From assembly GCF_963921235.1 (NCBI RefSeq), contig NC_086097.1, positions 98,458,001 through 98,522,000 on the forward strand: a stretch of DNA of 64,000 nt, read 5' to 3'. This DNA is from Mobula hypostoma. Its lineage: Eukaryota. A program made the position numbers and the translations under genes. Shown here one piece after another: positions 1 to 64,000 of this stretch (positions are counted from its first letter, which is position 1; each line of letters opens with the position of its first letter). The notes beneath the pieces were generated by a model, which saw only the letters and a list, made by a program, of their open reading frames with translations, was not told the DNA's origin and did no database searches.

Positions 1-118
1 CTGCTCCATTGTTCCTTATCTCTCCTTCCCCTGAGGGCAGGTGGCAGACCAACTGCTGATGCCACTGATGCTAGCCCAGGCCAGCAAACATCTTAATTTT
101 ATGTGTATTCTCGTAACA
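1..118 (-). repeat. 3' LTR, partial
   Basis: Identical to 4005-4122; adjacent to the polypurine tract. Confidence 0.92.
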
Positions 119-130
119 CTTCCCCCCTTT
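119..130 (-). promoter_or_regulatory. Polypurine tract
   Basis: Minus strand AAAGGGGGGAAG immediately precedes the 3' LTR. Confidence 0.85.
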
Positions 131-290
131 AAGGATTTTTACCGGGAGGTAAAAATTACAAACATGACTACATTGTCTGATACATACACAATATACATCT
201 TTAACAGTTATTTAGCTAATACAGAGAATTTGAAGCTGTCAACACCTTGACAGACAGTCATCACATTTTCTGTTCCTTTTACACGTGTTA

Positions 291-1178
291 TTAATAACTC
301 CTTAGACCAGGCTCCAACTCAGCAAACTTCATAGTGGCCAAAAACACTGATGAATTGCGACCAATGTAACCTCTCATTTGGTTTTGTCCCGGACCACAAC
401 AACAAGGGTCGTCCCATTCCGACTCAATTTTCTCTCGCAAGGGCTTAGTAGGAGGGGGACGGGTATTGACCGCAGAGTTATTGCAAAACTTCCTGCAGTA
501 CCCCACCATCTCCAAAAGCCTTCTGAGGGCCCTCTTGTCTGTCGGGGTTGGGAGGTCAGCGATAGCCTGCACTGTAGCTTGCATCACTGCCAGCTGCCCC
601 TGTGTCACCACAATTCCCAGGTAAGTGACATTCGTGTGGCCGAATTCATTTTTTCCAAGGTTCACTATCAAGCTGGCTTCAGACAGCCGTGTTAAATTGC
701 CAATACACACCTCTGTGTTCATCAGCCCTTTAGTCACTGAATTACTCAAAAAATATGGGTGTTGTTTACTTGGCCGCCCTATTGTAACCACAATCACCCA
801 ACGTCCCAGTTCTTTGCATTTCCTCGGGACAATCAAACACATGGGTGCGAGTCGTTTAATTACTCCTTCGGGGATTAAGGGAGAGACCTTATCAGTAGAC
901 CTGGCCAAAACAATAGCCTTCTCCCATCTGACCGATCCCATCCTAATCTTTTCAAAATGGTTTTTTTCTCTTATCAAGGGGCCCCTAGCTTCATTGATTT
1001 CCACGCTAACACCGACTAGGTTTGTTAGCATATCAAAAGCCGGTGACCGTCTCAGTTCGCGTCGGTCATGATCAATAACATTCTTCCCCCTGGGCAGCCG
1101 GTAAATCTCTTTCATGATTCCACCAACTGTTTCCCCCAGCACCGCAAAATGTCCACCGGGGGGTACTTCGTGGGCCAT
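291..1178 (-). pseudogene. Collapsed integrase/RT remnant, 295 aa open frame, catalytically dead
   Basis: AHEVPPGGH (integrase HHCC start), then KQHPY, NLGKNEFGHTNVTYLG and LPTPTDKRALRRLLEMVGY (RT fragments); the YxDD position appears to read CIGN. Confidence 0.75.
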
Positions 1179-1196
1179 GTTAAAAACCTCATCCCC

Positions 1197-3164
1197 TTAA
1201 CTCTTTTGCACCACCCCCCACTCCTCATCTGCGGATGCTGTACTTGATTTCCCTTTCTTCCTTAGCACTTCCTCATCCGCACAATAGCTTGTCAAGGCTG
1301 TGTCAGAGAGAGCGGTCTCGGCAAAAACCATCAGCCCCTCGTCTCGCTCCTGCGTCTGCACAAATTCTTTCCTGGCTACTGCTACGTCCGTCCCAGCTCC
1401 CTCACTACCTCTTATCTCACTACACCCTGTCTCATACAAGGTTGGCAGAAATGTTTCAGCCAAATTCACCATCGCGGGCGGGGCCTCCATGCTGGCAGGC
1501 TGACCCGTCAATCTCACGACTGGGAACACGATTCCTCCGGCGATGTCATTACCGAGCAAGACTTCCACGTCTTTCATCGGTAATTCGGACCTCACCCCGA
1601 TCGTGACTAGTCCAGAGACCAGGTTGCTCTGTAAATGTATCTGGTGCAAAGGGACTGACTCTGTCCCTTCCCCAACACCTTTGACCTCTACCTCCCCAAT
1701 CTGGGTCTCTGAGCTAAACTCTAATACACTCTTCAGTATTAGTGACTGACACGCTCCCGTGTCTCTCCAGATCCGCACTGGAACTGGTTTTAACCTCTCC
1801 TTCACTGACACCAGTCCGGCCGAGATAAACCTCTCGCGCCCTTCCTGGACTTTTTCAGACCTGTCCTTCCCTAGCGGTTCGCTTAACAGCTCGATACAGC
1901 CATTCAAAATTTCCGCTTTTCCTTTTCCCGTCTCCTTCCTTGGGGCAAAGCACCTGGACGCAAAGTGTCCGACTTTCCCACAATTATAACAGACGACTCC
2001 AGGAGACTTCCTACCAGACTGCTCCCGGTCTACCTTATCCTTTTCACTAGTCCCCGGCTTACTTTCTGACTTTTCCGGTGGACTCCCCCCGCCGTCCTGA
2101 CTACCCTTCTGGTAGCCTTTACTCGGGGCAACCTTCATTTTATGCGTCAACGCATACTCATCCGCTAACTTAGCAGTTGCGGCTAACGTGGCTGCCTCTT
2201 TCTCATCGAGGTAGGGTCTCATACCCTCAGGGACACAACCTTTAAACTGCTCAATCAGAACCAGTTGTAGCAGTCTGTCATAATCCCCCTCTACCCCTTT
2301 CGAGGCGCACCAACGCTCACAATATGTTTGCATCTCACGAGCAAACTCCAAATACGTGCGGTCCCACCGCTTCCTCGCATTCCGGAACCTCTGCCGGTAT
2401 GCCTCCGGGACCAACTCATAAGTCCTGAGGATGGCCTCCTTCACCACCTCATACTTCTGGGCATCTTCCGGGGATAAAGCTGAGTAAGCTTGTTGGGCTT
2501 TCCCTTTCAGTACACTCTGAAGCAAGACAACCCACTTATCCCTCGGCCATTCCTGACTTATAGCTACTTTTTCGAAGTGGAGAAAGTACCGATCCACATC
2601 GGTATCGTCAAATGGGGGAACCAGCCTAACCTCCTGGGTCGCCCGGAACCCTCCACCTTGGTTCGGCACGAGCCCCTGCTCGGCCCTTATCTTTAACTTC
2701 TCCAGCTCAAATTCCCTTTCCCTCTGTTTCTCCTCTCTCTCCAACTGTCTGTCCCTCTCTCTCTCTTCTCTCTCCAACTGTCTTTCTCTCTCTTGCCTTT
2801 CTACCTCTTTCTCTCTCTCCTGCCTTTCTAACTCTCTCTCTTTCTCCTGCCTTTCTAACTCTCTCTCTTTCTCCTGCCTTTCTAACTGCCGTACCCGGAA
2901 CTCGTGCTCGAGTCTCAGTTTTTCAAGCTGTACCTGTACCGCGTCTCCAGCAGGTTTTTCAATAGACACCTCCCCCAGCTCACCTTGGGGAAACACACCT
3001 TTAGATACATAGTGCTCTACAATAGCTCTGTGTATCTCCTCTCTCCTCATTGTCGACTTCACCTTAGCAAGATTCACCCGTTTTGCCACAGCTATCAATT
3101 CCGATTTCCTGGCATCCTCTAATGCCTCCAAGGTCGGCGCCTTTATAAATTCCTCAACCTCCAT
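1197..3164 (-). CDS. Gag-protease polyprotein, 655 aa: coiled-coil repeats, SCAN-like capsid, CCHC knuckle, aspartic protease
   Basis: PEAYRQRFR...LIEQF (SCAN-like), CYNCGKVGHFASRC, RDTGA...LLGND; uninterrupted ORF. Confidence 0.9.
   Translation of the reverse strand: MEVEEFIKAPTLEALEDARKSELIAVAKRVNLAKVKSTMRREEIHRAIVEHYVSKGVFPQGELGEVSIEKPAGDAVQVQLEKLRLEHEFRVRQLERQEKERELERQEKERELERQEREKEVERQERERQLEREERERDRQLEREEKQREREFELEKLKIRAEQGLVPNQGGGFRATQEVRLVPPFDDTDVDRYFLHFEKVAISQEWPRDKWVVLLQSVLKGKAQQAYSALSPEDAQKYEVVKEAILRTYELVPEAYRQRFRNARKRWDRTYLEFAREMQTYCERWCASKGVEGDYDRLLQLVLIEQFKGCVPEGMRPYLDEKEAATLAATAKLADEYALTHKMKVAPSKGYQKGSQDGGGSPPEKSESKPGTSEKDKVDREQSGRKSPGVVCYNCGKVGHFASRCFAPRKETGKGKAEILNGCIELLSEPLGKDRSEKVQEGRERFISAGLVSVKERLKPVPVRIWRDTGACQSLILKSVLEFSSETQIGEVEVKGVGEGTESVPLHQIHLQSNLVSGLVTIGVRSELPMKDVEVLLGNDIAGGIVFPVVRLTGQPASMEAPPAMVNLAETFLPTLYETGCSEIRGSEGAGTDVAVARKEFVQTQERDEGLMVFAETALSDTALTSYCADEEVLRKKGKSSTASADEEWGVVQKS
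2725..2890 (-). repeat. Coding tandem repeat of about 27 bp in gag (ERELERQEK)n
   Basis: Repeated tctcctgcctttctaactctctctctt units. Confidence 0.85.
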
Positions 3165-3234
3165 TTCTGCTGTTTGTCTTTTCTTTCTTTCGGGAATTTT
3201 AACCCAATCAATTTACTCCGTCCCAAATTTAGCG

Positions 3235-3259
3235 TTCAAAATCGCGGACGAGAACCCCA
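3235..3259 (-). promoter_or_regulatory. Primer-binding site, tRNA-Pro-like (imperfect)
   Basis: Minus strand reads TGGGGTTCTCGTCCGCGATTTTGAAC just inside the LTR, resembling the tRNA-Pro complement TGGGGGCTCGTCCGGGATTTGAAC. Confidence 0.75.
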
Positions 3260-3263
3260 CTTA

Positions 3264-4122
3264 TGTTACGTACCCCGTAACTGGGTTGCCAAACCAGCAG
3301 AAATGGATCACTCAGTTGGAGTCTGGAGTACTAGAACTAAGAAAGTTTTATCAAAGAAACAAGCAACACAGTAATCGAAAGGATAATAAATGCAACAGTT
3401 CAGTGATGATAAACACACATGTGCACAGAATTAAGATAACAGCATCAATCAAGCTCTATCGTTGTCTAGGGGTAAATGACCAATTTCAAAATGACTCAAA
3501 GTTCAGTCCAGTTTAGTAGTTCAGTTCGCAGTAATCGTTGCCATGGCGATGGACAAGGTGGGGAAGAGAGAGATAGAATAGGAACAACTCATCATTCAGC
3601 ACAGCTTCACTCACAGACCAGCGAGATGGCTCACAAACAGCTTTTGGGCGGGTCCTTGGTGATGTCACCTGAGGTCACCGACTGTGACCCCTCCTCCAGA
3701 TGCGGTCGATCCTCTGCAGTGAACCCGGCACCCAGGCAAGGGCGGACACACACCGGGTTCCCGCTGATCGTACCTTTCCACCCTTGTCGTTGTCTGGCAC
3801 TTCTCACCCACTCGTGAGAAGCGCACCGCTTCCAGGGTCTCGTTACCTCGGGTGGCGTGTGTGTCTGTCTTAGCGAACCTGTCCCTTTTTATCCCCCTGC
3901 TGGGGTATCGCCTGTCCATCACTTCAAACAGTTCAGGGTTCAAAGGGGGGAGCCGCTCCAGACAGCTCTTCCTCCCACATCCCTTCATTACACATCTCCA
4001 GACGCTGCTCCATTGTTCCTTATCTCTCCTTCCCCTGAGGGCAGGTGGCAGACCAACTGCTGATGCCACTGATGCTAGCCCAGGCCAGCAAACATCTTAA
4101 TTTTATGTGTATTCTCGTAACA
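3264..4122 (-). repeat. 5' LTR (859 bp)
   Basis: TG...CA termini with a 7-bp inverted repeat; duplicated at the window start. Confidence 0.92.
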
Positions 4123-4885
4123 CTGAATTGCTGAGTGAATTGCTTCTGTACCTCCTACCTGATGGTAACAATGAGAAGAGGCCATGTCCTGGGTGGTGGG
4201 GGTCCTTAATAATGGATGCCGCTTTTTGAGGCATTGCTCCTTGGGATACTATGGAGGCTAGTATCCATGATGGGGCTAACTAATTTTACAACTTTCTGTT
4301 GCTCTCTGACTCTAATGTCAAGGATTAATTAACATTGGATTCAATGATTCTGGATTACCATGCTTTGTGTCAGAGCTATCTGCTTCTAATGGAAGGTCAT
4401 TCATCATATGAAGATCATTTGCTCTCCTACCATTGTGCAAACGTTACATGATCTGATTGTCTCCCACAGTTCCTGTCAAAATGAACAGGTCTGTGCATAC
4501 AGTCTCGCGTTGAAAAAAGCAACTAAATAGATTGAAAAGCTTGAGTCTGATGTTTTGGGGAGTTGGGTATCTATGGTGAGAGTGTCTGTTGAGCGTTTTG
4601 CCATGAATTATGTCTCTCATTGGCTTTGCAGTAAATGAGGAGGAGCAGATATTATGTATGTTCTTCGAGTTGTTCCCAACATTGCACAAGTATTTTCCTG
4701 TAATTGTCAAAGCTGAGCACCTTGTCTAAAGATCCAGCATTATCTTGTATTATTACACTCTTTGAATTAGTTTGGCCTGTATTGAGGAATGTACACTGAT
4801 GAAGTGTTCCATCAGCAACCACATTGTAATTTTTTTTCAGACTCTTTGCCAATAACTGCTGTCTTTTATCTTTTCTTGGTTTTAG

Positions 4886-5028
4886 AAAACATTGTACACA
4901 CAAACTGCACCTTTCCATGTGGTGATAACCAGTTATCAGCTGGTGGTTCAGGATGTGAAGTACTTTCAGCGGGTGAAGTGGCAATATATGGTGCTAGATG
5001 AAGCACAGGCACTTAAAAGCAGTTCCAG
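4886..5028 (+). CDS. INO80: INO80 coding exon (first in window): [47 protein letters not shown], Walker B/DEAQ box
   Basis: Polypyrimidine tract with ttttag acceptor and AG|gtaaac donor; 143 nt, ends in phase 2; translation recognised as INO80 SNF2 ATPase. Confidence 0.96.
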
Positions 5029-5219
5029 GTAAACCTGTCTTATCAGTTTCATTCTGCATGAATGGCTTGTGTCAGGAGGGTTTATTGGCAGACATGCATG
5101 GGGAATACAGATGTTAAAGTTGACAGGCAGGTAAACAAGGGGGAATTTACAGATGTATCTATTGGAAGGTATTTGGATGATGAATGTAGTTGTTTAAGGC
5201 ATTGTACCATGGATAACTA

Positions 5220-5600
5220 AGAGGATAGTGACGCTTTTAACAGTAAAGTGCAGCAAAGATTCACCGGGATGTTGTTTGGATTGTAGAACTTCAGTTATTG
5301 GAAAGTGGTGCAATAGGATGGATTTGTTTTCTCTGAAGCAAAGGAGGCTGAGAGGTGACATAGTATAAATATAAAAATTATGAGAGGCACAGAGAGGGTT
5401 TCTAAAATCATTTCCCCAGGTCAGAGTATCAAAAATGAGGGCACAAGTTTCAGTTAAGCTGAAATTTTAAAAGCGGTATGATACCTGGATATCAGAAGTG
5501 GTCGTGAAGACAGATAAAATTATGATGTTTCTGGGCAATCACTTAAATAGACAAGGTGTAGAAGGAAATGGTCATAATGCAGTCAAATGGAATGAGCACT
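5220..5600 (+). mobile_element. Old degraded CR1 LINE 3' fragment
   Basis: gtgcagcaaagattcaccgggatgttg...aggaggctgagaggtgac resembles the CR1 ORF2 C-terminus. Confidence 0.65.
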
Positions 5601-5673
5601 GATGGTCAACAAGGAGAGCATGTGTGTTGTGGGGCTAATGTCCTGATTCTACGATCTATGGACTCATTTTCTC

Positions 5674-6727
5674 TGGATTCAGAACTGGCTTGCCCACAGA
5701 AGGCAAAGAGTGGTTGTAGACAGGTCATGTTCTGCATGGAGGTCGGTTACAGTGGTGTGCCTCAGGGATCTGTTCTGGGACCCCTACTCTTTGATTTTTA
5801 TAAATGACCTGGATGAGAAAGTGGAGGAATGAGTTAGTAAATTGCTGATGACACAAAGGTTGGGGGTGTTGTGGATAGTGTGGAGGGTTGTCAGAGGTTG
5901 CAGTGGGACATGGATAGGATGCAAAACTGGGCTGAGAAGTGGCAGATGGAGTTCAACCCAGAAAAGTATGACATGGTTCATTTTGGTAGGTCAAATATGA
6001 TGGCAGAATATAGTATTAATAGTAAGACTCTTGGCAGTGTGGAGGATCAGAGGGATCTTGGGGTGCGAGTCCATAGGACACTCAAAGCTGCTACGCAGGT
6101 TGACTCTGTGGTGAAGAAGGCACAGGATTGAGTTTCAGAGCCAAGAGGTAATGTTACAGCTATATAGGACCCTGGTCAGACCCCACTTCGAGTACTGTGC
6201 TCAGTTCCGGTCACCTCATTACAGGAAGGATGTGGAAACCATAGAAGGGGTGCGGAGGAGATTTACAAGGATGTTGCCTGGATTGGGGAGCATGCCTTAT
6301 GAGAATAGGTTGAGTGAACTTGGCCTTTTCTCCTTGGAGCGGTGGAGGATGGGAGGTGACCTGATGGAGGTGTATAAGATGATGAGAGGCAGTGATCGTG
6401 TGGATAGTCAGAGGCTTTTTGCCAGGGCTGAAATGGCTAAGACGAGGGGGGCGCAGTTTTAAGGTGCTTGGAAGTAGGTACAGAGGAGATGTCAGGGGTA
6501 AGTTTTTTTTACGCAGGGAGTGGTGAGTGCGTGGAATGGGCTGCCGGCGACTGTGGTGGAGACGGATACAATCAGGTCTTTTAAGACACTCCTGGACAGG
6601 TACATGGAGCTCAGAAGAATAGAGGGCTGTGGGTAACCCTCGGTAATTTCTCAGGTAAGGACATGTTCAGCACAGCTTTGTGGGCCGAAGGGTCTGTATT
6701 GTGCTATAGGTTTTCTATGTTTCTATG
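5674..6727 (+). mobile_element. 5'-truncated CR1 LINE (RT C-terminus and 3' UTR)
   Basis: GVPQGSVLGP, WQMEFNPEK, LYRTLVRPH; ends in a ttctatgtttctatg tail. Confidence 0.92.
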
Positions 6728-7455
6728 ACTCTGTAACTCATGTTCTCAGCATTTTGTTATTTGCACAATTTGTCCTCTTTTTTTACATTCTTTCCTGGTA
6801 AATTCTTGCAAGGAAATGAATCTCAAGGTTGTATAATGGTGACACACACGTACTTTGATAATAAATTTACTTTGAACTTTGTGCTGAACGTCTCTGGCTC
6901 TGAGTGTGATATTTGTTTTTTTTATTAGTCCAAAAGTGAATGGTAAGATCTTGTTTTGGAAAAGTTTGTTAAACTAATCTGAATTGCATTGTTTCTCGAT
7001 GTGACCATATCTGATCTGTCATTATCTTTTCACAAAGCCTACAGGTGAGAATTGTGGTGTCGCTTGCAAAGAGCTGGAGAAATTTAGAATTATTTCTCTT
7101 GACGTAACTAAATATTGAGGGAGTAGGAAGGACTTTGGTTATTGGGGATCATGGGTATTATTATATCTTTCACTCTTACGTTGGATTTAATTTAATTGCC
7201 TGCAGTAGTCTAACTGGGAATTGTCCATTCCTGTGAATGGTAGTTCTTCAGAGCTCTCTGGTTGGTAGATTGTCCAGTCTTCATCATTGTTTATTTGCTG
7301 TTGGAATTTTGGTAGAGTTGGTATCGGGTTCTTTAAACTGGGTCCACACGGCAAAGAAATATGATACCATTGGATGCAGAATGAATTTTTGACCTACCAG
7401 TTGTTGCAAGCTACGTAAGCTTGAATTGTCTAAGGCACCTCCTTTCTCTCTGCAG

Positions 7456-7540
7456 TGTTCGTTGGAAGATTCTGCTACAATTCCAGTGTCGCAACCGACT
7501 GCTGCTTACAGGAACCCCCATTCAGAACACTATGGCAGAG
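7456..7540 (+). CDS. INO80: INO80 exon: (S)VRWKILLQFQCRNRLLLTGTPIQNTMAE, helicase motif III
   Basis: ctctgcag acceptor, GAG|gtcaga donor; 85 nt; phase matches the previous exon. Confidence 0.96.
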
Positions 7541-8113
7541 GTCAGATATCCTTTTGTACCAGCATTATTCAGTCAAAATTGCAGATAGGCAGCTATGCTT
7601 ATGAAATACCTCCAGATGTAAAAAAAAATGTTGAGATTTGTATTTTGTAAAAGTTTTGGTAAATTGCCATAGGGTATCTTGTAGTATTTGAGGGGTCTGG
7701 ATCACAACCTTTAATCTATTTAGAACTATCTTTTTGGAATTCGTTCCTAATTTTATTCCTGTAAGAAGATTCTTCTCTTGCGTGTCCTTGTGCCTTGTTT
7801 TCATGCTCCAGAAGCAACTGTCCACCTCCATTGCTTTTTTTATTGTAATATGAAAGTTCTTTTTGTTGCCAAGTAGTTTATCCTTCCTTTTTGAGTACAT
7901 GTACAATGTGTAGTTAAGAAGAAAATAAGTTTTAAGAAAAATGCGGTTTCTGCCATATTTTAAGCATAAGCATCTGTTGGAAGTGAGCATATAATTGGTA
8001 GTTAATACTGTTCTAGTAAACATCTAGGAGAGAAGTAGTGGGTAAATGAACTTGCATATAAAGCTTTTTCTGGCAATTATTATATTTATAGTATTTATTG
8101 CTTCTTCCCTTAG

Positions 8114-8231
8114 CTGTGGGCACTGCTACATTTCATCATGCCAACACTCTTTGATTCACATGATGAATTCAATGAATGGTTTTCCAAGGATATTGAAAGC
8201 CACGCTGAGAATAAATCTGCCATTGATGAAA
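8114..8231 (+). CDS. INO80: INO80 exon: [39 protein letters not shown](N)
   Basis: ccttag acceptor, A|gtaagt donor; 118 nt. Confidence 0.96.
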
Positions 8232-9100
8232 GTAAGTGCTTGCTTTCAAAATATAATACAGTGTTTAGTTACCTTGTGTCAGACTCGTATAGCCTTTTTC
8301 CTGTTCCAAAGCATTTCTTGTATTTTTGTACTGGTATTTTGTTTCTAGCAGTATTTGGTCCTCACAGTTATTGATCTTTGACTGAAAATGTTTTCCCTGA
8401 TTTCCTTTGCTTAATTTTTACTTCAAACTTCATGAGCACTAGCCACTCCAGCATTGAGGACATCTTCAAAAGGTGATGTCAGTGATATTTAAACCTGGTG
8501 CTGATTCTGAAACTTGTTAAATTTCACTCTGTTTTATGAGTATTCGGTCATCTGAGACCCCATTATACTACCGTATTCATTATCTGCAGCCAGACCATAG
8601 TGAATTCTTCAGTGTATCCCAGAGACAAATTTGTTAAACATTTATTCCTATGGCAAAAGCTTGGAAGTAAGCTCTGTTTGCAGCCCACACATGCATAATA
8701 TGGAATTTCATGAAATAGGAACATGAGCTCCTGTCGTGGACAATGGCTGTTAACAGATTAATGAGATTAAGAATGAATATTCATTATTACACTGAAATTT
8801 AGATGGTGCATGGGAGGGATTCTCGTTTAATTTTTGTTCTAGTTCTTTAATATTGGAATTAAATATGTTTGAATTTGCCTTTTGAGCGGCAGACTGAGAC
8901 AAGCCATTGCTCGGTTGCACAATTTTTTGTTGGATTGGAGACAGTGCTGGCTAGATAGAACAGTCACTGCCAGCTCGTTTGGATCTTTAATGCCAGCGTA
9001 TTGGAGAACAGGTCCTCTAGGGGCACTTGACAAAGTGTTTGGGCAGTGCCAGTGAAGAGCACAAACTAATTCTGATGACTTTCCCATTTTATCTCTATAG

Positions 9101-9186
9101 ACCAGCTGTCTCGTCTCCACATGATTCTCAAGCCCTTCATGTTAAGGAGGATCAAAAAGGATGTGGAGAATGAGCTCTCTGATAAG
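9101..9186 (+). CDS. INO80: INO80 exon: [28 protein letters not shown]
   Basis: ctatag acceptor, AAG|gtaaga donor; 86 nt; conserved SNF2 LRR motif. Confidence 0.96.
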
Positions 9187-9905
9187 GTAAGACTGGTATT
9201 ACATGATAGATGTAGTGTCTTGGAATTGACAGTGATTTGTTCCCAAACCAGTAATACCTGATCATCGCTTTAAAGCTGGTACTAGCAACAATTATGTTCA
9301 TTCTGACCTGTGAAGTTGTATTGCATGGTTTGAATGTGTGTAAGTTTTAAGATGAGTTAATTTGATATTTCTTGGAAGTGGAATTTTTAAGAAATGATTT
9401 CCTTTTAAAGAAGTTGCGCTGCATTTAAAATGTGTGTAAGTCAAGATTTCCTCATGATGTAGTTTGCTGATCTGATTTTATTGAAATGGTATTACACTGC
9501 TATATCAATCAGATTGAGTCTAAGAGGATTTGCTTGTTATTCCTGTATTTTGTTATCAATATTTTGCCCCCCCCCAAAACAAAAATGCTTTCACTTTCTC
9601 TTGTGAGACTTTGTCTCTTGGTTGGTGTATTATTGCCATGCTGAAATAATATCAAAAGTATACTTGTATAAATATGAGTAATTTATTTCTGAATATTATG
9701 TATTTGAATAGTGCAATATTGCTGTTGGTGTTCAAATTTCTTTATATACAGTAAGATTTTTGAAACACAAGTACCCTAGATGGAGCCAAAGTGTATCTCA
9801 ACAAATATACACATGTGAAAGATGGAGCTTACTATGTTTTCAGCTGACCTGAATCCCGCTTGACTGTATCCACTAAATGAGTGTTCTGCTTTGTGTTCCA
9901 TGCAG

Positions 9906-10073
9906 ATTGAGATACTAATGTACTGCCAATTGAAAAGCAGGCAGAAGATGCTCTATCAGGCTTTAAAGAACAAAATTTCCATTGAAGACCTACTACAGTC
10001 ATCCATGGGAACCACTCAACAGGCCCAGAACACCACCAGCAGTCTTATGAACCTCGTCATGCAATTTCGAAAG
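9906..10073 (+). CDS. INO80: INO80 exon: IEILMYCQLKSRQKMLYQALKNKISIEDLLQSSMGTTQQAQNTTSSLMNLVMQFRK
   Basis: tgcag acceptor, AAG|gttaac donor; 168 nt, phase 0-0. Confidence 0.95.
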
Positions 10074-11421
10074 GTTAACAGATAGATTATTGTCTCACTT
10101 CCTTTCATTCACTTGCTCACATTTCTGGATTTGGTTGTATAGTTCCTAAAATCTTTTTTATTTAATTCTATCATAAAAGAGACCATTTTTAAAGAAACTC
10201 TAAATGAACAAAAGAGTGAACAAGTGGGGAGAGTGGAAGTAAATTCAATAAGTTTGCTTTGGTTGTTCCATTATAAATGTGATCACAGGAAATGTTAAAC
10301 TAGAATGAGTGGTGCAGGTTTTCCTGTAAGGTCTGAGCTGTTTATCAAGCAAACCTTGAAAATGGTGTGGGCTAAAAGAGCTGTGACCAAGTCAGTTATA
10401 CATTTTAAATACCTGAATCTGAACACCGAGACACTCAAGTTGGCTGATGTGCAGACAGCAGCAAAGTTTGTGCTGAACAAGATGCTTCTAAGCGGAAATT
10501 ATAAAATTAGTTCCCTGATGAATCTGATACTTTGTGCAGAATCTAGGATATTTCTGGATAATCATGAAGTAATGTCCATCAAAGAGTACTCCCTGTATTT
10601 GAAGCTCCTCCACATGATAGTCAACTCAGCTTTTCTCTGTCCTCAAAGCCTTAAAAGTTGCCTGTTCAGTATGGACCTCACCACTTTGCAGAGGCTACAT
10701 GACATTTAGAATGTTGGGCAAACCATGATCATTGTGCTGAACATGATGGCAAATTAAACTAATCCCTTCTGCCAGCACATGATCCATATCAGTTTAATCT
10801 CTGCATATTAACGTGCCTCTCTAAGCCCCTCTTAGACAGCAACTATGGTATCTGCTTTTTCCACCACTCCATTCAGTGTGTCCTAAATGCTTATCTTTGT
10901 GTATAATATAAAAAGCCCCAAATATCCCTTTTAAACTTATCCTGTCTTGCCTTAAAGCTGTGCCCATCAGTGTTTGACATTTTACCCTGGGAACCAAATT
11001 CTGTTTACCCCTTCAATGCCAATCACAATTTTGTAAACTTCTGTAAGGTCACGTCTCTACCTCTAATGCTTCAGGGGGAAAAAAAAAAATCCAGGTTTAT
11101 CCAACCTCTTATTTGTTTGTTTTGTTCTCCCCTTTTCTCTATCTTCCCTGATGCTTGTGGGTCATGCATCTGTGAGCCCAGCACTACTTTGGTTGCTAAA
11201 CAGGTGTACAGTAACCATCAGAAGTATTATCCTTAGGTTCATTGTGAGTGAGGATCATGGATAGGAGCCCTTTTTGTTTTAATTTCTGCTTTCCTGAGTT
11301 AGACGAGCTTAGCATCTGCCTTCATCCTGGGAGAATCTGCACAAACCAAGGATTTGTGCTTTCTCACAGTACACCATCAGGGATAAGAGCTTTTATGCAC
11401 GATGTCAGATTTAGGAACTAA

Positions 11422-12501
11422 CTAGACAATGGGGTGAACCATTGGGGCACCCTTTGAGAGAAGGGTAGTGCAGTCTGATGTGAGCAGAATGAACATTAAA
11501 TTTTTCTGAATGCTATTGGTATCGCTTTGCTTTGGAAACTGAAGTAGAAAACCTCAGTTTATTAAAGAAGAGTGATGCGTAGCAAAGCAAATATAGCTCC
11601 TCCTCATTTAACGAAGGACACTTTTGATGGCATCATTTCTGGTTTATCTGCCACCTTTGTGCCTCGCGTTGTCATTCTGGAGACGTGCAGTCCTTTCATC
11701 CCCCGTCTCCTCATCTCTTCTGCTGTTTGTTGTTTGTCTCTGATCCTGGAGACGTGCATGCCTCTCCTCCTCTGTCTCTTCTCTCATCTTTTTTTGTCCT
11801 GACTCTTTGATCCTGGAGTCGTGCGGCCCTCGCTTCATCCGATTCTTGTTCTCTCCCTTTCCTTGCCACTTCCCGACGACGTTTGGCGCCATCTCTTGAC
11901 CATAATGTCCCCCTTCCCTTTCCACGCAGCATAATCAGGCTGACCATTCTTTTTACCCTAAAGCTGGATAGAAGATACAAAGCACTAACACCAAAGGATG
12001 CTGATTATTCTTGATGATGTGGTTGGCGTTCTCCTAAATGGACGTGATATAGTCACTGCTGTCTTTTGACTGCAGCAAAGGGTTTTATGGGTATCTGGAA
12101 GTATGTCATTAGAATAAGATTTAATTATCTCTTATTGATGGGTGGCAGTTAGATCTGTCCCAACCCTGCACATGCTGATGGTGGGGACTAGCAGAATGTG
12201 GCCCCGCGAACTAGAGCTGCTGGTTATGTACATGTGTCAGGCTGTCGTGTCCCAATTTCCATGATGGCCGGTGGTGTCCTGATTTCCATGATGGCCGATC
12301 GGGTCTCAGGTTAAAAGGGAGCCTGCTTATTTTGGCGAATGAGCAATTTTATATGAATATATAACCCTGAACTTTGCCTGCAATCTGTCAGTTAGCGCAT
12401 TTTAATTCGGTTTAGCCAAAAAAAGTGCTGCTGTAATGCACTGTTTGCGCTAATTGGAGGTCACAAACAGACAGAGCGTGAGAGTTTTAGTAGTATATAG
12501 A
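11422..12501 (-). mobile_element. Non-autonomous Helitron, 1080 bp, both termini present
   Basis: Minus strand begins A|TCTATATACTACTAAAAC and ends with the hairpin CAATGG-ttcacc-CCATTG then TCTAG|T; internal (ARLQDQR)-type repeats resemble a RepHel N-terminus. Confidence 0.85.
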
Positions 12502-12578
12502 TATAGCAAATTAGTTTGTGTTGCCACCTGTGTTCATTCATGTCATATGTCTATCCAGTTTTGTCTTTACTTTTTCAG

Positions 12579-12712
12579 GTCTGTAACCATCCAGAACTAT
12601 TTGAACGCCAAGAGACTAAATCACCTTTTCACATGTCTCTGAAACCTTACAACATTCCGAAGCTTATTTATAGAGATGGGCAGATTAACCACTTCAATCA
12701 CTGTCGCAACAG
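12579..12712 (+). CDS. INO80: INO80 exon: VCNHPELFERQETKSPFHMSLKPYNIPKLIYRDGQINHFNHCRN(R)
   Basis: tttttcag acceptor, AG|gtcagc donor; 134 nt; FRKVCNHP motif spans the junction. Confidence 0.95.
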
Positions 12713-13356
12713 GTCAGCATGAAGGGTCACCTGTCTCCTCTGCAAATCAAGCTAAATGATCACCATTTCAGCACATTAACGTCAATGTTTTTTGCTGCCC
12801 TAAACACCAGCAATTTAACAGGCAGTAACTATGTTAATATTTTTATTTGATATGTAAATGTTCATTACTTTTTTTAATCAACGTTTGGTTAGCAGTGCAT
12901 GAATGACTTTATTGTGATATCAGCTACTTAATATAATCCCTGCATGCAGTTCTTTTCATTAGTCACAAACTAATGAAAGTCTTAAAAAAAAATTCTCTAC
13001 GGATGAAGTTCATCAAAGTCTGCTGTTTTCAAAAGTCTAGCAGCAACTGTAGCTTTAGCACTTTTCCTGATGTTTATAATGCTTGAGTTTCTATGTAGTC
13101 TAGAATTCTGTCTCTTGAATATTATTAAACCAGAGTCTTGGTTTTGGCTGTGGTAGTATACACCCGCATGCCAAAGGATTCAGAAACAGTTTGTCTAAAT
13201 TGTCTAATAATTTGTCTGAATGGAACACTGATTTTGATTACTTGTTCTAGTTTTGAATAGGATTTGGGGTTGGGGTTAGCCTGGGGTTCATTGTCTAGAA
13301 CCTTGTTGCTCTGTTACTAGTTATAGACACATACTGTTTATGTTTTATTTTTTTAG

Positions 13357-13424
13357 ATGGTTACGAGTCATTCTGTCCCCATTTTGTCCAGCTCACATCC
13401 ACCAGTCTCTCTTCCATAGAAAAG
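13357..13424 (+). CDS. INO80: INO80 exon: WLRVILSPFCPAHIHQSLFHRK(G)
   Basis: ttttttag acceptor, AAG|gtaagg donor; 68 nt; phases fit both neighbours. Confidence 0.92.
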
Positions 13425-13525
13425 GTAAGGCTTTGGAGAGAAGGTAAACACTTTTTTTTTCCCTTTAAGGCCTTGATTGTTGAATGATAGAATTCTAAAG
13501 AGGTTTTTGTTTTGTTCCTGCCCAG

Positions 13526-13619
13526 GGAATGATGAAGGAAATTGCTTTTCTTTTCTGCGTTTTATAGACGTTTCGCCTTCAGAAATGTCAAATATCATGC
13601 TTCAGGGGATGCTTGCAAG
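13526..13619 (+). CDS. INO80: INO80 exon: NDEGNCFSFLRFIDVSPSEMSNIMLQGMLA(R)
   Basis: cccag acceptor after a 101-nt intron, AAG|gtgagt donor; 94 nt; FSFLRFIDxSP is typical of INO80. Confidence 0.94.
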
Positions 13620-14689
13620 GTGAGTGCAGGGGTTAATATAGATTTGGTTATAAAGCTGTATTAGTATATTTGCTACTTAATGCTCATTGTATGTGGTAAT
13701 TAAAATTATCTATGCACAATTACCTGGACTTGTATTGTTCTCAGCCACCTGAAGAATTTACCGTAGTCCAATGAGGAGAGTTTGTTCACAAAATAAATGT
13801 CAGAAATGAGACTTTCTTGATGAAGCTGCAGCAGAGAATTGCTAACTAAACCTAAATGTTATGAGGGAGCTATGGTTCAGAATAAAGCTCTGCAGTTCTG
13901 TCACATTCTTTTATGAATGGTAATGGCTAACTATACGATGTGACAAAAGAAGGCTAAATGGATTGTCCCGCTATGAATGAGTACAACCATCTTCAGCCAG
14001 GTAGTGAATAATCCATTTTCATCTCTTATTATTTTCGTTATCAGAACTGCTCTTGGGTTCATTCCTGTGTGGCTATGGAGAATAAAGAAAGATGGTTGTC
14101 GTAATAGGGGGCTATTTAACTCGAGCCGAGATGTCACTGTGGCACACACAGGCAGCTTCCTCGGTCCCTTCATATTAACTTCATCAGTGACCTTTCCTCT
14201 GTGTGGGAAAGTCTGCTGGTGATTCTTGTGTTGCAACTCCAGAGAATTCATTCATGCTGATGTAATTAATGTTGGACTGGAAAGTGGCTTCTGTAGCAAA
14301 TGTAACTCCATTGCTCAAGATCGCAGGGAATCAGAAAACAGTAAACTATAAGCCAGTTAACCTGAAGGTGTCATCGGTAAAATGCTGTAGTTATCGGAGG
14401 AGATAATATGAGGACATCTAAAACATTATAGGTAATCAGAGTCAACATGGCCTTGTGGAAACCAAGCTATCATTTCAAATTATTTAAGAATGGAGGAAAC
14501 CGGTGCATGAAGCAGATGAAAATCAATTGTAGACACTGAAAAGACGAACTAAAAATAAAAAATGCTGTAAGCATTCAAGCCAGGCAACAACTGAAATGAA
14601 ACTTAATGTTCATGTCAAAGGTCACTTGTTAGAATTGGGAAGGAAAACCAAAATAACTACTTAGCCCTGAACTGATTTCATTTATTTCC

Positions 14690-16330
14690 TGCACCCTTAT
14701 ACTCACCCCACCCCACTTCTGGAAGATCAAGGGAGAGTTTCCTTGGTTCTCACCTACCACTTCATTGGCCTCTGTACTTAACTGCTCTTTCCTTTACAAT
14801 TTCTACTAGGTGTCATCTTTCTCCCCCTTTATTTGAGCATTTTGAGGTCCTTGTCTGCTCTTCTGCTCCCAGTAACCACTTTGCCATGCTTCTATAGGAG
14901 GTGGAACACTTATCCATTCATCTCTTCCTTTCCCAGCATCCAGAGACCTAAACAGCTATTTATTTGTATTATTTCTAATTTTGTGTATTGCATTTAATAC
15001 GCTGTGCAATCATCTGGACATTGGAGAAACCAAACACAATTCAATAGCTACTCTATGGAGCACCTGTACTCAATTTGCAGGGGCGACTATTCGTGTTCTG
15101 TTACCTGTTACTTCAGTTTCCCACCCCCATTCCCACTTGACCCATTACAGACCTTTTGTATTGTTAAAGCAAATTCCAGTGCAAGCTTGAGGAACAGTAC
15201 ATCACAGGAGAAGATGGCGGCGTGACGCAGCACGCGCGGCCTCTCTGGTGAATGATATCTGTAATCTGTCAAGTAGGGTACCATGCACAATTCTGATTTG
15301 ATGGAGACAGACGTGAGAGTACAGAGGAACATCTGGAGAAACTTCTGAAATGCCCACTTCGCTGCCGCTGCTACTGTGTGGTAACCGGAATCTCTGGAGC
15401 AGAAGGCCCTGAATCCTCGGCTTTGCTTGTTTCGGCGGCCGGGGCGAGGTCGAAGGGGCTCAGCAGAGGATGGCGCTCGGGAGGCTGTATCGGAGGCTTG
15501 AAGTTTTCAGATGGACGGACTCGGTGTCGGCTGCGGTCGGGTGCTTCCAATGCATTGGCAGTTGTCGGTGTCTGGAGGTTTATGGCAGGGACTTTCTCCC
15601 TTTTGCCGCCTGCTGTTGGTGACTTGGGAGTCGATTGGGACTTGAGACTTTTTCTTTTTACCGTGCCCATGGTCTGTTCTTTATCAAGTTATGCTATTGC
15701 TTTACACTGCTATAACTATATGTTATAATTATGTAGTTCTGTCAGTGTTAGTCTTTGGTTTGTCCTGTTTTTCTGTGATATCACTCTGGAGGAACATTGT
15801 ATCATTTCTTAATGCATGTATGCATTTCTAAATGACAATAAATGAGGACTGAGTGTTCTCATAATCTAATCATTTTCAGTTTAGATGTATGGTAATTTTA
15901 ATTCAATATTGAGATCTAAAACCAAAATTAACTTGCTTTCTTTGTCCTCTCAGCACAGGCCATTTCTGCCAATTGTTTGTGAAACTGTCTCAGCTTTGCT
16001 TTTTCCATGAGCGCAGAATGATCTGAACATGGCCTATGCCCTATGTTTTGCATTCCTTTGTTTGTATTAACACTCCCATCAACCCATGGCTGTATAGCTT
16101 ATCTCCATGATAACTGTGGCTTCACCCTATCACATACACCTTTGTCCAACCTATCCCCCTCCAACATTCTCTGCAACTTAAAACCAACTTGTTTTCTGTC
16201 ATTCTGTAATTCTGGCTTGATTTTGACCTGAAACAGTAATTTGTTTTTCCATCGATGCTGCCTGACCTGTCTCCAGTATTCGCCATGGGCAAAGGAGAGC
16301 AAGCAGATGTAGTATTTTTGGATTTTCAGG
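14690..16330 (+). mobile_element. Degraded Penelope-like element fragment, interrupted by the 15206-15871 insertion
   Basis: GIY-YIG-like remnant (acattggagaaaccaaa), gcttgaggaac...attttcag, and a gatgctgcctgacctg terminal motif. Confidence 0.6.
15206..15871 (+). mobile_element. Non-autonomous retroposon, copy 1: GC-rich head AGGAGAAGATGGCGGCG, (TAATC)n tail
   Basis: Colinear with 55180-55855; tail aatgacaataaa...ataatctaatc. Confidence 0.8.
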
Positions 16331-17116
16331 TGGCAGGTCATAAGATTCTACATGAAAAGATATCTGCATTGTAATATTTTGAAATGGATAGGGGAGTGGC
16401 AAGCAAACTGAAAATAGTATAAATGGGTTATTTTTAATTTTCATTTAGTAAACTAGTGTAAGTATGTGGATAAGAAGTTGGCAGAGGAGAATGAGAAAAT
16501 GTGAGGCTATCCAATTTGTAAGGAAGAATGAATTATTTAAATGAAGTATTGCAGTAAAGTGTTCCTATACACAAAACACAGGATTAACATGGAAGTACAG
16601 CAAGTAATTAGGAAGGCGAATGGAAGACTGGAAATTTGACAAATTTAAGTGCTGAGCCAGATTGACAAGGTCGGGTACGGGCTAAATTGAGGCAGCAGGG
16701 CTCAGGCTTGCTGCTCTGCGTGGTTTACTTATCTCTGTGCTGAACTGAGGTTGCGGCCTGCAACTAACGGGCTGCTGGATAGGCTGCAGTGTGACTCGCT
16801 TTGTGGCTGGGACTCACTTTCATGAATTTCAGTTCTGAATGTTACTTAGTTTTTATGGTTTGCATGATTTATTCTTTTGGTTTCCACATTGGGTGTTTGA
16901 CAATCTTTAATGGGTTCTGTTGTTTTTGTGACTAAGATGAATTTCAAGGTTGTATATACTTTGATAGTGAATAAGTTTTGAACTTTGAAGATTAGCCTTG
17001 ATGGCCTAAATTGCCCTTGATATTTGCTGCAATTTAGCAGAGCAGTTTTAAGACTCCATAAAGAATACTGCATATGATTTTAATTACCACATTTAAGAAA
17101 AGATTTTCTTGCATTG

Positions 17117-20100
17117 TGTACCATATAGCCTACTGTATAATATGGGACTATTTTATCTCATAGTAACACGTTATTGAGCATGCGCTGTTAAGTGCGTATT
17201 GATCTATATATATGTTCAGTTCATTTTTAGTTAGTAAAGAACCCTGTTGATTTAGCTCCCGTCTCCAGCGTTTTATTTATAGCTTTGTTGTGTAAACCGG
17301 CCACCTACATAACAAATTGGCGACGAGGTTAATGAACCTGCATCGTATTGGAACGCCGTGTTTTAATTGATAATGACACTCAGAAGAGGCAGAGTGAGGC
17401 CGTGAGTCTGAAAAGAAGCGGGAGTTCAGCCAGCGTTGGGAACGTTGGGAGACCGAAAGACACGGTTGGAGCCACAGCACATCCAGGCGAGACCACAGCT
17501 GGCGCTGAACCCCAGGATTGAGGGTCTGCCTGCCTCAGAAAGGAGATTTTAAAAAAAGGAGCAACACACGCCATCTAGCCAGAGTACGCTTGCGACGCTA
17601 GCAAAAAAGAAGTCACGTGAGTCAAAAAGAAAACAAGGGACTGGGGCTAAGTTAACCAAAAAGGGATAAGTTAACACAACAAGGACAACGTTAATGAAGA
17701 AAAGAAAGCCAACATCTTACTTAGTGTAACGGGCGCAAAAACGTATAGCCTGCTACTGAGCTTGTTAACCCCTGAAAAGCCAGCTGACAGAATGTTCAAG
17801 CAAATAGTAGACACTCTCCAACAGCATTTAAACCTCAAACCTCAAACCGCTGATCATTGCTGAAAGAGTTAAATTCCATAAACGGAATTAGAGCAAAAAT
17901 GAAAGCGTTTCTGAATATTATGCTGAATTGCGCAAATTATCAGAACATCGTCAATTTGGAGCTGGTTTATCAGACGCGTTGAGGGATTGGTTAGTGTGTG
18001 GCATGCACTGTGAAACCAACAGAAGAAGCTCCTGTGTGAAAAAGACCTTACATTCGAGAAAGTGCTAAACATCTCAATATCATTAGAAATAGCTGCACGA
18101 GGTGCTTCCGAGATGCAACAAAAATGTCTGGAATATGCCGCAAATAAAATGTCACTGAACAGAAATGAAGGAAAGAAATGTTACCATTGTGGGAACAGGT
18201 CACATGACCCTGATGATTGTAGGTTTAAAGATAAAGAATGCAGAAACTGTGGCAAACGGGGCCACATTGGCAGAGTATGCAACACTAGTAAACAGCAGAA
18301 AAAGGGCAAAATACAGAGAAACAAGAAACCCCAGAAGGAAAATACAACAATGTGCACAAAATGGAAAAAAAGCAATTCTGGTGAAAATGACTCAGACAAA
18401 AGTGAATTGTCTTATCTGCAACTTCACAGCGTGAAAGAGACAGATGATCAAAGAGTAATAAGGGTCACTCCACAAGTGGCAGGCGTGAGACTGAAAATGG
18501 AGTTGGACACAGGCTCAGCCTCAACACTGATCTCTGTACATGACTACAAATGACTGTTTTCACACATACCTCTGAAATGAACTAAACTACTACTAAAAAC
18601 TTACACAGGACAAAGTATGTCCCAAAGGCAAACGTAAAGTGACAGTGACCCACGGAGGTAAAAACACAGCAACTGAACCTCTATGTACTGAAAAATGGAG
18701 GACCACTGTTGCTGGGACGTGAATGGCTCAGAAAAATTCAGTTGGATTGGCACACCATCAAGGCACTAGATGTGTCAGCAAAGGAGGGCAGCAAGGCTAC
18801 ATCTGAGAGGCTGTCACAAATACTTGCTGACTCTGAGGAAGTGCTCATGAAAGAAATAGGAACACTTCAGGGCATGAAAGCAAAGATTGAGATTGAGGAA
18901 AATGCATGTCTAAAATTTCACAAAGCCAGGCCAGTGCTATATGCAATCCATCCTAAGGTAGAGGCAGAGCTGAAAAATCTGGAGCAGACTGGGGTCCTGT
19001 CGAAGGTGGGTTGGAGTGAATGGGCCACGCCTATTGTTCCAGTGATGAAGAGAACCTCCAGCACAAAACCAGGAAAACCAAGCAAGGTGCGCATGTGTGG
19101 TGACTTTAAAGTGATTGTCAATCCAGTGCTCCACACAGTACAGTACCCCTACCCCGAATTGAGGACATTTTTGCTTCCCTGTCTGGGGAACATTTCACAA
19201 AAATAGATTTGACCCAGGCTTGCCTTCAAATGGAAATCGAGGAAGCATCCAAGAAATACCTGACAATAAATACACGCAAAGGACTTTATCAGTACAACAG
19301 GTTGGTGTTTGGGATAGCATCAGCTCCTGCAATGTGGCAAAGGGCAATGGACCAGGTTCTGCAGGGGATTCCAGGGACTCAGTGTTACCTGGATGACATC
19401 ATTGTCACCGACAAAGATGACGACGAACATCTTTCCAACCTAAAACAAGTGCTCACCAGGTTACGAGAATATGGGCTCAGAGCTAATCGACAGAAATGTG
19501 AGGTTTACAAAAAGGAAATTTCATACTGTGAGCATGTGATCAATAAGGATGGCTTACACATGTCTCAAGACAAGATAGAAGTGGTGCTTAAGGCACCACC
19601 ACCTGAAAATGTGTCTCAGCTGAGAGCATATCTTGGTCTAGTGAACTACTACCACAAGTTCTTGCCTAACCTATCCACAGTCCTACACCCACTAAATGCA
19701 TTATCACAGGCAGAGACACATTGGAAGTGGACTGAGAGCTGTGAGAAAACGTTTCAGGAAACTAAAAGACTCATAACTTCAGACGGGGTGCTCACGCACT
19801 TTGACCCCCCCCCCCTTACTATCCAACTAGCTTGTGATGCCTCGCCCCATGGGATAGGAGCTGTGTTATCGCACAAGTTTCCATATGGCTCTGAAAGACC
19901 AATAGCCTTTGCCTCAAGAATGCTAACTTCAGCTGAATGCAACTATGCACAGATTGACAGAGAGACCCTAAGCCTCGTGTGCGGAGTCAAGAAATTCAGT
20001 CACTACCTGTATGGCCAGAAGTTTACTCTGTTGACTGACCATCAGCTTCTTGTGTCAATCTTCAACCCAAGGAAAGGCATTCCAGTGATGATAGCACAAA

Positions 20101-20722
20101 GGCTACAGCGATGGTCCCTTTTCTTAGGAGGTCACAGGTATGACATCGAACATAAGGAGACCAAGCAACACGGCAATGCAGATGGTTTGTCACGTTTACC
20201 ACTGCCCGCTTCCGAGTTAACTACGCAAATGGATTCAGCAGAGATTTTTCACACAACAATAGTTGAATAATTACCAGTAACAAACATCCTCATTGAAAGG
20301 GAAACACACAATAACCCTACGTTGTCAAAAGTGTATGACATCACGGTAAAGGGGTGGCCAGCGTGGGGTAACACACTGTTTGCAGCCTTCTCAGTGAGGA
20401 AGGAGCAGTTGTCAGTGTGTCAGGGAACACTAATGTGTGGCTCACGAGTTGTGATTCCTCCCAAGTTACATACCAGAGTGCCAGAGGAACTGCACGAGGG
20501 GCACCTGGGTATTGTGTAGATGAAAGGTCTTGCCCGTGCCTATGTGTGGTGGCCAGGAATCGATAAACAAATTGAGGACGTGACCAAGAATATTAGGCGC
20601 GTATTGACCTATATATATGTGTTCAGTTCAGTTTTAGTTAGTAAAGAACCCCTGTTGATCTAGCTCCCGTCTTCAGCGTTTTATTTATAGCTTTGTTGTG
20701 TAAACCGGCCACATACACAATA
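17117..20722 (+). mobile_element. Decayed Gypsy LTR retrotransposon (gag CCHC, PR, RT, RNase H, start of integrase)
   Basis: 5' LTR about 17117-17314; PBS TGGCGACGAG at 17318; CRNCGKRGHIGRVC, LDTGS, YLDD, CDAS; partial 3' LTR about 20592-20722; candidate TSD CATTG; several stops and frameshifts. Confidence 0.92.
19209..20270 (+). pseudogene. Gypsy pol fragment (RT-RNase H)
   Basis: YQYNRLVFG, CYLDDII, LACDASPHGIGAVL, LLTDHQ, NADGLSRLP. Confidence 0.9.
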
Positions 20723-21145
20723 CATTGGAACAGTTCATTGATGTATAATGGAAGATAGACCATGGGAAGGACTTCAGAAGAATGTGAGATAGTCTTACTA
20801 AAACATATAAGACCCCAGTGTCTTTTCAGCAAGAATGTAAGCAACACAGGGTATGCTGCTCAGTCTACAATAATCAAGTGGCTATAATCAAGTGGCTGGA
20901 GGAATTGTCACAGTAATTTTTGTGATCACATGACATTTCTCAATTCACTATTGCTTTCAGATCTTTTATTCATAAATGCCATAACTGGGATTAGAGTACT
21001 TAATGTTGATGGAACTACTGATTGCCGTGACCACCATGCAATTTTTTGTGTGTGTTGCTTGGATTTCCGGCATCTGCAGATTTTCTTGTATGCAGTTTTT
21101 TTCTTTATCTATGTGATACTTATTTCTACTGTTGTCTTTCCACAG

Positions 21146-21311
21146 GTGGTTAGCTCTTTTTTTGTCACAGAAAGCTTCTTACAGGCTCCACCATGTACGT
21201 AGTTGGAGTGAATGTGAAGTGAAGAATCAGGCCCTGAACAGTTCTGATATGATCATGTGGGTTGATTCTTGTACATCTTTCCCCAATGTTCGCAACAGTA
21301 GAACTTTCCAG
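21146..21311 (+). CDS. INO80: INO80 exon: WLALFLSQKASYRLHHVRSWSECEVKNQALNSSDMIMWVDSCTSFPNVRNSRTFQ
   Basis: ccacag acceptor, CAG|gtgaga donor; 166 nt. Confidence 0.93.
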
Positions 21312-21833
21312 GTGAGATTATATTTTGCATTACATTAACACTTTATAAACAATACTTATTAAAAGGACCTTGTCAGAGTTGCTATCAAGAGGGAGAGTGA
21401 GAAAAGGGTGGGGGGTTGGGGGGAGAAGAGTTTCAGACTATCTGCCAAGCAAAGTGTGAGTCTTAATTGTTCAATCATTTATTTGATCTACAAGAATATT
21501 AAAGGACTTCTCATTTCCTCTTGCAGCCATTTCCTTTCAGCATTTTTTCCACTGTGTATGTTTCTAGTTAGCTGGATTTCCTTTTCTTCACTACTATGTA
21601 TCTGAGGGTGGATGGATTTTCTGTGTCCAAGTTGTTGGGTGGGATACTTGTAATTTTGTGTTCACCAGTAAGAAGAATTTTAGAGAAGCCCTGTGCATTG
21701 GAAGAAACCTGCGGAGTTCATTGGAACCTTGATTCTATGCAACATAACTTTTCAGTAAATATAACCTGTCTGTCAGTGGTTGTTTAGGGTGTTACTGATA
21801 CTGATTCCACAAATGGTCTGTTCTCTTCCACAG

Positions 21834-21974
21834 GATCTTTGTTTTACTGGCTATTGCAAAGCATTTATCAGCCACAATCATCACCGTATCCATCGACGGA
21901 AATCTGCTACCTCAACCGTCCGCCACAGTCAGCCTACAGAAATGCCAGCCTTCCTGTACAGCAGCATTCCCAGG
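21834..21974 (+). CDS. INO80: INO80 exon: DLCFTGYCKAFISHNHHRIHRRKSATSTVRHSQPTEMPAFLYSSIPR
   Basis: ccacag acceptor, AGG|gtgaat donor; 141 nt, phase 0-0. Confidence 0.92.
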
Positions 21975-23785
21975 GTGAATAATTGTTTATCCTTTTCAAC
22001 TTTCATTTCTGTGGTCACATGGAGAGGAAGTTTAGTCAGAAGCCTAATCTATTTCATCAACTCAAGCCGTAGGACTGGAGTATTGCGCACTTGAGAGAAC
22101 TTTGAAGAGGGCTGCATATGGGAGTGATGCTTGCTACTTCCAAGCATAGGAAGAGGTGAAAGTAGAAGTGTACCTAAGTCAGTACTGCACCTTCTTAAAC
22201 CTTTTCCCTTTGGGTTTCTGCCCATCTTTCTTGCCTGCCATCCTGAATCCCCAATCCTTGCTCTACTAACTCTCACTCAACTCCACAGTACTCCTGTTCA
22301 CCTCAATTTTCCTTAACCCACCCAACAAATCATACTATGATGGTGCATTGTAGATGGAGTTTTATTAACAAGTGTGTTTAAGTCTTTAAAAAAAAGTGCT
22401 TGAATTTGATGGTTGGAAGTGTAGCATCCTCGTACAACAGTAAGATTTCCAAAACTGATGAGCATGAGATCACCAGAAAGTGCAAATTTTACATATTCTC
22501 CACTTTTGCTTGTTGAAGCAATAAGCACTTTTTAAAATATTCAGTAATAGTTATTTCTTCTATGGTCAAAGAATGAACTTCATGGGCAGTCAGATGAATT
22601 AGCTTCTTTACCATAGCTGTATTTTCAGGGTTTCAGGTCTATTAATTGTTTATTTTCTTTTGATTGACTCAAAGCATAGGTTATAGTAGGAATTCCTGTA
22701 ACACTGTAAATGCTGGGCTTAAAGGAACCAGTGAGTCAGCTGGATTTTATATACTTGAGTCAATGTGATTTGTATTTTGACATCATAGGCAATATTTTTT
22801 TTCATTGCTGCTTCTAATTTTTACTGACAAACTGTTGTATTCTGCAGCATAGACTTCAGATGAAATTGATGTCTACAACTAATGGGCCTGTTTTTGACCT
22901 TGTCTGTTCTAAGGAGCAGTTGGGTTACTGTCATAGAGGATAGAATGAAAAGCCCATCAAATAGGATCTTGTTCAGGTTAACAGATAGCAATTAAATCCT
23001 GGTGCTATCAGTCCCTGGATCTGTGAAGGACGGGAGAAGGAGTGTTATGGTAATAACTGAAGCTGGCTGCAATTCAGTTTTTGTGATTTCTGTCCATTAG
23101 GTTAAGTATTTGCAGCTTATGCATAGCTGTTCGCTCAGCAGATTTTTCTGTGCCAAAATTTGCTCGAGTGGAGCCGTCCATATGCAGCAGTGTGATAAAT
23201 TAGAGTTTGAGGTTGTGCCAAGAAGAGACTATTTCAAGCTCAAATATAAATGTACACTTTAATTTTTTAAAAAAACTGGGAACACAAACTGCAATAACTG
23301 TTTGGATTCAGGTGTGGTGCATGTAAAAGCTGGTGTAAAGGCAGGGCTTTGACCAGAGTTACTGCTGGAGTCACAGCCAGTGAAGAGGGATTCACATTAT
23401 TAGTTTGAATCTTCAACTTGAGTAATCAACTGTGTCATGTGAACTTCAAACTTTATTGTGCGATGGCTCTGCTGAATCTAACTTCAAAATCTGACATACC
23501 CAAAAAACTGCATCTTAACTCTGACAGTTACTATTTGTTGCATAAAATTTCCACTGATTTTATGAAAGTAACTTCCTAGGAAGTCAACAAATCTGAGGCC
23601 ATGAATGTAAATCCGCTGATCTTGAGAATTTGTGATGCATTGCAGAAAGGAATTGTATTCCACTTAAAATTGTGTTTCAGCCTGTTTGCAATTGATGAAA
23701 TGTGAAGTACCTTGTCTTTGGAAGGTCTGCATTTTAACATTTTTCTTAGTAGGTGGTGGCTGTAATGATTAAGGTATAAAGATAC

Positions 23786-26771
23786 AAACATAGAAACACA
23801 GCCAACAGCACAATACAGGCCTTTCGGTTCACAATGCTGTACCGAACATGTGCTTACTTTCGAAATTACCCAGAGTTAACCCCTATTTTTCCAAGTTCTA
23901 TGTACCTATCCAGGAGTCTCTTAAAAGACCCTGTTGTATCTGGCTCAGCCACCATCCTTGGCAGCCCATTCCACGCACTCACCACTCTGCGTTTTTTTTT
24001 AAAAACAACAACAATTACTTCTGACATCTCCTCTGTACCTATTTCCAACCACCTTAAAACTGTACCCTCTAGTGTTAGCCATTTCAGCCCTGGGAAAAAG
24101 CCTCTGACTACCCACACGATCAATGCCTTTCATCTTATACACCTCTATCAGGTCACCTCTCATCCTCCGTTGCTCCAAGGAGAAAAGCCCAAGTTCACTC
24201 AACCTATTCTTATAAGGCATGCTCCCCAATCCAGGCAACATCCTTGTAAATCTCCTCTGCACCCTCTGTATAGTTTTCATATCCTTTCTGTAGTGAGGTG
24301 ACCAGAACTGAGCCCAGTACTCGAAGTGAAGGCTGACCAGGGTCCTATATAGCTGTAACATTACCTCTCGGTTGATGAAAGCCAATGCACCGTATGCCTT
24401 CTTAATCACAGAATAAACCTGCGCAGCAGCTTTGAGTGTCCTATGGACTCGGACCCCAAGATCCCTCTGATCCTCCACACTGCCAAGAGTCATACCCGTT
24501 AATACAAGATTCTGCCATCATATTTGACCTACCAAAATAAACCACTTCATACTTATCTGGGTTGAACTCCATCTGCCACTTATAAGCCCGGTTTTGCATC
24601 CTATCAATGTTCTGTTGTAACCTCTGACAGCCCTCCACACTATTCACAACACCCCCAACCTTTGTGTCATTAGCAAATTTATTAACCTATCCCGCCACTT
24701 CCTCATCCAAGTCATTTATAAAAATCACAAAAGAGCAGGGGTCCCAGACCAGATCCCTAAGGCACACCACTGTTCACCGGCCTCCAGGCAGAATATGACC
24801 CGTCTACAACCACTCTTTGCCTTCTGTGGGCAAGACAGTTCTGGATCCATAAAGCAATGTCCCCTTGAATCCCATGCCTCCTTACTTTCTCACTAAGTCT
24901 TGCATCGGGTACCTTATTAAATGCCTTGCTGAAATCCATCTACATTATATCTACTGCTCTACCTTCATCAATGTGTTTAGTCACATCCTTAAAAAATTCA
25001 ATCAGGCTCGTAAGGCACGACCTGCCTTGGGCAAAGCCATGTTGTCTATTCCTAATCATATTATGCCTCTCCAAATGTTCATAAACCCTGCCTTCTCCAT
25101 CAACTTGCCAACCGCTGAAGTAAGGCTCACTGGTCTATAATTTCCTGGGCTATCTCTACTCCCTATCTTGAATAAGGGATCAACATCTGCAACCCTTCAA
25201 TCCTCCGGAACTTCCAGCCCCATTGCTGATGCAAAGATCATCGCCAGAGGCTCAGCAATCTCCTCCCTCACCTCCCACAGTAGATCTCGTCCGGTCCCGG
25301 TGACTTATCAACTTGATGCTTTCCAAAAGCTCCAGCACATCCTCTTTGTTAATATCTACATGCTCAAGCTTTTCAGTCCACTGTAAGTCATCCCTACAAT
25401 TGCCAAGATCCTTTTCCATAGTGAATACTGAAGCAAAGTATTCATTAAGTACCTCTGCTAGCTCCTCCAGTTCCATACACTCTTTTCCACTGTCACACTT
25501 GATTGGTCCTATTCTCTCATGTCTTATCCTCTTGCTCTTCACATACTTGCAGAATGCCGTGGGGTTTTCCTTAATCCTGTCCACCAAGGCCTTCTGATGG
25601 CCCCTTCTGGCTCTCCTAATTTCATTCTTAAGCTCCTTCCCACTAGTCTTATAATCTTCTAGATCTGAAATCAAGTCAAGTCACTTTTTATTGTCATTTG
25701 GACCATAACTGCTGGTACAGTACACAGTAAAAACGAGACGGTGTTTTTCAGGACCGTGGTGCAACATGAAACAATAGAAAAACTACACTGAACTACGTAA
25801 AACAACACAAAAACTACACTGGACTACAGACCTACCCAGTTCTGTATAAAGTGCACAAAACAGTGCAGGCATTGCAATAAATAATAAACAAGACAATAGG
25901 CACAGTAGAGGGCCTGTCATTACCTAGTTTTTTGAACCTTTCGTAAGCTCTTCTTTTCATCTTGACTAGATTTACAACAGCCTTTTACACCATGGTTCCT
26001 GTACCCTACCATTCTTTCCCTGTCTCATTGGAATGTAACTATGCAGAACCCCACGCAAATATCTCCTGAACATTTGCCACATTTCTTCCGTACATTTCCC
26101 TGAGAACATCTGTTCCCAATTTATGCTTCCAAGTTCCTGCCTGATAGCCTCATATTTCCCCTTGCTCCAATTAAACACTTTCCTAACTTGTCTGTTCCTA
26201 TCCCCCTCCAACAATATGGTAAAGGAGATAGAATTGTGATCACTATGTCCAAAATGCTCTCCCACTGAGAGACCCGACACCTGACCAGGTTAATTTCCCA
26301 ATACCAGATAAAGTACAGCCTCTCTTCTTGCAGGCTTATCTACATATTGTGTCAGGAAATCTTCCTGAACACACCTACAAACTCCACCCCATTTAAACCC
26401 CTTGCTCTAGGGAGATGCCGATCAATATTGGGGAAATTAAAATCTCCCATCATGACAACCCTGTTATTATTGCACTGTTGCAGAATCTGTCTCCTTATCT
26501 GCTCCTCGATGTCCCTGTTACTACTGGGTCATCTATATTAAAAAAATACACCCAGTAGAGTTATTGACCCCTTCTTGTTTCTAACTTCCACCCACAGAGA
26601 CTCAATAGACAATCCCTCCGTGATTTCCTCCTTTTCGCAGCGGTGGCACTATCTCTGATCAGCAGTGCCATGCCCCCACCTCTTTTGCCTCCCTCCCTGT
26701 CCTTTCTGAAACATCTAAAACCTGGTACTCTTAAGTAGCCATTCCTGCCCCTGAGCCATCCAAATCTCTGT
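23786..26771 (-). mobile_element. CR1 LINE, near-complete but degraded ORF2 (endonuclease and RT)
   Basis: GEHFGHSDHN, DFSKAFNKVP, WQMEFNPDK, CR1 C-terminus; the tail matches the 5674-6727 copy. Confidence 0.93.
25667..25913 (-). mobile_element. Short retroposon 3' fragment inserted into the CR1
   Basis: CR1 sequence agatct|ctgtcattacc is interrupted; the minus strand ends aatgacaataaaaagtgacttgacttga. Confidence 0.7.
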
Positions 26772-26945
26772 AAGTATAATGGTTTAATTAAATGGCTGAA
26801 TTAAACATCTTAGTATTTTCTTATGAAACAGGAGGGGGCCATGCAGCTCAACCAGTCTTTCTGCCTTGCTGGCTTTTAGACCTCATTTTCCCACTAATTT
26901 TTTTTCTGTAATCTATTCCCATCAATAGCAGGGAAATTCCTTTCG

Positions 26946-28296
26946 GAATCAGATATAATATTACTGGCATATGTCATAAAATTTGTTTTTTGGCAGCAGT
27001 ACATTGCAGTTCTTAACAATAAAAACTATAAACGATAGTAAGTCTATATAAAAGAAAATTAAATCAAATAAGAAGTGTAAAAAAGGAAAAAAATACTGAG
27101 GTAGTGTTCATTGTCCATTCAGAAATCTGGCAGAGGAGGTGGAAGCTGTTCCTGAAACATTGAGTGTGTTTCTTCAAGCTCCTGTACCTCTTTGATGGTA
27201 GCAATAAGAAAAGGGCAAGTACTGGGTCCTTATGATGGATGCCACCTTTTTGAAGCATCACCTTTTTGAAAGTGTCCTGAATGCTGGTGAGCCTAGTGTC
27301 CTTGATAGAGCTGGCTGTGTTTACAGCTGTGCAGCGCTGCCTCCGTACCAGACAGTATTGCAATCATGGTACATCCAGAGAAACTTGCAAGTGTCTTTGG
27401 TGACATGCCTCAATTCTCTTCAAACTTTGAATGAAATGTAGCCACTGTTGTGCCTCCTTTATAATTGCATCAATATGTTGGATCGAGGATAGATCCTCTG
27501 AGATATTGACACCCGGGAACTTGAAACTGCTCACCCTTTCCTCCTGTTACCCCTCAATGAGGACTGGTGTGTTTAACTTCCCCTTTTTGTAGTCCACAAT
27601 CATTTCCTTGGTCTTACTGATTGTTCCTGCAACACCACTCAACCAGCTGATCTATTGCTCCTGTATGCCTCCACATCACCATCTTAAATTCTGCCAACAA
27701 TAGTTGCATCGTCAACAAATTTATAGATGGCGTTTGAGCTTGACTAGCCACGCAGTTGTGGGTGTGGAGAGAGTAGAGCAGTAGGCTAAACACACATCTT
27801 TGAGATGCACCCGTGTTGGTTGTCAGCAAGGAGCAGATGGTATTTCCGATCTGCACAGACAGTGATCAACTAGTCAGGAAATTAAGGATCCATTTGCAGA
27901 CAGAGCTACAGAGGCCAGGACTTGGAGCTTGTTGATTTGAACTGAGGGTATGATTGTGTTAAACGCTGATTAGTAAATAGCAGCTTGAGGTCAATATTTC
28001 TATTGTCCAGGTGATCCAAGGACGAGTGGAGAGCCAGTGAGATTGAATCCACTGTAGACCTATTGTGGTGGTTGGCAAATTGTATTGGGTTCAGGTCCTT
28101 GAATAAGCAGGAGTTGATTCTAGCCACAACCAGTCTCTCAAAGCACTTTACTGTAGACGTGAATATCACTGGGTGATAGTCATAGAGGCAGCTCACCCTG
28201 CTGTACTTGGGTACTGGTGTGATTATCACCCTTTTGAAATAAGTGCCAATCTCTGACTGCAACAGTGAAGGATTGACGATGTTCTTCAACACTGCC
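26946..28296 (-). mobile_element. Rex1/Babar-like LINE RT fragment
   Basis: VKCFERLVVARI...QFA...NRSTVDSISLALH, TGASQRCVFSLLLYSL. Confidence 0.82.
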
Positions 28297-28739
28297 CTTT
28301 GGTCATGGGCACATGAAAACTCTGCAACTTAATAAAAAAACATCAGAGGTTGGGGTTGTAATTGAGTGGCTGGATCTGTGAGGAAGCAGCTGCATCTGAA
28401 TAAGTGATTAAAGGAAATGGTTATTTACAGTCACAAAATGATTAATGCACCTGTGTGAGGCTGTAACGCAACAAAATTGTGTATACTTTCTTTTACTTAT
28501 AGTAACATTCCAGAAATGGTTATAATGATGGTAAATTTGGATGGAGGAACTTGGGAAAAATACTTGGTGGAGATGCTGAGCAAACTGGGAGCAAGAGGCT
28601 GTCAGATCCCCAGGTCCTTATGGACTTAATCCTAAGGTTTTAAAAGGGGGGATTAGTGAGATGATTGATGTGTGGTTTTAATTTTTTTTAATTTTCTAGT
28701 TCTGGAGAAAAAGTAAATGTCAGTCCTTTAAAAATGTCA

Positions 28740-29035
28740 TTTCTTCAGCAGTTGAACGGGGCACGACTGCGCAAGCGCGTGAAAGTCGGACCGTGGGGCA
28801 ATGGGAGAGTTAAAAAGCCAGCAGATTGAGAAGGGTCGGTCATTTCTTTGGTGGTTGAATGGGGCACGACTGCGCAAGCGCGTGAAAGTCGGACCGTAAG
28901 GCAGCGGGAGAGTTAAAAAGCGGGCAGATTGAGAAAGGTCGGTTCTTTCTTTGGCGGTTGAACGGGGCACGACTGCGCAAGCGTGTGAAAGTCAGACTGT
29001 GAGGCAGTGGGTGAGTTTAAAACTGAGCAGATTAA
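28740..29035 (+). repeat. Three 103-bp tandem monomers in the CR1 5' UTR
   Basis: GGGGCACGACTGCGCAAGCG at 28758, 28861 and 28964. Confidence 0.9.
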
Positions 29036-32000
29036 CGGAGCGGGCGACGGAGTAGTGGGAGACAGTAGGAAAGCTTTGACAATCAGAGGCTGAGGACGAG
29101 CTTCACTCCAAGTGAGGTAAGGCTGGGTAAGTTCCTTTAATTAATTTAATTACCTTAAGAGTAGGTAATGGAGGCAGCAGTTAGGGCAGTTGAGCGCTCC
29201 GTTTGCATTATGCAGGAAGTCAGGGCGAGCACAATTGTCCCAGATGACTACACCTGTAAAAGGTGCATCCAGCTGCAACTCCTGACAAACCGAGTTAGGG
29301 AACTGGAGCTGGATGAACTTTGGATCATTCAGGAGGCAGAGGCAGAAATAAACAGGAGTTGCAGAGAGATAGTCACCCCGAAGAGACAGGAGACAGGTAG
29401 CTGAGTGACTGTCAGGAGAGGGAAGGGGAAGAGACAGAATGAGCAGAACACCCCTGTGGCCGTTCCCACCAATAATAAGTATATCATTTTGGATACTGTT
29501 GATGGGGACGACCTACCAGGGACAAGTTGTAGTGGTTGCATCTCTGGCACCAAGACTGGACCCTCAGCTCAGAAGGCAAGGAGGGAAAAGAGAAGAGCAG
29601 TAGTGATAGGGGATTCGATAGTTAGGGGGACAGATAAGAGGTTCTGTGGAAGAGATTGAGAATCCCGGGTGGTCTGTTGCCTCCCTGATTCCAAGGTCTG
29701 CGATACCTTGGATCAAGTTCTCAAAATTCTCAAGAGGGAGGGTGAGCAGCCAGATGTCATGGTCCATGTAGGGACCAATGAATGTAGGGAGGAAGAGTGA
29801 GGAGGTCCTGAAAGGTGAGTTTAGGGAGTTAGGCGCCAAGTTGAAGGACAGGACCTCCAGGATAGCAATCTCAGGAGTGCTACCAGTGCCACGTGCAGGC
29901 AGGTTTAGAAATAGTAAGGTAGAGCAGATCAACACGTGGCTGAAGACATGGTGCAGGAAGGAGGGCTTCAGATTTATAGATAATTGGGCAGTTTTCCAGG
30001 GAAGGTGGGGCCTGTTCCAGAGGTATGGTTTACATCTGAACTGGAGGGGGACAAATATTTTTGCAGGTAGGTTTGCTAGAGAGGCTTCAGTGGATTTAAA
30101 CTAGATACAAGGGGGGAGGGGAACCAGAGCGTAGGAACAGATGTAGGGGAGAAGGAAGGAAAAGGAGATAGTAAAGTTGTTTGCACTGTTAATGATAAAC
30201 AGAGAGTAAGAGGTGGAAATTTTCTTAAATGCATTTATTTTAATGCTATGAGCAGTGTAAGAAAGGTGGAAGAGTTTAGAGCATGGATTGATACCTGGAA
30301 GTATGATGATGTAGCTATTAGTGAAACATGGTTGCAGGAGAGGTGTGATTGGCAACTAAATATTCCTGGATTTTGCTGTTTCAGGTGTGATAGAATCGGA
30401 GGGACAAGAGGGGGAGGTGTTGCATTGCTTGTCAGAGAAAATATTACAGCGGTGCTCTGGCAGGATAGATTAGAGGGCTCATCTAGGGAGGCTATTTGGG
30501 TGGAATTGAGGAATGGGAAAGGTGTAGTAACACTTATAGGGGTGTATCATAGACCACCTAATGGGGAGCGAGAATTGGAGGAGCAAATTTGTAAGGAAAT
30601 GGCAGATATTTGTAGTAAGCACAAGGTTGTGATTGTTGGATATTTTAATTTTCCACACATAGACTGGGAAGCCCGTACTGTAAAAGGGCTGGATGGTTTG
30701 GAGTTTGTAAAATGTGTGCAGGATAGTTTTTTGCAGCAATACATAGAGATACCAACTAGAGAAGGGGCAGTTTTGGATCTCCTGTTAGGGAATGAGATGG
30801 GTCAGGTGACAGAGGTTTGTGTTGGGGAGCACTTCAGATCCAGTGATCACAATGCCATTAGTTTCAATATAATGATGGAGAAGGATAGGTCTGGACCCAG
30901 GGTTGAGATTTTTGATTGGAGAAAGGCTAACTTTAAGGAGATGCAAAAGGATTTCGAAGGAGTGGATTGGGGCAATTTGTTTTATGGGAAGGATGTAATA
31001 GAGAAATAGAGGTCATTTAAAGGTGAAATTTTGAGGGTACAGAATCTTTATGTTCCTGTTAGTTTGAAAGGAAGGGTTAAAAGTTTGAGAGAGCCATGGT
31101 TTTCAAGGGATATTGGAAACTGGGTTTGGAAAAAGAGAGATGTCTACAATAAATATAGGCAACATGGAGTAAATGAGGTGCTCAAGGTTGCTTTGGCAAG
31201 TAAGGTTAAAATAAATCCAAAGGATTTCTATATTTATATTAATAGCAAAAGGGTAGTGAGGGATAAAGTTGGTCCCTTAGAGAATCAGAGTGGACAGCTA
31301 TGTGTGGAACCAAAAGAGATGGAGATTTTGAACAATTTCTTTTCTTCGGTATTCAGTAAGGAGAAGGATATTAAATTGTGTAAGGTAAGGGAAACAGGTA
31401 GGGAAGTTCTGGAAACAATGATGACTAAAGAAGAGGAAGTATTGGCGCTTTTAATGAATATAAAAGTGGATAAAAGGAGGATTGACGTATTGCTCATGTT
31501 GTTCCATTGTTTAAAAAGGGTTCTAAGAGTAAACCTAGCAATTATTGGCCTGTAAGTTTGACGTCAGTGGTGGGTAAATTAATGGAAAGTATTCATAGAG
31601 ATGGTATATATAATTATCTGGACAGACAGGTTCTAATTAGGAACAGTCAACATGGATTTGTGTGTGGAAGGTCATGTTTGACAAATCTTATTGAATTTTT
31701 TGAAGAGGTTACTAGGAAAGTGGACGAGGGTAAAGCGGTGGATGTTATCCATATGGACTTCAGTAAGGCCTTTGACAAAGTTCCATATGGAGGGTTAGTT
31801 AGCGAGGTTTGATCGTTAGGTGTTAATATTGAAGTAGTAAAATGGTTTCAACAGTGGCTGGATGGGAGACACCAGAGAGTAGTGGTGGATAACTGTCAGG
31901 TTGGAGGCTGCTGACTAGTGGTGTGCTTCAGGGATCTGTACGGGGTCCAATGTTGTTTGTCATATACATTAATGATCTGGATGATGGGATGGTAAATTGG

Positions 32001-32467
32001 ATTAGTAAGTATGCAGATGATACTAAGATAGGTGGCGTTGTGGATAATGAAATAGACTTTCAAAGCTTGGAGAGATTTAGGCCAGTTAGAAGAGTGGGCT
32101 GAAAGATGGCAGATGGAGTTTAATGCTGATAAGTGTGAGGTGCTACATTTTGGTAGGACTAATCAAAATAGGACATACGTGGTAAATGGTAGGGCATTGA
32201 AGAATGCAGTAGAACAGATGGATCTAGGAATAATGGTGCATGGTTCCCTGAAGGTGGAATCTCATGTGGATAGGGTGGTGAAGAAAGCTTTTGGTATGCT
32301 GGCCTTTATAAGTCAAAGCATTGAGTATAAGAGTTGGGATGTAATGTTAAAATTGTACAAGGCATTGGTAAGGCCAAATTTGGAGTATTGTGTACAGTTC
32401 TGGTCACTGAATTATAGGAAAGATATCAACAAAATAGAGAGTACAGAGCAGATTTACTAGAATGTTA

Positions 32468-32672
32468 ACACAAAATAATCTGCAGATGCTGGAGTCAAAG
32501 CAACACTCACAACACGCAGGAGGAACTCAGCAGGTCGGGCAGCATCGGTGGAAAAGATCGGTCGACATTTCGGGCTGGTCCTGACAAAGGGTTCCGGCCT
32601 GAAACGTCGACCGATCTTTTCCACGGATGCTGCCCGACCTGCTGAGTTCCTCTAGCATGTTGTGAGTGTTAG
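32468..32672. mobile_element. Palindromic Penelope-terminus mini-insertion with a hammerhead-like core
   Basis: Inverted arms of about 70 bp; TAGAATGTTA duplicated at 32458-32467 and 32673-32682; interrupts CR1 ORF2. Confidence 0.82.
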
Positions 32673-35600
32673 TAGAATGTTACCTGGGTTTCATCTCCTA
32701 GGTTACAGAGAAAGGTTGAACAAGTTGGGTCTTTATTCTTTGGAGTGTAGAAGGTTGAGGGGGGACTTGATAGAGGTATTTAAAATTATGAGGGGGATAG
32801 ATAGAGTTGACGTGGATAGGCTTTTTCCATTGAGAGTAGGGGAGATTCAAACAAGAGGACATGAGTTGAGATTTAAGGGGCAAAAATTTAGGGGTAACAT
32901 GAGGGGGAACTTCTTTACTCAGAGAGTAGTAGCTGTGTGGAACGAGCTTCCAGTAGAAGTGGTAGAGGAAGGTTCGATTTTGTCATTTAAAGTAAAATTG
33001 GATAGCTATATGGACAGGAAAGGAATGGAGGGTTATGGGCTGAGTGCAGGTTGGTGGGACTAGGTGAGAGTAAGCTTTCGGCATGGACTAGAAGGGCCAA
33101 TATGGCCTGTTCGCGTGCTGTACTTGTTATATAGTTAAAAAGGAGACAAAGCGGTAAACTGCTGGCAAGTTTGCTTCATGTTTGTCGTGGGGAAATTTTT
33201 AAAGCTTTATGACAGTACAACAGGGCATTTCAAAACTTTCAGGCCAATCAGAAAAAGCCAATGAAATTTTGTTGAAGAGATTTTATGCTTAGCCAGTTAT
33301 TGTACTTCAAAGTAACATGGCCTGTGGATGAAAATTAACTGATGAACTAATGCATATAGGCCAATTAGACTTGATAGGCTAAATAATTTCCCTCAATATG
33401 AGTACGAAGAAAAATATATTTAATTGCCAAAAGACAGTTGATAAATAGTGAGAGCAAGATGATTTAGTGGGAACATTACTGAAACCATACATATTCATGT
33501 TTAGATGACTTGGATGATGACTGAAGGTATTGACGAACATTTTGAGGGACACAAAGATAGGTTTGAAAATAGATTATGAAGTGGACACAAGGAGACAATA
33601 AAGGGATATAGAGAGGTTAAGTGAATGGGCAAAGCTCAAAGTAAATTTATCATCAAAATATCCAGTATACAGCCCTGAGATTTGTTTTCTCTACGACAGC
33701 TACAAAACAAAGAAAACCATGGAACCCATTCAAAGAAAAAAAAATCCCCTCCTCCCCTTGTGCCAAAAGCAAATTGCACAAACAGCAACAAGAAAAAAAA
33801 GAGTGAAAACATTGAATATAAAACACAAAATCAAAGGAGTCCATATTCAGTTCAGCTCAGTGTTAATTATTTGCAGGCTGTGATTCAAATTTATCCAAAA
33901 TAGCAACAACAAAGTGTGTGGCCAGGAGCCGGCAGTCTAATCCACAAACTGCAGACTTAGAACTTCGGTACCATCCTCCAACAGCATCGAGGGAGAGAGA
34001 GACACCATTTGAACGCAGGGACCTTCCTTCAGAAACAGCAAATGGTGGGGGGGGAAGGAGGGTGCAGTGAGAAACAGATGCCTTCCTCAGAAAGCAGTGA
34101 GAGAGAGGCTGGCTGACGGCACTGACCATTCACTCGTCTTCTACACTCACCTCAATGTTTTCAATATTCCTCAACGCTTTTATCAGCAAGAAATAGAGTT
34201 GATCACGGGCTAGAGTCTGGTGACAGAGACTTTGCGGTCTCGGAGACAGCAAAGAGTCATGTCTCTGAATTCATCATTATTAAATGCAGACTTATCCAGG
34301 AATGGATGAAGTGGTTTTACTGTCTCTGAGGGTCTCTTTGTGTTTACAATGCTACCAGCACTGAAACGTGTGAACTAATCAATGATGTGGAGATACCACA
34401 CTCCTTGCTCCAGTTCATGTCGATCACAGGCTCCAACAGTACCAGAATATTTAAAAGAAAAACATGTGAAAGAAACAGTTTCATGGACCATCTGAAGAAT
34501 CTCGCCTGTGGTAGCATTTTTGTTGGTGCCATGTTCTTCAGGAATTTGACAAATTGGAGCATAATGGAGGAAATTCTGAAATTAGTCCTTTAAGAAAAGC
34601 TCAAATAATTGAGAGTTTGTGGAGCCAAGAGACGCAGAGGATGTCTGATTTGCCAAGGCTAGCTTGCAGGTGCAAGAGTAATGGGTAAACTTAGTTATAA
34701 CTTGTTACTAAAGGAGTGCAATATGACACATTATGCTTCAGTTTTGCTGAACATGGTTGAGACCACATCAAGAGTATTATATTTGATGTTGTATAAAGAA
34801 GGATGCATATGTATCAAAAGCAACCTAAAGAACTTAATTGAGCATGGAATGAGTGTTCTAGTTATGTGGCAAGGGTAGGTTTGTAATCACTGGAGTTTAG
34901 AACAATGTAGGTTGGGGGGTGAGCTCATCCATTACCTTGCTGAGGATGCATTCCCAGAAGTTAAAGCACCCTCTGAATTGGCACTAAAAGAGATCACTAT
35001 AATCATTCAGAGGGAATTATTACTGTACATGGAACCTGACATGATCTCCTATTCTACCTGCTGACACTCCTGTGCTTGGACCTTCGTAAAAACCCTTGCC
35101 CTCCCTATTTCTGCATGTCCTTGTGCTGATCATGTGATGAGAGTTACTACAATCCCTGCTGCTAAGCTAAGAACCCCATGGCCCAGATTGGAATGGCTGC
35201 CTGTGGTAAATGTTGGTGTCTGGCAAACTAGGATGAGTGGTGTGGCCACTCAGTGCTGAGATGTGGGGCTTTGGTCTGCACATGTGAGCATGAATCATTG
35301 TTTGGAATTGGCAGCACTTACCATCTGTGCTAACAGGGTCCCAGGCTGCTGCCATACTTTTTCATTTCAATTTTTTTCCTCCTCTCTTTAGCTGCACCAT
35401 TGAGCTTGTTACCATAGAGGAATGTCTGGGTTGAGGAAAGCTGAGCAGCCAAAGAAAGGAGGGTATGTAGCAGCTTCCATTTAGTCCAGTGGGTGGTAAT
35501 GTGGAAGATTGGGCAGTCTTGTCAACACTGCACATCTGCTAACAGTTACCAGCAATGGCCCATTTTCTGAGCATTACATTTTGGCACTGAGAGCCACACT

Positions 35601-35937
35601 GTCCCTGATTCATCACTGCAGGAATGCCAGCAGAGGACAGTGATTCATATCAGGTTCTTGGCAGAGCAGTGGGCATTGCAGTGCTTCATGCCAGACTCCT
35701 GGCATAGTTGTGGGCAGCTCAACCAAATGAATCTGTTTGGACTGGAGGACCAAGATTGAGCTTTGTAGGCTGCCAATGCAATGAAATTACTGACATCTCA
35801 AATGTGTAAACTTGTGCAATGCAATTGTTTTTAACTCCTGTATTGGTCACTGTCTGCAGTGCTTGATACTAATTACAATATTTGCAGTGAAATTGTCGTG
35901 GTATGTTGTTTTGCAGTAAATGGAAACTGGAACAATA

Positions 35938-36668
35938 CAGTGGATTCTGGTTAATTGTGGTAGCTGCTTATATGGGATAACTCTTAAAGGACAAAAACAA
36001 ATTGAGAAAAACCCGAGATTCCCTTTGTTTATTTGGGACACTATGCTGCTTAATTGGGACAGGAGACTGTTTCTAACTCACATTAGTTGAGTGCACTTGT
36101 ACTGCACCATACTTAGAGGGAACAATTTTTAAATAACATTAATTTGTGTTTGTGTTCAAAAAGCAGTGATTTTTTTTGTCACAAGGAGTTGACAAGAAAT
36201 AAGCAGTAAGACAATTCAGAACTGTTCGGTTCACTGCAATTTCAAGCATTTTGACTTGGAGGTGCCGGAAATTGCTGGGAATGAAATGAAACAGTTTCAC
36301 TACTTCAAGTTAGGAACTATAAAGAATTTGAAGATATCAACAATCATCTTGAATGGTACAAGGAAAATGAAGATTAGGAAGATGCAATCATTGAAAGCAT
36401 TGTGTATGAAGGCAGTCCATTATCTGCATTAGGTGTCTGCTCTGATTTTGTTAATTTACAGTCAATCAAAAGAACACTTACGCTGGTTGAATTTAGGAAC
36501 TAATACAGTTTTATATTTCTGTGGTAGTATTGGTAGTGTTCTAATTTATTCTGTATTTCATTTAAGTACATAATTTAACTTTTTCCATAAAACTTCTGCT
36601 AATTGGGGAACCGCTTAATTGTCAAAATGTATTGGTCATGATGTGTCCCAGTTAACCAGAATCCACTC
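35938..36668 (+). mobile_element. Tigger/pogo-like non-autonomous DNA transposon
   Basis: TA|CAGTGGATTCTGGTTAA ... TTAACCAGAATCCACTC|TA terminal inverted repeats with TA flanks. Confidence 0.8.
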
Positions 36669-36869
36669 TATATTGTACAGTAAGTACTGTTAATTGTACA
36701 TTACTATTTGTGTAGTAAAGTTGATGCTGTGTCTGTGATAGTAAATGTAGTGAAGCTGAACCCATGTACTATATTGATTAATAAAAGTTATATTTGGTGT
36801 ATTATCCCTCCTAGTGAGATTTACACAAATTGGTAAATTTATCTCTAAGATCATGCAAGTCAAGTCTGT

Positions 36870-38908
36870 GGGTCTTGTCAAATGTATTCAGGGACTTATC
36901 CTCAACCGGATAAGTATGCTGCAGTTGTTAATGACTTCATTAAAACCTGTGTGGATGAGTATACACTTGCGAAAACTTGCTGTACATTCCCAAAGCAAAA
37001 TCCTTGGATGAACCAGGACGTATGTTGTCTGCTGAAGGCTAGATATGTGGAATTTAAGTCTGGTGACCCAGGTCTGTACAAGAAAACGAGGAATGACTTG
37101 CGGAGGGCTATTTCAAGAGTGAAGAGACAATCCTGAACGAGGTTGGAGGCAACAATGGATGCATGTCAACTCTGGCAGGGTTTGCAAGGTATTACTTCTT
37201 ACAAAGTGATACCCAATAGCATGAATGGCAGCGATGTTTCACTACCAGATGAGCTCAACGCCTTCTATGTCTGATTTGAAAGGGAGAATGTAACTATAGC
37301 TGTGAAGTTCCCTATTGCACCTGGTGACCCTGTGATCTCTGTCTTGGCCGATGTTAGGCTGTTTTTAAGGAGGGTGAATCCCTTGCAAGGTGGCAGGCCC
37401 TGATGGAGTACCTGGTCAGGCTCTTGAAAGCTTATACCAACCAACTGACGGGAGTATTCAAGGACATTTTCAACTTCTCACTGCTATGGTTAGAAGTTCC
37501 CACCTGCTCAGGAAGGCAACAGTTATACCTGTGCCTAAGAAGAGTAGTATGAGCTGCCTTAATGATTATTGCTTTGAAAGGTTGGTCATGGCTAGAATGG
37601 ACTCCTGCCTCAGTGAGGACCTGAACCCACTGTAATTTGCCTACTGCCAAAATAGGTCTACAGCAGATGCAATCTTAATGGCTCTTCATAGGGCCTTGGA
37701 TCACCTGGATAATACAGAGACCTATGTCAGGATGTTGTTTGTTAACTTTAGCTCAGCATTTAACACAATTATTCCTACAGTCCTGTCGATAAGCTACAAA
37801 ACCAGGACCTCAGGACCTCTGTACCTCCCTTTGCAATTGGATCTTTGACTCCTTAACCGGAAGACCACAATCTTGGTGCGGATTTGTGACAATATCTCCT
37901 CCTCGCTGACGATCAACACTGGAATACCTCAAGGATGTGTTCTAAACCCACTGCTATACTCCCTCTACACCCATGACTGTGTGGCTATGCACAGCTCAAA
38001 TACCATTGATAAATTTGCTGATGATGTAAGCATTGTTGGTAGAAAATCAGATGAAGATGAGAGGATGTAGAGGAGTAATTTATACCAGCTGGTTGAGTGG
38101 TGTTGCAGCAAAAAGCCTTGCACTCAATGTCAGTAAGATGAAAAAGTTGATTGTGGACTTCAGGAAGGGTAAGACAAGGGAACACAAACCGATCCTCCTA
38201 GAGGGATCAGAAGTGGAGGGAGTGAGCAATTTCAGATTCCTGGGTGTCAAGATCTGAGGATCTAGCCTGGTTCCAACAGGTTGATACAGCTATAAAGAAG
38301 GCAAAACAGCGGCTATATTTCATCTGGAGCTTGAAGAGATTTGGCTTGTCAACTAAAACACTCAAACTTCTATAGATGTATCATGGAGAGCATTCTGCCA
38401 GACTGCATCACTGTCTGCTTTGGGGGTGTGGGGCAAGGTTGCTACTGCACAGGACCGAAAAAAAGCTACAGAAAGTTGTAAAATTAGTCAGCTCCATCTT
38501 GGGTACTAGCCTCCGTAGTACCCAAGACAACTTCAAGGAGGAGTGCCTCAAAGATAACAGCCATTATTAAGGACCCCCATAACCCAGGGCATGCCCTCTT
38601 CTCATTGTGACCGTCAAGAAGGAGGTGCAGAAGCCTGAAGGCACACACTCAATGATTCAGGAACAGCTTCTTCCCCCTCTGCTATACAATTCCTAAATGG
38701 ACATTGAATCCAAGAACACTGCCTCACTTTCTGTATATGTGTGTATATATTTCTTGTGTGTTTGCACTGTTTTTAATCTATTCAATGTATAAATATACTT
38801 TAATTTATCTTTATTTTCTTTCTATATTATGCATTGCATTGTATGCTGCTGCTGAGTTAACAAATTTCATGACACATGCCAATGATAGTAAACGTGATTC
38901 TAACTCTG
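36870..38908 (+). mobile_element. Rex1/Babar-like LINE (RT and 3' UTR), degraded
   Basis: FPKQNPWM, AGPDGVP, CFERLVMAR, TGIPQGCVLNPLLYSLYTHDC...KFADD; gattct-type tail. Confidence 0.85.
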
Positions 38909-39897
38909 TGCTTACTGAGACTGACATAAGTTGCAGTATTTTAATGTGGTATGTATGTCAAGAGCTTGAAATTTAGTAGTTAATGACATAATTGAAAGTC
39001 ATACTGAAGGTATTGATAAGCAAGTTATTAGTGGATAAGTGTATCCAAAAATAAAAACCAGGGTTGATTGAATTGCTCTGTTTTTAAAGATTTCCTGCAT
39101 TTGGCATTTGAACATGTTGAACTGCATAAAAGGAGCCTGTGCAGGAGACGGTTCCTGTGGCTTTGTACTAAGCCAATCACCAACCTCGTCAAAGGCTATT
39201 GGCTGCACAAAACCTGCCCAATATCAGATGTTTCAATTCTTCAGCAGGCTGCATTCCAAGGTTAGAACTGCCTGCTGAAGGATTCACTGGTGCAAAGATA
39301 TAGGGAAGGAGCAGATTTAAAATTTAAATCCCGTCCCCTCTGCACACTGATGTACTGCAAACCTCTGGTCATGTATGTTGAGAAGAAATTGATGTAAAGC
39401 TGAATCTTGAAAATAAGTAGAAGGATCTTGTGCTGTTATGACAACAAGATGATAAAGTATAGCATGGTTGTAAATTTTGTGAATAATGTTTTTTTTCTTG
39501 GAAAGAAAAACGTGAGGAGCTGTGGTAAAGTTATTTTATTGTTCCCCCAAATGCCCACTGAACATAGCAGACGATCAAGTGTTCAATAGTAAAGCCAATT
39601 AAGTGCTTCGTGTCATTGACATTGAAAATGAAATAAAACAAATGTATGATCTTATTCCTTCAGATTGTTCATAATGGTAGAGTTGTTTTTTTTTGAAGAT
39701 TTCCATTTTTTTTTTCTAATTCTTGTCTTTTTTCTTTGCTAATTTCACTTTCTTAGACTTGGCCTGTTTTAGGAAGGCTTCTTCAACATGATAGGGTGCG
39801 ACTCTGTTCATGCAGATCCTGAAATGAATTGACTCGCTTTGCAAACCCTTGAACTGTAACTGAGCAGCTATTTTCATTCACTGCTGATCATTGTGTT

Positions 39898-40110
39898 GGG
39901 CACGTGGCCAAGTGGTTAAGGTGTTCATCTAGTTACCTCAAGGTCGCTAATTCGACCCTCAGCTGTGGCAGCGTGTTTGTGCCCTTGAGCAAGGCACTTA
40001 ATCACACATTGCTCTAGTCTGCGAGGAGTGGCGCCCCACACAGGCTTCCAATCTGCGCCTTGTAAGGCATGAAAATGCCCTACGCAGGCCTCTCATGGCC
40101 TGAGTCAACG
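39898..40110 (+). mobile_element. tRNA-derived SINE
   Basis: A-box TGGCCAAGTGG, B-box-like ATTCGACCC, then the conserved SINE body gtgcccttgagcaaggcacttaa. Confidence 0.72.
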
Positions 40111-40349
40111 TTCCCCCCCCCCCCCCGCTGACCATTAAATCTGGGTCACTGTGGATTGAGATTGAAAATAACCGAAATGTTAAATGTATTGAGATGAGCA
40201 CTTTGCAGCATTTTCATGAGCAATGAAGTTGCCTCAGACATAGGCATGTTTGATGCCAAATGTAAAGATCATTCGTCATGAAATTGAAGCTGCATTGTAT
40301 CAACAGGAGTATTTTCTTGTAAATCTAATCTCTTATTTGTGTAATTCAG

Positions 40350-40575
40350 GTGACCGCAATCCCACGTGATATCTACTGCTGTGATAGAAGTGCAGAGTAT
40401 GAGCGTCGACTGATGAGAGAAGGAGGCCAACTCACAGCCAAACAGTGCCTCCTGTATGGAACCCCACAACTAGCACTTAACTGGAAAAATCGGCTATCCT
40501 CTTTTTTCCCTGAAGATCCTGGTGGTTTGTTAGCTGTTCAGTTCAGACATGGCTGGTCCTTTATTAGGATCCCTG
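40350..40575 (+). CDS. INO80: INO80 exon (last in window): VTAIPRDIYCCDRSAEYERRLMREGG...RHGWSFIRIP(G)
   Basis: ttcag acceptor, CTG|gtaagt donor; 226 nt; DRSAEYER and GWSFIRIP recognised as INO80. Confidence 0.95.
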
Positions 40576-40866
40576 GTAAGTTGATTGAAGTTTCTTTGTA
40601 CAATTTTTGGATGACACATGTTAATTGAAGTTGCTGTATTTGAAGAATTTCGGGTTGAACTCTAGGTTTTTAAGCCAAAAAATGTAAATGCAGTAAAGGT
40701 GGAATTTGTTTATTCGATTCTGGCCACCTGTAAATTGGTTTCCTTTCCCTCCATACTAGCTAAATTTCAATAACTGGTTACAGTTCTATGGAAGCCTAAT
40801 CACCCCTTTTACCCTCACGTAGTGTATGTCACATGAAAATCATGTGAGTTTTTACCAATATTTGTA

Positions 40867-42405
40867 CAATCCCCTTTTCCAAAATGCAATAAAAACAAAA
40901 ATCTGTAATATGTTAATTCACGTGAACCTTTATTTAACTGACAAAAGTACAAAGAAAAGATTTTCAATAGTTTTACTGACCAACTCTATTGTATTTTGTA
41001 AACATACACAAATTTAGAATTTGACTGCAACACACTCAACAAAAGTTGGGACAGAGTTAAAATAAGATTGAAAAGTGCACAGAATATTCAAGTAACACTG
41101 GTTTGGAAGACTTCACATTAAGCAGGCTAATTGGTAGCAGGTGAGGTATCATGACTGGGTATAAAAGTAGCGTCCATCAAAGGCTCAGTCTTTGCACGCA
41201 AGGATGGGTTGTGGCTCACCCCTTTGTGCCAAAATTCGTGAGAGAATTATTAGTCAGTTCAAAAGGAACATTTCTCAATGCAAGATTGCAGAGAATTTAG
41301 GTCTTTCAACATCTACAGTACATAATATTGTGAAAAGATTCAGAGAATTCAGAGACATCTCAGTGCGTAAAGGGCAAGGTTGGAAACCGCTGTTGAATGC
41401 GCGTGATCTTCGAGCCCTCAGGCGGCACTGCCTAAGAAACCTTCATGCTACTGTGACAATTATAGCCACCTGGGCTCGGGAGTACTTCGGAAAACCATTG
41501 ACACTCAACACAGTCCATCGCTGCATCCAGAAATGCAACTTGAAACTGTATTACGCAAGGAGGAAGCCATACATCAACTCTATGCAGAAACGCTGGCAAG
41601 TTCTCTGGGCCCGAGCTCACCTCAGATGGACCGAAAGACTGTGGAACCGTGTGCTGTGGTCAGATGAGTCCACATTTCAGCTAGTTTTTGGAAAAAACGG
41701 GCGTCGAGTTCTCCGTGCCAAAGATGAAAACGACCATCCAGATTGTTATCAGCGAAAGGTGCAAAAGCCAGCATCTGTGATGGTATGGGGATGCATCAGT
41801 GCCCACGGCATGGGTGAGTTGCATGTATGTGAAGGTACCATTGACTCTGAGGCGTATATTAGGATTTTAGAGAGACATATGTTGCCATCAAGGCAACGTT
41901 TCTTCCCGGGACGTCCATGCTTATTTCAGCAGGACAATGCCAGACCACATTCTGCATGGGCTTCAACAGTGTGGCTTTGTAGACACAGAGTGCGTGTGCT
42001 TGTCTGGCCTGCTGCCAGTCCAGATCTATCAGACAATGGAGACCACAGACTGTTGAGCAGCTGAAGTCTTATATCAAGCAAGAATGGACAAAATTACCAA
42101 TTGCAAATCTACTAGAATTAGTATCCTCAGTTCCAAAATGATTAAAAAGTGTTATTAAAAGGAAAGGTGATGTAACACAATGGTAAACACGCCTCTGTCC
42201 CAACTTTTGTGAGTGTGTTGCAGCCATCAAATTCTAAATTTGTATATGTTTACAAAATACAATTAAGTTGGTCCGTAAAACTATTGAAAATCTTTTCTTT
42301 GTATTTTTGTCAGTTAAATAAAGGTTCACGTGAATTAACATATCACAGATTTTTGTTTTTATTGCATTTTGGAAAATATCCCAACTTTTCTGGAAATGGG
42401 GTTTG
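40867..42405 (+). mobile_element. Tc1 DNA transposon with TIRs of about 200 bp
   Basis: TA at 40865-40866 and 42406-42407; long inverted repeats; internal transposase ORF. Confidence 0.94.
41204..42064 (+). pseudogene. Tc1 transposase; a deletion after SPDLS removes the catalytic Glu of DD34E
   Basis: HTH region, WSDES, VMVWGC, FQQDNARPH, WPAASPDLS, then a frameshift with no PIENxW. Confidence 0.88.
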
Positions 42406-42794
42406 TAAAAATGGGTTGTAAAAAGCTTAGACACTTTTAACCTCTATATCCATCCATAATATTGCTGATATACTAATTTCCTGTTATAAGTGAGTGCTCT
42501 ATATATCTTATGTCAGTGGCCCCCAGGTGGAGAAAAGATAGTGCTTTCATTGAGAAGTGAAATTAGTCTGTGATACTACAAGCCTGCTTAGGTTAGTGCA
42601 TTTGATTCTTCTGGAGTCATGCCTGTATTGACAAAGTGCATTAATGCTAAAGGTCTCCTGGTTCTGTAGGGGAAAAGCAGCTGAAGAGCCAATCATACGT
42701 CTGAAATACGTCAAATATCCTGCTGAATGAACAAAGTGCTATGTATTTGCTGCCTGTAATATTACCCAAAGAAAGGGTCTACTCCCTTCCTTTC

Positions 42795-42831
42795 CAGTCC
42801 TGATGAAGGTCTCGACCTGAAACGTCAACTG
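42795..42831 (+). ncRNA. Minimal type I hammerhead ribozyme motif in a Penelope-like terminus
   Basis: CAGTC-CTGATGA-AGGTC-tc-GACCT-GAAAC-GTC-AACTG. Confidence 0.7.
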
Positions 42832-43906
42832 TTTGTTCATTTCCGTAGATGCTCCTCCAGTATTTTCTGTGTGTTGCTCTGGATTTCCAACATCTCCAGA
42901 ATTTCTTGTGCTTGTATATTACCCAATTGATTGGCATGCTCACACTGCCATGTAACTATTGTCTGACGAAAACAGTTTACTCCAGAGCAATAGTACAAAA
43001 TACAGTACCAGCATTCATACACAGAACAAGACATAGCACATATAAGATGTGAGTAGAATAGTCTCACAAAAAAATATAGTCCAAGACCCTGAGTCCAAGA
43101 ATGTTGCAGCAGTCTGTAGTCAAACACAATACGGCTTGTCTTCTGCCAAGCGAACACCGGGGGCAGCACAGACTCAAGCTTGGATGCCGCGCCATACCAA
43201 CTCAATACTTTGGTGGGACTCACCAACTCCAAATCTTGTCTTCTGGGCGGCTGTAAACAGGCCACACTGCAGTTTGACGCCTAGTCCTCACAGCTTCCCC
43301 ACTGACCGCCCCACCATCCGCCAATAAGTCAGTGACTCGGACTTGCAGCATTTCACATTAACAATGCCCAACAGGGTCTTGTGATCACAAGAAAAGCGAC
43401 TAAGGTAATTTGTTGATAGATTGCACACCACCTTTGTGTGTGGACTTCACCGAATCCTCTTTGACCCAAGCAGCAGTGTGATCCGCACAAAGTCCAGTGC
43501 CAACAAGCAACTCATTGATGGGGTAGGTGTACAGTACTTTAAGTTCTTAATATACAGTAGGGTCTTGAGCTCATTAAAAAAGTATGTTTAAGATTGGTTG
43601 GCCCCTTAGCTGCTGTGTCTGAGTGCATTGCCATTTTATCGGAAGCAAACTTGCCTGCTAGATAAATTAATCAGTTGAAGGATGAGCAGACAGTTCGCAA
43701 AATATTATCTTAATGATTGACAGGTGTCAGAAACACTGTCCCTCAAAGACTCATGAAGGAAGAAACCTTGACATTTACAAAGTATTTGTGTGAACACTTG
43801 AGCTGCGAGTTACAGGGCTGTAGACTTGGCTTGAATATATGAGATAGTTCGAATGACCACCTCCTGGCCATCGATTTATGTGTTATTAATTGCAGTGCGT
43901 CATATA

Positions 43907-46510
43907 CAGTTACAAGAAAAAAAAATTGTGAACCCTTTGCAATTACCTGGTGTTCTGCATTAATTACTCATAAAATGTTATCTTTGCATAAGTCACAATA
44001 ATAGACAAACACGATCTGCCTAAACTAATAACACGCAGATTGTACTTCTCGTCAATACTCAGTATACCATTCAATGAGATGAGATTGGAGGTGTGGGTAG
44101 TAGAGGGGCCCTGCCCTATAAAAAATGACCCACAAAGTCGGATTACTGACAGCATATTCTTAAGAAAGGTCTGTTTATGTGCACCATGCCTTGATCAAAA
44201 TGACTTTTAGAGTACCTTCAAAAAACTGTAGCAATGTGTGATGCTGGAAAAGGCTATAAAAGCATTTCTGAAGACCTGAGTGTTCGTCAGTCCACAGTAA
44301 GAGAAATTGTATGCAAATGGAGTAAATTCATTACTGTTGCTACTCTCCCTAGGAGTGAGAGTTAATCAAAGATCACACCAAGAGCACAACGTGGAATGCT
44401 GAAGGAGGTGAAAAAGAACCCAAGGGTAACAGCAAAAGATCTGCGGAAATCTCTGGAACTTGCTAAATTTTCTATTAATGTGTCCACTATCAGGAAAGCA
44501 ATGAACAAGAATGGTGTTTATGGACAAACCCATCGGGAGAAACCATTGCTTTCCAAAAAAAAAATTGCTGTCCATCTCAAGCTTGCAAAAGACCACTCGG
44601 ATGTTCCACAACACTTCTGGGACAGTGTTCTGTGGATAAATAAGATAAAGGGTGAACTTTTTGGCAGAAATAGATGCCACTATGTTTGTAAGAAAAAGGA
44701 CACTGCACAGCAACACCAAAACCTCATCCCAATTGTGAAGCATGGTAGAAGGAGCATGATGGGTTGGGGCTGCTTTGCTGCCTCAGGGCCTAGACAGCTT
44801 GCAATTGTTGACATAGACATAGACATAGAATAGTACAGCACAGTACAGGCCCTTCAGCCCACATTGTTGTGCCGACCCCTCAAACCCTGCCTCCCATATA
44901 ATCCCCACCTTAAATTCCTCCATATACTGTCTAGTAGTCTCTTAAATTGCACTAGTGTATCTGCCTCCACCACTGACTCAGGCAGTGTATTCCACGCACC
45001 AACCACTCTGAGTAAAAAACCTTTCTCTAATAACCCCCTTGAACTTCCCACCCCTTACCTTAAAGCCATGTCCTCTTGTATTGAGCAGTGGTGCCCTGGG
45101 GAAGAGGTGCTGGCTATCCAATCTATCTATTCCTCTTAATATCTTGCATAACTCTATCATGTCTCCTCTCATTCTCCTTCTCTCCAAAGAGTAAACCCCT
45201 AGCTCCCTTAATCTCTGATCATAATCCATAATCCATCCAGGCAGCATCCTGCTAAATCTCCTCTGTACCCTTTCCAATGCTTCCTCATCCTTCCTATAGT
45301 GAGATGACCAGAACTGGACACAGTACTCCAAGTGTGGCCTAACCAGAGTTTTACAGAGCTGCATCATTACATCGCGACTCTCAAACTCTATCCCTCGACT
45401 TATGAAAGCTAATACCCCATAAGCTTTCTTAACTACCCTATCTACCTGTGAGGCAACTTTCAGAGATCTGTGGATGTGTACCCCCAGATCCCTCTGCTCC
45501 TCCATACTACCAAGTATCCTGCCATTTCCTTTGTACTCTGCCTTGGAGTTTGTCCTTCCAAAGTGTACCACCTCACACTTCTCCGGGTTGAACTCTCATC
45601 TGCCACTTCTCAGCCCACTTCTGCAACCTATCAATGTCTCTCTGCAATCTTTGACAATCCTCTACACTATCTACAACACCACCAACCTTTGTGTCGTCTG
45701 CAAACTTGCCAACCCACCCTTCTATCCCCGCATCCAGGTCGTTAATAAAAATCACGAAAAAGTAGAGGTCCCAGAACCAATCCTTGTGGGACACCACTAG
45801 TCACAACCCTCCAATCCGGATGTACTCTCTCCAGCACGACCCTCTGCCTTCTTCAGGCAAGCCAATTCTGAATCCACCTGCAAGAGATCTCTAAAATTGA
45901 CCACATGTAGGGAACAATGAATTCAAAATTTTATTTAGACATTTTTCAAGAGAATGTCAGGGTCCATCACCTGAAGCTCAATGCAAGTTGGATGATGCAA
46001 CAAGACAGTGATCTAAAAACACAAGAGTAAATCAACAACAAAATGGATTAAGAACAAGGAAGTGTGAGTGACCAAATCAGAGGCTAGACCTGAACCCAAT
46101 GGAGATGCTGTGGCATGACCTGAAGAGGGCTGTTCATGCAGAGTATCCATGAAATATTGATGAACTGAAACAGTTTTGTATGGAGGAATGGTCTAAAATT
46201 GTTTTGCGCCATTGTGCAAGTCTAAGCAGCAACAACTGGAAATGTTTGGTGGAGGTTATTGCTGTTAAAGGAGGTTCTATCAGTTACGAAATACAAGGGT
46301 TCACATACATTTGCCAGCCTGGCCTGTGAATGATTACACAATGTGATCAATAAAGACACGAAAAGTTCAATTGTTTGTGTGTTGTTAGTTTAGGCAGATT
46401 GTGTTTGTCTATTATTGTGACCAAGATGAAGATCAGACTACATTTTATGAGAAATTAATATAGAAAACCAGGTAATTGCAAATGGGTTAACAAACTTTTT
46501 CTTGCAGCTG
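43907..46510 (+). mobile_element. Second Tc1 transposon (different family), degraded and split by a CR1
   Basis: TA|CAGTTACAAGAAAA ... TTTTCTTGCAGCTG|TA; KHGRRSMMGWGCFAASG before the insertion, and QQD...PDLNPMEMLW after it. Confidence 0.9.
44811..45880 (-). mobile_element. 5'-truncated CR1 LINE nested in the Tc1
   Basis: FADDTKVGG, LVRPHLEYCVQFWS; (CTATGT)n tail at 44811-44828. Confidence 0.92.
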
Positions 46511-47164
46511 TATGCAGTGCAAGTCATTTGTGCATCTCTGAATTTCCTACAGGTTGATCAGAACACTGCTGTCAAATATCTTATAGGTTTGATTGCCACA
46601 CTGTTATCCTGCGAATTGATTTTGATTTTTGTCAGCTTTCTAGGGTGATGCACATAGTGTAAAAAATTGTAAACACTGGATCTGCAGTATAATTTCAGAA
46701 TACTAATAATACTTGGTCAGGTGTTATCTATGGGGAGAGACAGAGTTGATATTTATTTGCCATTTGTCATGCCCTATGCTACTTTAACAGCTTTCATGTC
46801 CTTGGCCAATAAGCTCACTTACTTTGGAAGAGCATTCAAGAAACTCTATCTACACTAGAGTAATTTGAGGTACTTGTTTGCACAGAAGTCCAGTTTGTCA
46901 TCTTCAGCTGCCACTCATTCACCTGGCTGAAATCATTCTGATGCTGAATTTTTTGCCTTAAATCTTTATTAGCTTCATCCACATTTCAGGTTTATCAGTG
47001 GGAACCCATATGAATCCAATCTCTGTTGAACTTTGCTTGTTTGAATCTTATTTGGCTCCCATCACCTCATTGCTAATTTTCACCTTGCTGTCACTTCTGC
47101 ATGGTTCACTTGGCTCTTTTACTTTTCTCAACTCAACATTCTCCATTTCGGGGGATTAGTCAGA

Positions 47165-47580
47165 TCCATCTTGGATACCAGTCTCTGTTGTACCTCAGAC
47201 ACCTTCAAGGAGTGGCACCTCAGAAAGCTAATGTCCATTGTTAAGGACCCTATTACCCACGTCATGCCTTCTTCCCATTATTACCGTCAGAAAGGAGGTA
47301 CAGAAGCCTGAAGGCACACAACAATATAGGAACAGCTTCTTCCCCTCTGCCATCCAATTTCTGAATGGATATTGAACCCATGAACACCACCTCACTTCTT
47401 TTAATTTATATTATTTTTGTTTCTGCACTATTTTTAATCTGTTCAATATAGATATATGTATATATACTTTTATTTATTTGTTCTTTTCTTTCTTTCTATG
47501 TTATCATTTATTGCATTGAACTGCTGCTGCTAAGTTAACAAATTTCACAACACATGTCGATGATAATAAATCTGATTCTG
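47165..47580 (+). mobile_element. Rex1/Babar-like 3' fragment
   Basis: Homologous to about 38495-38908. Confidence 0.75.
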
Positions 47581-47619
47581 AAGTTGGTGACCAAAATTCA
47601 TAACAAACCCATAATCCCA

Positions 47620-49170
47620 CAGCTGGTTTAATTACACTCAGCTCATCCTGCTTCCTGCAATGATTCTGTTTTGTTCTTCTGATTTCTGCACCTCCATTGC
47701 ATCTGTCCCTGCCACCATCTACAAGTGCCTCTCATGCATTTTTTTTTACTCCAAACTAGTTCCTTCACAGTTGAGCAGACTGTCCATTCCATCTATTCCC
47801 AATGGCCACTCATTTCAATTTGAATTCCTACTGCAACGAGGAGGCCACACTCAGATTGGAGGAGTGACATGTTGTATTCCATCTGGGTAGCCTCCAATAT
47901 GATGGCAAGAACACAATTTTATTTTTATTTTTTCCTAACTTCCAGTGAGATTCCCCCCCACCTCCTTTCTTTTTCCATTCCCCATTATGATTCCGTCTCA
48001 CACTTTCTTCTCACCTGCTCATCACCTCCCTCTGTGCCTCTCCGTCTTTCCTTTCTTCCCTGGTGCACTGTCCCCTTCTGAGATTCCTTCTTCAGCCCTT
48101 TTCTTCTTCCACCTATCACCTCCAAGCTTACTACACCCCTCCCCCCACCTGTCCATCTTCTCCTTCAACAATTACCTGTCAGCTATACTCTTTTTTTTTC
48201 CATCCCTCCCACTGCTGCCTTATTCTGTCTTCTGCCCTCCCCCCACCTTATTTTCCAGTCCTGATAAAGGGTCATGGCCTGAAAGGTCAACTATTTATTC
48301 TCACCCATAGATGCCGTCTGGCTTGCTGAGTTTCTCTAACTTCTTGTGCGTATTCCATTATCTGAATTTTTGGTCTCACGATTTCTAATCAGAATTTGGT
48401 TCTTTTCTACTTTATGGCTCTCCACACAACACAGGTTGCCTTCCTATAATTTTCAGAATCTCTAAAGTGATGCCACTATCTCCCAACACATATTCCCCCT
48501 CCCATTTCTACACTGCAAGGATACTGTATACCTCCCGACTTGTTCTTCCGTCTCCACCAATACTCATTCACCTTCTCATGCTGTTTCCCTGTGCAGCAGC
48601 AGTTAATGCAGTTGCTTGTTACTTCCTTCCCATTTGTTGTGCAGGTACTCAAATGCATCGTTTTAGGTGAAGCAGTGATTGATTTTTACTGTTTCCAATT
48701 AAGTATATTTCCATTAGTCCTCTGCACAGGAGAAACTGAACAGATTAGCTGACTGATTTGCAGACCAACTCTACTCAATTCACAATGGTGATCCTGAGTT
48801 CAGTTTTATTGCTCATTAAATTTTCATCTCACTGGCATTCAAGCTCTTGCCTTTGGCTTTTGCCTCTATTCCAATGATGCTGAAAGGAAGCTTGAAGAAC
48901 AATATCTTACTGCCCATTTGGCACATTAGGCTTAAAAGTTCATCAGTAAATGTTTCATTTTGCTGAATACAGTTCTATAGTCTTGTAATTCATATTTCCA
49001 GCAGAAGTTTCTTGTTCTATTATCTTTTCCCTAGCTTTCTCATCCTCTTATCAGCCACTTGTGTCATTCATTCTCTCTGAGGGTTTGCACCTTTCAGGCA
49101 CAGATTTTCTCTTGTTCTCCTTGCCTCGTTTAATTTCCAGTATTTCCCATTTCTGACAATAGCTCATTGA
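47620..49170 (+). mobile_element. Cluster of degraded Penelope-like fragments
   Basis: gattggaggag...tattccatctgggtagcctccaa, a pyrimidine-rich tract, a degenerate hammerhead at 48256-48293, and a GIY-YIG-like caggagaaactgaa. Confidence 0.6.
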
Positions 49171-51134
49171 CTTTTTTTTATTAAGTGCAATCGTGAACTA
49201 TAGCCAGATCAGAAATGCTGATGAAGTCAACTAGTTCCCAAAGAGAACTCTGACAGGCCAATCAGATGGTTCACTGCTGCTCAGCGATAGAACACAAAAC
49301 AGGGACAAGGGTCGCTAGCCCCTGTGCCCCAGAAACATACCTGAGCAGTACGGCGGAGGTATGTGCTATGCATGACCTGATCTGAAAGCATCATGTTGAC
49401 TCAATGGACTTCAACAATTTTCTCCACCTGCAAATGCTATCGAATGAGCTGAGTATATCAGCATTTATTGTTATTTTTGTCATGGGCATGAACAACACCT
49501 GAATTTTTGTTGGCTAAGTGAAGTAGTCCATGTTCCAAGTCTCCCTGTCGGCACCCTTCAACTCTTCCTTTGCCTCATTGCGGTTGCCTCCTGCACCTGT
49601 GTGGAACTTGACAATTTCACTAAATCTGCTATCAAATTCACTTGGACCATTTTTAACAATCCAGAGAATGAGTCTCAACCCACAACATCAACTGTCCTTT
49701 TCCCTCTATGGGTGCTGCCTGACTTGCTGATTTTCTCTAGCTTTTTTTTTATTACTTTGCTCCAGATTTCAGCATCCACAGGCTCTTTAGTGTTTATCTT
49801 TTTCTTTTAAGTACAGCATTTGATTCATTCTGCAGGAAATGCTAGAAAGCATAAGAACATAGAAAGAAGAGTGTTCATTTGGTTCCTTCCAAAGATTCAC
49901 TGTGAAGAAATTTCTTTTGTATTGGATGGCTTTTCGTCATATGGGTGCCAAGGATATTTTCTTAAAAACAGACAGCATTGGTTGAACATCACGTATTTTG
50001 AAAAATGTTATCTCTGATGCACTTTGAGTATCAGTGTAGATATTTTTGAATGAAATTAACTTTAAATTTAGTGTACAGCTGGAGAAGCAAGGGATGCCAA
50101 ACCAAAATGGACTGTGATACTTTGCCAAGAAAGATGGTGGAGATACAGTCATAGTAGCCTTAGTAATGCTAGTTTAATCATTTTCAGTGAAAAGTATGCC
50201 ATTATTTATAAAATGTGCATAGCACTACTTCTGAGTGTTATCTGCTGTGTAGTTCAGAGGTTGCTTGTGTCAATTCTGGCCACATTGTTCGGTCCCATTG
50301 GAATCTAAAGAACACTTTTGAGTAAACTTCTTAAAGAACCCTGGTTGAATTTCCCCTACCACCACATAATCCAAAGCAAGATTAATTGAAGCATTTGAGA
50401 GTTGTCCCTTCTGGGATCAGTGAACAACATAGGATGATTAGGATAACTCAGATTGTACCTCAGTCCAGATAGCAGGAGGTGACCGTCAGATCAAGAGTTT
50501 CTCTAGGTAGCTATAAAAGGCAATGTTTGCTGTTGTGAATTGAACAAAAATTTGTGTTTTTTTTAGATAAAAGACAGTAAATGATAAACAATGTAATTGT
50601 TCTCAGCTGCTCAAGAATGCCTAGATAGAGGGGAAAAAATACTTGGAGCATGCTGGTGCTGGCTGATATTCTGATATTCTCACAAAAACAGTTCTGAAGG
50701 AAAGATTGCTTGAGCACGCCATCTGTGAGGTCCAGGCTGTGAAGCTGGAGCAAAGGGACAGGAAAGAAATGTTTGTGTTTCTTTGCCAGCCTGCATTGAC
50801 AGGAAGTACAAGCAAGTAATTGATTGTGAGATTAATGCTCCAGTCATCCTGTATGAAACGCCATACGTTTGACTAATAACAAAATCCTTCACAGACCCAC
50901 TGCCTTCTTCAGTCCATATGGGAACCCTTGTTTATTAAATGCCCGCGCACATGGTTTGAACATCGAGGAACAAAAGGAATGAGTGAACCTGGAAGTTGTG
51001 ATTGTGCAACACTGAGTCTTACTTTTGATGATGCAGTGAAGTTCAAATTGTAGAACTAAGCTTGTGTTAGAGACTGCATTGAATCCATTGAAACGTTTTC
51101 TCAAAGCCCATGCCATATTCACTTGACAAACTTG

Positions 51135-51430
51135 GATGGCACAGTGACACTGTTTGTAAAGCCACTGCATCACAGTGCCAAGGGCTTGTGTTCAATCCTA
51201 CCTTGGGTACTGAATGCATGGAGTTTGCATGTTCTTTCTATGACTGCATCGATTTCCCCAGATGCTCCAGTTTCCTTCAGTATTACAAAAATATATAGCC
51301 ACTTCAGAGTGTAGGTGAGTGGAATGGGAAACGGGGGAGAGTTGATGAGAATCTGGACAGAATAAAAAAAATTAATGTAAATGAGTGCTTCATGTTTGAT
51401 GAGCTAAAGAGTCTGTGTTTCTGCTCCATG
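51135..51430 (+). mobile_element. V-SINE/HE1-like SINE
   Basis: tRNA-like head, then tggagtttgcatgttct...gatgctccagtttcc. Confidence 0.65.
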
Positions 51431-51602
51431 ATTGGATGAAAGTCTGCCAGCAGCAATGTTTTGATTACTGTGGTGTGGTTCTGCTTCTGCAAGCACAAAG
51501 AAACAGAATTAGCCACAATCACACCATATGTTGAAAGGCATCACTATGACAATTATTTACCATCCAGTAAGTATCCTTTTCTATATTATTTTTAAGTCAA
51601 TA

Positions 51603-52016
51603 TGTTGTGGCTATCCCTCGAGGTCGAGGATGATGGTCTTCGTTCTGAAGAAGTGGACCACAGAGCAAAGATGCCTGTGCGTGTATTTGTTTAACGTGTG
51701 CTTGATGTTGCACTCCAAGAAGCACACGATACTTCACAAATCAACCAACTGATTCCAATGGCATGGAAACCACGACGATTGGAGCTGATGGATTTGTTGC
51801 AGCCTTCATCCGCCTTCACAGCCGTTGAGTTTGAAATAACTTCGTCTGCCTGTTCCACCGTTGAGGTCTTGGTTGGATTGTTCTTTGTCAGGGACCTCAC
51901 CCTCGACCTTACCGCCATGGGTGACCCTACCAGGAGCATAGCTCCAGACGGCATCGCTCTCGGGATCACAGGACCACACAAGCCTCTCCATCGCGACACG
52001 GTGACAACCCACGGAG
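51603..52016 (-). mobile_element. RTE (Expander/Rex3-like) derived short internally deleted element
   Basis: Minus strand: RTE-type 5' UTR (GGAGAGGCTTG...CCTGGTAGGGTCACCCATGGC...GAGGTCCCTGACAAAG) joined to a 3' hairpin CCTCGA-cc-TCGAGG; no RT. Confidence 0.65.
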
Positions 52017-52029
52017 ATGATATATAGAG

Positions 52030-52710
52030 GCTGTACTCAGAAGGGTGCAGTATTGGACCTTACTTGGAGAGTGAAGCAGGGCAAGCAACTGAAGTTGCAG
52101 TCAGGGAGTACTTAGGCCCTAGTGATCTTTGTTTTTAAGATAGTAGTGGAAAATGATAAGTCAGGTCCACAGGTTACTATCCTAGGTTGGAGCAGGGCTC
52201 CCTTTGGGGGGCATTAGACAGGATCTAGCAGAGGTAGTTTGTGTGACTGTTTAAAAGGAACAAATGGTAAATAGGAGGCTTTCAAGTGTGGTTTGTTGCA
52301 TGGGTTAGTGTTGAGACCCTTATTATTTGTTAATTATTTATGTCATTTGAATGGAAATGTGTAATGCTTAATTAGTACCTTTGCAGATGACATGATGTTG
52401 GGACGTGTTGATAGTGGAGTAGGTTATTGTGGATACAAGGTGATCTTGATCATATGGGGCTGAGTGACAAACAGATTTCAATGCAAGTAAGTGTGAGGTG
52501 ATGTATTTTTGAAAAGTCAAGGCAGCACAGGACTTAAATTATGAATGGTAGGGAACTAGGGAGTATAATTGACAGAAGATCCTAGGAGTACTTTTGTACA
52601 GTTCATTGAAAGCATGCCACAATGTGGTGAAAAGGGGGTTTAGCATGCTAGCCTTGATCAGCTGGCGCTGAATCTCAGGACATTATGTTGTAGTTGTACA
52701 AGTCATGGGA
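52030..52710 (+). mobile_element. Highly degraded CR1 fragments
   Basis: tttgcagatgaca, ttcaatgcaagtaagtgtgaggtgatgtatttt. Confidence 0.6.
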
Positions 52711-55179
52711 GTGCTGCTGTTCAGGTACCTTTTAAAACACTGCCAATACTGAAATCTGAAAGGCAATGCCATTAAAGAAATTCTAAAACGTTATGCAACT
52801 GAAGTGGCTTCTGAAGAGTAGCTTCTTTGTAAAATGAGAAACAGATCAGCCAATTCAAACACTGCAAGTGCCCCCCCCCCACATGCAACAGTATGAACAC
52901 ACACCAAATAACTTATTTCAGTGCTGTTGGGAATAGCTTTTCACCTAAATACAACCCAAATTCCTTCTATAAACAAAGCCATTCGAATACACCTTGAGAT
53001 CTTGCAGTGTTCTATATGACTGCTGCACTTTGCTCCACTTGTATCCATTTTAATTAGCAATGCGTGCAGTTTTCTCATTCGCCTGGACATTGGGTTTCGT
53101 CTCGGTGCTTTGATTTCCTCCCAAGTCCCAATGATGTCGGTTGGTAGGTTAATTGTTAACTATAATATTGCCTCTAGTGTGTGAGTAATAGAGTATGGGG
53201 GTGGGGTAGAGAGTAGAACTGATGAGAATGTGAAGAGATTAAAAATAGGATTGATGTGCAATTAAAATAAATTGGCGGGCCTGTTTCCTTGCTGTATATC
53301 TGAATGTCTCTGTGGCTGATTCTATTGAGTTTTAGTTGATGATGACTGTGGAGTGTCGTTGGTGAGAAAATTAGTGAGGTATTATTGAAATATCAAGGCT
53401 GGGTGGTTAGACTTTTGGGCAATGGTCATTTTCTTTTGTGATGTGAATGTTACTTGAATCATGTCATTCAAGCCTGAATCTTTGTCCAGGTCTTTTTATA
53501 TGGACTCTTTCATTGTCACTGAGATGTTGCAAATTAAATCCCATTATCTATGAAATCTCCACTTCTGACTTTGATGGAAGGAAGGTCGTAAATGAAGTGT
53601 GTCAATCATTGTGACATTGGGTGCGGTACCTGCATGTGTTATTGGTCACAATATAATGTACTGCAGTATTATGTGAGAACAAGTCAATCTACTGTAAGTG
53701 GAGCATGCTGAATTTGGAGCATTTGTGATGTTATTTTCTGGGCCTGGCATGATGTCCATAATTAAGACTTAAAACTGACTCTATTTTCTTTTGGGCAGTG
53801 CCTTTAAAAGACAGGTGACCCCAGCTATTATAAATACTCTTCAAAGATTGTCTGCTGGCATCAGTGGTCACATAACCAGGACTTGTGATATGCACCAGCT
53901 GCTCAGAGAAAGGCAATTGTAAACCATTTCTGGAGAAAAATTTGCCACGAACTATTATAGTCACCCACGTCATACAACATGGCATATAATAACAATTTTC
54001 TTTTAACTTAGCTTTTTGGAATGGAATGATGCACAAGTGAAAAATCAATATGAAACTCATTTCCTAAGGGAGTTTGGGGTCTGGTTATTGTTAATGTCAC
54101 AGTGTGGTGCTGAATATAACTGTGGCTGTGACTAGTTTTAACCTCTACACTTGGAGGTGTCAGCAGTTTCCATCGTTATGAATGGGAAGAGTCTGAGTAA
54201 TTACTGTTTATCACAGACAGGGTTAAAAGGCAGAAAGTAAATTGTTTACGTGGCACATTGCACCACTACTACCCTCTCAGAGGACCAGCAGTCTACAGTA
54301 AATACTTCCTGCACGGTTTCCCCTTGTGTTGTCTCACAGCCATGCAGTCTGTGTCGCTGTTGAGTTTATTCACTTCCCACACTGATTTCCATATGCTTGA
54401 CAACAACTAGCTGGTAATTCTGTAACAGTATAGAAGCCAGTGAATGCTTGGCCAGATACAGGAAGCAGTCTTCGTTGGCTGTTGCCCAAACCCATTTCTC
54501 TTGCCTGAGCTGGTTTAAACCCTGACCAAACCCTTTTGACTTTAGATGTTGTACTCAAGGTGAGAGCTGTCAGTCTTGGGGAATGGAAGAAGCACTATTT
54601 CAAACAAGCATTCACAGTATAGCTTCAACACAAAAAAAAAGTTCCTTTGCAGGTGCTAGATCCTTAAATGTATGTACTTAATATCAGTGACAAAATTAGA
54701 ACATCTGGTTAGTAATATAATGGACAGGATGGCAGAAGTTAAAGGCAGCATCTCACAACCATCTTCCCAAGTGCCAAGGTAACCTCTGTCTCATGATGAT
54801 AAAATGAATTGGAAGAGTCTTCTTTGTGAATTTGGTCGATGGTGTTCAAACTGGATTTGTAGTTGGAGGAATTAATACTTTTAATTTTATGAACAGACAA
54901 GTCTGGAAGCATGGAGGTTTTGTACTTCAAACTGTATCAACTTTTGGGATAGATCTGCAATAGGTCTGTGTGATAATCATCTCTTCTGCCAATCAGAGGA
55001 CCTCTGATTTGGGGCAGCTTCGTTGCTGGTAGTGTCACAATCAGGGCAACGCTATTACAGTTTGGGGTGTCGGAGTTCAATTTCAATGTCCTCTGTAAGG
55101 AATCTCTACATCTGCTCCATGGAATGTGTGGCATTTCCCCGGTGTTATGCTTTGTAACTCCAAATCATTAATGGGATGG

Positions 55180-55855
55180 AGGAGAAGATGACGGCGCGAC
55201 GCAGTGCGCGCGGCCTCTCCAGTGAATGATATCGTATTTGTAAGTAGGATGCCATGCACAATTCTGATTTGATGGAGACAGACGTGAGAAGCATAGAGGA
55301 ACTGGAGAAACTTCTGAAATGCCCATTTAGCTGCCGCTGCTACTGTGCGATCGAGAATCTCTGGAGGGGAATGCCTCAAATCCTCGGCTTTGCCTGTTGC
55401 TGGCGGCCGGGGCTGGGGTCGAAGCGCTCGGCAGAGATGGTGCTTGGTGTCGGAGGGCTGGTCAGAGGCTCAAAGTTTTCGGATGGACTCAAGAGTTGGC
55501 TGTGGTCGGGTGCTTCCAGGATGCTACATCGGCAAGTTTGTGGTGCTGGAAGCTCATGGCAGGGAGAGTTTTCTTCCTTCTACTGTCTGCGTGAGATGAT
55601 GGAACTTTTGAGAGACTTTGAGACTTTTTTTTTTACCATGCCCATGGTCTGTTCTTCATCAGATTACGGTATTGCTTGCACTGTTGTAACTATATGTTAT
55701 AATTATGTTGTTTTTGTCAGTTGTTCAGTTTTACAGTCTTGGTCTGTCTTGTGTTTCTGTGATATCACACTGGAGGAACATTGTATCATTTCTTAATGCA
55801 TGCATTACTAAATGACAATAAAAGAGGACTGCGTGTCCTCATAATCTAATCTAAT
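55180..55855 (+). mobile_element. Non-autonomous retroposon, copy 2 (same family as 15206-15871)
   Basis: Same head, body and ataatctaatctaat tail. Confidence 0.8.
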
Positions 55856-57512
55856 TGGAAGAAAAGCAAGGGACTCTGAAATGCACGTCTACTTCATTTT
55901 TATGTTAAGTGAAGCACAAACATATCACGTGATAGCTTCATGATGTTTACAATTCTCTTAATTTTGCATATAACCCATAATGAATTATTTAAACAACAAA
56001 GAATGTTTAATCAAACAATATATTTACAATATTACTCATACTACTGAAATATTAAATACACAGCACCTAGGTGTTCTTTATTTCTCCCACAGTCTAAGGA
56101 CATAACAAGTAGGTTAATTGATCTTTGTCACATGATTGGGTTATTGTTTAACCAGGGTTGTTGGGGCGGTGCAGTTTGAAGGCCTGGAAGGTATTTTGTT
56201 TAGCTGCTTCGCCAAATTTTAAATAAATAAATGTGTATTTCTTAATTAATCCAAAGTTTCAAGTTTAATTGTCACGTAGCTGTACGTATGTATACAGATC
56301 AATGACGCAGCCTTCCTTGAGGGCCAGGGTGCAAAACACAGTCGCACAAAATAATCACAGCATGAGGCCATGATTGGAATGGCCTGAAGACTGATGGTGC
56401 ATGGGATGTTGCTCTGGAGACAACATGGAACAGTAAGAACAAATATGGAGCAGTTCCTGATCTTGCACTGTCAGTGGTAGTCTGCACTGGTCAGTCGCAG
56501 ACAAACACAATACTGCTTGTCTTCCATGGAGTGAACACTGGAGAGTAGCACTGATGGGAGAACCAGCCTGCAGGGGCCTCCCCCACCCCCGCCAGTCCCG
56601 CATGGATTGCAGATCACCTGTCGTCTATTTGAATCTCCCATACCACCTCTGGTGCAAGGAAGTTGGTCATCAAAGGGTTATTCTTTAGATTGATTATGAT
56701 GTACTCTGCTTATCTTCTAGTGATGTTGTGCACTTGGTGCAAATCTGACTTTGCAAGGGTTTTCTTCTGTAATTTAACTGAGTCAGGGAGGTAAAGCATG
56801 TGCAGAGCATGACAGTAGACTGCAACTCTTTGGAAAATGCTGTGTTCCTTTCAGGCCAGAGAGACTGAAAGGCTCTGCTTTTTCTCAGCACAAAGTATTG
56901 TTCTTAGCATAAAAGTGCAATGCTTTGCATATAGAATTTTTTCAAATGAAAATTGATTTAGCTTCATTTTACTTAAATTCTCCTGTTACTCTTTCCCTGA
57001 CCACTTCAAAGTAGAAAATCAGCTATGTCCTGTTAAGTTCTTTGCTCTAGTCTTCTGCCAGCAAACAAACCGGGAAACTCACCTCTTGAGTTTCCTCCTG
57101 TTGTGGAAATGAGTTATAGAGCAGTGCACATCTGGGCCAAACCATCTCCTATTTCCCTTCCCAGCTACCATCTAAATATAAAATGCAAACAGGAAAAATG
57201 AATTGCTAGGTTCACAAACATAACTGACCTTTCTCTGACGTGTTTCGTTGGATATTTTTACAGTTGAAAACGAAAACCTCCTGTGTTCTTCACTGAAATA
57301 TCCTGTCATGTTTAATGTTCATCTGTGATACCTGTGTTTAATGTTTGACCTTTTAAAGGATTGCACTTTTTCAAATCAGTGAACATTATCACCCTGTACA
57401 GATGATAAATGAGGACAAATTAATAAAGCACATCTCTCATATTCCTCCCGTCTGCTTCATGGAAGTATTGTTGAAGCAGCCATGACTGTCCACAGTGAGA
57501 CAATAAATATAG

Positions 57513-58380
57513 TGTAGCCCCCTGGTAAGCCTCAGGCTCGCTCAGCTTGCTTTCGTCCACGGGGAGCAGCCTTTGGCCCTGCCAGCCTGGGTAATCAGTT
57601 TGTGTAGATGCTGTGTGATGTACCCTACCATGCCAAATAACAGACAGTACACCATATGCGATTAAATGATTACACTTTATAAATCTTACTAGAACTATGT
57701 AATTAATAGAGATACAATATAAAAAGGAAAGTAAAAGGCACCAAACTTATCAGAGTGCAACCACTTCGTGCACAACCGTTGGAGCTCAATTAACGAGGTC
57801 CTCTTTCCACCGTGTGGCCTCCTCCAACCCCCTCGACGCGCCACCTGGGACCAACCATGGTGGTCAACCAGAGCGCATCCAGCATGTTCTTCCTCTTCTG
57901 TTCTCCCGAAAAACCCTGGGCCTCGGACTCCTGCTCGGGGTCCGTTCCGTCGCCCAGTTTACAGCATCGCATCTTCTCTCTCTGTCCCTATCCGCCTTCT
58001 CAAAGCCCGCGAAAACAATAGCTTACAGACACACAAAGAATAACATCTATCCCAATTGGTTAGCAAATGAATACAATTCTTGTTATCAGTAATTAAAATC
58101 CAAACAAGCTGCTATAAAGAAGCACTTTCTCAGCAGTTAACATAACAAAGAAGCCATTTTTATTAGCCTTAGCAGTAACATAAAAGAAGAAACCCCTTGC
58201 ACTCTCCCTGCCCCCCCACCCCCACCAAATTTAGTCATGTCCTCATGATTTCTAAATAACTCACCAACCCTTCCTGCAGATGCAAAAACCCAATCCAGGT
58301 ACAAACAGTGACATTGCTCCCCAAACAGTAGACCTTACTGTAGCGTTCCTCAGGCGCTACATTTCCAGTCTATCCGTCGT
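57513..58380 (-). mobile_element. Probable LTR (about 57513-58201) with adjacent PPT and a short internal remnant
   Basis: TGTAG...TTGCA termini, GC-rich core; followed by ctctccctgccccccc (a purine tract on the minus strand), the same layout as the element at 1-130. Confidence 0.55.
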
Positions 58381-59469
58381 CTTGTATCTTTTTTTAGTGT
58401 AGTGGTTGCTCCAGTTATTTGCCTGGTTAATAGTAACCCTCCCAAAAGCCTGATGTTGGAAGGATTTCTTAATAGTAATTCCATTTTTATGTCCAGGAAT
58501 GCTGATTAAATTCTGCTTTACTTGCCTTTTTTGTACATGAATGTTGGATCAAGATGGTGCTCAGTTCTTCAGGTAGTTTCAATGTCTTCTAGAATTGTTT
58601 TTGGTATGTTCACTGATCTTTGCCTGCTGAAATGGGCTTCTATAGCTCTCCACTGTAGTACTGAGATAGTTACATTATGTGTTCAACGACGAGTGTTGGA
58701 TTTGTATCTACAGGTGGCCAGAGTCAGCACCAATGAAAGTTAAAATAGAATAGTCAGGCTGTCCTTTTCATGCTTTACCTGAGCTCCATTTTAGAATCAC
58801 TGATTACAGTGAAATTTTACATTTGGATCTATTTGCTTGTATGAACAGTATGCAAGATGAGCTTTTCACTGTACCTTTGTACAGCTGACAGTATTAAACC
58901 AATTCCAATTTTGAATAGGAAAATAACAATGACCTGTTTCCCTTAATTAAGAGCAAAAATAGGGATAGATTTAAAGTAACTTTTAGAAGGTTGCAGAAGA
59001 AAGTTGGGGTGGGGGGTGGAAGAGTCTTTTGCCTGGAGTATAGTGAAAGTCTGGAAATGACTGCCTGAAAGGATAGTAGAGTTAGCAAACTTCATCCCCT
59101 TAAAAGTAGGGGCTGTGACCTACGGGGTGCATTTTCCTTTGTATAAAGAGCAGCCATACTTCAGGGGTAGTTCATCAGCTTTGAAGTACATTGAGATACT
59201 ATGAGGATGTGGAGAATGCTTTATAACTTCAGGCCTAGCATGATAAAGTTGATTGTTATTGTAAGGCAGTCTTATATTAAATTAGAGTTGACCAAAAATC
59301 CAACATTATTGGTGTAGTTCCTTGTACCAATTGTTTTTTGAGTTACTGGTCCTCTATTCATTTCACTCATATGAGGTTAAAAGTGATGCAGGGTATGAAG
59401 TGATAAGTTATTGGTGTTAAAAATGAGCGATCTTGCAATAAAGTACATCTTAAAGCAGTAATGGATCTA

Positions 59470-59790
59470 TACCTCAACACCAGAGACCCAGGTTCAAACC
59501 TGATCTCTGGTGCTGTGTGTGTGGAGTTTACATGTTCTTCTGATGGCCACGTGGGGTTTGTTTTGATGCTCTAGTTTCTTCCCACATGTTAATAAAGTGG
59601 GAGCGGTAGGTTAATTAGTCATTGTTAATGATCTTTGTTAATTGTTTTATAATGTATCTAAGTTGATGAGTACATAGGGAAGGCTTTAAAAATGGGATTC
59701 ATTTTGGATTAACATAAATGAGTGTTTGATAGCACTGACTCAGTACGGCAAAGGGCTTATTCCTGTCCTGTATCTCGATGACTGACTTTT
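59470..59790 (+). mobile_element. V-SINE/HE1-like SINE
   Basis: gacccaggttcaaacc...gtgtgtggagtttacatgttct...tttcttcccaca. Confidence 0.65.
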
Positions 59791-60479
59791 GAGTTCTGTT
59801 ATTTGAAATTGCCCTGATCACATGACAAGAAATTGAGTTTGGAATTGAAAAGCCAGGCGTTACTTTCTTTTTCATTCTCAAAACGTGCAAATTGACCCCT
59901 TATCCCCAATGTGAGGCAAGCGGCATTAAATAAAACTTCAATTTTCCTTCCCCAGTCCCTTTCTATAGTTAATTTTCTATATTGTTAATTTTCCTACAGT
60001 ATAAACATTTAGTGATTTGATGTGCATCAATTCATATTTCCAGCCCTCTTCTGTACCTGGGGAAGTGAGCCTGTTAATATGAAGTACCTAGACAATATGA
60101 TGTGAACCCTACCTGCATTGTAGTTCTTACTGGTGATAATCCTGCTGCTTATACTCAACAATCCTGCCATCCTACCTGTCTTCCCCACTACATCATATAT
60201 TTAATATGCAAGTTCATTTTATTGTCATTCAACCATATGTGTGTAAGCTGCCAAGCGAAACAACGTTCCTCCAGACCAAGCTGCACAACAGTACATATAC
60301 AATAACTCACACATAACACATAAAGTAATATTACCACAAATAAATTCACAAACAATAAGATGCATATGTGATACAAGTTTAAAAAGTAAACAATATAATG
60401 ATATTGGCTCTGTGTTCAACTATTTTAAGAAATTTGTATTGAGAATGATAAATAGTTTGAATATTTGCTTTTGCACACA

Positions 60480-61187
60480 AAAGTCAGAAGGCTCTCTAAA
60501 GGAAACTGCCTGAGATGCTTTTTTGCGCTTTTTGAAACTTATAAAATTCTTTGAAACTACAATGCTTAATTCAGTGATCAACTCAAGAGCATTAGGCATG
60601 ATTTGTCAGAATTATTTGCAAAGTTTAGTGAAATTAGTCTTCAATTGCAAGGAAGTGATGTTAATCTTATCAAAGTCAAATCATATTGGTGTCCTTTTCC
60701 TATTTCTGAGCCTCTCTGAATTGGAAGAGAAGGAAAGAATACCAGATGATCTTCAAGTAACATGTGCCTATCTTTGTGATCTGCTTAAAGACATGTCAGA
60801 GAGATTTTAGGATCTGCTCTCAATCCAAATTCCAGATTGGGTAAAAAAACACAATTCCTGAACACTTGTGAGGAACTAACAGGAAGGATGGAGGAAGAAC
60901 TGATCTCACTACGAAATGACTTTCAGCTGAAACCAAGGTTCAAAAAATCATCAAGACTTTTGGTTGCAGAACAAATTTTCTGAATGCAATCCTGCACTGT
61001 GGGGGGGAAAAATCAATATATTATTTACTCCCTTTCCAACATCATATTTAGTGCAATCACCTAATTTCTTTCAAGGCAACAAAACAGACTCCAAATTATT
61101 AAACATGGGGATTTAAGACTCCTGAGTGACATTCTGCCTGATGTTGAGAAGCTGATGTCACTGCACCAAGCCCATCCATCTCATTGA
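60480..61187 (+). pseudogene. hAT (Buster/Charlie-like) transposase C-terminal remnant
   Basis: Read across frames: DMSERF.DLL..IPDW, EELISLRND, FPTSYLV, RLQI..HGDLRL, LHQAHPSH*. Confidence 0.75.
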
Positions 61188-61554
61188 AAGGTGAAAAAGC
61201 AATGACAGTGAATAGTTGGATTACTAATGTTGGCTCTATATTGTTTTGTTTTGTTTTACTATGATTAAGGAATTAATTTTGTTCATAACTTTAAATGAAT
61301 TTGAATAATTTTGTAATTATTTGTCACTGCTAAGAAGTTGCAATTCCTATTTTGGTTCACTGTGTATTATAAATCAATTCTTTATAGTTTTTAATGCAAT
61401 GGCTGGGAAGGAAGAGGGGCAGTCTCTGTATATGGCTATACGTATGTGTGTGTGTATATGATATCCATGATAGGTGCTATTTTTGGACATAATTTGATAA
61501 TTATTTCTGCTTTTAGTTAACTTAAGTAGGTGTTTTGCTTGTGCTTTTGTAGAT

Positions 61555-62520
61555 AGATACTTTATTGATTCCAAAGGAAATTCCCGTGTCACAGTAGTGA
61601 TGTAAGTGTGCAGATATAAATATTAGAAAAGAAGTAGAAAGAATAAAAACAAGTTACCACAGTCTAACAGGAGGAGATCATCCTTCCCCGGCTATAGGTT
61701 GACTCATTATAGAGCTTAATGGCCGAGAGTAAGAATGACCTCAAATAGCGCTCTTTGGAGCAGCGCAGTTGTCTCAGTCTAAAATGATTCCTCTGTTCAG
61801 CCAAGGTGGCATGCAGAGAGTGAGAAACATCATCCAGAATTGCCAGGATTTTCTGTAGGGTCCTGTGTTCTGCCACAGCCTCCAGTGCGTCCAGTTTTAT
61901 TGAATTGTCTTTATTACTTGTATGCTTCATATACACGAGGAGTAAAAATCTTTACATCTCCGTCTAAGTGATCAATTTATAATAAATAGTATGTATAACA
62001 GGACAGTCAATATAACATAGAAGTACAATTGTATCAGCACGAATTAATCAGTCTGATGGCTTGGTGGAAGAAGCTGTCCTGGAGCATGTTGGTCCTGGCT
62101 TTTATGCTGCAATACTGTTTCCAGATGTTAACAGCTGGAACAGAGTGAATACTCCGATAACAGCCAACCTTTCTAATTAGTTTATTGAGCCTGTTGGCAT
62201 CACCTGTGTTGAAGCCATTGTCCCAGCACACCACAACATAGAAGATTGTACTGGCGACACAGACTGGCAAAACATGTGAAGGAGAGGCCTACGTACCCCA
62301 AAGGACCTCGGTATCCTCAGGAAGTAGAGGTGACTTCTGCCCTTGTATACAGCCTGTGTTGTTGCTCCACTCAAGTCTATCATAAGGTGCACCCCCTGGC
62401 ACTTGTAGGTCTTCATCCATGTCCTTACCATCTCCTTTGTCAAATGGTGTAAACTGAATCATCTGCAGCTCAACATCGGTAAGACGAAGTCCTCCACCAG
62501 GGTCATCCTGCATTTATAAC
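61555..62520 (-). mobile_element. Nested Rex1/Babar-like LINE 3' fragments
   Basis: SHLYFLR..SFGV, FYVVVCW..ANRLNKLIRK, RSFLLSAIKLYN. Confidence 0.7.
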
Positions 62521-62574
62521 TGAGTGTAGGAAGTTAGAAGGCAGTAACAGTCCATTGCCAGAGTAAAATCCAGT

Positions 62575-63742
62575 TTTAGACAATAGATGCAGGAGTAGGC
62601 CATTCGGCCCTTCGAGCCAGCACCGCCATTCACTGTGATCATGGCTGATCATCCACAATCAGTACCCCATTCCTGCCTTCTCTCCATATCCCTTGACTCT
62701 GCTATCATTAAGAGCTCTATCTAACTCTTTCTTGAAAGCATCCAGAGAATTGGCCTCCACTGCCTGCTGAGGCAAAGCATTCCACAGATCCACAACTCTC
62801 TGGGTGAAAAAGTTTCTCCTCAACTCCATTCTAAATGGCCTACCTCTTATTCTCAAATTGTGGCCTCTGGTCCTGCACTCCCCCAACATCAGGAGCATGT
62901 TTCCTGCCTCTAGCGTGTCCAATCCCTTAATAATCTTATATGTTTCAATCAGATCCCCCCTCATCCTTCTAAATTCCAGTGTATACAAGCCCAGTTGCTC
63001 CAATCTTTCAACATATGACAGTCCCGCCATCCCGGGAATTAACCTCATGAACCTCCGCTGCACTCCCTCAATAACAAGAATGTCCTTCCTCAAATTTGGA
63101 GACCAAAACTGTACACGATACTCCAGGTGTGGTCGCACCAGGGCCCTGTACAACTGCAGAAGGACCTTTTTGCTCCTATACTCAACTCCCCTGGTTATGA
63201 AGGCCAACATGCCATTTACTTTCTTCACTGCCTGCTGTACCTGCATGCTTACTTTCAGTGACTGATGAAGAAGGACACCTAGATCTTGTTGTACTTCCCC
63301 TTTTCCTAACTTGACACCATTCAGATAGTAATCTGTCTTCCTGTTATTGCCACCAAAGTGGATGACCTCACGTTTATCCACATTAAATTGCATCTGCCCA
63401 CTCACCCAACCTGTCTAAGTCATCCTGCATTAACTCAACATCCTCTGCACATTTCACACTGCCACCCAGCTTTGTGTCATCTGCAAATTTGCTAATGTTA
63501 CTTTTAATCCCTTCATCTAAATCATTAATGTGTATTGTAAATAGCTGTGGTCCCAGCACCGAGCCTTGCAGTACCCCACTAGTCACCGCCTGCCATTCTG
63601 AAAGGGACATGTTAATCCCTACTCTGTTTCCTGTCTGTCAAACCAATTTTCAGTCCATATCAGTATCCTAGCCCCAATACCATGTGGTCTAATTTTGTCC
63701 ACTAATCTCCTATGTGGGACCTTACCAAAGGCTTTCTGAAAT
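62575..63742 (-). mobile_element. 5'-truncated CR1 LINE with a 248-aa open C-terminal ORF2 segment
   Basis: GVLQGSVLGP, KFADDTKLGG, LYRALVRPHLEY; 3' UTR ending cctactcctgcatctattgtct. Confidence 0.93.
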
Positions 63743-63828
63743 TTTGCTAGCATCTTTAGTGATAATCAAAACATATCCTTCATCACATAATTAATGCAGA
63801 AGCTACAGAGGAGAAATTCCACGTATAC

Positions 63829-64000
63829 TTAGATTAGATTAGATTCAACTTTATTGTCATTGTGCCGAGTACGGACACAAAGCCAATGAAATGCAGTTAG
63901 CATCTGACCGGAAATGCAAAGCATAGTGTTATTTACAAAATAACTGCGAATAAAAAGTAAGTGCTACAACACACAAATATAAAAGTACTGAGACAGTACA
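63829..64000 (-). mobile_element. 3' end of a retroposon with a (TAATC)n tail, running off the window
   Basis: ttagattagattagattcaactttattgtcatt. Confidence 0.65.

Follow-up and report, generated by a model that had tools for sequence, protein, structure and literature searches.

A devil-ray LTR retrotransposon family with a whole gag-protease and a pol remnant held in one reading frame

Why should an element that has lost every catalytic part of pol keep what is left of it readable? The question is raised by an intron of INO80 in the devil ray Mobula hypostoma, which hosts a Gmr1-like (SCAN-gag) LTR element in antisense orientation. The window, the whole stretch of DNA analysed here, comprises 64,000 nucleotides of contig NC_086097.1. 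The element is best read as one recent copy from a non-autonomous LTR retrotransposon family, Gmr1-like and high in copy number, that belongs to devil rays (Mobula). Its remnant is useless and yet has remained readable in a single frame, which suggests that the spread of the family is aided by the act of translation rather than by the leftover protein itself.

Table 1. Positions of the element's parts and of its flank within the window
Feature	Position	Strand	Basis
INO80 exon, 3' of the intron with the element	4886..5028	+	47/47 residues align to INO80 chains, E 3e-24
Older high-copy repeat interrupted by the element	4123..4303		inverted matches 38464-38634, 47248-47307
Start of 3' LTR, reaching the window edge	1..118	-	118/118 identical to 4005-4122
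5' LTR, 859 bp, TG...CA, 7-bp inverted ends	3264..4122	-	complete LTR
Primer-binding site (PBS), PBS-Pro-like	3241..3259	-	2 mismatches and 1 extra base against the published probe (PMC4587795)
Polypurine tract (PPT), abutting the 3' LTR	119..130	-	sequence
ORF part 1, 655 codons: Gag, protease (PR), PR-integrase linker	1197..3164	-	97% identical to P0003
gag E/R/K/Q coiled-coil repeat, 27-nt units	2660..2897	-	repeat analysis and alignment
Capsid, SCAN domain at 2139-2408	2139..2657	-	PF02023 E 5.3e-13
CCHC zinc knuckle (nucleocapsid)	1950..1994	-	PF00098 E 5e-6
Aspartic protease, D-T-G motif intact	1509..1835	-	assigned by alignment to full-length relatives
In-frame TAA	1197..1199	-	private to the window copy as far as related proteins show
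Integrase zinc-finger remnant	1059..1196	-	CxxC half and entire core (about 289 codons) lost at about 1059
Integrase end and linker to RT, strongly drifted	753..1058	-	51% to P0262
RT palm remnant	693..752	-	YxDD position reads C-I-G-N, then 18-codon deletion
RT thumb remnant	402..689	-	profile iE 1.4e-30; Ty3 RT structure 4ol8 E 6e-5
RNase H end scraps, three frames	242..401	-	weak matches, E 0.016 and 0.33

The window element retains its LTRs, a PPT and an imperfect PBS around an internal region of 3145 bp, the length given in the original prediction. The purine tract and the primer site had both been reported as present; the former abuts the 3' LTR as described, and the latter departs from the published probe as listed in Table 1. 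An Rfam search returned chance matches only, at the PBS. Positions 1-120 are identical to 4005-4124, and 118 of these belong to the LTR, which upholds the claimed identity. The description of the element as young is consistent with that identity, but 118 comparable bp bound LTR divergence only to less than 2.5%. In run X1, 150 contigs exit at 3264 into unrelated flanks; none among the contigs listed bridges the 4122/4123 junction or position 1197. Read by eye, the loose ends of contigs at 4142 resemble 4123-4141.

The gag-PR frame of 655 codons, with SCAN domain, CCHC knuckle and intact D-T-G, is present as predicted; its protease region has no Pfam match at E 1. The number of coiled-coil repeat units differs in frame among the aligned copies, and the capsid is the best-conserved region (88-99% across Mobula sub-lineages). 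The division into a gag-PR ORF and a separate remnant ORF had to be given up. The remnant occupies the gag-PR frame and is split from it by the single TAA at 1197-1199; of 36 related proteins, 18 continue across this point and none ends there. From 291 to 1196 the frame is open for 301 codons, down to the family stop codon at 291-293; 20,000 shuffles averaged 16.8 stops and none was free of them, and the remaining minus-strand frames contain 24 and 23 stops. Judged by its related proteins, the family has a single Gag-PR-remnant ORF, about 940-1000 codons long, and the window copy's stop after codon 655 is its own. Such an early stop probably makes the window copy an inferior template or a dead end. 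The confidence of an AlphaFold model of P0003 was too low for use (mean pLDDT 46, pTM 0.22).

Mapped onto full-length relatives, the remnants lie with integrase ahead of RT, the Gmr1 order that had been proposed. Catalytic RT, RNase H and the integrase core are all missing from the window element. RVT_1, RNase H and rve profiles find no match in P0002 or P0003 and all three are present in P0158, which agrees with the earlier statement that the integrase core and RNase H are gone. YxDD had been reported as absent, and the motif is indeed lost, but its position survives in altered form. The RT fingers and the start of the palm (about 128 codons) are deleted at about 753. Because the RNase H stretch (about 242-400) is spread over three frames, the single open frame that had been described is held only up to about 400. 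Host-mRNA capture was ruled out as the source of the middle piece: by way of P0262, an older form from M. birostris, this piece can be followed back to the integrase end and linker of the element itself. P0262 matches a sawfish element at z 10.2; the 753-1058 piece of the window alone does not (z 0.4).

The 13 top matches are all Mobula proteins (76-97% identical), and the deletions are common to the window and to Mobula RefSeq proteins that are 92-97% identical. The same C-terminus is reached by 8 of the 36 examined proteins, on 7 chromosomes. A multicopy family with shared deletions had been predicted, with a single copy carrying private deletions as the refuting case; the dispersed copies bear out the former. 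Summed contig depth in run X1 reaches at least 190,000 within the element versus 9.5 on the flank. The depth of the remnant is 0.67-0.71 of that of gag. Summed contig depth is not copy number; division by 31 yields lower bounds of roughly 650 (X1) and 48 (X9). The public reads indicate hundreds of copies or more. Given that run X6 covers the intron and not the INO80 exon bin, X6 and X13, whose RNA nature is a guess, are uninformative on transcription.

Alignment to the profile of autonomous elements shows pol to have been lost stepwise. P0262 falls into three abutting blocks separated by jumps of about 290 and 127 positions, and a further 8 length changes between P0262 or P0020 (which keeps only the start of integrase) and the window are all in frame; at one in three each, the chance of such an in-frame run is about 1.5e-4, under a null that ignores a possible in-frame bias of template switches. 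The mapped length changes up to the RT thumb number 11, all in frame. Both big deletions join look-alike motifs, a microhomology observed at the protein level. About 167 amino-acid changes distinguish the window from P0262, and 71% of the polarisable ones lie on the window's lineage, where 5.2 stops are predicted if the sequence were neutral and none is seen (P(0) 0.005). The read indels listed (12 of 29) all fall in the LTRs, and three of four ORF joints of known length are in frame. Among young-type proteins that cross codon 656, 8 of 16 exit the frame early. P0006 and P0007, on different chromosomes, share one exit point within the thumb, which suggests copying of the frameshifted lineage itself. 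Stingray relatives have a different, non-pol tail, in frame in 6 of the 9 examined. The proposal that selection keeps the frame open gains from the 11 in-frame changes and the roughly five missing stops, and is weakened by the stop in the window's own copy and by the early exit of roughly half of those annotated copies that reach the remnant.

These comparisons also show conservation of capsid and protease and drift in the remnant, at about four times the rate of the capsid. Between sub-lineages of similar linker distance, the remnant retains 51-62% identity versus 88% in the capsid and 79-83% in the protease, the capsid and remnant figures coming from different proteins matched by linker distance rather than from one copy. 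The ranking is the opposite in 69 autonomous relatives, with the thumb at 63, the integrase finger at 60, the capsid at 54 and the protease at 50. Seven young copies carry amino-acid variants at 43 of 391 remnant sites versus 13 of 275 gag-PR sites (p 0.006). Among the 40 read variants listed of 311, those in the remnant are 11 N to 3 S, as neutral (p 0.77), and those in gag-PR are 5 N to 5 S, significantly different neither from neutral (p 0.14) nor from the remnant (Fisher p 0.20). Taken together, this is evidence that the remnant's amino acids change at a near-neutral pace and that the selection seen would be on the frame.

We consider it reasonably probable that this is a non-autonomous family that borrows RT and integrase and is selected for translation through the remnant, not for the remnant protein. 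In this scenario, deletions would arise by template switching of RT, and the element RNA would be packaged by its own Gag and cut by its own protease, with RT and integrase taken from a co-packaged autonomous Gmr1-like element. Selection would act on translation that ends no more than about 170 nt short of the 3' LTR and not on the amino acids of the remnant. The benefit may be RNA stability against nonsense-mediated decay, or co-translational cis packaging as reported for the mouse element IAP 1-Delta-1.

The remnant polypeptide might instead be useful, its RT thumb and integrase ends recruiting or tethering helper Pol in the particle, with selection on the protein. No other remnant is as well preserved as the thumb, which matches P0262 at 62% and the sawfish element at 54% and has outlasted its deleted neighbours, and the fusion protein of IAP 1-Delta-1 is described as acting in cis in the passages cited (PMC6466679, PMC7411935). 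However, remnants evolve faster than the capsid, the opposite of what autonomous elements do; the thumb has changed 17 times on the window's lineage versus 7 on that of P0262; two copies have in common a frameshift that removes the thumb; and the stingray lineage does likewise with an unrelated tail. We regard this explanation as unlikely. Slightly less credible to us is the absence of any selection on the remnant, in which a very active gag-PR family carries a decaying pol and the open frame reflects luck and a bias towards annotated ORFs. Half of the young-type proteins exit the frame early, the RNase H end is frameshifted, and the copies compared are all annotated proteins, a set that favours long ORFs. 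Such neglect is hard to square with 11 mapped length changes all in frame, with the lack of five expected stops along the lineage from which the young copies arose, or with listed read indels (12 of 29) that avoid the ORF.

Particles need more Gag than Pol, and a cooperative pair could be imagined in which the deleted element gives surplus Gag and protease and a single-ORF autonomous partner gives Pol. Autonomous relatives do have Gag and Pol in one ORF, and gag-PR is conserved in the Mobula family. No full-length Mobula helper was found among the 120 listed of 600 long matches, which is weak evidence with 7,998 candidates scored, and the ray proteins with pol that come closest share only about 55-72% identity. 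Selfish cis packaging would account for gag conservation without cooperation, and we think such a pair very improbable. Domestication as a host gene, or one private deletion, has next to no probability left: some copies do sit in RefSeq host gene models, but identical LTRs and many dispersed copies with shared deletions and many different flanks refute both.

The preferred reading, selection for translation through the remnant, may extend further. Given that at least 11 length changes and a protein drift of about 40% left the Mobula junk frame open, and that a stingray sister lineage kept its frame with a duplicated gag piece, we tentatively entertain the possibility, at rather less than even chances, that Gmr1-like elements of rays repeatedly become self-packaging parasites that need only translatability after the protease.

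The primary paper on IAP 1-Delta-1 is reportedly that of Saito et al. 2008. In the passages drawn on here, an internal deletion leaves this mouse element with a gag-pol fusion ORF, it is non-autonomous and needs helper proteins, its translation or fusion product aids cis mobility, and it outruns full-length copies (PMC6466679, PMC7411935). The Mobula family likewise has an in-frame gag-pol fusion formed by internal deletion, and evolutionary signs suggest that its mobility may have a similar need for translation in cis. IAP is an ERV, however, in which one 1.9-kb deletion removes part of gag (same passages), whereas the Mobula family is Gmr1-like, keeps gag and protease whole, and went through at least 11 steps with about 40% drift of the remnant. 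With this vertebrate precedent, the idea is less new than the initial comparison with plants alone implied.

Plant TR-GAG elements, as characterized in the part of PMC8704663 used here, resemble it in having LTRs around a single gag-bearing ORF and in being mobile without their own RT or integrase. They are described as encoding Gag only, whereas the Mobula ORF keeps protease and has a linker and pol remnant of about 400 codons fused in frame, and they belong to a different lineage and a different kingdom. Gmr1-like retrotransposons, in the relevant sections of bioRxiv 10.1101/2025.03.03.638093, have a SCAN-type capsid and the order protease, integrase, RT-RNase H, and are abundant in fish. 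The Mobula family has the SCAN capsid and the PR-IN-RT order, traits on which its assignment is based, the RT core being deleted; unlike those elements, it lacks catalytic pol and is non-autonomous. A further likeness is to defective-interfering RNAs that require an open frame, deleted parasites for which translation and not the encoded sequence reportedly matters (van der Most 1995; Molenkamp 2000; cited in PMC4395149). Those are RNA viruses with experimental proof, and the Mobula family is a genomic retrotransposon for which the case is one of evolutionary inference.

Zebrafish BHIKHARI encodes Gag alone. It too is a vertebrate LTR family with Gag as the notable product, but it is ERV-related and useful to its host (PMC13269885, in the portion cited), a usefulness of which the Mobula family gives no sign here.

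In our literature search, outside which most subscription journals and repeat databases lay, neither a non-autonomous Gmr1-like family nor the Mobula family was described; either may be catalogued in those sources. Non-autonomous LTR elements that keep gag are already known, and the Mobula family records a whole series of pol decay with the frame held and the protein drifting. Its hundreds of copies in public Mobula assemblies would permit a computational test of selection on translation (RNA stability, cis packaging). If true, the repeated-evolution reading would make these elements a natural example, open to counting, of a vertebrate retrotransposon in which translation itself is selected. 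The rule of keeping the frame may also account for the capture of genes in frame by ray elements.

RefSeq merges some copies into host gene models, under isoform names of MACC1, PPM1Lb, UBE2G2 and PISD, and the analysis flags models that mistake Mobula element ORFs for host isoforms.

The element on the minus strand belongs to a multicopy family in Mobula and is not an isolated wreck. The best 13 protein matches are Mobula RefSeq models (76-97% identity), and the remnant, i.e., the collapsed pol after the protease, is matched by five M. hypostoma proteins at 86-95%. When 36 Mobula proteins are aligned to the window frame, 18 read through the position of the TAA that follows codon 655, none ends there, and 8, on 7 different chromosomes, reach a shared C-terminus; therefore, the family has one ORF. 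It spans ~940-1000 codons, as the coiled-coil repeat of gag differs in size between copies. As far as the proteins show, the TAA is private to the window copy.

Contigs from public sequencing run X1 have summed depths of 190,000-500,000 inside the element vs 9.5 on the flank, and those from X9 (a second organism) 75,000-280,000 vs 50; summed contig depth is not copy number, and even division by 31 implies hundreds of copies. In run X1, 150 contigs continue past the edge of the LTR into flanking sequences that are unrelated, which together with the shared C-terminus bears out many copies with common deletions, as the original prediction supposed. Remnant depth is 0.67-0.71 of gag-PR depth, so the collapsed form is common.

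RefSeq names four element ORFs (P0003, P0135, P0130 and P0011) as host-gene isoforms (MACC1, PPM1Lb, UBE2G2 and PISD); the gene models have probably taken in copies that lie in introns. In M. birostris, a single 44-Mb contig carries four gag-PR proteins of the older type that are almost identical (P0018, P0139-P0141), perhaps as a tandem cluster.

Features of the element copy in the window
Feature	Position	Strand	Remarks
Element	4122 to past window start	minus	
Complete LTR	3264-4122 (859 bp)	minus	TG...CA, 7-bp inverted ends
PBS	3241-3259		PBS-Pro-like; 2 mismatches and 1 extra base vs PBS-Pro probe
ORF part 1	1197-3164	minus	655 residues; SCAN, CCHC knuckle, D-T-G protease motif
Purine tract			adjoins 3' LTR

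The predicted identity of the two LTRs over the comparable 118 bp is confirmed: within the window, 1-118 exactly repeats the first 118 bases of the LTR, bounding divergence at <2.5%. The gag-PR ORF is uninterrupted, as claimed. The purine tract is present, and the PBS is imperfect relative to the probe (sequence in an excerpt of PMC4587795). The next plus-strand exon is that of INO80, and therefore the element is antisense within an intron; it is inserted inside an older repeat, and the window holds no second copy.

After the single TAA, the same frame stays open for 301 codons to 291, a stretch matched by 0 of 20,000 shuffles. This part has no Pfam match and resembles RT thumbs. The claim that the pol fragments share one open frame thus holds for these codons and fails for the final RNase H scraps, which are spread over three frames.

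Pol was lost stepwise and in frame. Against a profile of 70 full-length relatives, P0262 (an older M. birostris form) shows three blocks, adjacent in the protein, between which the profile jumps ~290 and 127 positions; it lacks the integrase core and the RT fingers and palm. In the autonomous sawfish protein P0158, each jump connects two motifs that resemble one another, with a spacing of 289 residues for the first and 128 for the second. Such joins would be expected if templates were switched at microsimilarities, as an excerpt of PMC5131818 describes; the resemblance is one of protein sequence only. P0262 keeps the Y-I-G-D motif and the helix following; young copies read C-I-G-N and have lost 18 more codons, so YxDD is absent as predicted and its position survives. 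From P0020 (a pol-bearing ray protein) or P0262 to the window there are 8 further length changes (-12, -9, -7, -4, +1, -7, -6 and -18 codons), and P0015, P0007, P0133 and P0004 represent intermediate stages. Adding the three shared changes gives 11, all in frame. Direct recognition of the middle remnant piece is lost (z 0.4). Capture of a host mRNA is rejected as its source, because by way of P0262 the piece is linked to the end of integrase and the linker of the element itself (z 10.2).

Protein-level constraint on the remnant is relaxed. At linker distances of 53-64%, identity to the window reaches 88% for capsid and 79-83% for protease, vs 51-62% for the P0262 remnants, these identities coming from different proteins matched by similar linker distance; across 69 autonomous relatives, these regions of pol are more strongly conserved than capsid. 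Seven young copies have 43 amino-acid variants in 391 remnant sites vs 13 in 275 of gag-PR (p 0.006). The 24 read variants listed in the ORF divide into 11 N : 3 S (remnant), which is neutral-like, and 5 : 5 (gag-PR), the latter and the contrast between both being not significant.

Selection probably acts on the frame instead. Were the remnant free, ~5 stops would be expected on the window lineage, and the founding frame has 0 (P ~0.005); the probability that all 8 length changes keep the frame is ~1.5e-4 if each does so one time in three. All 12 read indels listed (17 more exist) fall in LTRs, and of the 4 ORF joints whose length is known, 3 preserve the frame. Against frame selection count the early exit from the frame in 8 of 16 young-type proteins, the identical exit point of the related proteins P0006 and P0007, and an annotation filter that all comparison copies passed.

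A parallel exists in stingrays, where 6 of 9 relatives examined (P0022, P0025, P0026, P0027, P0035 and P0067; Hypanus, Hemitrygon) are gag-PR sisters with a different in-frame tail after the protease, 60-70% alike across the two genera. This tail replaces pol, reaches ~325 residues and consists in part of a decayed gag-PR duplicate.

The element is not autonomous, and the collapsed-pol family is real; our literature search found no account of it. Capsid type and domain order place the element as Gmr1-like, following the definition excerpted from bioRxiv 10.1101/2025.03.03.638093. It falls outside the strict definition of TR-GAG in the portion seen of PMC8704663. In its working it may most resemble mouse IAP 1-Delta-1, in which, according to parts of PMC6466679 and PMC7411935, a deletion leaves a gag-pol fusion aiding mobility in cis. 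Titles cited in PMC4395149 point to the same frame-not-sequence rule in defective-interfering RNAs, and, according to an excerpt of PMC13558583, both IAP and the Ty3 elements of vertebrates show cis-preference.

We suspect that the RNA is packaged by the element's own Gag, and that a helper would supply RT and integrase. Translation up to 172 nt from the 3' LTR may protect or deliver the RNA. The distance to the 3' LTR is 172 nt from the family frame end vs 1078 nt from the window copy's stop; nonsense-mediated decay acts on long 3' UTRs. The helper search returned no Mobula protein among 120 listed of 600 long matches. Among matches listed, the ray proteins that carry pol and come closest are P0020, P0016 and the sawfish family of P0158. 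A full-length Gmr1-like polyprotein, P0204, carries a Campylobacter name, probably through contamination.

The window also holds a Tc1/mariner element (40875-42376; 150-bp inverted ends, 96%; 297-codon transposase frame) and a Tc1-like element with inverted ends and a LINE RT fragment within (43918-46500). A second, older Gypsy element (17205-20728) retains gag, protease and RT-RNase H, all with disrupted frames and apparently without integrase, and LTR pieces 92-95% alike, merely 3.4 kb apart.
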